NCBI GenBank assembly: GCA_964200075.2 | Contig: CAXNAA020000004.1 | Coordinates: forward strand, 1-56,402 | Length of the DNA stretch: 56,402 nucleotides | Source of the DNA: Sphacelaria rigidula | Taxonomy: Eukaryota | Direction of reading: 5' to 3' | In this document: piece after piece, positions 1 to 56,402 of the stretch | How the letters are laid out: each line of letters opens with the position of its first letter | How positions within the stretch are numbered: the first letter of the stretch is position 1 | Program-made: the position numbers and the translations under genes | Notes under the pieces: model-generated | The model's database searches: none | What the model was told of the DNA's origin: nothing | The model's input: only the letters and a program-made list of their open reading frames with translations

Positions 1-34
1 TCTCGAAAGGGATGCGTGGTCAATGGTCAAACGA

Positions 35-883
35 CTAAGGCAAGCAACAATTGAGTACGCCCCCCCCCTCGTAGTGTCTAGCTCTTGCTCCCGAGGCTTT
101 CTCCCTCTCCAAGTAGCGCTGCTTATCGCTGACGAACCACTTGTCGTGGAAAGCCCAAAACTCGGCGGAACCCACGCGAAACTTCCTCCCGAACTTCGCC
201 TTGTACCAGAAGCACACATCTGACACCATGGTACTCGGCCTCGTGTTGTCCAACACCAAGCACTGGTAGTTTTGAGTGCAGGCTTCGAGGACCGTCTGGA
301 ATTCTTTGCGCTTGTCAAACGCTCCAAAGTAGTTCTCGTGGAGGTTCTTGATGGAGGAGACGCTGTTTTGTTTGAGGACGTACACGTAGTCGGCGTTGGT
401 ACGCAGGTCTACGCCGACGTCCATGCAGTACTGACAGGCGACGATGAGTATGATGTGGTGGTGCCTCCCATTCATGAAAATCTGGCGAATGATCTCGCTC
501 TTGAGGACGTCCTTCTTGTACCCAACGTCGTCGAGGACAACAACGATTCGGGTGTCCAATTTGGGATCCACCTCTCCAAGCTGTTTTTGCATCGCGAGCT
601 TTTTTTGATTCTCGACGATCGCTTCGAGCCTGTTCTCAACATCTTTATCGTCGAAAATAAAGGTACCGGGGACGAACTGCTTGTAGAAGCCGTTGGATTC
701 CTCGGTCCCGCTGAAGACACACGCTCGAGGAACCCCGTTTTTGGACAGGTAAAAGAGGATATCTTGAATCAGAGTACTCTTCCCGGTGTGTTTCTTACCT
801 ACGACGATCGCGTTAAACAGGTTTTTGCAACACCCCCTGATGTTAAACGCCGACAGATTAATCATCCTGTCTTTCTTCTCCAT
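35..883 (-). CDS. A32: A32-like virion DNA packaging ATPase (FtsK/HerA superfamily, NCLDV core gene)
   Basis: Walker A GKKHTGKS, Walker B IVVVLDD, and downstream FMNGRHH..I...CQY and LRTNADY motifs typical of NCLDV A32 ATPases; 282 aa. Confidence 0.93.
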   Translation of the reverse strand: MEKKDRMINLSAFNIRGCCKNLFNAIVVGKKHTGKSTLIQDILFYLSKNGVPRACVFSGTEESNGFYKQFVPGTFIFDDKDVENRLEAIVENQKKLAMQKQLGEVDPKLDTRIVVVLDDVGYKKDVLKSEIIRQIFMNGRHHHIILIVACQYCMDVGVDLRTNADYVYVLKQNSVSSIKNLHENYFGAFDKRKEFQTVLEACTQNYQCLVLDNTRPSTMVSDVCFWYKAKFGRKFRVGSAEFWAFHDKWFVSDKQRYLEREKASGARARHYEGGGVLNCCLP

Positions 884-987
884 CTGAGAGTTAGTTACAG
901 ATTATATACACCTGAGCGGAGAAAATAATCGAAGCAAGAAGAGCGGAGATTTGACTCTACGGTATGGATCCAACTCCCGTGATATTC

Positions 988-1748
988 CTATCCATCTACG
1001 GCTTCTGCTGAGTCATCTCCGTCTTCGTCTTCACCGACGTACAGGAGAGACTGAAAGTCGCCGACACCCATGAAAGCCTGAAGGTCGCCGACACTGACGA
1101 GAGGCTTTGAGTCGTCGACGGTGGGCGACCTGCGACGCCAACGAAATTAGGAACACGGTCAATCTAGGAAATTTATACACAAAGAGGTGGAAATAAATTT
1201 GGAGCTTGGGTTCGAACAAACTTACAGGTGTCCGTGCAGCTGTTGGAGATCAACCTCGTGCTGCTGCGTGTGCTGCTGCCTGGGGTTCTGGTACTGCTCT
1301 TGCTTCTTGGGCTGCTCGGGCTGCGGCTGATCTTCGTACATGTATGCGCCACCGATTATGCCGCACTGTCCCGCCGCGTGGTCATACTGGCTCGGGTACG
1401 GCTGTGGGTGGTGAACGTGTACACGCAGTTTCAGCTTTCGCAGCATTCGCAGCATTCGCAGCATTCACAGCATTCACAGCATTCACAGCATTCACAGCTA
1501 TCACAAGCAATCAGGAAACGTCAACCATAGATCGGAGTGGACTTAATACATACCTTGCAAGGGAATGACAATCCCGAGTCGATCTTTCGTAGGTACTTCT
1601 GCGCATGTGTCCGGATTTGGAGTGCGGACCGAGTTGGCACTAGGCTAACGATGGCGTCCCAGTTCTTGCCGAACAGCTCGTGGCCTCGGAGAAAAGCCTC
1701 ATGCTCTTCACGCGTCCACGTCCCCTTGTTTCCCTTAATAACTTTCAT
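988..1748 (-). CDS. Spliced SHAQKYF-class MYB-like transcription factor; exons 1748-1554, 1401-1226, 1129-988
   Basis: GTWTREEHEAFLRGHELFGKNWDAIVSLVPTRSALQIRTHAQKY is a single MYB repeat. Donor AAG|GTATGT (1553) joins acceptor CACAG| (1402) in phase 0; donor CCT|GTAAGT (1225) joins acceptor CGCAG| (1130) in phase 2. The spliced frame is open to TAG at 990-988. The start ATG at 1748 is uncertain. Confidence 0.8.
1435..1500. repeat. 9-bp microsatellite (CAGCATTCR) x ~6 inside MYB intron 1
   Basis: Direct tandem cagcattcg/cagcattca copies visible in the sequence. Confidence 0.85.
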
Positions 1749-2190
1749 TGCTTCAACTTCTTGATATCGAGATGGTGAAAGGCGTGGTGGCGCAGCAGTA
1801 TTGACGCAGTGGTGAACAAGCAGTAATATTTGAGGCGCACTGTGGCGGAACGGGCGGATCCACTGGCGCAACTGGTCGATCTTGAGTTCCTAAAAACTGT
1901 GTATCATCGGAGAAACTTTTGTTGTGTCCCTTTGTCCAACAAACAATCTTGCGTTCAATATTGTGTAAATATTCTGTATTCTGTGTCCCTTTGTCCAATT
2001 CTGTGTCCCTTTGTCGAAGACACAAAGAATAATTAAAAATGTTTTGAAGAGCCATATCTACAAATGTAAACATTGTGACCATTCAGACTTCCTTGAATTT
2101 CGAGCGCCACCGGCCTCCTCCGTCGTAAACATTGTAAACATTGTGAACATTCAGACTTCCTTATATACAACATGTACAACATCTACTCTC

Positions 2191-3150
2191 CTAAGAGTTT
2201 AGTCGCCGTCTTTTCTTACTGCCCGGACAGTTGTTGGCCTTGGTGTACTCTACAACCCGTTTGTGCTTCCTGTCCACCGCAACTTTGAACGTCAACGAAT
2301 TCCACGGGCAAGGAGGGTTTTGAGACCTCGCCCACTCCAGCACCTCCAAGTGACCGCCGTATGCCGACATCCAACAAACTCGCGGATCCCATGGACACCC
2401 AAGACCCCTTAGGTACTTGACCAAGTCCAAGTGGCCCTTCAATGCTGCCATGGAGATGAGCGAAGCGTCTAAGTTGCAACCAGACTCGTGAAGGACATTC
2501 ACCGTGTCCCTACTTCCACTAAGACCACTGTACGTCATGACCTTCTCAGAGAACCCTCGGAACTTGAACACTTGGCTAAACACACGAAGAGCGGGAATAT
2601 TCCCGGTCTTCGCCGCCTCAACCTCGGCATCTTCGTCCAACTCACACTTGTTCTTCATCAACCACCTAATTACTTCTACACTGTTGGGCGCGTGGACCGC
2701 TTCAACCATGGTCGACACACCCATCGCGTAGTAACCCTTCTTGAAGTACTCCAACAACTCGACAGAACCCGACCTAGCCGCAGCATCCATCATCGGGACT
2801 ACCCGCCTCGAAGCCAACCTGAGGCCCCTCCTCTTGGCGTACAGCCTGACTCGGATGACGCCTCTGAGGTCTCCGCGCCAAGCTGCTGCCCTCATACACT
2901 GTGTAATCAAGAGATTCCCTTCTACTCTTGTTTCGTGGACCAGTCTTGAAATCCTTCGCCTAGACTCCGTCACCATGTGCTTGCTCGTCCGCTTGGCATA
3001 CTTGGGCGAAGTCTTCGGGTGAGAGTTTGTTTGCCATGCTTCATGAAAGCTTTTGTTCAGGCATCCGAGGTAGAGGTACGAGTCGGTCCCGTAGAATTCC
3101 TTGATTATTCTGAAGAGGTGGAAGTCCCCCAGGACTGCAGAGACGGACAT
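2191..3150 (-). CDS. Ankyrin-repeat protein (GCPWD-type repeats common in phaeoviruses and brown algae)
   Basis: AALKGHLDLVKYLRGLGCPWD and SAYGGHLEVLEWARSQNPPCPWN repeats; ATG at 3150 (MSVSAVL) preferred over the GTG at 3357. Confidence 0.85.
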   Translation of the reverse strand: MSVSAVLGDFHLFRIIKEFYGTDSYLYLGCLNKSFHEAWQTNSHPKTSPKYAKRTSKHMVTESRRRISRLVHETRVEGNLLITQCMRAAAWRGDLRGVIRVRLYAKRRGLRLASRRVVPMMDAAARSGSVELLEYFKKGYYAMGVSTMVEAVHAPNSVEVIRWLMKNKCELDEDAEVEAAKTGNIPALRVFSQVFKFRGFSEKVMTYSGLSGSRDTVNVLHESGCNLDASLISMAALKGHLDLVKYLRGLGCPWDPRVCWMSAYGGHLEVLEWARSQNPPCPWNSLTFKVAVDRKHKRVVEYTKANNCPGSKKRRRLNS

Positions 3151-3252
3151 GTCGTACTCGAGTGTTGCCGATGGTTCAAAAAGGAAATGACGTATATGGG
3201 CACCAATAATATATACAAATATCGAAAATACAAAAATGGAAGAAATATTTTC

Positions 3253-3270
3253 GAAAAAAATATTTTTTTC
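3253..3270. promoter_or_regulatory. A/T palindrome GAAAAAAATATTTTTTTC, candidate promoter element
   Basis: Perfect 18-bp palindrome about 100 bp upstream of the ankyrin ATG; similar elements at 3458-3469 and 10168-10181 lie 75-90 bp upstream of other ATGs. Confidence 0.4.
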
Positions 3271-3544
3271 AAATTCTTCAAAAAAAAATCTGGATGAAAT
3301 GATGGACTTCCACGGCGACTGCATCCACGACCGTGATGTCCACACCGGTACTCTCACTTGAAACTACCAGTTTTAGGGGGTCATAAGCACGGATCTTGAA
3401 GAAAATCCAGCGTAAGCAGGAATACGAAAAATATCCAAATCATGGACCCGATCTTCCAAAAATATTTTTTCTGTCGACTTCTCGCCCACCCCAATCACTT
3501 TCCCACCCCCTCCCGCTCTCTCTCAAACACACAACAAGTTTGAC

Positions 3545-6274
3545 ATGGCGGACGATTCGAGTTCCTCGCATTCACGTGGCGCTTCACCCACACATCGCCC
3601 ACGAACTCCTTCTGGTAAGCATGTCGTACTTATCATCCAAGGGAATTCCATGAACGACAATCATGACTAAATATTGTGCGTTTGGCACATTCCCCGTGAC
3701 AATCCCCGTGACATGTTGTGCATGTTGTTTGTTTGGTATCCCTGTTTGATGACATCTTTCACTTGATGCACAATCCCCGTGACATGTTGTGCATGTTGTT
3801 TGTATGGTATTCCTGTTCGATGACATCTTTCACTTGATGCACAATCCCCGTGACATGTTGTGCATGTTGTTTGTTTGGTATCCCTGTTCGATGACATCTT
3901 TCACTTGATGCACAATCCCCGTGACACGTTGTGCATGTTGTTTGTTTGGTATTCCTGTTCGATGACATCTTTCACTTGATGCACAATCCTCGTGACAGGT
4001 TGTGCATGATTGTGCATTTGGTATCCCTGTTCGATGACATCTTTCACTTGATGCACAATTCCCCGTGACATGTTTGGTATTCCTGTTCGATGACATCTTT
4101 TACTTCATGCACAATTCCCCGTGACATGTTGTGCATGTTGTTTGTTTGGTATTCCTGTTCGATGACATCTTTCACTTGATGCACAATCCCCGTGACATGT
4201 TGTGCATGTTGTTTGTATGGTATTCTTGTTCGATGATATCTTTCACTTGACGCACAATCCTCGTGACATGTTGTGCATGATTGTGCATTTGGTATTCGTG
4301 TTCGATGACATCTTTTACTTGATGCACAATTCCCCGTGACATGTTGTGCATGATTGTGCATTTGGTATTCGTGTTCGATGACATCTTTCACTTGATGCAC
4401 AATCTCCGTAACATGTTGTGCATTGTGTTTGTTTGGTATTTCTTTTCGATGACATCTTTTACTTGATGCACAATCCCCATGACATGTTGTGCATGTTGTT
4501 TGTTTGGTATGCCTGTTCGATGACATCTTTCACTTGATGCACAATCCCCATGACATGTTGTGCATGTTGTTTGTTTGGTATACCTGTTCGATGACATCTT
4601 TCACTTGATTGTGCATGTTGTTATCTTTCACTTGATGCACAATCCCCGTGACATGTTTGGTATTCCTGTTCGATGACATCTTTCACTTGATGCACAATCC
4701 CCGTGACATGGTGTGCATGTTGTGCATTTGGTGTTCCTCGTGACTGTTATGCATGTTGTACAGAGCCCTCATCTCCCGTTGGCCCGAGGGCCCTTTTCAA
4801 CGGTGGGTCTCCGGTGACACCGACCCCGTCCTTGATCGGCGCTGCCGTTGGTGCTGGCACGCTGTCGTTGATGGAGTCCGCTGGAGAGCCGGATGATGCC
4901 GGAGGTGCTGCCGAAGGTGCTGCCGGAGGTGTTGCCGAAGGTGCCGCCGGTACCATCGTCTCTGCCGGAGGTGCCGCAAGTTCCGACCTAGCTGCGTTCA
5001 CTGGCGCAAAGACTCTCAAGGAGCTCGGCCTGATGACTCTAAGAACGCTGACAGCTGTATCGCAGCAAGTCTCGGACGTTGGTGCAGAGTTCAGGCAATT
5101 TAAAGAGGATCAGGCAAAAGAGTTTGCGGAGCGGAGGAGAGAGCAGGAAAAGGAGACTGCGGAGCAGAAGAAGTTAAGGGAGCAGGCAAAGAAGCAAGAG
5201 GAGAGGATGAAGAAGCAGGAGGAGAGGATGAAGAAGCACGAGGAGAAGCTCAAAAAGGTTGCCAAGTCGTCAAACTATCTCCGCGTCCACGATGTCGGCA
5301 CTAGAGTCTACCCTCTGCTTCCTCGTCTTTGCGACGGGTACGTCGGGTTGGCTGGGTGGATTCCCGTCGACCACAAGATGGAAAACAGGGTGCTCAAGCT
5401 CGTCGTTCTGTCCATTCCCGTGACCAAGTGGTGGCTCAAGCAGCTGGACCCGTCCTTGGCGTCCGTAAACCTTGACAACTTTCTCAAAGGTTGCTTCGTA
5501 CAATACAACTTCCCCGGGCTCGACCTTCACAAGATGGACATCCAAGAGTTCACAGCTCTACTCCTCAAGACGCCGTTCAGGAAGTACATGGTCGCGCCAA
5601 AGGCGACAGCGACGCAGAAGGCGAACAATACGAACTACATCATCATGAGCCAAGAGTACTTCCGGGGCCTGCTGAATGACATTTACGACGAGTTCGGGAA
5701 GCCGTCCTCGGAGGATTTCGAGGACCTCCCGGCGAACCTGAAGCTTCCCGATTTGATGACCCAACAGTTCGCCGTCACAGCAGCATCCGAGGACGAAGAA
5801 AGCGACACCCCATTCATCGAGACCCTTGACCGTGCTCTCACGTACGAGGAACGCAAGACTTGCCCTGCCGCCAACTTCTCTTGGTGGCGAGAGGCGTACG
5901 GGTCGGGCATGAGGGAATTCTTCGGTATGCCTGCCGAAGACGACGAAGGCATCCTGTATCACGTGCGGAACGGAGTGTACGCCCCGGAGTCATCGAGGAA
6001 GAGAACGGTGGGTAACTTCAAGAAGTTTTTGGAGCGGTACGGACGAGTGAAGGAGGACACCGACTCAGTGCAGCGGCCGAAGGGCAAAGGCAAGGGGAAG
6101 GCCCCGAATAGCGCCGCAAAGAAGGTGGTGAAGAAGAAGAAGGTGGTCAAGAAGGGTACTGCATCATCGACGACTACATCGTCTTCCTCGGCGAAGAAGA
6201 AGACCGCTTCCACCACCACCAACAACAAGAAGCGGTCGGCCGAAGGCGGTGGATCGTCGAGCGGTTCCACCTAG
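3545..6274 (+). CDS. Spliced hypothetical protein with coiled coil and Lys-rich tail; exon 1 3545-3614, intron 3615-4763, exon 2 4764-6274
   Basis: ATG 3545 opens MADDSSSSHSRGASPTHRPRTPS, then G|GTAAGC. The acceptor TGTACAG| at 4763 is phase 1 and restores GAG in the frame of the long 4703-6274 ORF, which has no ATG until 4871. Confidence 0.72.
3690..4760. repeat. 71-bp tandem array, ~15 copies, inside the predicted intron (array 1)
   Basis: Unit aatccccgtgacatgttgtgcatgttgtttgtttggtatYcctgttcgatgacatctttcacttgatgcac starts at 3701, 3772, 3843, 3914, 3985; some units are internally deleted. Confidence 0.97.
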
Positions 6275-6348
6275 AAGAAGAAGAAGAAGAAGACGTAGAG
6301 CTCGTCGTCGTACGCAGAGTAGTGGCAAAAATGTAGGACTTGTACAAG

Positions 6349-7056
6349 ATGCCAAACATGTCAAACATGCCAAAGTCTTGTGTATCGGTGATTACGCCGA
6401 CGATGCGGTCGAGGACGAAGTTCATTGATCTGATGCTGCTCAACGTAAGTAGTCAGACATATCCGCATGAACGACTTGAGTGGGTGGTTGTGCGGGACTC
6501 CGATGATTTTACAAGGGGCATTTTTTTGGAAGCCTTCAAAACAATACCTACCATATCTTGCCGATACTTTTCGTGTGACATTGACGGAGATATCGGCAAG
6601 AAAAGAAACTACGCTTGTTCTCTTGCGAAACACAAGATCTTAGCTTCGATTGACGATGACGACGTGTACAACAGGGAGTACCTTGAGTATTCCGTCTCAG
6701 ACATGAATAAAAGGGGAGTCAACATGGTTGGTTGCCGCGACATGCTCGTATTCTTCCCCCATTTCGAAGGCAAGATGACATGCGTGCGGGGTTCGCTGGT
6801 TCACGAGGCTACCATCGTTTGTCGGAAACAGCACTGGCGCAAGTGCAAGTACTCTGAAAAGTGCATGAAGGGCGAGGGTTCTTCGATGGTGGCTGGGTCT
6901 TTTTTCAACGAGATGGACATTACGAAAGTCATGGTTTGTATGGCCCACAACTCTAACACGTACGACAAGACGAAACTTCTTGAATCCGCCGAGGTTGTCA
7001 TCGCAGACAGTACACGAAAAAGACTTCTTCTTCTCCACCAAGAAGTGATGCGTTGA
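6349..7056 (+). CDS. Glycosyltransferase family 2 (GT-A fold)
   Basis: VSVITPT, QTYP..LEWVVV, IGKKRN, and IDDDDVY (DxD) motifs. Confidence 0.85.
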   Translation: MPNMSNMPKSCVSVITPTMRSRTKFIDLMLLNVSSQTYPHERLEWVVVRDSDDFTRGIFLEAFKTIPTISCRYFSCDIDGDIGKKRNYACSLAKHKILASIDDDDVYNREYLEYSVSDMNKRGVNMVGCRDMLVFFPHFEGKMTCVRGSLVHEATIVCRKQHWRKCKYSEKCMKGEGSSMVAGSFFNEMDITKVMVCMAHNSNTYDKTKLLESAEVVIADSTRKRLLLLHQEVMR

Positions 7057-7104
7057 ACGGACTTCGTTTTTTTAATTGCCCATGGTCAAAAAAATACTCT
7101 AGCG

Positions 7105-7614
7105 ATGACCTCTCGCGTACTTGTCGGAGCGGTCAGAGGTAGCCTCTTCGGTCTCATAGGCGGATTTGTTCTCGGAGCCGCGGGCAACGTCGTCGCTCCT
7201 CCCGTTGAGTACGAGAGAATACTCGTCTGGTCAAACAAGTTTGGCAAGAGGACGCGATTCACCCACCTAGAGTCGGCCTCGATCTTGAAAGAGGACCTAC
7301 TGGAAGTCTTTAAGCAACGCCACTACAACATTGATGCTTTGAACGAAGCCTTCCGGAACATCCAGAGTGCCATAACGCTTTACCACCCCGTCAAGGCCGA
7401 GCAAGAGGCGGCCGAGGTTATGACTGCCACACGAATGACCAACTACGTCATCCGAGCTTCCAAAGCGATGGAAGCCATCCACGTTGAAATCTTGGTGAAC
7501 GATGCCGTCAAGGCTTCCCATTTCCAGAAAGCCATGATGAACATACAGCTCTCCCTGGAGGACATGATCAATTTCGTTAGACTCAAGTCCAAGAATGTCC
7601 TTCCGACGATGTAA
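7105..7614 (+). CDS. Hypothetical protein with N-terminal hydrophobic Gly-rich segment
   Basis: 169-aa ATG ORF with virus-like codon usage. Confidence 0.7.
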   Translation: MTSRVLVGAVRGSLFGLIGGFVLGAAGNVVAPPVEYERILVWSNKFGKRTRFTHLESASILKEDLLEVFKQRHYNIDALNEAFRNIQSAITLYHPVKAEQEAAEVMTATRMTNYVIRASKAMEAIHVEILVNDAVKASHFQKAMMNIQLSLEDMINFVRLKSKNVLPTM

Positions 7615-7662
7615 CCCTCGTACGTGTGTCCCGACTTTTTATCTCTTCGAAAAGTAAAAAAG

Positions 7663-8187
7663 ATGTCTGCCATCACGTACCAGTCGTTCAACAGCCTTTT
7701 GTGCGAGTTTGTTTCCGAGCTCAGCCAAACGTTTGACGAATACCCCGAGCTCGCAAAGTCGAATGAAACCCTGACTTCGCTCATGGCCTTAGCCGACACC
7801 ATTTCTCTCCCGATGAAGACCTTTCACAAGACGTTCGAAAAGCATTCCTCGATGATCATGAATAAGGACCCTACCCTGTTCGAGAAGTGCAGCATACCGT
7901 ACACGGACTCTTTTGACCTGAACAAGGAGTACAACGAGTCTGACGCGGATACCCAGAACGCCATCCGGAACTACCTCCAGCAACTATTCGTGACGGCAAC
8001 GACGGTGCGAAACATGCCGGCATCGATGATGACCAACATCGAGAGTGTAGCCCAGGCCTGCATGCAGAAGGTCCAGTCGGGGGAAGTGACGGAAGAACAG
8101 GCGCAGAACCCTTTGTTCATCATGCAGCAGCTGCAGCAGAACCCCGACCTGATGAAGGCAATGCAACCGGATGATGGGCAAGGATAG
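7663..8187 (+). CDS. Conserved NCLDV-type hypothetical protein
   Basis: FNSLLCEFVSELSQTF...KDPTLF...TQNAIRNYLQQL pattern recalled from phycodnavirus hypotheticals; ATG follows an A-rich leader. Confidence 0.7.
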   Translation: MSAITYQSFNSLLCEFVSELSQTFDEYPELAKSNETLTSLMALADTISLPMKTFHKTFEKHSSMIMNKDPTLFEKCSIPYTDSFDLNKEYNESDADTQNAIRNYLQQLFVTATTVRNMPASMMTNIESVAQACMQKVQSGEVTEEQAQNPLFIMQQLQQNPDLMKAMQPDDGQG

Positions 8188-8231
8188 ATAAATGTTTAAA
8201 TAGGTTGTCAAAAGTCATCAAGTAAAGAAAA

Positions 8232-8696
8232 CTAAGAAAATTCTAACAAGTACTTGCTTCTCTGATCGTTTGGACTCCTCTCCGAGGGCAACTGTGAATC
8301 GGGCAAGATAAAGGTGTTCTTATCCACCCCTAATCCTACGTCATCCGGTTCGGATTCCTCCTGTCTCTTCTTCTTCCTTCGTTTTCTCATCGAATTGGAA
8401 GTCTCGATGAGGTAGGAGAGAGCAAATTCTCCTGCACACTGCCCGTTGTACAAAATGAGGTGCGGGCTCAGAGCGCTCCCGGCACTTCTTAGTTGCTGGA
8501 AGCAGTATCTGATGTCCCCCACGGTCATGCCGCATATCCTAGATCTTGCGGTGGACCTATACCGCTGAGATCTTTTGGTCTGTCTCATCATCACTCTCTT
8601 CGCCTCCTGGGGTCGGTAGGAGAAGGGGTCCCGGCTGAACCCGGTCTTTTCACAGCTCTCTTCGGGTCGTTCAGAGTCGTTCTCACTTTTTATCAT
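8232..8696 (-). CDS. Hypothetical protein
   Basis: ATG at 8696 (MIKSEND), divergent from the next gene; the 5' extension in the ORF track overlaps that gene and is unlikely. Confidence 0.55.
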   Translation of the reverse strand: MIKSENDSERPEESCEKTGFSRDPFSYRPQEAKRVMMRQTKRSQRYRSTARSRICGMTVGDIRYCFQQLRSAGSALSPHLILYNGQCAGEFALSYLIETSNSMRKRRKKKRQEESEPDDVGLGVDKNTFILPDSQLPSERSPNDQRSKYLLEFS

Positions 8697-8757
8697 TCTA
8701 GGGTAAAATCCAGCTAACACTGTAACATAATAAAAATCTAAGCGAATCTTCCACAAA

Positions 8758-10164
8758 ATGGAACTCGGATACCTCTGCGACGCCGTGGACGAGTGGCAGA
8801 GAAGACGCATCCAATACCTTGAGGAAAACAACATGGCGTACGCGGACATGGCGTGGGAAGTGGAGGGCAAAATCCTGCCCGACTGCAAGCAGGTATATGC
8901 CGGATCAATTTTCTTGACGACCCTTTTCGAGACTTCCATGGCATCAGGTCGGCGCGAACAGCAAGGGCTTGTGGTATACCCGCTGAACGAAAAGCACCAC
9001 GTGTTCAACATGATCAGAGTCTTTTGCCACACGGGGCTCATCGTTTTTGCCAAGGGAGAAACAATTGTGCGCACCATCGAGCGGTACGCGGCATTTCACT
9101 ACTACGGCATCGAGCAGGGCAAACATGTTCTCAAGAGACTGATCTCAGACAACCTCACGCCTTCCAACGCCACCATGGCTTTCGAGTATGCGGTACACCG
9201 GGACGACGCGGACCTGTTGTCGGACATCAAGACGTACATCTGCAACTACGCCTTCCTTGTTTTCCGGCACAAGAGCTTCTTCAACCTACGGAGGGAGTCC
9301 ATGGGTGAACTCGTGAAGCTTTGCAAGAGCGACAAGCTCAACGTGCTCGAGGTAGACCTCTTGAGCAATCTCTACCGTCTTTGCGAGAAGAAGGTCGGTG
9401 AAAAAGAGTTCCCAGAATTCAACAATGCTTTCGATGTCTTGACCAACAAGTTCTCGTCGGACGACCTGAGCCTCTGGGACGTGGTCCGATTGACGAGCAT
9501 CTCCATGGAGGAGTTCATGCAGTTCGTGCAAAAGCACCCGGGAGCTATGACCAACGACGACATCGTCCGCGTGATGCAGACCATCTACAACCAAGATGTT
9601 GTCGAAGGGGTAGGGTCAAAGAAACGGAAGAAGTTTCAGACGGTCTCGTCCTACCCAAGGAACCTTGACTTCAGGGCGGCGCAGAACCCGCAGGCGGATG
9701 TGGCCCACTGGGAGAGGGACAAAGTACAGACATTCTTCGTCTTTGACTTTGCAAAGAAAGAGACAGTTGCGCTGCCCTCGATCTCCTTCGGGGACAGGCA
9801 CGTGCGGTGCATCGTGACTCCCTCGGACAAAAACATCGGGCTCAGAGGGCATGTCGCGAGCAGATCGTTGGCCGAGGAACACAACAAAGACGAACAAGTT
9901 TTCGTCAAGTTTAGCGCGTCTATCGTGAATTTTCGCCACGATCGCTGGAAGAAAACGTCCGTGGTGGTGAAGCTGACCAACCCTTGCGAGTTCGAAATCG
10001 TCAACGTTCTTTCATGTAACGCGATAGAGGGATCCTCGGGGACATCCACGGGATACGTTTTCGACGTCAACAAATACCCAGACTACTCGGAGCACGGGTC
10101 GTGGTTGATGATGTCGCTGTCTGTGGAAAGTGCGCTAGGGTCGCATGAAAAAAGCATTCCGTGA
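8758..10164 (+). CDS. BTB/BACK-like domain protein
   Basis: LFETSM...; LISDNLTPSNA...LLSDIKTYICNYAFLVFRHKSFFNL...LCKSDKLNVLEVDLL follows the BTB-BACK pattern. Confidence 0.7.
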   Translation: MELGYLCDAVDEWQRRRIQYLEENNMAYADMAWEVEGKILPDCKQVYAGSIFLTTLFETSMASGRREQQGLVVYPLNEKHHVFNMIRVFCHTGLIVFAKGETIVRTIERYAAFHYYGIEQGKHVLKRLISDNLTPSNATMAFEYAVHRDDADLLSDIKTYICNYAFLVFRHKSFFNLRRESMGELVKLCKSDKLNVLEVDLLSNLYRLCEKKVGEKEFPEFNNAFDVLTNKFSSDDLSLWDVVRLTSISMEEFMQFVQKHPGAMTNDDIVRVMQTIYNQDVVEGVGSKKRKKFQTVSSYPRNLDFRAAQNPQADVAHWERDKVQTFFVFDFAKKETVALPSISFGDRHVRCIVTPSDKNIGLRGHVASRSLAEEHNKDEQVFVKFSASIVNFRHDRWKKTSVVVKLTNPCEFEIVNVLSCNAIEGSSGTSTGYVFDVNKYPDYSEHGSWLMMSLSVESALGSHEKSIP

Positions 10165-10257
10165 TACAAAAAATATTTTTTTCGCAACAAATAGTTTCTT
10201 TTCGATCCCCTCAGCAATCCTCGCCCCCCCTAGCCTCACAATTTTCTCACACCCAAC

Positions 10258-10920
10258 ATGAACTCGCAAAATCAGACGGACGGAGTTGAAAAATGTACCA
10301 GGTGCGGACGATTCCACCACTCCAGCAACTACTGCGACTACACCACGGACTACCTCGGGCGCGACCTGGTGCGCGATTTGTTTTGCACGTCTTGCGGGAG
10401 GTACGGCCACACATCGGACACTTGTTCCCGCTCGCGCCCTCCGCTGTTCTACAAGTGCGGGAGGTACGGCCACATGCACAGGGATTGCCAGGCCTTCTCG
10501 ACGATCGACAACATGGAGGTTTCGAAGATCCGTGTCTGCAAGTTTTGTGGAGAGTTCGGGCACCTGCCGGAGAATTGCAAGCGAAGAGCTAGGTCGAAGT
10601 GTCGCACGTGCGGAGAGTTCGGGCACACTGAGTGCTCCAAGAAGCGACGTAGGACGTCTTCGGAGAGGTTTGAGAGGTCTGACGAGCGTCCTTTGAAGCG
10701 TGTTAGGCCTAGATCCCCCGTGCAGCCCGCGGAGAAGTCGCTTACTCGTTCTCCTTCGTCGTCTAGCTCGTCTAGCTCGTCGTCTAGCTCGTCGTCCAGC
10801 TCGTCGTCGTCTAGCTCGTCGACTGGCAAGGGTCCTAGGTTTCCGTGGGGGGAAGTGTACTTCACAGACATCGAGTGGTTGTTTGATGTTGATGACGAAC
10901 TGTTGGATGGGTTGCGTTGA
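10258..10920 (+). CDS. CCHC zinc-knuckle nucleic-acid-binding protein with Ser-rich tail
   Basis: Several CX2CX4HX4C-type knuckles (CTRCGRFHHSSNYC, CTSCGRYGHTSDTC, CKFCGEFGHLPENC); one knuckle begins FYKC instead of CYKC. Confidence 0.85.
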   Translation: MNSQNQTDGVEKCTRCGRFHHSSNYCDYTTDYLGRDLVRDLFCTSCGRYGHTSDTCSRSRPPLFYKCGRYGHMHRDCQAFSTIDNMEVSKIRVCKFCGEFGHLPENCKRRARSKCRTCGEFGHTECSKKRRRTSSERFERSDERPLKRVRPRSPVQPAEKSLTRSPSSSSSSSSSSSSSSSSSSSSSSTGKGPRFPWGEVYFTDIEWLFDVDDELLDGLR

Positions 10921-10994
10921 ATGTATCATTTGCAGTGACTCTCGATTCTCTTTATTTTGTGGAAATTTTTCTCTTGTAGAATCAATTAATTATC

Positions 10995-11486
10995 ATGAAC
11001 GCAACCTCCTACGGATCCCAAGTTCTTTCGTCTGGAGACTTGGTGGTGAGAGACGCCATTTTGTCCTCGCAACACAGGGTCGATCATTCCACTGGCCTGG
11101 GAATCTCTTCGGCACACTCGTCGTACGTGTTGTCGCAGGGAGCTTCACAAGAAGTATCACGTGACGTCTACTCTCTCACAGGTTCAGGCTCTGAAAAACA
11201 TGCTGGCAAGTACGAATCCTCGTGTCTTTGCACGGGCGACAACTATAAAACCATGCCTGTAACTCTCGAGACAGACCCGGAGAAGACCCGATTCAACACA
11301 AACGAGACGTCGGCAACCTTCTCACAAGGCCTCTCGTTCAACACAGACGAATCCGCAATTTATTTCGGGAGGTCCAAGACGTTTCGGTTGATGCTCAACA
11401 CAGATACGCCCGCGAGGCTTGTTTTCCAGTACCTGGACCCTTCCTCGTCCAAGTACGTGACAAAGTTCTCCTGCGCGAAGAGTTGA
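10995..11486 (+). CDS. Modular putative structural family member, C-terminal domain only
   Basis: QVLSSGDLVVRD and ATFSQGLSFNTDESAIYFGRSKTFR...YVTKF are shared with the ORFs at 16727 and 27493. Confidence 0.75.
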   Translation: MNATSYGSQVLSSGDLVVRDAILSSQHRVDHSTGLGISSAHSSYVLSQGASQEVSRDVYSLTGSGSEKHAGKYESSCLCTGDNYKTMPVTLETDPEKTRFNTNETSATFSQGLSFNTDESAIYFGRSKTFRLMLNTDTPARLVFQYLDPSSSKYVTKFSCAKS

Positions 11487-11535
11487 AGCCCTGAAAAAAT
11501 GTAGATGTATTTCAGAGACAAGTTAAATATTTACC

Positions 11536-12324
11536 ATGACCCTGGAATCCCAAAACCCCCACCCAAGAGATTCCCGTATTCGTTTCGTGGAAGACACGCA
11601 CAGCTACTACGTCGATGGTTCGACGGACCGGTACGAGTACACATCGACGACAAAGCTCATGCACTCGTTGTTCAAACCCTTTGACGCCGACGAGGTGATC
11701 GGCAAGATGAGGAATTCCAAGAACTGGGAAAACTCGAAATATTTTGGGATGTCCCCCGAGGAGATAAAAACCGGGTGGGAAGAGAACAGGGATTCCGCAG
11801 CCAAGTCGGGGACCGCTATGCACCAGTGCATCGAAGATTTTTACAACGGCGATGACAAGTTAACTACTTTAACAACACCGGACAAAGAATTTGAGTTCTT
11901 CGAGAGGTTTCGACTAGACCACCAAGACCTCGTACCGTACAGGACCGAGTGGTGTATCTTTGACGAAGACGCCAAAGTTTCCGGCTCGGTCGACATGGTG
12001 TACGAGGACAAACTAAACCCCGGGTCCTATGTCATCGCCGACTGGAAGAGGTCGAAAGAAATCAAGACGGACAACAGGTGGCAGAAGGGCACGAGTGAGA
12101 ATTCCTGCCACCTCCCAGACTGCAACTTTATCCACTACTCGCTGCAGCTCTCGACGTACAAGTACATACTGGAGAAGAATTACGGCCTCAAGATATCCCA
12201 GACATTCATCGTCGTGTTGCACCCAAGCCAAGAGTCGTACATCAAGCTTTCCACCAAGGACCTCGGGGAGGAAGTGGAGAGGATAATGAAGTCTAGGGTA
12301 AAAAAACAATCGGTTCTTAAATAA
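11536..12324 (+). CDS. PD-(D/E)XK superfamily nuclease (RecB/Cas4/exonuclease-like)
   Basis: GTAMHQCIE, RTEW, GSVDMVY, IADWK and YSLQLSTY motifs. Confidence 0.85.
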   Translation: MTLESQNPHPRDSRIRFVEDTHSYYVDGSTDRYEYTSTTKLMHSLFKPFDADEVIGKMRNSKNWENSKYFGMSPEEIKTGWEENRDSAAKSGTAMHQCIEDFYNGDDKLTTLTTPDKEFEFFERFRLDHQDLVPYRTEWCIFDEDAKVSGSVDMVYEDKLNPGSYVIADWKRSKEIKTDNRWQKGTSENSCHLPDCNFIHYSLQLSTYKYILEKNYGLKISQTFIVVLHPSQESYIKLSTKDLGEEVERIMKSRVKKQSVLK

Positions 12325-12733
12325 TCTCCGTGTCTTCGTCGTCGTCATCATACAAGTCATCCTCTTCGGTCGACTCGTCTTCGGCGTCATCCGTTAACCT
12401 ATCCCAATCCAAGACGTCGTCCTCCACGTCGTTGACAGGAAGCAGAGACGATAGAGACGACAAGGATGACATGAGCGACGTAGCAGAGGTACCAGACGAG
12501 TCGGACGCTGCGTCGTCAACAAATGAGTCGTCTTCAGAGGAGTCATTTGCTTCATCATCTACGTCCTCGTTTACGTCCGTGTCTTCCTGGTCGTCATCGC
12601 TCGCCGATTCTTCATCGTCAAAAATCGTATCTACGTCCGGCTCGTAACGAGATACATTTCTCACTGCGCGCCCAGACCTTGTCCGGTACACTGGCTGCGG
12701 GGGTTGTTGTTCGTCGCCAGGCGCATCGGGCAT
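12317..12733 (-). CDS. Small acidic protein with YRTRSGR motif
   Basis: ATG 12733 (MPDAPG); D/E-rich with an RTRSGR basic patch. Confidence 0.65.
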   Translation of the reverse strand: MPDAPGDEQQPPQPVYRTRSGRAVRNVSRYEPDVDTIFDDEESASDDDQEDTDVNEDVDDEANDSSEDDSFVDDAASDSSGTSATSLMSSLSSLSSLLPVNDVEDDVLDWDRLTDDAEDESTEEDDLYDDDDEDTEII

Positions 12734-12803
12734 AGTGGCTGTGCAAAAACCCTGTTTTGATTTTCTATAGTATAATAAAATATTTGATACGCTTGAGACT
12801 GAC

Positions 12804-14683
12804 ATGGGCATCTTCCAGTTTCTCAGCCAGAACGGATGTTTCCACAACAAGGCGAACCCTCGGACTCACACTATCATGTCCGGGGGGACGCTCTACGTCC
12901 CCGAGGACAGCTACGACGAGTTCCTGGGAATCTACGCCAAAGAGATCCAGAACGGGAACAGGACCCTCGCCTTCAGCGAGCTGAGATCCTCCCAGGTGTT
13001 TCGGATGTACTTCGACGTCGACATCCTCGACACAAAGGCGCTGGGTGAAGACTTTCTCCTGAAGCTGGCGAAGAATATGCAGGAAACGGTCGTCAAGTTC
13101 TTCCCGGGCGTGAACCAGGACACTTTCAAGTGCGTCCTGTGCTCGACCGCCACGAAAGAAGTCGAAGTTTCGGAGATGATACCACCCAAGCAAACCCCGG
13201 TGGGGCTTCCTCACAAGAAGAAGGAAGACGACGTCGAGCAACCGAAGCCCGAGAGGGTGGTGAAGACGTTCGTCAAGAACGGATACCACATCCTTTTCCC
13301 CTTCTTGAACGTGACGCTGGACATGGCTCTCCAGCTCCGCTTCAGCGTCGTGCGGGACCTCGAGAGGAACCTGGGGAAACGAGACGTCGCCGTCAACCCT
13401 TGGTCGGACGTCATCGACAAGGCTCCGTACTACAACGGCCTCAAGATGTGCGGATCGGTGAAGAGCGTCACGTGCTCGGACTGTAAGGGAACGAAGACCA
13501 ATGTCCGGAAGAAGCCGGTCGTGCGCGATATCATCTCCCAGATACGCAAGCTCCGGAAGAAGCTCTACCCCAGGGTTGACAACCCGTCCTTCGACTACTC
13601 CAACGTCATGACCATCGCGAAGGACGAGTTCAAGAATCAAGACCTCGCCGAGCTGTACTCGAGGTACCAAGACGAGACGGGTTTCCTCATGTGTCCCAAG
13701 TGCGGCGACAAGGGCACACACCTCGAGGACAGGTTCTACATGCCCGTGAGCGTCCTCAACGGTGACGGGTCCGTGTCGGAGCCAGACCTCGACGCGCTGA
13801 ACGCAAATATGCACGAGATGATGAGGTGGACGAGCATCAGGTGCAGGCCTTCGGACGAGCCGGTGGCCGGATACTTCATCCCGCGAGGTTACTCGTCACC
13901 GACTCCTGACAGGGCAACGGGACCCCTCCAGGTCGCGGGCACTTATCTGGAGCGTCTCTCCCCCGGGATTTACAGAGAAGCCATCAACTCCGACATGTTT
14001 CTCAACGATGCCATTGGAATACGGTCGTGGAAGGGGAGGGAGATCCTGGACCCGAGGACCCTCCAGCTCATCACCCAGCACGTCAGGTCCTTTCACAGCG
14101 AGCACAAGGAGCTCGACGTCAGGCAGGTGTTCGAGGTGAAGGTGGCCAGGTCGTCGACCAGGTCCGTCATGTCCACCGACAACAAGCCCGTCCCCCTCGT
14201 CAAGTCGAAGACATCTGCCATCCAGACCTCGTTGACCAACACGACCTGAAGAAGAAAGGAAAGCTGAACAAAGCGCTCAACAACATCGTGATGGCCAACG
14301 GGGTTACTTCGGCGACGGACCGCGTGATCGAGTTGTTTTCGAGGGTTCAAGTCCGAGTTTCCGGTCCCGGGTCGAGGTACTGCACGAACAAGGGGGACGA
14401 GCACACCTCCAACAGCGTGTACTTTTGGATCTCGCAAGAAGGCATGGCCCAGAAGTGCTTTTCGAGGAAGGACACGATCGGAGACACGGGCAAGACCTGC
14501 AAGGAGTTCCGCTCAGATTTCAAACCTATTTCCAAGGAGCTCCGGAAACGTCTCTTCGTCGAGCCCAACCTCTTTGACTTGAAGAAGCTCAACGCAGACG
14601 GTGCCCCCGACTTGTTGACGCAGGAAGCCCCCAAGCCTAAGAAAAGGAAGCGTAGGCCTTCAGCTTGGGCCGCCATGTGTTAA
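12804..14683 (+). pseudogene. Archaeo-eukaryotic primase / PrimPol-like protein with C-terminal UL52-type zinc finger; frameshift near 14220-14250
   Basis: THTIMSGG.LYVP, FRMYFDVD and GYHILFP AEP motifs in ORF 12804-14249; the C-terminal RYCTNKGDEHTSNSVYF...QKCF zinc finger lies in a different frame ending at 14683. Confidence 0.82.
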
Positions 14684-14697
14684 ATTGGAGATTAATT

Positions 14698-15178
14698 ATG
14701 TTTTTGGAAGGTGTTATTGTGGAGCTTGATGGCGTACACGTGCTTAGCGGTCGACATTTCGCTCCTGGCAGTATTGATTGCGCTTCACGCAACGAAGAAG
14801 AACAAGAACCTAGAACTTGTTGTCATGGCTCTCCTTTTCTCGCATCTCATCATGACGACAGAGTTGTTTTTGAAGGACGCTGATGCTGGTGATGCCGCTG
14901 ATGCTGGTGCTGATGCTGGTGATGCTGGTGATGCTGGTGAGGAAGCTCTAGGCGCGGTGCGCGCAATTAGTACTTTTACCGCTTTGCAAGACGCCAAGGA
15001 AAGAGAGAACAATAGCAGCAGTGGCAGCAGCTCAACAACGAATCTAAGGAAGAGTGTCTCGGATCGGGAGTTCGAAAGGATGACACACAACGTTGCCACA
15101 CAAAAAACACACACCAAGGAGGAAAGAGCGAAGTCACGTAGTTCGTTCTTTCAAGAGCTCTTTCCTCAAGAGAAATAA
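14698..15178 (+). CDS. Small membrane protein; possible +1 frameshift in a T5 run just after the ATG
   Basis: Two hydrophobic helices and DAG repeats; removing one T from ATGTTTTTGGAAG gives MFWKVLLWSL in frame. Confidence 0.55.
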
Positions 15179-15246
15179 TTAATGTTTTCGTTGTATTACC
15201 ACAAATATAATGTTTTCGTAAACATATATTACATCTCCAACAACCG

Positions 15247-15567
15247 ATGTCTTCTTCCACGGTCCGAGACATCGACAACAAGTTCACTTCGAGGCTCACC
15301 AGGCCGGACAGGTTGGTCGGACGCCCGATCAACCCATTCGCTACGACTTCGTCGCAGACTCCCAAGAGCTTCTCTTCCGAGGAACAGCTCAAGCTGGAGA
15401 TCAGTGCCACGACCAAGCTGGGTGCGGAATACCAGGGCAACGTAGTGGACACGAAGTTCGAACGGCAGGTCAGCTTTGACCGCTACACCGTTATGACGAA
15501 CCCCAAGGCCGGGTACAAGTTGCACACGACCGGCAGGATGCCCGTAGAACACACTAGGGAAAAATGA
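15247..15567 (+). CDS. Hypothetical protein
   Basis: 106-aa ATG ORF with C/G-ending codon bias. Confidence 0.65.
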   Translation: MSSSTVRDIDNKFTSRLTRPDRLVGRPINPFATTSSQTPKSFSSEEQLKLEISATTKLGAEYQGNVVDTKFERQVSFDRYTVMTNPKAGYKLHTTGRMPVEHTREK

Positions 15568-15620
15568 TCCCAATTAATATATCTCTCAAATAATATTAGG
15601 GTTAGGGTTAGTCAAATATT

Positions 15621-15806
15621 ATGTGGAAGACTCAGCACGTCGCCCTGCTTGCCTTCACCGCGACTGTCTTGTCGGTGACGGTTACCCTGTACGTCCAGTC
15701 GAGGATCAAGCACGCCATTGAGGCGAAAGCTGCCGAACTGAACGCCGTAGGGTTAGCAGCAGGGTCACAGAAAAACATAAAGAAGCGAAAAATCCCTTCA
15801 AGTTGA
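15621..15806 (+). CDS. Small single-TM protein
   Basis: Hydrophobic N-terminus and basic C-terminus. Confidence 0.55.
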   Translation: MWKTQHVALLAFTATVLSVTVTLYVQSRIKHAIEAKAAELNAVGLAAGSQKNIKKRKIPSS

Positions 15807-16012
15807 TGAGCGCTCTCAAAAAAGATGCTCTCGCTTCTGCCAGCCCTGATGACCGTGTTGCAAAGCTCTCCATACCGCCACACAGCGTGAGCTTTGAGGA
15901 ACCCGCCCCTCAGCAACGAGGACCTCCTCCCAAGGGATCGGGGGTGAGGTGGACGCCACTTTGAAAAAACCTAATTTTATCGCTTTAATCTTTCATTACC
16001 ATTCCAATAATT

Positions 16013-16309
16013 TTAAGCCTTCCCCATACCAAGAAGGTAGACCGACAAGATCTTCAGCACGGCCCAGATGAAGTAGAAAGGTCCCAAGATGGCCATGGAC
16101 AACCCGTACTTGAACACGGGGGTGCCGGTGTTGAGATAGATCGGGTGGAACATGATCCGAACGAAAAGAGGAATCACGGTCAAGATCATCACGATTGCCA
16201 GGAACAAGTTTCCCTTGTTGGTGGCACCTAGAGTAGTCAAAGCCTTGTTCTTAAGGTGGCCGAAAGACCTCTTGCTGTACTTGGAACCGTGAGCATCATC
16301 GTGATCCAT
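16013..16309 (-). CDS. Small two-TM membrane protein
   Basis: Two hydrophobic stretches; AT-rich flanks. Confidence 0.65.
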   Translation of the reverse strand: MDHDDAHGSKYSKRSFGHLKNKALTTLGATNKGNLFLAIVMILTVIPLFVRIMFHPIYLNTGTPVFKYGLSMAILGPFYFIWAVLKILSVYLLGMGKA

Positions 16310-16391
16310 TTTTCAGGCCGGATGAAAAGTCTTTTCTCTAAATCCAACACACATAATTTTTCTCTGGAATGAGTCGTTGTAGCCTTTGTAG

Positions 16392-16640
16392 CTAGTTGTA
16401 GCTAGACGCCGTGTGTCTCTTGGGCCTCCGATACATCGAGCGACCTTCTTCCAACAAGCTGAGGTTGAGCAAAGCGTTCGAGTTCTCTTGGCGTGATTCG
16501 TGAACTCTGTTGAGAATCACGCCAAAATTCGAAACATCCTTCTCGAGCCCGGCAAGACGCTTCTGAAAAGAACCCATTTCCATCCTCAAACCTCTCAGCT
16601 CGGCCTTTAGATCATACTCGATGCTCGCGTTGTTGCCCAT
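16392..16640 (-). CDS. Small coiled-coil protein, possible N-myristoylation (MGNNAS)
   Basis: MGxxxS start and heptad pattern. Confidence 0.6.
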   Translation of the reverse strand: MGNNASIEYDLKAELRGLRMEMGSFQKRLAGLEKDVSNFGVILNRVHESRQENSNALLNLSLLEEGRSMYRRPKRHTASSYN

Positions 16641-16726
16641 TGTAAGCGTCGTTTGTTGTAGACGAGAATACGGAGGGTTTACGTATTTTTTTGTAACTTA
16701 ATAACAACAACGCAAGAAATTATTCG

Positions 16727-17983
16727 ATGGATTTCGACCTCATCTCAGCCTACTCGGCCCGCGTGTACTGGAAGGCCGACTTTGACGCCGCATTCGTGGA
16801 CTTTCGGGGTAACAACACTAACACCAAACAAGAGTCGGCCAAGATCCAAGAAGGGGACGTCGCCTTTGTTATCGTCAACCTAGAGCCCTCCAGCACCTAC
16901 AGCGTCAGGGTGTCGAACAAGGACGGCTCACAGACGCTCACCAACAGCTTCACGACCAAGGATGTTGCGAGCCCCTCCCTTGGCAACCTCTACGAGGGCA
17001 TCCGGCGGCCCGATGGAGTCTACGACACGACGAGGTTCGAGAAGAACGTCCACGACGTGTTCCTCGAGAACTTCTCTCACATCGTGAACTCGGGTGATGT
17101 CATCCTCGCAAAGGTCACCGTCAACGGGGTGCCGCAGGAAGTCGAGACCATCGCCGTAAGGGACGGGTCGTCCATGAAGGTCGACACCAACCCTAACCCT
17201 AACCTCGGCAATGCAGACAACAACATCAGCAAGAACCTTTTCCTCCCTTTCTCGGCCGACAACACGAGCTCCCTGCAGACGGTGACTCTTCAGCACACCG
17301 ACAAGCAAGACGTGACTTTAGCGTATGACCGAGAACAAAACGAGTTCGGGTACGGCGGCGACATGTACGGGGTGGGTGACAAGTTTGAGCTGTTTGGACA
17401 GATGGTGACGGTTGCGGACGGTTCGATCGTGCTCTTGTTCTCGGATACCGTGGCGAAGACGTGGCCGTTCGATGCCTCCAAGGCTCTCTCGGTAGTCGGC
17501 GCCGCGGGTTCGCACTTCATGAGGAACGTCACGACGAACGTGCTGAACCTGGTGGGCGAAAAGGTCGACGGTAAGAAGGGGTCCACCTACAACTCCGCGT
17601 GGGTTCACAACACCACCGACTCAACGACGCAAGAAGTCTCTCGTATGGTGCACGAGCTCGACGAAGCGTCCGAGAACGCAACCATCAGCATCGGAGTTCT
17701 TCACACCGATGCCAGTACTAATCAGTTCATCGAGCCGACTTTGTCCATGAGGTACGACGCCACGGTCATCAGCTCGCAGGACGAAACAGACGCCACGGCC
17801 TCGGCGACTTTCACGAGCACCGGGCTCAGCTTCGACACCGACGCAGCAGCCATCTACTTTGGTGCTTCCAAAAACTTTAGGATGCAGTTCTCTGACGGAA
17901 CGCCGTCCGTCCTACAGATCCAGAGCTTGGACTCGGGGACAGGAGAGTACGTCACCCGACAGGAGTTCAGCGACGCTTCGTAA
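16727..17983 (+). CDS. Modular putative structural protein (Fn3-like + shared middle domain + shared C-terminal domain)
   Basis: IVNLEPSSTYSVRV...SFTT is Fn3-like; GLSFDTDAAAIYFGASKNFR...EYVTR is shared with paralogs. Confidence 0.8.
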   Translation: MDFDLISAYSARVYWKADFDAAFVDFRGNNTNTKQESAKIQEGDVAFVIVNLEPSSTYSVRVSNKDGSQTLTNSFTTKDVASPSLGNLYEGIRRPDGVYDTTRFEKNVHDVFLENFSHIVNSGDVILAKVTVNGVPQEVETIAVRDGSSMKVDTNPNPNLGNADNNISKNLFLPFSADNTSSLQTVTLQHTDKQDVTLAYDREQNEFGYGGDMYGVGDKFELFGQMVTVADGSIVLLFSDTVAKTWPFDASKALSVVGAAGSHFMRNVTTNVLNLVGEKVDGKKGSTYNSAWVHNTTDSTTQEVSRMVHELDEASENATISIGVLHTDASTNQFIEPTLSMRYDATVISSQDETDATASATFTSTGLSFDTDAAAIYFGASKNFRMQFSDGTPSVLQIQSLDSGTGEYVTRQEFSDAS

Positions 17984-17987
17984 GATA

Positions 17988-18269
17988 TTACATAGACACG
18001 TCAGCGATCATCCCGAGGAAAACCCCAAAGATGAGTGCCAAGAAACTCAGCGTTTCTTTGAGATCAAAGTCAGACTTCCTAGCTTTCAGAACAGAATTCA
18101 GAGGGAACAAGGTCGCCGTAACCAAGAGCCAGACCTCGATCAGGCGGTTGGGCAAAACTATTTTGTTCGTCCCAAGCCTCGTCAGCGCGGGTTTCATGGT
18201 TGTCTCGAATTTCAGGGTAATCAGCCCGTAGAAGATGATGAAGCTCAGTATAAAAACGTACATCTTCAA
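17988..18269 (-). CDS. Small multi-TM membrane protein
   Basis: Three hydrophobic segments in 93 aa. Confidence 0.55.
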   Translation of the reverse strand: MKMYVFILSFIIFYGLITLKFETTMKPALTRLGTNKIVLPNRLIEVWLLVTATLFPLNSVLKARKSDFDLKETLSFLALIFGVFLGMIADVSM

Positions 18270-18377
18270 GCCTCAGTATGTACACTACATTCCTTATTGT
18301 CAAACATAAAATCGTATGATTTGTGAGGGTTATTATATTTACCTTTAAACATCAATCAAAGCAAAAAAGGCTTCACG

Positions 18378-18743
18378 ATGAAGGATATCAAGACCGTCGG
18401 TTCGCGAGCTAGTGTTTTCCACGGAAACGCCAAGCACACGTCGGGTGGACTCGAGAAGAGAGACCTCAAGATGAGCAAGAACGGGTCGGTCGTCTCCAAG
18501 AAGAACTCGGCCAGGGCGAAGCGGGAAGAATCCCCGCTCCTCAAGCTGTGGCGCCAGTCGGTGTTGTCTGTCTACAAGCAGGCAAAGTACCGCGGGAAGT
18601 TCGTGCCCATCAAGAAGGGAACCCCCTTCTACAAGGCTGTGAAGGCCGAGTACAAGATTCGCCTCGAGAAGGCCGGTTATTCGGTGGGTGGGAAGAAGAA
18701 AACCACGGCCAAGAAGCGGCGGATCAAGAACACCAAGCGCTAA
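18378..18743 (+). CDS. DVNP: Dinoflagellate/viral nucleoprotein (DVNP) homolog
   Basis: SRASVFHGNAKHTSGGLEKRDLKMSKNGSVVSKKNSARAK...W...FVPIKKGTPFYKAVK matches the DVNP signature; very basic, 121 aa. Confidence 0.9.
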   Translation: MKDIKTVGSRASVFHGNAKHTSGGLEKRDLKMSKNGSVVSKKNSARAKREESPLLKLWRQSVLSVYKQAKYRGKFVPIKKGTPFYKAVKAEYKIRLEKAGYSVGGKKKTTAKKRRIKNTKR

Positions 18744-18927
18744 ACTAAAAAGGAACAATAGAGTACACGAAATAACTTGAAATAACTCATAATAATAAAC
18801 AAACAACAAATTTCAGTAGAACCATTTTTGAACGTCAACAATGGGATGATCTCACGTATGATCGGGTGCAGCATTTGGTCACAACTAGCTCACCCCAAAC
18901 TTTCTCGCTTTTCTAACCCTAACAACC

Positions 18928-19695
18928 ATGAAGCTTCCCGATGCACCCCCCGCGAGCAAGACTTTTAAGAACGCCGTCGGCTCCGACATCCCCGAGGAAT
19001 TCGCCCTGGCCGCCAGGAAGGACATCGACGCCATTGAGAAGATGACTGAGAATGCCAAGGAGAAAGAAAACCTGACCAAGAAAGCCATGACTCGCCAGTA
19101 CGTAATCTGCGTCGACAAGTCGGGGTCCATGAGCTTCCCGGACAAGAACGGGAGGACCAGGTGGATGTCGGCGAAGATGGCGGTGGAAGCCCTCATCCCC
19201 GTCATCTTCAAGTACGACGCCGACGGATCGGTTCCTCTGTACCTCTTCGGGTCTCATGTGGACTTCGTAGGGGAGTGCACCAACCCCCAGCAGGTCGCCG
19301 AGGTCTTCGACAAGTACCAACCCGGCGGCACCACCAACCTCTCGGCCTGCCTCGAGGAGGCGATGGGAACTTACCTGGGTTCCAAGAGAGCCAACTACGA
19401 GGTCGTGCCCGGAACCACCTTCATCGTCCTCCTCGACGGAGGCGCCGACGACGCTGACGCCGTGAAGAGTGTAATGAAGAAATACGCCGACCCCAAGAAT
19501 GGGTTTGTCGCCAACCACACACAGGCGGCGATTTCCTTCGTTCAGATCGCTGACGACCCCACGGCTACCAAGTTCCTCCAAGGCCTGGACGACATGAATC
19601 CGCCGGAGACCGACATTTGTGACTGTGTGAAGGACGATTTGATCTACGAGAAGGGGGGGATCGACAAGCTGTTGACGAAAGCCATTTTTGACTAG
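18928..19695 (+). CDS. von Willebrand factor A (vWA) domain protein
   Basis: MIDAS DKSGSM, GGTTNL and VLLDG motifs. Confidence 0.88.
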   Translation: MKLPDAPPASKTFKNAVGSDIPEEFALAARKDIDAIEKMTENAKEKENLTKKAMTRQYVICVDKSGSMSFPDKNGRTRWMSAKMAVEALIPVIFKYDADGSVPLYLFGSHVDFVGECTNPQQVAEVFDKYQPGGTTNLSACLEEAMGTYLGSKRANYEVVPGTTFIVLLDGGADDADAVKSVMKKYADPKNGFVANHTQAAISFVQIADDPTATKFLQGLDDMNPPETDICDCVKDDLIYEKGGIDKLLTKAIFD

Positions 19696-19777
19696 GCAGG
19701 AAATTTGTCGTTTGTAAGCTGAGAAAAATCATGTAGTTTGTTGAGATACCAGCGGCAATCAAGTAAGTTTCATCACA

Positions 19778-20404
19778 ATGTCCGAAGATCCTTTGAGCCA
19801 CAAGACCCAGGAGATTTTCATGTCGGCGTATGGCGCAGAATCCATGCAGGACGCTTTCGGAAAGATGGCGGACCTCCAGTTTAGGATGGTGAACGATGAC
19901 GACGACGAAGAGAAGAATCTGATTCCTAAAAGCTCAAACAATGCGTCTCCGAATTCGTCGTATTCCCTGTTGGAGTCGTGGTTGAGAAAGTGCAGCGCGA
20001 GGTCCCACGCTCACAGCGCAGCTTCGGTCATGTCCAACAGGATGTACAATCTAATTTCTATCCCAAAACTCGTTGCCGGAGGCGCCGCTGTCGCTCTATC
20101 TTTCTGGGCAACAAGCGACACGAACGGAGCTTCGCACGACGTTCGTGTTGCCGTCGCGGCCTTGTCAGCCATGTCCACCTTTCTCGATGGTCTTGTCCGA
20201 CTCTTCCGATTCTCCGAGCAAGAATTCCAACACAAGATGGCTTCCGGATTGTATTCCCAACTCTGTCGCAAAATCGAGGTCAACGTGTTCTCGTCTTCGC
20301 CGTAGACTTCGATGCGCAACATGAACTCTCTCTTGGCAGAGATTTCGGTGCAATTCTCTCACATCCTCACATTCAGCCCACATGTCCAAGTTTCTAAATA
20401 CTAA
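19778..20404 (+). pseudogene. SLATT-like two-TM protein with in-frame TAG at 20303-20305
   Basis: W...HAHSAA....YNLISIP, two TMs, then F.E...HK.AS.LY..L.RKIE. After the TAG the frame continues (TSMRNMNSLLAEISVQFSHILTFSP) and aligns with the C-terminus of the paralog at 20966. Confidence 0.7.
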
Positions 20405-20426
20405 AATATTGATCACTTCATACCTC

Positions 20427-20911
20427 ATGTGCTACAGACTTTCCGCATTCGAAGTCGTTCGCGTGAACTGCGAAATGTTTCGAGAAACAGACGAGTCTGT
20501 CCTGCAGGCGTGGGAGGATGCCCACACGAGGATGCCGTTGTACGGATTCAGTGCCGAGGACGTCGTGGACGTTAATCTGAAGAAAACGTTCACGTCAAAC
20601 ATCCTCAACTACATGTACATGAACGTCCAAGGACTTCTCGACATGTTTCTCCTCGACACGAACCTGTGCGACGTCCCCGGACTCAAGGACGGCGCGTACC
20701 TCAAGAGGGATTCGTACTCGCAGGTCGAAAGTTTGACATCGTGAAAAAGTTTCGAATCTACGACCAGGATTCGTGCCGGGCGACAAGCAACTACCTTAGG
20801 GTGACCGCGAGCGTAGACGAATACCCCGGGCCGTGGATCGTTGCGGTAAGGGTTGACATGTGCCGCGTGCAGGGAGGGGCGGAAGTCCTCGTGGAAAGCA
20901 GGAACCGGTAA
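20427..20911 (+). pseudogene. Hypothetical protein, frameshift near 20730
   Basis: The ORF ending at 20744 is continued by a protein-like frame (FDIVKKFRIYDQD...) to TAA at 20911. Confidence 0.55.
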
Positions 20912-20965
20912 CTTTTAGCTGTTTTTTATATATAATTCAAGCGAAAGCAACCTAAACTTTCACCC

Positions 20966-21676
20966 ATGGCAGAGAAAATAGACATGGAACCTGTGAACGA
21001 CACCGAACTCAGGACCGTGGACATTGAGAACCTCGGGGCAACCGCCGACAACATTTTTGGGAGTGTGCATGGAAACAAACTCATGGCACAGGCAAGCGAA
21101 AAGATCGCGGAATTGGCGAAAAAAGACTCCGCCAAGCAAGACTCCGCCAACCAGAACACGGGGCTGGAGATCACAACGAACGCGCGGCTAAGCAGGTTCG
21201 AGGCTGAGAAGATTTTCGCGAATGGGTGGAGCAATACTAGCCTAGACCTCCTCGAGGCGCTGTACGCCGAATGCAAGAAGAAGACCATCGCCTACGCGGA
21301 CGCCGCCCGTGAAAGCAGGAAGAAGCACCGTATGTTGTCGATCCCGTCTCTCATCATCGCTAGCGCCGCCACGGCCACGTCTTTCTTCGCCGCGGGAAGC
21401 GAGTGTGGGCAACAGGATGATGACTCGGAAGCACTGAAGGTGGTCGTCGCGATGCTGACGTCAGTGACTGCGGTTCTCGCCGGAGTCGCCGCCCTCTACT
21501 CTTTCGACTCGAAAACCACCGCCTGCATTGCGGCCAGCGGAAGCTTCGACTCCCTGGCAAAGAAGACCCAGATCCAGATCTACCTAACGAACGAGCTCCG
21601 CGGACCCGTCGAGGTTGTCATTAACGACGTCTCGGCAGAGTTCTGCCACCTTACCAACACGTCGCCTCTTCTCTAA
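20966..21676 (+). CDS. SLATT-like two-TM protein
   Basis: AYADAA....HRMLSIPSLII, two TMs, then YSFDSK...AS.SFDSLAKK...ELR; paralog of the gene at 19778. Confidence 0.72.
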   Translation: MAEKIDMEPVNDTELRTVDIENLGATADNIFGSVHGNKLMAQASEKIAELAKKDSAKQDSANQNTGLEITTNARLSRFEAEKIFANGWSNTSLDLLEALYAECKKKTIAYADAARESRKKHRMLSIPSLIIASAATATSFFAAGSECGQQDDDSEALKVVVAMLTSVTAVLAGVAALYSFDSKTTACIAASGSFDSLAKKTQIQIYLTNELRGPVEVVINDVSAEFCHLTNTSPLL

Positions 21677-21718
21677 TTTATTTCTTTAGAGCCATCAACA
21701 CAGAGAACAAAAACAGCA

Positions 21719-22528
21719 ATGGGGAACGTCTGCCGGCCTACAAAACACCGGGACATCGCTCCTCAAAACATTAAGACCATTAGAATACCTTGTGAAGAAT
21801 TCCCCAGCCACAACAAGGTGTTGGATGACTACGTTTTCGACGACAACGTATTAGAGAACTACATTAGAGGCGAAAACGATGTCGCGAAAATGTTGACTGA
21901 AGCGGGATCCTCTTTCTTAGCCAAGAGACGAGGTAGTGACGATGCGTTTCCGGAAAGTCCGCCACAGCTGGAGCCGATGTATTTCCGGGGAGCCGTTGCG
22001 CTACCATCAGATTCCTTTTCGATGTCAGATTCCGATTCGATGTCATATTCCAAATCGATACCGTCGCTGTCTTCTAGGAAGTCCCATGATCGCTCATTCT
22101 TCAAAAATTTCGGATTCAATATCCAAAATCCACGGCCGTACCCGTTTTGTTTTCGAAACAACAAAATACCAAGAGGATCTTCACGCTGTTTCGATTCCGA
22201 TGCTGGATCCCACGCGTCTTACAGTTCGGAATCAAATATTCTCAGTTTGGTACTCAACACGCCTCCGTCCTACAAAAACGCAAATTTTTATTGTTCACCT
22301 CTGTCATCCCCATTCCCCACACCATCCCAGCCACCTACGCCCATAGTCCACAAAACGTTCTGGACTAACATGGACGACAGAGACTCCGAGTATTCTTCAG
22401 CGTCTAATGGCTCGCAAGACTTTGATAAAACAAAGTGGATTTGGGATCCAAGAGATGCGCAACCTCGAGCACCACCACCGAAACACCCACAGGTTACTCC
22501 CATTGTGAGCGAGACGAAGAAGCCTTGA
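21719..22528 (+). CDS. Ser/Pro-rich hypothetical protein (MGNVC start, possible acylation)
   Basis: 269-aa ATG ORF. Confidence 0.65.
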   Translation: MGNVCRPTKHRDIAPQNIKTIRIPCEEFPSHNKVLDDYVFDDNVLENYIRGENDVAKMLTEAGSSFLAKRRGSDDAFPESPPQLEPMYFRGAVALPSDSFSMSDSDSMSYSKSIPSLSSRKSHDRSFFKNFGFNIQNPRPYPFCFRNNKIPRGSSRCFDSDAGSHASYSSESNILSLVLNTPPSYKNANFYCSPLSSPFPTPSQPPTPIVHKTFWTNMDDRDSEYSSASNGSQDFDKTKWIWDPRDAQPRAPPPKHPQVTPIVSETKKP

Positions 22529-23634
22529 TGTTCGATACCAAGGCATCCCTGGTTAGTCTCAACGACCGGTCGAGTCCTTCGAAATCTTCACCAGGGTTTC
22601 GGTACAAGGTGAGTTCATGGTTCCCCGTGCGGACAAGAAACTCGGCGGCGTCGTTGTTGGTCGCTTCGGAAAACTTGGCCATGTTGGCCGCCGTCAACAA
22701 CGAAGCACGCGTATTTCGCCATTGCCGAGCCCCGGCTTTACTTTGCTTGAGGCTTCTTCTCAAGCTCTTCGTCGCCAATTTCTCCAAGCTGGGCGTGGTC
22801 TTGATGAGTTGAGGTGACAGTTTCATGACAAACAGTCTCATGTCGAGGTCGCCGTGCGCGGATGCTTTTTGCGCGAACATGAATTGTGACACGGAATAGA
22901 AAGTCTCTCCTCCGTAGACAAAGGGGAAAGCCGTGGAGATTGCGGACAAGAGACTCAACATCTACCACATGGTTGTCATGCACACTCGCCGGAGACTCAT
23001 CATCTAACACATGGTTGTCATGCACCCTCGCCGGAGACTCATCACCTAACACATGGTTGTCATGCACACTCGGAGAAGACTCAGCGTCTACCACATGGTT
23101 GTCATGCACACTCGGAGAAGACTCAGCGTCTACCACATGCTCGTCATGCACACTCGGAGAAGAGTCAATGTCTACCACATGGTTGTCATGCACACTCGGA
23201 GAAGACTCAGCGTCTACCACATGCTCGTCATGTACCCTCGGAGAAGACTCAGCGTCTACCACATGGTTGTCATGCACACTCGGAGAAGAGTCAATGTCTA
23301 CCACATGGTTGTCATGCACACTCGGAGAAGAGTCAACATTTACCACATGGTCGTCATGCACACTTGGCGGAGACTCATCACCTAACACATGGTCTTCATG
23401 CACCCTATCCGGAACGGGAAATGGCACGCGTTGGTCGGGCGAGATTTTGGATAAGAAGGGAAACACGTATTTCGGCATGATGAATGTCGTGGATTTGTTT
23501 TTGGACCTCCTCTTGGATTTCTTTTTACACCTGCGACGACAGGTTTTGACGCATTTCTTGGAGGATTTCTTTTTGGTGGTGCACGTTTTTACGCATGTTT
23601 TAAAACACGCTTTCTTGCGGGGCGTTTTTGACAT
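22494..23634 (-). pseudogene. Basic Cys/Lys N-terminus + 11x 14-aa repeat + divergent NADAR domain; frameshift near 22950
   Basis: The ORF from 23634 has KKC-rich and VHDNHVVDAESSPS repeats; a shifted frame carries PFVYGGETFYSVSQFMFAQKA...W...ANMAKF...LVRTG (NADAR/YbiA-like). Confidence 0.68.
22955..23410. repeat. 42-bp coding tandem repeat x 11
   Basis: Unit ctaccacatggttgtcatgcacactcggagaagactcagcgt repeated. Confidence 0.95.
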
Positions 23635-23734
23635 TGGGATATATATAGTTACATTTGTACATACATTTTAATATCAATGCACTGGTGCGTTGGAAAATCT
23701 GTCTTTTAAATTCATTGCCTGGTTCAAAAAAACC

Positions 23735-24796
23735 ATGGGAGATAACTCCACCGACGTGTGCGTGGTCTGCCAGGACCCTTTTGACGACGAGACCCCAACG
23801 GCAACTACCCCCTGCAACCACACTCTACATTCTACATGCTTCCTTTCGGCAGCGCTAGCATCCGATCGATGCCCCGTGTGCCGAGCGAATCTGTACCCAC
23901 AAGAGGATAATAACCACCACAACAATAGCAACACCCTTAACGACAGCCATTCCATCGAGATTGACATCACGTCAACAATTGGAGAAGACACGTTTCGGTC
24001 TATACAAGAGCAGGTTTCCAGACTGAGGAACTCTCGATTGGGGGCAGAGAATGACGAGGAGAGGGAAGAAGGCGAGATCAGCATCATCGAGATCAACGAA
24101 CCTCCGAGCTTACGGCGAAGTAGGTTGACTCTCTCAGCCTTCAATGCCTGCAGAGACGGAAACCTCGAAGAAGTCCGGCGTTTGGTGAACACCAACGACT
24201 TCATAAGCACGGTGGAGGACGACTCCTTTGACACTCTCCTTCACCGAGCGATATTTTCCGAGCACGAAGCCCTGATTCGGTTCCTCATACACGAAGCAGC
24301 GATCCCCGTGAACTCCATCAATAACTTCAGGATGACCCCGCTTCACTACGCTGTTTCGTCGGGCGTGAGCATTCCGACACTTCTCTTGAACTGCGGGGCC
24401 TTCGTTGACGCACAGGATTCGGCAGGGAAGACACCTCTCATGTCTGCTTGCGGCTACAACAACACTGAAGTCGCGAAGTTGTTGCATGACAGGGGGGCTT
24501 CGACAAGGACGTTCGATGGGAGCGGAGAGACGTGCATGCACTACGCGGCTCGGGGGAAGTGCCTGACCGTCCTCAGGTTTTTGCTGAGACAAACAAGAGC
24601 AGACGCCAACGCGCCCAACTTCCTCGACGAAACACCGCTGCACCTTGCGTGCGCTTCCGGGAGCCACACGGCCGTGAGATTCCTCTTAGAGGCTGGAGCA
24701 GACCCCACGACGAAGACGAAGTCAGGAAAGACAGCTTTGCATTACGTCCCGCGAGAAAACACTAGGCTACCGCTACTTCTCGATCGCCACACGTGA
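23735..24796 (+). CDS. RING-finger + ankyrin-repeat protein (putative E3 ligase)
   Basis: CVVC...CNHTLHSTC...CPVCR RING-H2 and several TPLH/TPLM ankyrin repeats. Confidence 0.9.
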   Translation: MGDNSTDVCVVCQDPFDDETPTATTPCNHTLHSTCFLSAALASDRCPVCRANLYPQEDNNHHNNSNTLNDSHSIEIDITSTIGEDTFRSIQEQVSRLRNSRLGAENDEEREEGEISIIEINEPPSLRRSRLTLSAFNACRDGNLEEVRRLVNTNDFISTVEDDSFDTLLHRAIFSEHEALIRFLIHEAAIPVNSINNFRMTPLHYAVSSGVSIPTLLLNCGAFVDAQDSAGKTPLMSACGYNNTEVAKLLHDRGASTRTFDGSGETCMHYAARGKCLTVLRFLLRQTRADANAPNFLDETPLHLACASGSHTAVRFLLEAGADPTTKTKSGKTALHYVPRENTRLPLLLDRHT

Positions 24797-24817
24797 TTTC
24801 GGAGGACGCGTTTGTTT

Positions 24818-25039
24818 TTATTTTGGAAAACACGACATGCACGACCTACCCCTCTCGACAAGGCTCTCGACAAGACAGGATGTTTTTTCCATTAGGGGCA
24901 AGCCCTCTGTGTGACCTATGGATACCCTGGACTCGTTTAGAACCACGAGGCAATTGTCACAGCGTGGCTGACGATACTCTCGTAAGTTCTGGAAACAATT
25001 CCTGCAGAAGGCGTGTGTCATCCTTCTCAGCTTCGGCAT
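24818..25039 (-). CDS. Small Cys-rich (zinc-ribbon-like) protein
   Basis: CRNC, CDNC and CMSC pairs in 73 aa. Confidence 0.45.
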   Translation of the reverse strand: MPKLRRMTHAFCRNCFQNLREYRQPRCDNCLVVLNESRVSIGHTEGLPLMEKTSCLVESLVERGRSCMSCFPK

Positions 25040-25077
25040 GTTAAGTTAGGTAAGACGTTGAAAGGACAAGATAATTA

Positions 25078-25365
25078 ATATCACGGGTTCAACAACTTCG
25101 GGTCTTCTTTGACACGGGTCGCTCTTAGTTCTTGACTTCCCCTGCCGAGTCACAGGGCGGTTATGGATTCGAAGTCAACGACGGCGACATGTGTACCTAG
25201 GTTCATGCTGTGTCGTGGGGATGGGTCGTAGACAACATCGACGACAATGTCAAGGATGCCAAGGATGCCAAGGATGCCAACATGAAGATCAAGTGGACAA
25301 GGAAGACGAAGCCGAAACCGTTGTTGCTTGACGTTTGGTCTCGAACGAAGGAGGCCGGCAAGTAA
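25078..25365 (+). pseudogene. Decayed small ORF (no ATG, two in-frame TAGs)
   Basis: Protein-like frame ISRVQQLRVFFDTGRS*FLTSP...DMCT*VHAVSWGWVVDN...EAGK with TAGs at 25126 and 25198; starts ATA. Confidence 0.35.
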
Positions 25366-25417
25366 TTCGTTTATATTTTTTGCGTATTTTTTCGCCCCAC
25401 CCCAGTCACTCTTCACC

Positions 25418-25733
25418 ATGCAATTCGAGCTATTTCAAGTTAGCGCCAACGGCCTTTGGATAGTCGCTACTCTCCAGCACGCTGTGCGCTTATGGAGAGC
25501 TTCCCCGGATTCCATATTTTTGCAGTTTTAGGTGTGGGCGTCTCCGCTGGGAGGACTCCAGGGTTGCTTGGGTGAAACTCCCGGACAGGCTGGTGTTTGT
25601 CCTCGTGCTCCTGGCCGCTACCGATGTTGATGATGGTTCGGCCGCTTCACGCCATGTTGCTGGTTCTTACGGCCTTCCAAATCATGAGGTAGAGGGATAT
25701 ATTATGTTAAGTAAGGTTACAAGGTCTATATAA
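25418..25733 (+). pseudogene. Decayed small ORF, frameshift in T run near 25528
   Basis: MQFELFQ...FLQF continues as RCGRLRWEDSRVAWVKLPDRLVFVLVLL if one T is removed; preceded by a T-rich/C-rich leader. Confidence 0.4.
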
Positions 25734-25742
25734 ATATATTTC

Positions 25743-27395
25743 ATGTCTTCCGCGATGTCTACTGGCGTAAACGGAGACGTTCGAGACGAAACCACGGACC
25801 ACTACATCAGTATCTCTTCGTCCGCGAGAGACAAGTCAACTTTCACGTCGTCCGATGACTGCGAGGTGACGTTCGACGAGATGAGGAACGTCAGCGGGAT
25901 AAGCCTTGTAAATTTTGAGATCCCTCACACGAGGTATGCCATTGATAAGACAAACAACACATTCTACATCTCGGAGAAGATTTCGGAGGGCGTGTTCAAC
26001 TTCTTTGGGCTCAAGGCCGGAACCGGTGGTTACACCATAGGAAACCTTGCCGTTTCGCTCGAGTTGTCCCAAAACTGCCCGATCGTGTACAACGCGGACA
26101 CCGTCTTGACGAACACTTACAACTTCGTAACCTCCTCGAGCTTCGGCAAGGTAGCCGTTGTCTCGTCGGGAGACGTCGAGTACAACATCCATGTTTGCAC
26201 CGAAACCCTCCAGGTGAAACAGTTTGCCATTGAGTCTCCCACGAAGGCCACGGTCACGTTCCTCCCGCCTTTTGAGTATATCGTAGCTCCGGGAGCCCTC
26301 CTCACCCTCAACCTACACAACATGGTTGACAGAGAGGTACAAGTCATTGACACCCCAGCTCCCAGGACCGTCACCATCATCGGAGACTTCGGATCCTTTG
26401 TCGACTCCGATGTGGACCTCTAGAGGTCGTACATGGTTCCCTACTCGGCCACGAACCCCCTCGCCGAGGTCGCCGGCTTCGGGCTTGTGGATCTCGAGAC
26501 CTCGAGAAACACAAAGTTTGATGTCCTCGCGCTGCAATCCCCCTTCGGGACACAGGTGGAGGACGACACTGCTACCCCAATGGTTCTTGTCAACTTCCCA
26601 ATCTTCGTTTCCACCGACGACAATGTCGTTATTTCGGGTGCCGCAGGCTTTATGGGAAACACCAACTTGACAGTGGGCACGACTCACGACGACACCCACT
26701 TCGAGGTAAACGTGGACGTGTCGACGCTTTTCGCCGGGACCTCCGTCCGTGTTCATAAAGACGGTGGTAGCACTTTTGACGTACAAGAAATCAGTGTCGT
26801 CGAAGTCATCGGTAACGGAGTCATGGCTTCCGTCACGACAGCATCACCCGTTGACTATTCTGCCGATGACGTCGTGACCTTCTCTGGCCTAACGTCGCCC
26901 GAATGGTTGCACGAAGAAAACGTGCCGCAGATCGATGTCGTATCCGTGGACGTGTCGACGACGACGTTCTACGTTACCTTCACGTACCCGACGAAGACCT
27001 CTTTCGAGGAAGGTGGGACATTCATATCTCCGACGAATAGTCTGACGGGAATTCCTACCACGTACCTCAGCCCCAACAGGTTCGATCTCAGCAGGGGTAG
27101 GCGTGTTCTTCTTTGCAGGGCCTCCATCGACGGCAAGGACCTGGGGTCAACACACATCCCAAACGACCGAACGACCTTCTTTGGCAGGATTCAGCTCTTC
27201 TCTGGCGCGGATCTTGTCAACTTCCTCAACGTGAATCAAGCGGTAGGTCACCACAAGTTCACGAGCATTGTGAAGAGACTCCGGGCAATACGCTTCCGAT
27301 TCTACAACGAAGACGGGATCCCCTACAAGTTCATCGGTGTCGAGTACACCCTCTTCCTCAAGATTGTAACACACGACTCCAACACTGGCTTGTAA
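25743..27395 (+). pseudogene. Beta-rich NCLDV structural-type protein (DUF5901-like N- and C-termini) interrupted by TAG at 26421-26423
   Basis: ISSSARD...NVSGISLVNFEIP N-terminus and IRFRFYNEDG.PY.F.G C-terminus; the two ORFs are in the same frame, separated by a single TAG. Confidence 0.7.
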
Positions 27396-27492
27396 GATAA
27401 CGCAAGCTAACGAACTAAAAACATGTTTCATTTTTATTTTATGTTTGTCCCTACGTAATATAGGAATCTGTACCCACAACCCACAAGTCACC

Positions 27493-29090
27493 ATGCTTGT
27501 GGTAGCGAGTACCACCAACTGCATGAAAGAAGGTCTTGACATGAAGACCGTGATGATACCAAACGAAGTTGGCAGAAACTCAGACTGGTTCCCCATTTTC
27601 AAGCGTAACTGCAAGGAAGTCGTGGTGACGGGGGACGACTGGCATAGCCTTGTTGCGATAAGAGGGGCTTGGTTCGAAGCTGTCGACCTCAACAAGTTGG
27701 ACGTTGTTCGGGTCTGTGGCACGCGATGCCCCATCCACAGAGTCGACTTTGTTTGTAACCTCGGGAACAAGATGGTTGTCGACCTCGTGGTAGCGTTGGA
27801 TCCGACAGGGATCCAACGCAAGGACTCGGGGTGGACCTTCGAGGTCGATTTCCCTCTCGGATTCACCCCCATGTGCTATACATCGAAGAAGTCCACTCTT
27901 CAGTACTTGGCAGTCCTGTTCCAAAACATCGGGGTCATGGCGGTCGGCATCACCCCTGTCAGCTACACCCTCATCTGGGACATCACAGAAAAATGCAGCA
28001 TCGAGCTGGACTCTACCACAATTGCGGAAGAGCAGTTCCACAAGCTTGAAGTCTTAAACGCCACTCCCGGCAAAGCGTACGAGGTAGAGGTCAAGTCCCA
28101 AGACTCCAACGCGTACGCCACAGTCGTTGTCGAGACACCCGCGATGGATCCAGAGTCAATGAACCAGTTCTACCTGAGCAGACTACATCAGGGCGTGTTC
28201 GACCTCGACGGCGTGAACGAAGAGACCATTGCCTACCTCCGCAAGAACGGAGTCCTAAAACCCGGTCACAAAGTGAGGCTGACGAACAACTTGGTTTCTG
28301 TCGTCCTCTCGGGAGACACAGTGTCTCTCAAAGACGATCTTTACGTTGTTCCAGACTTCTCGATCGAAGACAACCAGTTCATATGCATAGAAGATGAATC
28401 CCGAATTAGCCACATTGTCGAGTTCGACAAATCAGAGTCGTACGTGAAGTACATGGATCGCGTGTATCTCCATGGGAGTTCCTTCTTTGTTGGAGCTTCG
28501 GGTCGGAGAATCGGCGTCGTGAAAGGCTCCATTATCCTGGTGGTTCAGGACTCCACGTTGGAATTCCCCGGAGGCGACCCTGCTGCCCTGCAGGTAATGA
28601 CCTCGGGAGACCTAGTCGTCCGCGATCTCGTCATGAGATGTTCGGCACAGGTGACGGAAAAGGTTGACGGGGAGACGACGTACGGGCGTAACTCTTTTTT
28701 CGTGTACTTCCCAGACGGCGGCACAACCAAGGAGTGCACGAGGGTGTCTCACGGTCTCAACGATGCGGGAGATACCGGATCCTTTTCGATTGATGTCCTG
28801 TACACGGACGGGAGTTCCGCCGAGTCCATGGTGAACACCATCGCGTCGGATCCAACGAAGACCTCCATATCCACGAGGGACAACTCGAACCCGGAGGTGA
28901 TCACCGCCACCTTCGACACTGCTGGCCTCTCCTTTGACTCGGACAACGGAAATATCTATTTTGGTGCCGAAAAAGACTTTAGGATACACTTCGCTGAGGC
29001 GGTTGGGTTGGACCCCGCGATGCTGCAAATCTGAGCCTCGTCGGGCAGGAATACGTAACTCGGTTCCTTATCACAGCTGAACCTCCGTGA
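27493..29090 (+). pseudogene. Modular putative structural protein; frameshift near 29032 truncates the last ~20 aa
   Basis: Fn3-like LNATPGKAYEVEV, QVMTSGDLVVRD, GLSFDSDNGNIYFGAEKDFR; the family-conserved EYVTR tail is in another frame after MLQI. Confidence 0.72.
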
Positions 29091-29133
29091 TGACGTTGAA
29101 AAAATATTATGTTTGATCGATTAGTACCCAACC

Positions 29134-29352
29134 ATGAAATTCGCCAAAAAAAACGATACAGTCGAAGTCTTGACGGCCCTTAACAAGGACATGGACTTGT
29201 TGTGCAAATCCGTCTTCGAGCTTTACGGAAAGGTCTTGTCGAAGATGACAGCACTAGAAACACAAATGACACACATGGACAAAAAGTTGGACGACCTCAA
29301 ACACAAGCTTTATCACAACGAAGGAAGTTACACTTTGTGCACGATATCGTAG
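29134..29352 (+). CDS. Small coiled-coil protein
   Basis: 72-aa ATG ORF with heptads. Confidence 0.55.
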   Translation: MKFAKKNDTVEVLTALNKDMDLLCKSVFELYGKVLSKMTALETQMTHMDKKLDDLKHKLYHNEGSYTLCTIS

Positions 29353-29402
29353 TATTTTTATGAGTTGTATAGCAACAGCAATACCAGAGCGAAAAACGAG
29401 CC

Positions 29403-29693
29403 ATGCCGGTTGCAAAAAAGTACGTGCTGAACCCCAAGACTGGGCGACGAGTCCTTGCCGACGGCCCGACGGGAAAGAAGATTCTCAAGGCCAGGCGTGC
29501 AAAGAGGGCACGAGCTGCCAAGAAGCGCAAGTCGTGCGTAGCTTCGTGTACACGCAAGTGCACCTCCAAGAAGGTAACCCGTAGGAGGAGACCGATCAGG
29601 CGCAGCGACTATGTCAGCAATTCGGACGTCTACGACTTTGGCATCAACGACTATGTCAGCAACTCGGACGTCTACGGCATCGACATCGTATAG
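29403..29693 (+). CDS. Small basic protein with NPKTGR motif (2-cysteine-adaptor-like)
   Basis: VLNPKTGRRV...GPTGKKI, K/R-rich. Confidence 0.7.
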   Translation: MPVAKKYVLNPKTGRRVLADGPTGKKILKARRAKRARAAKKRKSCVASCTRKCTSKKVTRRRRPIRRSDYVSNSDVYDFGINDYVSNSDVYGIDIV

Positions 29694-29857
29694 ATTGAAA
29701 CCGTTGAAAATGCTTATCAAAAGGAAAAAAATGTCAACCCGCAACAGATTCAACGCGCCCTGGGCGGACTCGAAAAGATTGACAAGGGATTGGCGGCTAC
29801 CTTGCGTAAGAAGACGGTGTCGACGAGAAGTTGGACATGAGTAGATTATAAGGCTTT

Positions 29858-31114
29858 TTAGTCGAAAGGAGACCTCATCTTGGTTCTACCATCCCCCAAG
29901 CCTTCGCTGTCATCCCCGTACGTGAAGACCCGCCTCGTAGACTTCTTTGGCAAAACGATGGTGTACTTGTCTCTACCGCGGAGGAGACTCAGAGAAGTGC
30001 ATGTGCAACCGATGAAGTTGATGTTGTCCGAAGACCAAAGGTCGGAATTCTCGGACTCGTACAGGCGGTCCTCGTTCTGGTCCTCTGACACTAACCCACA
30101 GTCGGCCGCTGACAAATTCTGCGCGCAAGAAGCGAGAACACCGAGAGTTGAAGACGAACCGTTGTGAAAGTACCACGGGTATTCCCTCGAGAGGTTCTCT
30201 CCGTGACCGATCATAAACTCACGGTTCATCCCCGCTACCGCTTCCAGGAATCCGGAGTCGTTGACGAAGCAGTCGACCGAAGTAGCTCGGTGAGAGTTCG
30301 ACCACATCTTGACCGTCGAATCCTGCATGCATTTTCGCTCAACTTTTCCGAGCTTCGATGGTTTGGATTGCTTGGCACGCTTGTTGGCACGCTTGTCGGA
30401 GATGGGTTTCGACCCCGAGTACAGCATCTGGACTTGATTCACCGTCTGACAGACGTTTCCGGAGCACATGTCCGCGATGAAGTAGCAGTCCATTGGTGGG
30501 AGGTGACAGAAGCCCGAAACCCTCTGAGAAAGACGCAACAACACCGCGTACATATCGCTCGTGCTGTACGGGTGGAACTCCACGACGGTGCTCACGTCAC
30601 GTATGTGGTGAAAGGACTTGTCCAAGGCGTTGCACACGATCACGACAGGAGTTCTCTCCGATGACCTCATAACCTTCGACAGCCACTTCAAGGACGTCGT
30701 CTCTTTGATGAAGGACTCGAACTCGTCCAAAAGCAACACGCCCTGGCCATCTCTTAAAGAGACCTCCCTAAGCACGGCGTCCAGCTTCTGCGGGGTTCTC
30801 TGCACGTCGGACTGCGTGTGGGCAACGCTAAACCCGTGTTCCGAAGCACAGAGTGAAACTGCCGAAGACTTCCACACGCCCGAAGGTCCATGGACCAGCA
30901 GGCAGCGGCTTCGAATGCTGCTAATGCTACTATCCAGAGAAGAACACTGCAGATTACTGAACCAGTCACCGACGGCCTCGACGGCCTTACGGTTCCCTCT
31001 GATGAGCGCGGAGCTGCTCGGCGTACAAAACTCCACCCACGACAAGTGACGTTCCTGGGGTTTCTCGCGTTTCTTTTTTGTGATTGTCAACGCTCCCGCC
31101 CAGTTGACCTGCAT
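29858..31114 (-). CDS. Replication factor C large-subunit-like AAA+ ATPase with degenerate Walker A
   Basis: LLVHGPSGVWKSS (Trp at the invariant Gly of GxxGxGK), Walker B LLLDEFE, PVVIVCN, and GNVCQTVN (GD.R.A.N-like); start uncertain. Confidence 0.75.
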   Translation of the reverse strand: MQVNWAGALTITKKKREKPQERHLSWVEFCTPSSSALIRGNRKAVEAVGDWFSNLQCSSLDSSISSIRSRCLLVHGPSGVWKSSAVSLCASEHGFSVAHTQSDVQRTPQKLDAVLREVSLRDGQGVLLLDEFESFIKETTSLKWLSKVMRSSERTPVVIVCNALDKSFHHIRDVSTVVEFHPYSTSDMYAVLLRLSQRVSGFCHLPPMDCYFIADMCSGNVCQTVNQVQMLYSGSKPISDKRANKRAKQSKPSKLGKVERKCMQDSTVKMWSNSHRATSVDCFVNDSGFLEAVAGMNREFMIGHGENLSREYPWYFHNGSSSTLGVLASCAQNLSAADCGLVSEDQNEDRLYESENSDLWSSDNINFIGCTCTSLSLLRGRDKYTIVLPKKSTRRVFTYGDDSEGLGDGRTKMRSPFD

Positions 31115-31199
31115 GAGGGTTAAACTTCGGAGTGATGCGTGTTCATGCAACCAGTAAGGATAGTATGGATTGTATATATTTGGATCATTAAATAAACAT

Positions 31200-31520
31200 C
31201 TAGTTGACAACTTCCGACACTCCTTCCACGATGTCTTCTACGGATTCTTCGAGGTTGTCTTTGACCGCCTCCGCGTCCTCGACCACTTCCTGAACGAAGT
31301 TCTTCACTTCAAACACGAAGAAGAGAGCGACACTCAGGGCACACGCCATTTTGTTCGGGGTAATCGGATACCCAAAAGCATACAAAAACATGACCCTCAT
31401 GAGCGGATGTTTCGCAAGAGTTCGCGTAGTCTCCGTGTCGATGTCCAAAAAGAGGGCGATCTGAACGAGGTTCACGTAGATGGCGGCTACCGCCAGCAAA
31501 CCGTTCATGCTCATCATCAT
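31200..31520 (-). CDS. Small membrane protein
   Basis: Hydrophobic helices and acidic tail. Confidence 0.65.
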   Translation of the reverse strand: MMMSMNGLLAVAAIYVNLVQIALFLDIDTETTRTLAKHPLMRVMFLYAFGYPITPNKMACALSVALFFVFEVKNFVQEVVEDAEAVKDNLEESVEDIVEGVSEVVN

Positions 31521-31581
31521 GATTGCCTCTGTCTGTTGTACCCAGTCAATACATAATTTACCGATTAAATGATCATTTATT

Positions 31582-31965
31582 ATGTACGCTCAGGATTACA
31601 TACGAAATTACGACCTGCCAATAATGTCGTCTTCCAAAGAATTCTTCGAAGAGTTGGAGAAATTTCTGCCGGTGTTCGTTTCTGTCATCCCAACCTACCT
31701 CCATTCCGCTTTGGTATTCCTCGTTGTGCTCATTGTCGGACACATCATTACCAAGAGGTCCAACGCCAAGATGGACATTGACGGCGACGGCGAAGAATCC
31801 GCCACCGAGAAAAAGATGAGATTGTTCATCTTTAGAGGGACGAGCGTCATCGTAGCGCTCTTCATGGCCGACATCGCTTTCCAGATATCTTGGAAGCTTC
31901 GGAACAGGATTAACCGCAAACACCTCGTGTACAGTAGATGGTTCCCTGGACTTCTCGGTAGCTAG
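31582..31965 (+). CDS. Small two-TM protein
   Basis: Two hydrophobic segments. Confidence 0.6.
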   Translation: MYAQDYIRNYDLPIMSSSKEFFEELEKFLPVFVSVIPTYLHSALVFLVVLIVGHIITKRSNAKMDIDGDGEESATEKKMRLFIFRGTSVIVALFMADIAFQISWKLRNRINRKHLVYSRWFPGLLGS

Positions 31966-32043
31966 TTGAATATGTCGCCTCGATAAAAAGTTAAAAAAAT
32001 TAAACAAATAAAAAAAAAGCCTTGTTAAATTAAATTGTGTAAA

Positions 32044-33462
32044 TTATATACCCTTGTCACACCCGATCATCTTCTTGAACTTGAACATGGAGACGTAGAT
32101 GTCCGCACCCCTTCGACGATACGCTTTGGTCATCCACTGTAAGTCAGCCGCTGACCTCGAGCACAACGTGCATCCGTCCAAGAACAAGTTCCTCATGGTT
32201 CCTGCTTTGCCGACGTTGTAAAAAAGATCGTGAGCTAGCTCTCCGATGTTGATTTTCTTCAGGCTCAAAGAACTCAGTGAGCTCTTCTCCAAGCTCCTCA
32301 CGACAGACGTCATGCAGCGAGGCCCTAAATCGCACTCGTCTAAACTAAGCGTGTGCAAGAACACACTGCCACCAACGCAGAGTTCCAAAGCCTCCGCCGC
32401 TTCCTCCGCAATCTCGATTCCTATAAGGCTCAGTTCAACGATACTCGAATCCTTCATGGTAGGCAACATTAGGCTACTCACGGCCTCGGATATGCTGAGC
32501 TTACACCTTCTGATGAAAAGCCTCTCGAGCTCCACCGACGAACCAAGGAGCGAAATCACCTTCAGAAGCCCCATAGGAGGGAAACTGCAGTTGGAGAAAA
32601 GTAGCTTCGATATCGGAAGGATATCCAGAGTGTTGAGAAGGACGTCTTGCACAACAACGTCCAGCCTGGTTTGCTCCAGCTGCAAGCAGACCAGCTTTGC
32701 GTCGTCGGGGCGACTCAAAATGGTGTTGAGCAAGTTTACCACAACGGGATTCTCAACCCTTCTGAGCATGATTCCCGTTAGGTTGAACGCCACCAGAGGG
32801 AAGGAGGCGACGGTGTTGTTCTAGAGTCGACCGGAGAGATCCAGGTAATCTGTTGGGCAAGTCCTTTTGCGCAACGCGCGGAAGACGTGGTCGTAGCAGT
32901 TGACACCGACGTCCGTCTTTGCGCTATACAGGACGAATCGCTTGATGGAGGTGTTCTTCATCAGCGGGCCCTTCGCTAGGTCCCAGTGCCTCTTGTCTTG
33001 GAGAAGCAGGCAGTTGTCGCGGTTTCTCTCGAACCTTTTTCGCAAGACCAGCATCTGCCGAGGGGTGAGACTTTCATTGTCGTCCCACATGAACCTCATC
33101 GCGAACATCGACATGAGAGTCCACGACGGGCGCGCACCGGTCACCACCTGAAACCACTTGAACGCCTGGATGCCTTTCTTGTGCATGTCTGCGTGTTTCA
33201 GCATAGTCATATTGAAGTAGTGCTCGCACTTGGTCTCTGGGAGACTGATGGAGAAGACCCCATCCTTCTCGTCAAAGAGCTCTGGCAAGATCTTCGGCCG
33301 CGTAATCATCCTGTAAACAATTTTGTTCGGAATCCACGGGGAGACCACCTGACGGATACCGCTGCACGTGTGTGACAAGAAGACTCGCTCGTTGTCTCGA
33401 CAGAATTCGAGAATCGACCTTAGAAAACCGAAGTCCTTCACCAAGAGCAACGAAGCAGCCAT
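32044..33462 (-). pseudogene. Leucine-rich-repeat (RNI-like) protein interrupted by TAG at 32823-32821
   Basis: LERLFIRRCKLS, IVELSLIGIEI and LHTLSLDECDLG LRRs; the upstream ORF is in the same frame (DLSGRL*NNTVASFPLVAFN). Confidence 0.72.
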
Positions 33463-33664
33463 GGTGAGGGTTGGTGGGGATGTGAAAAAGTGGGTTGGCA
33501 TTGTTGGTTGTGTTTTGCCTCGTTTGACCATTGTTTTCCGTCAAGAAACTTCAACAGCAAGTAATTCGTAGAATTTTTTCGAATAAAAAAATCCAGATCC
33601 TCAGTAATATGCATTTCTTCGATTTATTTTGTGTTCATAATGTCAGGACTAAAGATACACTGCC

Positions 33665-35815
33665 ATGCCGGCGAAGAGTAAACTCAAAAAGTGCAAAGCA
33701 CCTCAACGTCGGAACCCCAAGACTGGGAGATGCAAGAAGCCTACGAGGAGTCTAAAAAAATGCAAAGCACCTCAACGCCGGAATCCTAAGACTAAGAGAT
33801 GCAAGAAGCCCTGCAGGAAGGACCAGGGAGTTAACCCACGCACAAAGAGATGTGTCACGAAGAAGCATCTGAGGACGTTGAACGACTTTGACGACTTTGA
33901 CGACTTTGACGACTTCGACGACTTCGATGGGTATGACAACTTTGGCGAGGTGGGCCGCGACAACCTGAGTGACGTGAGTGACGTGAGTGACTACGAATCC
34001 CAACACCAACCTAATGGCTTCCCTACTTCACCTCGAGTCTTCCCAAGTGTCTCCTCTCCTTCCCCACCTCGAGTCTTCCCAAGTGTCTCCTCCCCTTCCC
34101 CACCTCGACCAAATGGCTCCCCAAGTGTCTCCTCCCCTTCCCCACCTCGACCAAGTGGCTTCCCAAGTGTCTCCTCCCCTTCTCCAAGTGTCCCCTCCTC
34201 TTCTCCACCAAGACCCAGGCGAGTCATGAGGCCAGAACGACGAGTTAGGTTCGATCTACCTCCTCGCGGACCGAACGACCCTCCTCCGGAAAACCGCTTC
34301 GATAGACCTTTACGAAGACGTACGCGGGTGCCTCCTCCACGAGGTAACGTGTTTGACCCGGCAGCAGTGCCTCCTGTGCCTCCTCCTCCACGAGGTAACG
34401 TGTTTGACCCGGCAGCAGTGCCTCCTGTGCCTCCTCCTCTACGAGGTAACGTGTTTGACCCGGCAGCAGTGCCTCCTGTGCCTCCTCCTCCACGAGGCAA
34501 TGTGTTCGATCAGAACCCGGGTTTTAACCCGAGGGATTTCGACAGGAAGCCAGCTGCTGACCCGACAGCAGTGCCTCGTGTCAGGATAGTTTTACACGAC
34601 AGTGAAGCCCCGTATTCCCATGGTTCACACCTCATTTCCAATATCACCCACTTTCTGGACATTTACGTCAGTGAGTGGTTTGATGAGGTAATTGACACGG
34701 TTGGACTAGATGCTCGAGGCGTACTCCTAGACACGTTCAATCTCACAAGAAACCTCGCGACGACGAAAAGTCAGGATGTTCTGATGTCAAACTACACGGA
34801 GGTTTTGAATGACCTCCAGGGTCGGGCCAAAATGTTTACCCAGGTCCTATCTCACAAGAACCCTCTTCTGCAGGACGCTGGTCGGTTGGAGAAGCTCATT
34901 GAAGGGTACATCAAAATCCAAGCCGATATCCGGGCGAGTGAAGACCACGTGAGTCTCGTTGGCACACTTGGTCCGACCACGTATGATGCCGCTCTACACA
35001 ATCTTGCCATCGACGGTTCAGCATTATCTGCGGGAAGCCCGTGTTACGTTGTTTTCCCGGGGATAGAGTGGGTGGACAACAGTAGTGCAACAAAACGCGA
35101 ACGCATGCACGTTGTTAGCTTAGAAGACCCTAACTCTAACCCTCCCCCCCAAACTTCAAATTCTTCGGCTGATTCCACGGGTGTACCTGTACCGGTGTGT
35201 CACCGCCCAGGTTGTACCAGGCCACGATATGTTGAAAATGGAAGAACACACGACTACTGCGGGAGGAGGTGTGTAAACAGTCATCGTACGGGTATTCCTC
35301 CTGCAGTGGCGACGACGTTCAATCCACAGACACTTTGTCACGAGACGCCTTCCATGATTTTGTTTTACGACGAGACTTGTCCTTTTTCTCAGTGGTCGAA
35401 TCACTCGTTTCAACACGAGAACGTCACATACAAGACTGCTGAACATTTCATGATGTCCAAAAAAGCAATTCTCATGGGAGACCGCGCGATGGAGATCGCA
35501 ATCATCGCTGCGCCTGGACCGGGAGACGCGAAGCGCCTGGGTAGAAGTATACGAAATTTCAGTCAGCGTATTTGGGACAACAAAAAAAGAGAAATTGTGC
35601 AAATGTGAAATATTCTCAAGTTTAGACAAAACCCCAATATATTGTCGATGCTTTGTGCCACCGGTAGCAAGACCATGGTGGAGGCCGCTGGGAATGATTT
35701 AGTGTGGAGATGCGGTCTGAAACACAACGACCCTCGTATCCACGATGCTACGAACTGGAGAGGGGAAAATTTGCTCGGGAGAATATTGGACGATGTGAAG
35801 AACATTTTGTGTTGA
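33665..35815 (+). pseudogene. Multidomain protein: NPxTxRC repeats, Pro/Ser repeats, zinc finger and C-terminal NADAR domain; in-frame TGA at 35606-35608
   Basis: FSQW...F...YKTAEHFMMSKKA...AKRLGR..W...IV.M*N..KFRQN...L.ATG...VEA...D.VW..G...WRGENLLGRIL is a complete NADAR domain read through the stop. Confidence 0.85.
34020..34510. repeat. Coding tandem repeats: PSVSSPSPPR-type units and a 51-bp unit (RGNVFDPAAVPPVPPPP) x 3
   Basis: Direct repeats visible, e.g. cgaggtaacg at 34340, 34391 and 34442. Confidence 0.9.
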
Positions 35816-35892
35816 GGACCAGTTAGTATGTAGAATTCCAAATGTACCACACGTTTCACATAACCTCATACAGAACATCGTCGTGTTGACGT

Positions 35893-36382
35893 TCATCTCT
35901 GGTCGTAAGATTGAAGGTTATCAGTGTGGTCTTGAGTGTCTTCGTTGTCTTGACCATCTTTCTCCTCCACCATCTCCTTCTTGAGTGACGATGCAATATT
36001 TCGCGCATTCCTCTCCTTCAGCGCCGCAAACGAGTTCTTAATCTGAGTAATCTTTTCCTCTTGATACTCGACGTTTTCAATGAAGTCCCTCGTAGGGGGA
36101 ATCGGGACCCAAGCGTTCGTGTCTGCCACGTACACGTTAAAGAAGTCGTTTTCTTTGCTTATCTCGGCCGACACTCTGTTGGCCTCTTCTAAGCCGCCGT
36201 ACACGCCGAAGATCTTGATCGCGGAAGGGTTGGGATTGGGGTTCGGGTCGTCGGAAGCTTCCACGATGGACAGGACGACGTAGTTCTGGTTTCGTACAGG
36301 AAACTGATACCCCCACGCCTCTTCAGACCTAGCCTTGATGTCCTCCTCGATGTGCTTCTTTCTTTCCGGTGCGACCATCATG
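35893..36382 (-). CDS. Conserved NCLDV protein (DUF5832-like)
   Basis: QNYVVLSIV...IKIFGVY..LEEA...FNVYVA...WVPIPP...IENVEYQEE pattern; start approximate. Confidence 0.7.
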
Positions 36383-36522
36383 TTTTCAAGAGAATATACC
36401 AGAGAATACCAGAGTCTATGCTGACTTAGACTCATTAAAATCAAAGCCCATGAAACGCGACAAAGGCCACAAAAATGTTTATTAATATATATACTGGAGA
36501 AACATTGTAAAACCCTTCAACG

Positions 36523-36876
36523 ATGTCGCAGCCCTTTGTTGTACCGGACGTAAACGGGACCATACCGTCCATCGAACCGATGCGAGTTCCAGATGTAGTC
36601 TCGGGAGAGAGCGTGGCCGACATCCCAGACTGGACATACAAGAAGTTCAGCGTTTTCGATATTTTTCATTCAAAATTAGGGGTTTCCGCGACCACGGCTG
36701 TCCTCACGTTCGCGTTTCTAGCCTACCTCAACCCCCCCTTCGTGCAACAGAGCGGGGAGAACGACATCGAGATTAGGAAACCATCCCTGAGGGCAATGTA
36801 TGGGATATCGACGGCGGTGTTCCTCTTGCTCATGATCATACCGGTGAACCCACGCCCGCTCGGGTCAAAGCAGTGA
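36523..36876 (+). CDS. Two-TM membrane protein (NPPFV motif)
   Basis: TM-LNPPFVQ-TM layout. Confidence 0.7.
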   Translation: MSQPFVVPDVNGTIPSIEPMRVPDVVSGESVADIPDWTYKKFSVFDIFHSKLGVSATTAVLTFAFLAYLNPPFVQQSGENDIEIRKPSLRAMYGISTAVFLLLMIIPVNPRPLGSKQ

Positions 36877-36952
36877 AGAGGAGTTATAGTAAAATCAAAC
36901 TTCTGCGTAATCTGGAGTATCCGAAAAATGTATTTATAAGTTAGGATATCTC

Positions 36953-38449
36953 ATGGCCGGATCGAGCGTGGAGGCGAAGTCAATATGCGTGAGAAAACTC
37001 GAGGACCTCCTCGTGGACCCGATGTTCACCATCTTCCACGTGCAGCACGCTCAAATCGCGGCCAAGACCGAGACGAACAACTCCTTGATTTATCACCTTC
37101 AGTGTAGCATGGCAAAGGTCAGACATTGGAATTCCACGACGGTCCGCGACTTTTGCGCCAACCTTGTCACCCGATTCCCTGTTCTGGGAGACACTTTTTC
37201 TCACTTGTTCCGAGAACTGCAGGAGCTCACGTACAAGATCCTCAACGAGTCGTCCGACTCGAGCTCCTATGCCCCCATGGAAGAAGAAACGCACACTATT
37301 CTGCATTCTTTCATCTCCGCCTGCAGCGACGCTTTCATCGCGCACACACAGTGGTTCGCGGTGGAAGAGAGTTCCACTGAGTTTCAAAGCTGCAAGAACA
37401 ACGCCAAGATCAGGATGCAACAAGCGAACATCGTTGACAACACAGTCATGAACTTTGTCAAAGCGGGTCCGAAAGAAGAACCCATGATTGATAACACTGT
37501 TGTACCTAGAGCAGCAGAACGATACGATGACGACGACATGTCATTCATGTCTGAGCGATCTCATGGTTCCCATAGCTCTCAGCGTTCTCATGACTCCCAG
37601 CGTTCCCAGCGTAGCCACGGTTCCAAGCATTCCCAAGACTCAAACAAGTCTATCTCATCAAAAGGATCCGACATGCCCGGCAAGAAGTCCATTGACCTCG
37701 TCAGCGGATCTGTCCAAGATGAGACTCTGAACCCTAACCCTAAGCCTGACACAAACATTGACGAAGAACCCCAGTTCTCTACCCCTTTCGCGGATGCAAA
37801 AGTCGAAACTCCAGACACTCAGGCACCGAGCCCGACGAAGAAGACAGAAACTGTGGACTCAGAATTTGAGTCGGAATCCGCGAGTAGCGACTACGACACG
37901 TTTGCCGACTACTCGACAGACGACTACACAGAAGATTCTGATGAATCCCTGTCAGACGACTTGGACGACAATGAAGACTCTGAGAACTCCGAATCCTCTT
38001 CCTCTGACGACTCTGACGACTATGACGACTCCGATTTCTCGTACTCTGATGACTCTGATTCCTCTGAAGTCTCCGACGACTCTGACGACTATGACGACTC
38101 CGATTTCTCGTACTCTGATGACTCTGATTCCTCTGAAGTCTCCGACGACTCTGATGAAGACTCTGACGAAGACTCGAACGAAGACTCGGACGAAGACTCC
38201 GACCAAGACTATTCTGATGACTCAGACCAAGACTCTGACGAAGACTATTCTGATGAATCTAAAGACTTTGATTACTCGGATGATTCCGACATGATTTTCT
38301 CGGGCGATAACGCCTCCGACAAAAAAAGAGAGAAAACCATGCAAGTACCTGTGGATATGTTGTCGCGCATCCTCAGTCTTCAAAGCACACCCAAGAACAA
38401 AAACAAGAACAAGAAAAGACGCCGGTCCAACAAGAACAGGACAAAATGA
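36953..38449 (+). CDS. Hypothetical protein with long Asp/Ser-rich tract
   Basis: 498-aa ORF; 69-bp duplication at about 38006-38143; basic C-terminus. Confidence 0.75.
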   Translation: MAGSSVEAKSICVRKLEDLLVDPMFTIFHVQHAQIAAKTETNNSLIYHLQCSMAKVRHWNSTTVRDFCANLVTRFPVLGDTFSHLFRELQELTYKILNESSDSSSYAPMEEETHTILHSFISACSDAFIAHTQWFAVEESSTEFQSCKNNAKIRMQQANIVDNTVMNFVKAGPKEEPMIDNTVVPRAAERYDDDDMSFMSERSHGSHSSQRSHDSQRSQRSHGSKHSQDSNKSISSKGSDMPGKKSIDLVSGSVQDETLNPNPKPDTNIDEEPQFSTPFADAKVETPDTQAPSPTKKTETVDSEFESESASSDYDTFADYSTDDYTEDSDESLSDDLDDNEDSENSESSSSDDSDDYDDSDFSYSDDSDSSEVSDDSDDYDDSDFSYSDDSDSSEVSDDSDEDSDEDSNEDSDEDSDQDYSDDSDQDSDEDYSDESKDFDYSDDSDMIFSGDNASDKKREKTMQVPVDMLSRILSLQSTPKNKNKNKKRRRSNKNRTK

Positions 38450-38979
38450 TAGTGCAATACATGGACAAACTCGTGAAGTTTGCTCTCGACTTCATCCAGG
38501 AAGGCGATCTCTTGAACGACGACGTTGTTGCCGAACTGGCTCGGGAAGGAGAGAACTGCAAGACCGTCGAAGAGATCAACCGTTGGTTAAAGCTAGTCAA
38601 AGAGAGGCTGAATGGCCCGAATTACAGCCGGATGAAGCATAAATTCGAAGAATTTAACTCGTCGAAAAAGCGCAAGACCGTAAAGCTTGACACCACCAAC
38701 GTTGGAAACGCGGAGGCCAGGTTTGCACTCGACTTTGTTCAGGAAAAGGAACTGTTGTCAGAAGCACGCGTAGCTAATCTTGTGAAGCACGCGGTGATCA
38801 ATAAAAATAAAAGAGATCACGACAGGTGGATGGCATTCGTGAAAGAGTATGTAGGGTCGAAGAACTACAAGGCGATGCAAAGGGAATACACCGAGTTCTG
38901 CAAGAAAGACTGTGGGTTTGAGATTGCAACCACCGGTGACATTTCGGAGATGTTGGAAAAATTCGAGTCACTTACTTAG
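38446..38979 (+). CDS. Hypothetical protein with internal duplication (FALDF[IV]QE x2)
   Basis: Two similar halves: KFALDFIQEGDLL...RWLK and RFALDFVQEKELL...RWMA. Confidence 0.7.
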   Translation: MIVQYMDKLVKFALDFIQEGDLLNDDVVAELAREGENCKTVEEINRWLKLVKERLNGPNYSRMKHKFEEFNSSKKRKTVKLDTTNVGNAEARFALDFVQEKELLSEARVANLVKHAVINKNKRDHDRWMAFVKEYVGSKNYKAMQREYTEFCKKDCGFEIATTGDISEMLEKFESLT

Positions 38980-39033
38980 AGTTATAGGGTCACTTCGTTT
39001 TTTTTACATTTTTTTACTTTTTTTCACGTATTT

Positions 39034-39858
39034 TCAAGAATACTCTTCAATCAAGCTGAGAGCATGTTTTTCGCCGTGTCTACTACGGTAGTACTTCTTT
39101 TGGCGCCACTCGGACACGATGGCCGCCATCTCGGCCTCGGACAGCTTGGCAACGAAGGCGGTGACTACCGAGGCTGACTGCTCCAAATTGACGCGCTTTC
39201 TGCTTAGAGCGAGTTTAAACTCCACTTCTATGTACGTCTTGTCGTCAAGGAGGCGTTCGTACATACCCTGCAGAAACGTCATGACCTTTCGCTTATCGTT
39301 CTGGATGGCGGTATATTGTAGGATCATCGCCTTCCTTTCTTCAGGACTCGTTGTAGTCATCATGTTTGTCAACATGACATCCCTGACGTCAGGGTCCACG
39401 TGGCGCAACAACTTTGCCGACTTGGCCTGGATGAACTGGGTGTCCTCGCCGAGGAGAGACACAAGTTCCGGGAGAAAGGTTGCCATCGCTTGGGGGTTGT
39501 CTTTGTTAGCCTCCCAGTAGGCCGCCTTCTCAAGGCGTACCGCCTCGTCCAACACCATAAATTTCTGGAAGAGAGCCGCGCGTGTCTCCTCGTCAACGCC
39601 AATGCTTTCTAGCACCTGGGGACCAATCGTCTTCACGTCTGTCGGAATAGTCACAGTACTGCCTTCGCCGTTCTTGGAGGTGGCTATGTCCACGACATCG
39701 TTTTCCACAGCGTCGCCACAGACTACCCGGAGAACCCCGTCGTCGCACTGGACAACGATAGCAACAGTTCCAAGCGCCGAGGTCTTGATCACCTCTCCGA
39801 ACATTTTCATGGAGGGGAGATAGACCCGGGATCCCTTGGTCACGTGAGCAGCAGGCAT
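39034..39858 (-). CDS. Hypothetical protein with helical repeats
   Basis: 277-aa ORF; VLESIGVDEETRAALFQKF resembles VLNYMGVSKEVQATMWERW of ORF 49417-49803. Confidence 0.7.
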   Translation of the reverse strand: MPAAHVTKGSRVYLPSMKMFGEVIKTSALGTVAIVVQCDDGVLRVVCGDAVENDVVDIATSKNGEGSTVTIPTDVKTIGPQVLESIGVDEETRAALFQKFMVLDEAVRLEKAAYWEANKDNPQAMATFLPELVSLLGEDTQFIQAKSAKLLRHVDPDVRDVMLTNMMTTTSPEERKAMILQYTAIQNDKRKVMTFLQGMYERLLDDKTYIEVEFKLALSRKRVNLEQSASVVTAFVAKLSEAEMAAIVSEWRQKKYYRSRHGEKHALSLIEEYS

Positions 39859-40001
39859 GCTCAACAAAATGTTTGCTACTCATGCCCAACAATAAAATTG
39901 CCTAAATTCTAATTTTTCGTCTTTTGAGGGATAACCAGAGTGGATTAAAATAAATGTTACTGGTGAAGCTAAGTCTGCCGGCACAAACTCTCAAGAGCAC
40001 C

Positions 40002-40490
40002 ATGACCCTCGAGCGGTTGACCCAAAGGATACAGGAAGAGAACGACAGAGTTGGTAAAGTGAACGGCAGGAGATTCAACATCAGATCGAGGAAGAAGATG
40101 GGGTGGGAGATGCGGAACATTGAGAAGTCGATCGCATCCAAGAAGAGGAGAAAGAAACAAGGTTCGAACAGATCTACCTATACCAAGGAGGAACTCGAAG
40201 AATACAAGGACATCGAGGACAGATTCCGAGCGGATATGCGCTTGTCTCGAGCAGCCCGTGAAACTGTAACCGTGAGGTCCCACACCGTGAAAGTACCAGA
40301 GACGCCGGCGGGAACTCCTGAGAGGTCGTACAAGGGTCCTGAGAGGTCGTACAAGGGTGACAAGGAGCCTTTGAAAAGGTGCCGGTCGTGCAGCTCTTTG
40401 CCTCCTACACCACAAGTTGCGTCTATCTCCAAGACCCCACCTGCGTCAAGTACTTCTGAGCCGGAGATTCGTCGGAAATCCGTCTGTTAA
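40002..40490 (+). CDS. Basic hypothetical protein
   Basis: K/R-rich ORF with an 18-21-bp duplication (PERSYKG x2). Confidence 0.6.
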   Translation: MTLERLTQRIQEENDRVGKVNGRRFNIRSRKKMGWEMRNIEKSIASKKRRKKQGSNRSTYTKEELEEYKDIEDRFRADMRLSRAARETVTVRSHTVKVPETPAGTPERSYKGPERSYKGDKEPLKRCRSCSSLPPTPQVASISKTPPASSTSEPEIRRKSVC

Positions 40491-40535
40491 AATCAACCAT
40501 TATATTGCTTGTACATTGTCGATAAGGAGTAAATA

Positions 40536-41393
40536 ATGGAGAAGGAGGCCTTCCTGGAAACATGCGTTGTTTTAAGCGGGCTCGACGAAGAGTCCATCAT
40601 AAAAACCATTCTCAAAGAAAAGTTCAACAAGGTTCGAGGAAACGAATACCTAGAGACCAACAACAAGGGCCTCCCGACGGGCCTGGATCTCCTAGTGCAC
40701 AACCCCTCACCCGACGACTTCGCCGAGTATGCCTACAGCCTTTGCTCCCTCCAGTGTAGCAAAGACGCCATGGTGAAACACCTTCTGTCAATCCAGTTCG
40801 ACGCCGCCGTCGACTACGCGGCAAGGCCCCGGATCCGGACGAGACAGAGCGCCAAGAAGAGGAAGTCGTGTACTCTCACATCGTCGTCAAGTGCAGAGGA
40901 TTCGGAAGATTCGATAGACAACTCCAAGAGCTCTTCCACTTCCAAAGAGCTGCTGATCCCAAACTACCCTACACCACCTGCCGAAGATCCCAAACTGCCG
41001 CCCAAGCTCAACCTTTTCGTCCGCGGAGACGGCAAAACCATCGTCACGATGGCCGAGATCCTACAAGACTTCTTCCCGGGACACGTCCTCTTGCGACCAG
41101 GGATCTACAGAAAAGGAGACCAGGGATCGTCTAGCAGCAGTTCTTTCGTCTTGCTCGTGGTCGACAACGGACGTTACAAGAACTGCTGGAGCAGCGCCGG
41201 GACCCAGAACAAGCTCACGTGGTACACTTCCAGCGATGATGTCGACAGGGCGATATTCGACGAAGTCACGGGAAAAGCAAGGGTTGTCCATGTCGTACGA
41301 AAGAGAAACTCCGAGATGAGGTACATGGGGAAGTCTCACAAAGTGATTGATATCGACAAGGAAGACGGGTCGTGCGTGATGTATGTCGCGTGA
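40536..41393 (+). CDS. Hypothetical protein with possible C-terminal SRA/PUA-like domain
   Basis: PGIY...FVLLV..GRYKNCW...LTWY...VHVVRK....RYMG resembles SRA-like beta-barrel spacing. Confidence 0.55.
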   Translation: MEKEAFLETCVVLSGLDEESIIKTILKEKFNKVRGNEYLETNNKGLPTGLDLLVHNPSPDDFAEYAYSLCSLQCSKDAMVKHLLSIQFDAAVDYAARPRIRTRQSAKKRKSCTLTSSSSAEDSEDSIDNSKSSSTSKELLIPNYPTPPAEDPKLPPKLNLFVRGDGKTIVTMAEILQDFFPGHVLLRPGIYRKGDQGSSSSSSFVLLVVDNGRYKNCWSSAGTQNKLTWYTSSDDVDRAIFDEVTGKARVVHVVRKRNSEMRYMGKSHKVIDIDKEDGSCVMYVA

Positions 41394-41450
41394 AATAATA
41401 AGCAGTGTAAATATGGAGCAAAGTCGGTCGGTAGGTAGGTTGAACTAAGC

Positions 41451-41900
41451 ATGTGTGAGGTCTACGTTTTGAGACTGGAAGGCGGCAAGTTTTATGTGGG
41501 GAAAACGAACAACGTCAGCAAGAGGTACAGAGAACACCTCGCGGGGTACAAGTCTTCGTCGTGGACGAGGAAGTACAAGCCGATCAGCATCGAAGAAGTC
41601 TACTCGGACGCAGACTCTCTTGACGAGGACAAGATCACGGTCAAGTATATGATGGCTCACGGGATCGAAAACGTTCGCGGAGGGCCGTATGTATCAATTA
41701 AACTACCTGATGAGACGCTGAGAGACATCGTGCAAAGAATTCGAATGGCCTCGAATCGTTGCGTTCGCTGTGGATCAGATGCACACTTTGTGATGGATTG
41801 CGGATTGGTCAAAGAAACGAACAACAAAATCCGGTGCCAAAACTGCTCGAGCGAACACCACTTCACCGAAGACTGTGCCGAAGCTAGAAATTCTTGCTGA
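41451..41900 (+). CDS. GIY-YIG nuclease with two C-terminal CCHC knuckles
   Basis: VYVLRLEGGKFYVGKT....R..EH, ED, NVRGG; CVRCGSDAHFVMDC and CQNCSSEHHFTEDC. Confidence 0.88.
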   Translation: MCEVYVLRLEGGKFYVGKTNNVSKRYREHLAGYKSSSWTRKYKPISIEEVYSDADSLDEDKITVKYMMAHGIENVRGGPYVSIKLPDETLRDIVQRIRMASNRCVRCGSDAHFVMDCGLVKETNNKIRCQNCSSEHHFTEDCAEARNSC

Positions 41901-42696
41901 CACGCAAGCATGACCGATGGTTGTGAAAGTCGATAACGCTGAAAGAAATCACCCACTTCCTAACCAAGATAAGGTCCACCTCCAAGGAGACTTCACAGTC
42001 ACCGCACAAGGAAAACCCGAAGAGGTCGTCGTCGGGATTCTCGCGGATACCCTGACAAAGATGTTCAACCGCAGCTTTCAAGTTTTCCGAATTGCACCCG
42101 ACGAGAGATCCCGTAACATTAATCTCCGTTGTGAGTGCCCGGCAGACGTCGGTTGACAAGAGATCGACAACGCTATCAAAGAAGAGGTCGCCTTCCACGT
42201 TGACCTTGCCACCATGCAAGGAAGGAAGCTCAAGAGGGCCGGAGGAATCTGTGTACGAATACGTCGAGGGACTCCTGAGGCGTAGGCGTCGCGCTAACCC
42301 TGCGTCGGAACTCCCTGACAACACAAAGTTCAGAGGGAATTCTGGCGAGTACGTGTTCAACGCGTCCACCAAGCGTGCTGCGTCGGCGTCACTGAAGTCA
42401 ACCGTGGCAGCTTTGGACGGGTCGACATCTACGTTCAACTTCCCGCTCTCTATCAACCAGCTGCTTATCTCCTTCAGATACTTGTCTAGATGATCTACAC
42501 CACTGCGAGTTCGCTTCTCAAAAATAAACCCACAAAACAACGTAAATCCTAAGTCGTCAGCACTAACCTTGTCAGCACTAACCTCGTCACCACCAATCTC
42601 GTCAGCACTAACCTCGTCACCACTAACCTCAACGTCTTGAGCAGTCTCTTCGCCGTCCACGGACAACCAGTCTGGATCGATTGTGTTGAGATCCAT
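41884..42696 (-). CDS. Hypothetical protein
   Basis: ATG 42696 (MDLNTID); the upstream extension in the ORF track overlaps the OTU gene. Confidence 0.6.
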   Translation of the reverse strand: MDLNTIDPDWLSVDGEETAQDVEVSGDEVSADEIGGDEVSADKVSADDLGFTLFCGFIFEKRTRSGVDHLDKYLKEISSWLIESGKLNVDVDPSKAATVDFSDADAARLVDALNTYSPEFPLNFVLSGSSDAGLARRLRLRSPSTYSYTDSSGPLELPSLHGGKVNVEGDLFFDSVVDLLSTDVCRALTTEINVTGSLVGCNSENLKAAVEHLCQGIRENPDDDLFGFSLCGDCEVSLEVDLILVRKWVISFSVIDFHNHRSCLRVSKNF

Positions 42697-42757
42697 GATA
42701 TTTTTTTGATCATATATTGTGTCACAATTACCCAACAATTGTTTTTGTACAAAAACA

Positions 42758-43462
42758 ATGGGAACAATGTTCGCCGAAGGAAGGGAACAAAGTTTGCCGT
42801 GGGGGGCGGAGGTGATAGAGACACCGAGAGACGGATCCTGCTTCTTCACGGCGATCGCGATGGCCATGAACGACTCCCTCGACATGTGGTGCGACATAAA
42901 CGAGCTTAGGATCCCCATGGAGAAGTATTGGGAAAAGTTCCACGAGGACACACCGGACCTTGAGGACAGCCTCGAGGAAGTCACACCGGACCTTGTGAGG
43001 TTCACGTGCTCCGTGAACGTTGACAGCAACATCCTCGAAATGTACAACGCAGAGGCCAACTTCAGGAAGACTTCGCTGAAAATTAATACAAGCATGTTTG
43101 ACACCACCGACCAACTGGGGAGTCACATGAGGAAAAAGACTACTTGGGGAGACCAGGCCGCCCTCAACGCCTTCCTCAAGAGCTTGAACTTCGAGTGCGG
43201 GATCATCATCTTCGACGAAGAAGTCGGAGGCATGGTGCGATTCCCAGAAGAATGGACAAGAGACAAGAAAGCCTACATCTGTCTCCGGCGCGAACAAAAC
43301 CACTACAACGTCATCCGACTGTGGAGACGTACCTCCACAGACAACGACGAAGAATCACTGAGGTTCGGCCTTTGCGTGACACGCGATCTGATGGTAGACC
43401 TAGTACGGACCGTGTACGGCGAGGAAGGAGCAAAAGAATTGCGAGAAATACCAGTGTTTTGA
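42758..43462 (+). CDS. OTU-like cysteine protease (putative deubiquitinase)
   Basis: PRDGSCFFTAIA, WG and HYN catalytic motifs. Confidence 0.85.
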   Translation: MGTMFAEGREQSLPWGAEVIETPRDGSCFFTAIAMAMNDSLDMWCDINELRIPMEKYWEKFHEDTPDLEDSLEEVTPDLVRFTCSVNVDSNILEMYNAEANFRKTSLKINTSMFDTTDQLGSHMRKKTTWGDQAALNAFLKSLNFECGIIIFDEEVGGMVRFPEEWTRDKKAYICLRREQNHYNVIRLWRRTSTDNDEESLRFGLCVTRDLMVDLVRTVYGEEGAKELREIPVF

Positions 43463-43494
43463 TCAAACTAAATAGCAAATTTTACCACCCAAGA

Positions 43495-43805
43495 AAAACC
43501 CAAATATTTGTCATGTACGGCAGAACAGACAAGCCACGACGACCATTTCTTTGTCATGCTGCCCAACGAAGCCTATCGAAATACCAAATGTTCGTCATGT
43601 ACGGCAGACAAGCCATGACGACCATTTCTTTGTCATGCTTCCCAAGTAAACCATCTGGAATACCAAATCTTTGACATGTGCGGCAGAACAAACAGATTTC
43701 TTTGTCATGCTGCCCACGTAAACCATCCGGAATATCAAATCTTTGTCATGCTGCCCAGGTGAATCATTCGGAATTCCAAACCTTTGACATGCACGGCAGA
43801 ACGGC
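43495..43805. repeat. Degenerate repeat cluster between convergent OTU and RNR genes (array 2)
   Basis: Recurrent tttgtcatgctgccca, gaataccaaa and catgtacggcaga motifs. Confidence 0.8.
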
Positions 43806-43813
43806 CACTAGAT

Positions 43814-46165
43814 CTAGGCGCTGCAAGTCAGGCATTCTTCTTCTTGTCCCTCTGGGTCCACGTTCTTCTTTCCCGTGGATTTAGAGTTAGCTCTGTCCAC
43901 CGCGAACTGGAGCGAATCCGCCTTAGGCCTTGTCCTGAGGTAATACATGCCCGTCTTGAGACCCTTCCTCCACGCGTAGAAGTTCGTGGAAGTCAACTTC
44001 CCCCTGCTAGGGTCGGCCATGTGGATGTTAGTACTCTGACTCTGGCACACGTAAGGGCCCCTGTCAGCGGCGTGGTCCAAAATCACTCGCTGAGGGATTT
44101 CCCACACCGTCTTGTAGATCTGCTTCAACAGATCAGGGACCTCCGAGAGTCCCTGGACGGATCCACGAGCTTTTAACAGCTTCTCCTTCACGTCGTCGTT
44201 CCATATCCCGAGACCGGTAAGGTCCCTCAACAAGTGCTTGTTCACCACCGCGAACTCTCCCGCGAGAACACGCCGGTTGTACACGTTCGACGTGAACGGC
44301 TCGAAGGACTCGTTGTTGCCAAGGATCTGCGCGGTAGACGCGGTCGGCATCGGGGCCACGAGGAGAGAGTTGCGAACTCCGAACTCGACCACCTTGGCAC
44401 GGAGGTCGTCCCAGTCGTAGCGTGAAGACGGCGGCTTAGTGTCCCACAGGTCGAACTGGAACTGACCCTTGGAGAGAGGAGACCCAGGAAACGACTCGTG
44501 AGGGCCAGTACTCATGGCCTCGGACAAGGAAGCCTTCATGGCGCCGTAGTAGATGGTCTCGAAGATCATCTTGTTCAACTGCGCCGCCTGCGGGGAGTCG
44601 AAAGCCAGACGAAGCATGATGAAGGCGTCGGCGAGTCCCTGGATGCCGATCCCTATCGGCCGGTGCCTCATGTTGGAATTCTTGGCCTCCTCCACGGGGT
44701 AGCAGTTCCGGTCGATCACCTTGTTGAGGTTCTTGATGACGATCTCGGCCGTTTTCAAGAGCAACTCGAAGTCGAACTTGGATTCGATCCGGTAGGCGTC
44801 CACCACCATGGCCGCGAGGTTGATCGAGGCCAGGTTGCACACCGCGATCTCGTCCTTGGAGGTGTACTCGATGATCTCCGTGCACAGGTTGGAACTTTTA
44901 ATGACCCCCAGGTGCTTCTGGTTCGACTTGGAGTTCGCGGCGTCCTTGAACAAAATGTACGGAGTCCCCGTCTCGACTTGCGTGTCCAAGATCCTGTCCC
45001 AGAGGTCACGAGCGGCCATCGTCTTTCGCGCCAGACCTTTGGACTCGTGGCGCTCGTACAACTCCTCAAACTCGGAGCCGTACACGTCCGAAAGGCCGGG
45101 AGCCTCGTTGGGGCAGAAGAGGCTCCACGCCCCGTTGGCCTCGACGCGCTTCATGAACAAATCCGGAACCCACAGCGCGTAGAACAAATCCCTCGCCCGC
45201 TCTAGCTCGTTGCCCTGGTTCTTGCGGAGGTCCAAGAAGGACTCAACGTCGGCGTGCCAAGGTTCCAGGTACACCGCGATGGATCCCTTTCGCCTGCCTC
45301 CGCCCTGGTCGACGTACCGAGCCGTGTTGTTGAAGACCCGGAGCATGGGGACGAGACCGTTCGAGGTGCCGTTTGTTCCTCGGATGTAAGAGTTGGAAGC
45401 CCTGACGTCGTGCACGCTAATCCCGATCCCCCCGGCGTACTTCGAAATCATGGCGCAGTTCTTGAGGGTGTCGTAGATCCCACCGATGGAATCCTCCTTC
45501 ATGGTCATGAGGAAGCAGGAAGACATCTGAGGACACGGAGTCCCGGAGTTGAACAGCGTTGGAGTCGCCATCGTGAACTTCGTATCGGCCATCATGCGGT
45601 ACGTCTGCAACACAGACTCGATGTCGTCCCCGTGGATACCGATCGAAACACGCATGAGAAGCTGATGAGGTCGCTCCGCCACCTTGCCGTGCATCTTCAG
45701 GAGATAAGACTTCTCCAGCGTCTTGAAGGCGAAAAAGTCGTACGACTCCATCTTCTCGCCCAGGGCTTCTTGAATCACAGCATAGTTGTTCTTGACAACG
45801 TCGACGACTTCGTCCGTGACCAACGAAGCCTTTTCTCCCGTCAACGGGTGCACGTAGTCTCGAAGCCTCTCCACCAGCACCAAGAAGTTGGACTCGGTCT
45901 CCTTGTACAGGTTGCTGATGCAGATGCGCGCAGCCAAAATGAAGTAATCCGGGTGGTTCGTGCTCATGTAGGCACAAGTTTGCGCCGCGAGCTCGTCGAG
46001 CTCCGTCGTCAAAACCCCGGAAAAGATGCCCTGGTTCACTTTCATGGTCACCGCAACGGGATCGACAAAGTCCATATCGAGTCCCTCACATAAATGCTTG
46101 ATTCTCGCCGTAATCTTGTCGAACTGGACGTCTTCTCTCCGACCGTCCCGCTTCACGACGTACAT
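43814..46165 (-). CDS. RNR1: Ribonucleotide reductase class Ia large subunit with ATP cone
   Basis: [11 protein letters not shown] cone, [28 protein letters not shown] and C-terminal ECLTCSA. Confidence 0.97.
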
Positions 46166-46270
46166 GATTTTGTTTCAGTGTTTTTAGTTTAGAGTCTTAA
46201 TTGTGAAAAAATGTGCTCTTGATTACGTCTACATCCTGGAACATTCTGGAACGTTCAGTTTATAAAACTT

Positions 46271-47461
46271 TCAGTACCTAGTCTGTGCGTCGAAAGGGTG
46301 GTACGAAATGGAGATCTTGTTCTTGAAGTACTTGTCTAGTTCTTCCGCCAGCTTCTTGCGCCCGCCCTGAGCATTCATGTCATCCTGGGTCGGTACTTGG
46401 GGAAGAAACGAGAGGCCCCTGGGGCAGATGATTCTCCACACACCGTGACTCTCGATGATGGCAAACTTCGCGGTGATCGTCCGGCCGTAGACCATCCCGA
46501 GAATCTGCCGCAGAACGTCAGATCCAAACACCTTTCGGGAGAAAACGAAGGTGTAGTCTTCTCCCGCATTGTCAATCTTATGGTTGACAAGAAGTTGGCC
46601 GTCATCTTCCGATCCGGTGAAATGTTCTACATTCCTGAGTCCACACTGCGCGACCTTCGAAGTCACCAGACTTCGCACAAGGCTTTCCTCACAAGCCTTG
46701 CGCTGTCCGTGACGGTAGTTGCCCACAAGCATGACGGCATGACCAGTCATAACCGACTCAATCCCGCTCATAACCTTCAGGTCGGAGACGGTCAGCCTAG
46801 ACTCGTTGATGAGTTTCTTCAGATCAGCGTCCGTGTGGTTAGCGAGAGTCTGCACCGTGCTCGGGTACCACTTGATGCTCTCGGCCATCCAGTCGTCCCC
46901 GTCTTCAATGTAGTAGTCGAGGTCTTGCGACAGCAAGTACTCGATCGTGACACAACGCTGCGTCTTCGGGCTCATGGCGTAACCAGGAGGGCAAGGAGTC
47001 TTGCACCTCCCGGTCAAGAGGTTGAGCTTGCGAGGGTAGCAGTCGGGGTCGGCCACCAGGAGGTCACGCAGATCACGCTCGTTGTCGCTCCCGTAGTATC
47101 CACGAGTCTTGCGAGCCCTGTACGGCGTGATGGCCCTCTCCTTGTACTCGAAGTCCGAGTAGTCGAAGTCGCCCAGCTTGTTCAAGCCAAATTGGTCGTC
47201 GTTTGTTCTTCTTTGGTTGGTGAGGCGTCGCACGGGACCTCCAGAACGCCTCGAGCGCCCGTCACGCCTGGTGATGCCGTCGTCGCGGAGAGCGGAACGG
47301 TAGTCACTGGTGCCGAGGTCTCCGCGGATGTGGAGAGCCTTGAGGTACGTCTTGGTCACACACCGACCGGTGTCGGGGTTGATGGCCTGGTCAGCCCTAC
47401 ACGGGGTCTTGCAACGACCCGTTTCCCACTTCCGCACCTGAGGATACTTGCACGCAACCAT
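46271..47461 (-). CDS. Protein with tandem NPxTGRC (2-cysteine-adaptor-like) repeats
   Basis: CKYPQVRKWETGRCKTPCRADQAINPDTGRC and CYPRKLNLLTGRCKTPCPPGYAMSPKTQRC. Confidence 0.72.
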   Translation of the reverse strand: MVACKYPQVRKWETGRCKTPCRADQAINPDTGRCVTKTYLKALHIRGDLGTSDYRSALRDDGITRRDGRSRRSGGPVRRLTNQRRTNDDQFGLNKLGDFDYSDFEYKERAITPYRARKTRGYYGSDNERDLRDLLVADPDCYPRKLNLLTGRCKTPCPPGYAMSPKTQRCVTIEYLLSQDLDYYIEDGDDWMAESIKWYPSTVQTLANHTDADLKKLINESRLTVSDLKVMSGIESVMTGHAVMLVGNYRHGQRKACEESLVRSLVTSKVAQCGLRNVEHFTGSEDDGQLLVNHKIDNAGEDYTFVFSRKVFGSDVLRQILGMVYGRTITAKFAIIESHGVWRIICPRGLSFLPQVPTQDDMNAQGGRKKLAEELDKYFKNKISISYHPFDAQTRY

Positions 47462-47569
47462 TCTTATCAGAAACCACACGAAATCTTAATTATCAGAAAC
47501 CACACATTTTATATTGCAAATATCTCCATTTCGTGATTCTCGGCAACCCAAGACGTCTTGTAATTCATT

Positions 47570-48796
47570 TTAAAAATCAGCGTCCACCGTAAACAACTGC
47601 TCCTCGCGAGAAACCATTGAACCCGCCTTGGCGTACTCCGCCACCCTCCCCTCAAAGAAGTTGGATTTGCCCTCGAGACCGATCATCTGCATCCACTCGA
47701 AGGGATTCAAGGTATTGAACAGCTTCGGGTAACCCAACCTGTCCAACCAAAAGTCCGAAATGTACTCGATGTACGCCGACATGGTTTCCTGGTTGATCCC
47801 GATCAAAGACACGGGAAGTGCATCCGTGATAAACGCTTTCTCGATCCGAACAGCGTCCGCGAATATCTCGTGCACTCTCTCGACACCCAACTTGTGCTCT
47901 AGATGCTTGTAGATCATCACCGAACCTTCCGCGTGAAGCCCCTCGTCGCGCGCAATCAAGGAGTTCGCGAAACACAACCCCTTGAACCTGCCCTGCTTCT
48001 TGAACCAGTAGATGGCACAAAACGCCCCGCTGAACTGCACCCCCTCAACGCAGGTGAAAGCCACCAGCCGCTCCGCCAAAGAAGCCGTGTCGGAGTCCAT
48101 CCACTTGGTCACCCAGTTTGCCTTCTTGGTAATGATGGGCATGCTCTGGATCGACCGCAAAACTTCTTTTTGCTCTCTGGGATCCTTGATGTAGATCTGG
48201 ATCAAGACGGCGTACGCCTCTCCGTGGATGGACTCGATAGCGTTCTGCATCGCGAAGTGGCTCCTAACCTGGGGGACGACGATCTCCTCGCCGAAGTTGA
48301 CACTCACGTTCTCCATCACCACCTGGCCCAAGCTCGCGAAGAACGCGAGAATCATCTTGATGAAGTGCTTCTCGTTATCCGAAGACTTGTTCCAGTAGTT
48401 GACGTCTTCCGAAAGATCCATCTCTTCCACGGTCCAGAAGCACGCAATCTCCTTCTTGTAAAGCGTGTACACGTCGTCGTACTCGAACTCGGTCGACCCG
48501 TTGAAAAGAATGAAGCGGTCAAGACTGGTTTCCTCTCGACACATTGGCTCAACGACGTCGCCAGAGATTTCGCGGAGTCTGTGGTTGGTGACTTCGTCCA
48601 GCCTGAGCCTCTTCAGGTCCTCATACCCACCGATGTACTTGTCGCCCACAAAGATCTGGGGGAACTTCTTTGCCTCTTTGCCACGGCCATCTAATACCTC
48701 AAACTCCAAATTCTTAGAACTTAGGTAGTCCTTGGTGAACTCGCAGAAACAACAATCGGGGACTGTGTAAACGCGAATAGATTGAAGTCCACTCAT
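47570..48796 (-). CDS. RNR2: Glutaredoxin-ribonucleotide reductase small subunit fusion
   Basis: N-terminal CCFC, FPQIF and IGGYEDL glutaredoxin motifs; R2 motifs FWT.EE, ESIHGEAY, VEGVQFSGAF, DEGLH and NFFE. Confidence 0.95.
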   Translation of the reverse strand: MSGLQSIRVYTVPDCCFCEFTKDYLSSKNLEFEVLDGRGKEAKKFPQIFVGDKYIGGYEDLKRLRLDEVTNHRLREISGDVVEPMCREETSLDRFILFNGSTEFEYDDVYTLYKKEIACFWTVEEMDLSEDVNYWNKSSDNEKHFIKMILAFFASLGQVVMENVSVNFGEEIVVPQVRSHFAMQNAIESIHGEAYAVLIQIYIKDPREQKEVLRSIQSMPIITKKANWVTKWMDSDTASLAERLVAFTCVEGVQFSGAFCAIYWFKKQGRFKGLCFANSLIARDEGLHAEGSVMIYKHLEHKLGVERVHEIFADAVRIEKAFITDALPVSLIGINQETMSAYIEYISDFWLDRLGYPKLFNTLNPFEWMQMIGLEGKSNFFEGRVAEYAKAGSMVSREEQLFTVDADF

Positions 48797-48892
48797 GTCT
48801 GGATGTTTGCTCTTAGATTAGATTAAAAAAAATCTGAGGATGAACACATAATGAAAAACTGATGTGAATGATCTGTTTTAGAAATTTCAATT

Positions 48893-49348
48893 TCAGAACA
48901 AGGCGAAATAATTGACCCCGTTCGTGTACAACTTGAATGAGCCGAACGACGCCCTCAAAGTCGCAGAAGACTTTCCCGATATCAGCTCCGAACCGAAAGG
49001 GACGACGGTCACGTTGGATGTGCCCGCAACATCCTTTACCACGTAAATACGATCCCCGACCGTCTTCAACGCCGGGTCGGGAAGCTTGAGGGTTGTTTCC
49101 AGAGTCCCGGTGATCGCGACGATATCGTCTCCAGGCTGGATGTCGTACGAAGTAGCCGTCGGACTCACGACAGCACGAACGTTGGACGGTTCAAACGCAA
49201 GGGATCCGTCGCCGGCTGTCTTCAAAACAGTGCCGCTAGACGGAGGATTAGTCGGCCAGCTAAAGTTGCCGATCTGTAAGCTCGTTGCAGTCGAACTCGG
49301 CAAAATAGGAGCCGTGACGACCTTGCCGCAAGAGATCTTTCCCGACAT
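48893..49348 (-). CDS. Small beta-rich fibre-tip-like protein
   Basis: VLKTAGDGSLAF and TLKLPDP...GDRIYVVKD...ELISG...LYTNGVNY resemble phage/giant-virus fibre C-termini. Confidence 0.6.
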   Translation of the reverse strand: MSGKISCGKVVTAPILPSSTATSLQIGNFSWPTNPPSSGTVLKTAGDGSLAFEPSNVRAVVSPTATSYDIQPGDDIVAITGTLETTLKLPDPALKTVGDRIYVVKDVAGTSNVTVVPFGSELISGKSSATLRASFGSFKLYTNGVNYFALF

Positions 49349-49416
49349 TGTTTCTTTTAGTATTCACAATCGAAGTATTCACAATCAGCCAACAAAAAAA
49401 TGCGTGATCTTTAATC

Positions 49417-49803
49417 TTACGAGGTTAAAAACTTCACCATGAGGCCGACATAGCTGAACACGTCTTTCTCGTCCGAAGTGTCGAGCAATTTCCAGTCCTC
49501 AAGCCAAGACGCCTTCACATCTTCTGGCGTCGTTGACCAACGCTCCCACATCGTCGCCTGAACCTCCTTGGATACCCCCATGTAGTTGAGGACCTTCACT
49601 CCCTCCCCGTGGACGTCTATCGAAAGATCGAGCACTGGCAACACCACGCGGTTCCTGAAAACCGACCTCACCCACTGCTCCGAAAAGCCAGAGGAGGTAA
49701 ACCCGTTCTTGCAGTACCTCTGAACCGCCTGCTCCTCCGTGTCGTACGACTGGATCTTCTTCACGAAAGCCCCAGCGTTTTTGGTTTTGTCCTTCAAAGA
49801 CAT
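49417..49803 (-). CDS. Hypothetical protein
   Basis: 128-aa ATG ORF with partial similarity to ORF 39034-39858. Confidence 0.65.
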   Translation of the reverse strand: MSLKDKTKNAGAFVKKIQSYDTEEQAVQRYCKNGFTSSGFSEQWVRSVFRNRVVLPVLDLSIDVHGEGVKVLNYMGVSKEVQATMWERWSTTPEDVKASWLEDWKLLDTSDEKDVFSYVGLMVKFLTS

Positions 49804-49973
49804 GATGTTCGACGTTAGATGCTCTTATACAACAAAATTTTGAAACTAAATATAAACTAAAGACACACAAACTATGAACAAAGCAGTCGCCAATCCAGGG
49901 AACGACAAGGTTCCCAAAGATATGATTTAAATATAGGGAAACATATATACACATTTACACAGAAAATTAAATC

Positions 49974-50788
49974 ATGAACTTACAGCCCCAATTTAAGCGA
50001 GAAGTTCTAGGTGTGTACATCACAAAATATCCAGACCATATTTTTCTCGTCTCCATGGAACCTGTCCCCATGCACCCATCGTCAGTGAAGGTCAGGGTTG
50101 TCCCAGTTCCTCGAGTAGATTCGTATTTCCACAGTACTTTCATCGAAAGTTGTGTGGATATCGTCGTAGGAACACACGACATGGGGCTTTTGGTAGGCTC
50201 GGGTAGTGAAAAAGAAGCAAGACAAAGCAAAGACTTCACGCACGTCACTGCTTTGGCTTACAGCAAGAAATGCTCGTTGACCAAACCCCTCTCCGCCAAG
50301 CAAGGGACAAATCAGATGTTCTTGTCCGCCCTCGCGCTTTGCGTCGAAACAATTGGAGTTGAAAAACTTCAACTCATCGATGCATCACATTTCATGTGCG
50401 AGGACATGGTCGTTGATTTGTATCTGCACAACTTGCTAGTCTTCGGCCAAACTTGGTACGAACGAAAGTATCGTGCTGTAGCCGCACACTCTAATTCCAG
50501 AGAGGCCTTATCCCGGAGACGGTTTCAGGCCCTCTGGTAAACCACTTGGTGGAGTCCACCAATGAAGAAGAAGTGAGGGCCAAGATTCAGATGCATGTCG
50601 GTGTATCCACCTGGAACGGCTCGTTCTCGTCCATCAACGCTACATATGGTTGTGGATTTTTCAAGTTTGACCTCTTGAAGACGCTACAATATCATTTTGG
50701 TATTCCAGATGTTTCACACTGGGACGTGTCAGGTCTTCTCCAGACTGACTTGCAACAATACCTCCTGGCCTACGAAAAAATATATTAA
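49974..50788 (+). pseudogene. Hypothetical protein, frameshift near 50510
   Basis: LIDASHFMC...GQTWYE; the second ORF lacks an ATG and its frame (ETVSGPLVNHLVES) overlaps the end of the first. Confidence 0.6.
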
Positions 50789-50797
50789 AAAAATGTA

Positions 50798-51856
50798 CTA
50801 AGTAGCGTAGGGGTTTGGACTGAACGTCTCCGAAGTACCCGGAGGAGTCGTCGTGACGGTGTAGTACGACTGCCACGGGACGTACTCTTCCCGGACTTCT
50901 GTCCCGTTCACGTCGACGGTAGTGATGAAAATCTTTCCGTTTGTCTTGCGTTCGTAACTGTACGAACTCCCGTCAGCATTCACCGTCGAATTGTTAATCG
51001 AACCGTTCGACATGGAGGAGACTGTTTCGACGTTACCCTCCGGGGAAACCGTCACCTGACTAGAGTTCCCGTTGTTCGATTCAACCACGTCTATCGTTGT
51101 GCCGTCCGCGAGAGTCGTAAACGAGGTCACATTCCCGTTGTTGCTTTCCTCGAGGGCAACTGTCGACCCGTCTGGGTACTCCGTGTACGAGGTCATGTTC
51201 CCGTTGTTGGATTCAACCACGTCTATCGTCGTGCCGTCCGGCAGAACTGTGTACGAGGTCATGTTCCCGTTGTCTTGCACCTGTGTATCGATGGTGGTGC
51301 CATCCGCCAGAACCTGTTGCGTCGTGGTTGTACCTCCCTCGGACAAAGTCGTAGTCGAGTTTCCCTCGGCGTCGACCTCGGTTGTGCTCCCATCCGGGTT
51401 CTCCGTGGTTTGTGACCCATCTTCGTTAATCACTGGCGCTACCGCTTCTGGGATACTAACACCGTTCAATACCCGCACTCTCATGCTTGAGTACGGGTTC
51501 GAAATCTCCACGTTGCCCACATCGGTGATGGTCGTGATTTTCTTGTCTGGGCTGCAGAATCCTCCCTCGTCTACAATGTGCAAATCCTTTACATCCACGC
51601 TAGAGTCGGCAAAAGTGAGAGACACAGGCCCGTCGAAGTTAACCCCCACGATTGAGATTCCAATCCCCACCACCGCGGTCGAGGTCGTGACTTCCTGACG
51701 CTTTGAGCGCGCTGTGAAGGGTTCGCTGCTACCAAAAGAAGCCGTGGCACGAAAAGTCGAATCCGTCGTGGGAAAAGCTGCCTCATTTATCGTCAAGAGT
51801 CCTGACGCCGACTCGATTTGGGCCGCTTCTAAGCCTGGAAACGACAACGTTCCCAT
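50798..51856 (-). CDS. Thr/Asn/Gly-rich beta-repeat protein (DGTTIDVVESNNGN repeats)
   Basis: Four ~22-aa repeats at about 51060-51310. Confidence 0.75.
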   Translation of the reverse strand: MGTLSFPGLEAAQIESASGLLTINEAAFPTTDSTFRATASFGSSEPFTARSKRQEVTTSTAVVGIGISIVGVNFDGPVSLTFADSSVDVKDLHIVDEGGFCSPDKKITTITDVGNVEISNPYSSMRVRVLNGVSIPEAVAPVINEDGSQTTENPDGSTTEVDAEGNSTTTLSEGGTTTTQQVLADGTTIDTQVQDNGNMTSYTVLPDGTTIDVVESNNGNMTSYTEYPDGSTVALEESNNGNVTSFTTLADGTTIDVVESNNGNSSQVTVSPEGNVETVSSMSNGSINNSTVNADGSSYSYERKTNGKIFITTVDVNGTEVREEYVPWQSYYTVTTTPPGTSETFSPNPYAT

Positions 51857-52018
51857 GCCCGAAATTTGCCGTAGCCTACACTACCAAAAACATATATTTT
51901 TACCAACAACAACTCTCACAACAATAAACCTGGAGAACCACACCTATACTTTAATTGCAGGGTTTGTTAGCTACTGCCACCCCTTCGGCGTCCACGAGTC
52001 CCGAAGTTAAGAATGTAC

Positions 52019-53074
52019 TTACACGTTGTACACAGTGACGAGTAGTCCATTGGAAATGAAGGACTCGCCGTCCGAGTAGGAAACCCCGTCGACAACAAGA
52101 ACGTCGCTGACTTCATCGAACGAGAGGTTGACATCACCCAAAGATACTGTTTGATTTGCGAGTCCTGTTGAGAACGGTAAGCTGTAGACACCAACTTCAA
52201 ACGGAAGATTCCCCCCGTTGTTCACGAACGTCGTTGTGACGGCCTCGTTGTTGACAGTACGCACAACTATGTCTCCTGTGGAGAACAACGCGTCAAGATG
52301 ATGATCTATGTCGTTGGACTCAATTTTGCTGATGTCAAAGGTGCCCTCGGGGTTCCTTAGTTTGTCGATGTCGATGTTGGCGACGAGGTTTTCGAGTGTC
52401 GAAAATGAACCGGCTCCCCCGACTTGCTCGTAGCTCAGGTTGTCGACCGACTTAAACAGGGTGATTTCATAGTCAGCACCGGGTTTCAAGCCATCGAGCC
52501 TCGCAGAGATGATGGTTTCTCCCGTTGGAACAGAGATGATTCTTCCCGCTGTCGAGTCGTTTGTGTATTTCAGTTCGTAGGATAGGGTCCCGTCAGCAAT
52601 CTCCCACTCGACGTCAGTGGTGAAGACACCGGGAGAAACTGTGAATGGCACAGGGTCGGCATGTAGCAGAAATGTCTGCACAGCTTCATCCGTCAATACA
52701 CCCACCACTATGTTGTCGTCGAGTTCGTCGGATGGATGCAGCGTTATAGTCCACCCTATCGCCCGCAATTCGTAACCGGACCGGTTGAAAAACACCACCC
52801 TATCTAGGTCTCCGACAGGGTACCCCTTGTCGAGGTCCAAAGTCCATACAGAACTACTACTAAATGCATGAGAGAAAGTAGCAGGGTCCCCATCGATCGC
52901 TAAGTCTGCAGTGAAGTTTGGATACGTTGTGTCTTGTGAAGCCGTGCCTAAAGGAGCAAGATTCTCGTCGTTCTTGTTGAAAATCTGCAATTCAGCAACA
53001 GTAACGGCGTAGTTGGTTTCTGGTGTGGGAGAAATGGTCAGTCGGTTGTACGTCGGGACTACGTAATCCGCCAT
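52019..53074 (-). CDS. Galactose-binding/F-type-lectin-like domain + Fn3-like + shared middle domain
   Basis: VAELQIF, NLA..GTASQ...AIDGD..TFSH..WTLDL...FNR; DGLKPGADYEITL; C-terminal region shared with ORFs 16727 and 27493. Confidence 0.75.
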   Translation of the reverse strand: MADYVVPTYNRLTISPTPETNYAVTVAELQIFNKNDENLAPLGTASQDTTYPNFTADLAIDGDPATFSHAFSSSSVWTLDLDKGYPVGDLDRVVFFNRSGYELRAIGWTITLHPSDELDDNIVVGVLTDEAVQTFLLHADPVPFTVSPGVFTTDVEWEIADGTLSYELKYTNDSTAGRIISVPTGETIISARLDGLKPGADYEITLFKSVDNLSYEQVGGAGSFSTLENLVANIDIDKLRNPEGTFDISKIESNDIDHHLDALFSTGDIVVRTVNNEAVTTTFVNNGGNLPFEVGVYSLPFSTGLANQTVSLGDVNLSFDEVSDVLVVDGVSYSDGESFISNGLLVTVYNV

Positions 53075-53202
53075 AATCTCTTCCGGTGTTAATCCTATAT
53101 ATTCTCTATAGGTGATAAATTATTCGTTCTCTCACGCGTATAATGCCAACTCGACGGAACAAATTTTCAAGTAAATATATGAACCGAACAAATTTTCAAA
53201 TT

Positions 53203-54351
53203 CTACCTTTTTAACCAACCACGCATGCGCCCGACCTTGGTGATGAGGAGCTGGCGGTCCGGGTCGTTCACGTAGTCCGTGTACGAGGTGTACCGGGATT
53301 CGTCCAGAGACTTTACCATCTGAGACTTGGCGTGCGCAGACAAGATTGGGAATGCCCTCGAGGCTCTCGATTCGATCCCGCAAACATTGGACCCCTTCTT
53401 AATATAAAAGTATCCCTCGCTTGCTGGAGATTTGGATGGCCAGTCGGACCAAGAGTTTCGGATAACCCAGTACCCTCCTGGGGGGTCGAATCCAGGCTCG
53501 ACTCCATTGATGCCTTCGTCACAGTATCCAACGCAGACGACAGAGTGTCCTCCGACGAATTTCGATCCTTTGTGCCCAGTGTACACCGACAAACCGTCGT
53601 AATTGTACAGGTTTTGATACACCATGATCGTGCACACGAAAGGCCCGTTCACCAGCAACTCCTTCTTCATGTTCTTGATGTTGAGTTTGATAATTTCGTT
53701 GTACCTCGTGGACCCCTCCTTGTATTTGTAGGGATCGATACACAAGGAACGAACGCTTCCAGGCTCCACGTACAGTCTCTCGCCGTTCAGCCTGGATTTG
53801 TCACAAGGCTTGATCTTGTTCGTGGAAGCCTGCCTGTAAGGATAGTCCTTGTCCAACCCGACCCCGTTCTTGATTATGTAGTGGTACGCCAGCTCCGGAA
53901 TCCCTCCCTCGGAACATGCTTTGCCGTCGTGACCGTCCCAGCAACTGATCATCTCCTGGACACTCAAAATTTTCTTAACCTTTCCCCCGGTGTAAACCGA
54001 GACTCTGTCCGCCAACATCTGAACCACCGATATGCTCCAACAAGACGCACATTTGCCCTGATCGACGACGGGCGTTAGCAGCTTTTCCTTGTACTTTAGG
54101 TACGAGGGGAGGTAGCCGTCGAGGTCCGGCAGTTGGACCCAGGGAACACCGATGACAGCCTTGTGATCGACCTTGGCGAGAGCAACAAACTCTTCGTACG
54201 TCTTCCTTTTCTTCTTGGGCTTCCCAAGGGTATTGTGCTCCACAGCAGGGGCTTGGTTGAGCTTTTCGTCAAGAACATAAACGACTCCCACAACCGTGAC
54301 GATTAAGAAGAAGGCGTTGAAGTATGCTATGTGCGCGGTCTTCTTCTCCAT
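53203..54351 (-). CDS. Papain-family (C1A) cysteine protease with N-terminal TM/signal
   Basis: DQGKCASCW, GGHSVVCVGY and YWVIRNSW catalytic Cys/His/Asn motifs. Confidence 0.95.
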   Translation of the reverse strand: MEKKTAHIAYFNAFFLIVTVVGVVYVLDEKLNQAPAVEHNTLGKPKKKRKTYEEFVALAKVDHKAVIGVPWVQLPDLDGYLPSYLKYKEKLLTPVVDQGKCASCWSISVVQMLADRVSVYTGGKVKKILSVQEMISCWDGHDGKACSEGGIPELAYHYIIKNGVGLDKDYPYRQASTNKIKPCDKSRLNGERLYVEPGSVRSLCIDPYKYKEGSTRYNEIIKLNIKNMKKELLVNGPFVCTIMVYQNLYNYDGLSVYTGHKGSKFVGGHSVVCVGYCDEGINGVEPGFDPPGGYWVIRNSWSDWPSKSPASEGYFYIKKGSNVCGIESRASRAFPILSAHAKSQMVKSLDESRYTSYTDYVNDPDRQLLITKVGRMRGWLKR

Positions 54352-54470
54352 GGCTTTGAATATTTTTAATATATAGTTTCATTTAAAATTCCAACATCAT
54401 GTTAAAACGCTATTCGAATATTCGAATGTATCATGACTGAATAATGTACGCTAGGGTTAAACACCCAAAA

Positions 54471-55220
54471 ATGGATGAAATTTCCAAAATTCCGGAGAGC
54501 AGACTAAAAAGCGCCGGCGCAGTACTTCTCACTATAATTGTCGTGTATGCGAACCTCACCACCTTGGAGTGGCTCGTCCACAAGTACGTCATGCACGGAT
54601 ACGACAGGGTAAACTTCCCCTTCGTTGGGAGACTCATAGAGTTTGAATCGTCGCAGCCCTGGGCCCACCACCACGAAGTCAACAGCGACATGAGCCTCGA
54701 TATCGAAGAAAAAGAAGACAAACGCCAAGGCCTATTCTTCAAATACAAAGCCACGGTACTCTTCACGGTCGTCTTGTACGTCATACTAACGCTGCAATTC
54801 CGCGCCCTCAAACTCCCAGTGGGGCCCAGAGTCGTGGCCGGAATCTCCCTGTTCTCCACCATCACCTACAGCTTCCTATGGAACAACTTCCACGCCCTCC
54901 TACACGGAGCCGACGACATCATCCCCGCTACCGAGGGGGTGAGCAACAAATACCAAAACACCATCGTCAACTGGGTCCCCAAGGTTTGGTTCGAATGGAT
55001 GATGTACAACCACGCACAACACCACGCCGTCAAGGGACCCTCAAAGGGGAACTACAACATCATTCTCCCCGGCTTTGACTACGTCATCGGGACATACAAC
55101 AACCCTCCCTGCTTCGACAACACAGAATTCTGCAAAGACTCCGACCTAGGTGCATGTGACAGGCCGAAGGGATGCTTCACCGTGGAAGGCACCAAGCTCA
55201 ACGTGGCCTTCTCTGAGTAA
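54471..55220 (+). CDS. Fatty-acid hydroxylase / sterol desaturase-like membrane di-iron protein
   Basis: His boxes HKYVMH, AHHH, HALLH and HAQHH, followed by GNYNI; several TMs. Confidence 0.72.
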   Translation: MDEISKIPESRLKSAGAVLLTIIVVYANLTTLEWLVHKYVMHGYDRVNFPFVGRLIEFESSQPWAHHHEVNSDMSLDIEEKEDKRQGLFFKYKATVLFTVVLYVILTLQFRALKLPVGPRVVAGISLFSTITYSFLWNNFHALLHGADDIIPATEGVSNKYQNTIVNWVPKVWFEWMMYNHAQHHAVKGPSKGNYNIILPGFDYVIGTYNNPPCFDNTEFCKDSDLGACDRPKGCFTVEGTKLNVAFSE

Positions 55221-55234
55221 GGTTGAGGATTCTT

Positions 55235-55537
55235 TTATTTTGTCATGTCACCACCGAGAGTCTCGAGTACCGCGCGTCTCCGCTCGAGCTTTGTCTTGGC
55301 AAATTTGAAAGTTGTGAGGTCCTTCCTGCAAGCGAACAAGATGCAGTCAGCGTCGACTTCTCCCGCCTTAATCTTGGCGACCTTCATGGCCTCATCGATG
55401 ACTTTGTCCAAGTGCTGGTACAGCAATCCGCACATAAATTCAACGGTTTCCTCGAGTGGAACTTCAACGTCTCCGTAGGCGTGCATGAGGGACGCCACAG
55501 ATTCTTTCAAGCCTGGAGGGTAGAGTTGCTTTTCCAT
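55235..55537 (-). CDS. TAF13: TAF13/Spt3-like histone-fold protein (TFIID 18-kDa family)
   Basis: LMHAYGD...PLEETVEFM...A.K....VDADCILFACRKD matches the TAF13 pattern MMYGFGD..P..E.V...ED.xF.xRKD. Confidence 0.78.
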   Translation of the reverse strand: MEKQLYPPGLKESVASLMHAYGDVEVPLEETVEFMCGLLYQHLDKVIDEAMKVAKIKAGEVDADCILFACRKDLTTFKFAKTKLERRRAVLETLGGDMTK

Positions 55538-55779
55538 CTTTTTCTGTTGAACTGACCAAGTGTGGCCAAAGTGCTTGAAAGGGCGTCCGCAAAAATAGCT
55601 CCTATTCACGGATCCACCTTAGTACCACCACATTTACGAACAGAGAGCCTCGCCTAGGCGAATCTTCATGAACGACTTGCAAACGTGCACAAACAAATCA
55701 AGAGCGTGCGAAACAAGGTCATCGGAAACGACATGCGTGACATGTTCAACGAATGTACTAAAATAGGTCCAAAACGACC

Positions 55780-56402
55780 ACTTCTTTGTCATGACGCAAA
55801 CCACATACTACGTGCGCAACCATTTTCACGAGTGTATACTTCAACACATGCGTGACATCACAGCCAATTCTTCGTCATGTGGTGCAATTCAATAGATAGA
55901 TATATCAAACCTTTGTCATGCAACACATGCCTGACATCACTACCAATTATTCGTCATGTGGTGCAAGTCAATAGATTGTGATACCAAACCTGTGACATCT
56001 CTGCCAGTTCTTCGACATGTGGTGCAAGTCAATAGATTGGAATACCAAACCTTTGTCATGCAACACATGTGTGACATCTCTGCCAATTGTTCGTCATGTG
56101 GTGCAAGTCAATAGATTGGAATACCAAACCTTTGTCATGCAACAAAATTATTCGTCATGTATGTGGTGCAAGTCAATAGATAGGTATTCAAAACCTTTGT
56201 CATGCAACACATGTGTGACATCTCTGCCAATTATTCGTCATGTGGTGCAAGTCAATAAGTAGGTATTCCAAAATCTTTGTCATGCAACACATGTGTGACA
56301 TCTCTGCCAATTATTCGTCATGAGGTGCAAGTCAATAAGTAGGTATTCTAAACCTTTGTCATGCAACACATGTGTGACATCACTTCCAATTATTCGTCAT
56401 GT
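55780..56402. repeat. 79-bp tandem array, at least 7 copies, running off the window end (array 3)
   Basis: Unit catgtggtgcaagtcaatagattggaataccaaacctttgtcatgcaacacatgtgtgacatctctgccaattrttcgt, e.g. at 56016 and 56095. Confidence 0.95.

Follow-up and report, generated by a model that had tools for sequence, protein, structure and literature searches.

A probable two-exon gene in a phaeovirus-like segment of Sphacelaria rigidula DNA, with a candidate intron filled by a tandem repeat array

Introduction

Introner-like elements of algae and fungi are dispersed single-copy insertions, each of which forms an intron with its own splice signals. Spliceosomal introns are also known from giant viruses. 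In an active endogenous phaeovirus of Ectocarpus (EVEc) they were identified by RNA-seq in 14 of 372 genes (PMC13236599), and the same source cites chlorovirus genes that contain them. The introns of Ectocarpus itself are 95.3% GT-AG and have no dominant donor hexamer, the commonest being GTGAGT at 12.5% (PMC3787667). The phaeovirus EsV-1 is known to contain large repeat regions (PMC2373305).

Here we analyze a locus in a 56,402-nt stretch of DNA from Sphacelaria rigidula (the window). A sequence-only reading had proposed that a 1.15-kb spliceosomal intron, occupied almost entirely by a 71-bp tandem array, joins a 23-codon exon to a long open reading frame (ORF). Based on our results, we give a probability of roughly 0.65 to a two-exon phaeovirus gene whose intron, 3615-4763, is filled by the array.

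The predicted Sphacelaria intron resembles the EVEc introns in that it would belong to a nuclear giant virus of a brown alga, follow the GT-AG rule of the host and lie in a compact, mostly mono-exonic genome (PMC13236599). It differs in being a prediction, whereas the 14 EVEc introns are defined by RNA-seq, and in that 90% of its length (1040 of 1149 bases) is an array of the virus's own repeat family; the passages on EVEc in that source mention no repeat content. The array is similar to the EsV-1 repeats as described in PMC2373305, which are tandem arrays with units of tens of bp in non-coding DNA, with several related arrays per genome. The EsV-1 repeats, however, are described as separating gene islands; this array stands between a putative exon with the start codon and the main part of a gene. 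The likeness to introner-like elements is that a repeated genomic element would form the intron and carry its own splice signals. Unlike those elements, it is a tandem array, and neither of the two other arrays of its family in the window was seen to be intronic. An intron of this kind in an otherwise compact viral genome is less surprising than the sequence-only reading assumed, since phaeovirus introns have already been published (PMC13236599) and EsV-1 is known for its large repeats (PMC2373305).

Results

Pfam matches in the window include an A32 packaging ATPase, both ribonucleotide reductase subunits, an AEP primase and a papain-type protease, and the A32 protein is 68% identical to its counterpart in a 154,641-bp IMG/VR virus record. 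Furthermore, the predicted fold of the long ORF product matches FirrV-1-C2 of Feldmannia irregularis virus a (Foldseek against BFVD, E = 4.3e-15, 401 columns, 16% identity). On this evidence the window is a phaeovirus-like giant-virus segment. Over its globular core the modelled product qualifies as a FirrV-1-C2-like phaeovirus protein; unlike that of FirrV-1-C2, its N-terminus is long and of low complexity.

The ORF is intact, and its product carries the residues that proved invariant when the homologues were aligned. Using phmmer, its family comprises 58 representatives at E ≤ 0.001, seven of them at E ≤ 1e-30, and three word-index protein searches returned only five close relatives. No Pfam family was found in the long ORF, no match at E ≤ 0.001 was found with the predicted structure in a Foldseek search of the PDB, and VIA-align gave only generic long-helix matches (Z ≤ 7.1) to model residues 42-137, the globular domain not having been queried alone. 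Protein relatives were found neither in IMG/VR, with a single sequence or an alignment as query, nor in one JGI metagenome scan. The family profile matches the 154,641-bp virus record (E = 4.1e-19), where P0001 alone gives no match; there the distant homologue is encoded by a simple 255-aa ORF that starts with an ATG of its own, and no array lies close to it.

The features of the locus are collected in Table 1. ATG 3545, the 23-codon exon, the GTAAGC donor, the 71-bp array, the GTGAC pentamer and the ACAG that ends at 4763 were each confirmed in position.

Table 1. Features of the locus on the forward strand of the window.
Feature	Position	Strand	Basis or remark
Promoter-like AT palindrome (A5-TAT-T6 type)	3458-3470		Motif scan
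C-rich, G-poor, ATG-free leader ahead of ATG 3545	3471-3544	+	Composition
Proposed exon 1, S/P/R-rich peptide	3545-3614	+	ATG, 22 codons and 1 base; 70 nt
Proposed spliceosomal GT-AG intron	3615-4763	+	1149 nt, phase 1; donor/acceptor, open frame
71-bp tandem array of 14.6 copies; includes deletion variants of 55-56 bp and a GATTGTGCATTTGG subtype	3699-4738	+	Tandem Repeats Finder
Branch-site-like GTGAC, A4743 20 nt before AG	4740-4744	+	Pentamer also in most array units
Proposed exon 2, including stop codon	4764-6274	+	G/A/S/P-rich disordered N-terminal region, long helix, globular core, K-rich tail
SPVGPR codons, in frame, 5' of first ATG	4772-4789	+	Conserved motif
First in-frame ATG (rival start)	4871-4873	+	T at -3

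The frame of the long ORF opens after a TGA at 4688-4690, and its first in-frame ATG is at 4871. It is open without an ATG for 60 codons before that position, or for 56 when counted from GTG 4703, in agreement with the approximately 55 ATG-free codons noticed before. Translation from ATG 4871 would give a product of 467 aa, which is inside the length range of the family. The 80 nt upstream of this ATG have a GC content of 0.65, the highest among the 42 starts listed; most confirmed genes have 0.24-0.45.

The ATG-free segment contains the motif SPVGPR. The pattern SP[VA]GPR has a single match in the six-frame translation of the window (112,800 residues) and, among 63 other family proteins compared, occurs only in the distant homologues P0004 and P0066, where the counterparts are TSPVGPR (residue 26) and TSPAGPR (residue 27), respectively. 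MAFFT places the motifs of P0004, P0066 and the spliced model in the same columns. Pairwise BLASTP similarity to the motif-bearing homologues is weak (E = 0.031 for P0004 and 0.24 for P0066). Since the motif is in frame, unique in the window and aligned with both homologues, the alignment supports coding sequence that reaches upstream of ATG 4871. Among the observations that the sequence-only reading had named as speaking against its intron were homologues that all begin near MESAGEP, the peptide encoded from 4871; P0004 and P0066 do not, as both carry SP[VA]GPR upstream of that Met.

The spliced model is colinear with its homologues in that the motif lies at residue 27, the same position as in P0066, which is called as a single uninterrupted ORF at its N-terminus. 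Within exon 1 itself, the likeness of the peptide to P0066 residues 1-23 is weak and not significant (four identities, shuffle P = 0.10). Codon usage in exon 1 is non-coding-like (-0.54 bits per codon), a value as low being reached in only 1.5% of true in-frame 69-nt windows; by the same score the segment 4766-4870 is ambiguous (-0.08). Additionally, P0006 (497 aa), of the P0066 cluster, starts where P0066 reads V, so N-terminal calls vary within the P0066 clade.

Upstream of exon 1, the strict palindrome A4+TATT4+ occurs at only three places in the window (3254-3269, 3458-3470 and 10168-10182), and a looser AT-palindrome pattern has 12 matches against 1.73 expected, with at least 12 in 0 of 100 shuffles. 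Each strict palindrome is followed, in one direction, by an ATG-free stretch of 87-119 nt and then an ATG: ATG 3545, the start of a zinc-knuckle gene at 10258 and ATG 3150 of an ankyrin ORF. The gene at 10258 is confirmed by its zf-CCHC Pfam match (25.9 bits, cut-off 20.8). Its start and ATG 3545 have the same upstream build, in which the palindrome precedes an ATG-free, C-rich leader of approximately 75 nt. C and G make up 0.47 and 0.08 of 3471-3544 and 0.43 and 0.08 of the zinc-knuckle leader, while C content upstream of 21 other plus-strand genes is 0.12-0.33. Local alignment of the two leaders was not significant against composition-keeping shuffles (P = 0.11). ATG 3545 belongs to a promoter/leader class that is shared with the zinc-knuckle gene. 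It has G at both -3 and +4; a purine at -3 is present at 27 of 36 gene starts in the window.

At the 5' end of the proposed intron, G3614 is followed by GTAAGC (3615-3620), which has the form of a U2-type 5' splice site, a GT after a G and with a GTRAGT-like extension complementary to U1. At the 3' end, ACAG (4760-4763) provides a YAG acceptor, and its AG is the first after a 765-nt AG-free run. A U2-type branch site has the form yUnAy and lies 18-40 nt upstream of the AG, with a pyrimidine tract after it; of the 18 bases that separate A4743 from the AG, 11 are pyrimidines, which is only a moderate tract. Joining 3614 to 4764 in phase 1 keeps the frame open without a stop, as had been claimed. 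Frame compatibility alone is not beyond chance, since 233 listed combinations of an ATG, a GT and an AG in 3325-4870 leave the frame open. The donor at 3615 is the only one among these 233 whose hexamer starts with GTAAG or GTGAG, and the AG at 4763 is the first of only three in 4640-4870.

The proposed intron is very poor in AG, with 4 on the sense strand against 45.5 expected, and the two longest AG-free runs of the window (765 and 357 nt) both lie within it. On the sense strand of the gene the array has 1 AG per kb; for three further arrays in the window the figure is 34-55 per kb. The scarcity of AG in the array amounts to one AG-free 71-bp unit that has been copied, for which a rough estimate of the chance is approximately 0.01-0.08. 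Selection against new AGs is not demonstrable because only about 25 distinct substitutions, counted by eye, separate the copies.

Tandem Repeats Finder describes the array with a period of 71, 80% matches, 7% indels and a score of 1244. Its minus strand carries a core, GGAATACCAAAC-N6-WCATGCA, that is common to the arrays at 43526-43792 and 55842-56402. The first of these lies between the convergent ends of two ORFs and the second lies beyond the last ORF and reaches the end of the window. When units of the three arrays were aligned, with 3699-4738 as reverse complement, 16 columns were invariant, including the GGAATACCAAAC-like and CATG blocks. By this sequence comparison the array is a member of a repeat family dispersed in this genome. 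The pattern of its unit had 0 matches in IMG/VR, and a 160-aa minus-strand ORF within it had no match in Pfam.

Discussion

From comparative and contextual evidence, namely the conserved motif, the promoter/leader class and the dearth of AG, we infer that an intron at 3615-4763 is the best-supported reading of this locus; it is in this form that the proposed joining of the 23-codon exon to the ORF stands. Transcription by host RNA polymerase II would begin shortly after the AT-palindrome element near 3458-3470, and ATG 3545 would serve as the start codon. From the transcript, the spliceosome of the host would excise 3615-4763, from GTAAGC to ACAG in phase 1, and thereby fuse the 23-codon exon to the long ORF. 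The predicted protein has approximately 526 residues and an N-terminus formed by an S/P-rich stretch and SPVGPR. Both the branch-like GTGAC and the region of the acceptor would come from the last, degenerate unit of the array. The array itself would be an element that acts at the level of DNA, be it a repeat that binds protein or one that expands selfishly, and would be tolerated within the gene because it is spliced out.

The origin of such an intron can be addressed more tentatively. One possible, if doubtful, history is that a copy of the dispersed viral repeat family, with units of 71-80 bp, was inserted and then expanded within the 5' part of the coding sequence of a gene that was originally uninterrupted, and became a spliceosomal intron. 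The branch site would come from the repeat unit itself and the acceptor AG from a few changes in its last copy, while P0066 would still be one ORF through the insertion point.

A related explanation dispenses with splicing. The array, or DNA bearing it, would have been inserted in the 5' coding end of a once-contiguous gene and would form part of a 1.5-kb intergenic repeat region; exon 1 would be a stranded remnant, and the gene would either yield a protein with a shorter N-terminus from ATG 4871, driven by a promoter inside or after the array, or be in decay. Both related arrays lie outside this intron, the one at 43526-43792 between convergent ORF ends, and gene islands of EsV-1 are separated by large DNA repeat regions, as described in PMC2373305. 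Similarly, the 467-aa product within family lengths, the non-coding-like codon usage of exon 1 and the 233 frame-keeping GT/AG combinations that arise by chance are all consistent with an unspliced insertion. However, SPVGPR would then be untranslated and yet stay in frame, the GC content of 0.65 before 4871 is unlike that of the other listed upstream regions, and the ATG has T at -3. Additionally, a random insert is not expected to start with GTAAGC, to end with ACAG and to restore both the frame and the distance between motif and Met, and the ORF is otherwise intact. An unspliced leader would also make a poor message because the array contains 63 sense-strand ATGs. Based on these observations we consider insertion without splicing unlikely.

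Still less probable, in our view, is that the N-terminal extension is translated by another route, such as a non-AUG start, another small 5' exon, a donor inside the array or a one-base assembly error that would put ATG 4749 in frame. The region 3325-4870 offers 66 ATGs and numerous weak donors, GTGACA and GTATTC among them, and the variable N-terminal calls of the P0066 clade, as in P0006, would fit such a route. However, the only in-frame near-cognate codons in 4691-4771 are ATC 4697 and GTG 4703, the latter in poor context behind dozens of out-of-frame ATGs, and the alternative donors all lack G at +5. Against an assembly error, an 18.4-kb contig of sequencing run X1 matches the window in full over 4700-10700 (0 differing letters, 0 gaps), though this contig may itself be the source of the window. 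The sequence-only reading had also raised the possibility that the array is a source of structured intronic RNA. We regard a functional structured or small RNA from the array, or a self-splicing group I or group II intron, as highly improbable. Only the regular repeat and a single Rfam match point in this direction, and that match, to mir-279, is far below threshold (22.9 bits, gathering score 56, E = 0.14). In contrast, three array units fold no better than shuffled sequence (-48 against a shuffle mean of -48.9 kcal/mol, z = +0.21, with 110 of 200 shuffles folding as well), and in 3300-5000 neither an RNA family at threshold nor a group I/II intron family at E ≤ 1 was found in Rfam. Furthermore, the core shared with opposite-orientation arrays outside the intron points to a DNA-level element. 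This sharing is compatible with a cis-element role for the array, which had been the other suggestion.

If RNA confirms the splice, the two-exon gene would add one more case to the short list of phaeovirus spliceosomal introns, and the content of this one, which belongs to the virus's own repeat family, would disclose its origin. Such a case would bear on intron gain and on the use of host mRNA processing by nuclear giant viruses. If the intron was indeed born from a repeat, it would be a case of intron gain in a giant virus that is recent and can be dated, and would indicate that such viruses can park cis-acting or selfish arrays inside genes by way of the host spliceosome. If the splice is not confirmed, the locus would be an ordinary repeat region beside a gene. 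ORF-based gene callers, which are common for giant viruses, would mis-start the spliced gene at 4871 or at a non-ATG codon, and the variable N-termini of the called homologues suggest that such mis-starts already occur.

The interval 4700-10700 was compared with sequencing runs X1, X4, X5 and X6, none of the runs listed being on record as RNA; neither loose ends nor joints were seen, a result that covers the ORF region and says nothing on splicing of 3614 to 4764. Runs X4, X5 and X6 have contigs of 151-194 nt at a depth of 2-3 inside 5200-6505, and the X4 and X5 pieces are identical. The word content of the window is represented at 0.80 in X1 and 0.76 in X2, and at 0.03-0.10 in runs guessed to be RNA.

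Structure of the predicted gene

By its sequence, the window derives from a phaeovirus-like giant virus. Encoded in it are an A32 ATPase, both ribonucleotide reductase subunits, an AEP primase, an RFC-like AAA protein and a papain-type protease, and the A32 protein is 68% identical to its counterpart in a 154,641-bp IMG/VR virus record. Here we predict, with a probability of about 0.65, a two-exon gene whose spliceosomal intron is filled by a tandem array. Exon 1, GTAAGC, GTGAC, ACAG and the 71-bp array all lie where the sequence-only reading had placed them. The long ORF also begins without an ATG, as had been claimed: after a stop at 4688-4690 its frame is open from 4691, and the earliest in-frame ATG is at 4871.

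Features of the proposed intron and start codons behind palindromic sites
Feature	Position	Strand	Remarks
Exon 1	ATG 3545 to G3614	+	23 codons plus one base
Donor GTAAGC	3615-3620	+	
Tandem array	3699-4738		period 71, 14.6 copies, 80% matches (Tandem Repeats Finder)
Branch-like GTGAC	4740-4744	+	
Acceptor ACAG	ends 4763	+	
ATG	3150	-	downstream in-frame ATG of ankyrin ORF, taken as gene start
ATG	3545	+	proposed exon 1 start behind palindrome 3458-3470
ATG	10258	+	CCHC zinc-knuckle gene; Pfam zf-CCHC 25.9 bits, cut-off 20.8

Of the 1149 bases that separate the proposed splice sites, the array takes up 1040, and a second repeat search found 14 copies in register. The final 28 bases of the proposed intron repeat part of the array unit in degenerate form, so that the branch-like site and acceptor lie in array-derived sequence. 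On the sense strand of 3615-4763, AG occurs 4 times against 45.5 expected, and the window's two longest stretches free of AG (765 and 357 nt) are both found there; AG density in the array is 1 per kb, compared with 34-55 per kb for three further arrays. This scarcity is that of one AG-free unit, copied, for which we estimate a chance of 0.01-0.08. The copies differ by about 25 distinct substitutions, too few to test for selection.

The host gene and its upstream coding motif

The long-ORF protein matched no Pfam model. An exhaustive phmmer search gave 58 family representatives, and five close relatives, 40-50% identical, came from word-index searches. An AlphaFold2 model built from 58 sequences (mean pLDDT 80.2) has a disordered N-terminus (1-47), an 86-residue helix, an alpha/beta globular core and a disordered K-rich tail. 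Its sole significant fold match was FirrV-1-C2 of Feldmannia irregularis virus a (E = 4.3e-15), and PDB structure searches returned nothing specific.

A cluster look-up identified the homologue P0066 as a 609-aa member of the cluster of a second homologue, P0006. The two share one 90% cluster and come from contigs of 61,911 and 61,597 bp, respectively. Their N-termini differ, the 497-aa P0006 starting where P0066 reads V, and N-terminal gene calls in the family are thus unstable, perhaps for a cause shared with the window gene.

In the frame of the long ORF, SPVGPR is encoded at 4772-4789, 27 codons 5' of ATG 4871. P0066 begins with Met and 25 more S/T/P-rich residues, followed by SPAGPR at 27-32, and a third homologue, P0004, has SPVGPR at residues 26-31. 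MAFFT aligned the three motifs column for column, followed in all three proteins by a G/A/S-rich low-complexity region. The motif occurs in 2 of 63 other family proteins and once in the six-frame translation of the window (112,800 residues). Pairwise BLASTP with the 35-residue segment alone was weak (E = 0.031 and 0.24), so the argument for upstream coding is one of collinearity and rarity rather than of a strong score.

Source of the start codon

Between 3325 and 4870 a script listed 233 frame-keeping ATG...GT/AG combinations; frame compatibility is therefore no proof, and other evidence is needed. Among those listed, the donor at 3615 alone has a hexamer beginning GTAAG or GTGAG. Only three AGs occur in 4640-4870, the first being that at 4763, and the join 3614-4764 puts SPVGPR at residue 27, matching P0066. 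ATG 3545 is flanked by G at both -3 and +4, and a purine stands at -3 in 27 of 36 gene starts of the window. Together these features make the proposed exon 1 the best candidate source of the start codon.

The 5' flank is consistent with this. The strict motif A4+TATT4+ has three sites in 56 kb (3254-3269, 3458-3470 and 10168-10182), and a looser AT-palindrome pattern matched 12 times against 1.73 expected. In one direction from each strict site, an ATG-free stretch of 87-119 nt leads to an ATG. The leaders of 3545 and 10258 have C contents of 0.47 and 0.43, compared with 0.12-0.33 in 21 other genes, and both have a G content of 0.08; their sequence alignment was not significant with composition kept (P = 0.11). 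Palindrome and leader build suggest that a transcription unit really starts before 3545.

Two of the three ATGs belong to confirmed genes, and the sites may define a small class of promoters in this virus. For the minus-strand ankyrin-repeat ORF (2191-3324), the longest-frame ATG, 3324, lies upstream of an AT-rich promoter-like region; a start at ATG 3150, shortening the gene by 58 codons, is more likely. The small gene at 10258-10920 encodes five CCHC-like zinc knuckles and then a run of 22 serines, and is overlapped by a longer, probably spurious, arginine-rich minus-strand ORF (10135-10929).

Alternative explanations

Several observations speak against the intron. Exon 1 has non-coding-like codon usage (-0.54 bits/codon), that of 4766-4870 being ambiguous (-0.08 bits/codon), and it resembles the first 23 residues of P0066 weakly (4 identities, P = 0.10). 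The proposal of an intron in a viral gene is supported indirectly by SPVGPR, donor and leader and weakened by exon 1 codon usage; aligned with homologues, the predicted spliced protein is collinear with P0004 and P0066 at the motif. An unspliced gene, disrupted by the array or started at ATG 4871, is unlikely. In its favor, that start yields 467 aa, a typical family length, and in the 154,641-bp record a distant homologue is encoded as a plain 255-aa ORF with no array. However, ATG 4871 has T at -3, and the 80 nt upstream have a GC content of 0.65, the highest among 42 starts listed, compared with 0.24-0.45 in most confirmed genes. Translation of the motif would require a start codon 5' of 4772, where the only in-frame near-cognate codons, ATC 4697 and GTG 4703, both follow dozens of out-of-frame ATGs, which argues against a non-AUG start. 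Other 5' solutions are improbable. No run listed for the locus was an RNA run, and four runs aligned over 4700-10700, downstream of the donor, showed no joints and no loose ends.

A structured intronic RNA, also proposed from sequence, found no support: three units folded no better than shuffles (z = +0.21), and Rfam gave only a sub-threshold mir-279 match. RNA-element readings are very improbable. Pfam found no family in the longest minus-strand ORF of the array. Since neither an RNA-level nor a coding role is indicated, we interpret the array as a DNA-level element, which would be spliced out of the message.

The array and related repeats

An older account holds EsV-1 genes to be without introns (PMC2373305). 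In a 2026 account of an active endogenous phaeovirus, 14 of the 372 genes have spliced models; these include DNA polymerase and major capsid protein, and their splice sites resemble the host's (PMC13236599 and its preprint). This kind of intron is thus already known, and the novelty here lies in the content and likely origin of the predicted intron; searches of main texts on phaeovirus introns and EsV-1 repeats found no repeat-array intron described.

When the 71-bp unit is reverse-complemented, units of two other arrays, at 43526-43792 and 55842-56402, align with it, and all three arrays share the core GGAATACCAAAC-N6-WCATGCA. The units of these two are 72-80 bp long and opposite in orientation to the 71-bp array. 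The former array is flanked on one side by the stop of the ribonucleotide reductase large subunit and on the other by the end of a convergent ORF with a weak otubain-like match (E = 0.0026, under the Pfam cut-off); the latter follows the last ORF and continues to the window end. With relatives outside the proposed intron, the family is a dispersed non-coding repeat rather than an intron-specific one, and dispersed non-coding repeats are likewise described for EsV-1 (PMC2373305).

Two further repeats differ in period. ORFs on the minus (22738-23634) and plus (23168-23671) strands both overlap a 42-bp array (22951-23403; 10.8 copies, 88% matches); the array's period, a multiple of 3, means that it could be a coding repeat, and Pfam gave no match for the minus-strand ORF. 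A 51-bp repeat (34331-34506; 3.5 copies, 96% matches) inside ORF 33665-35608, of 647 aa with a NADAR domain at its end, presumably encodes a proline-rich repeat of 17 residues.
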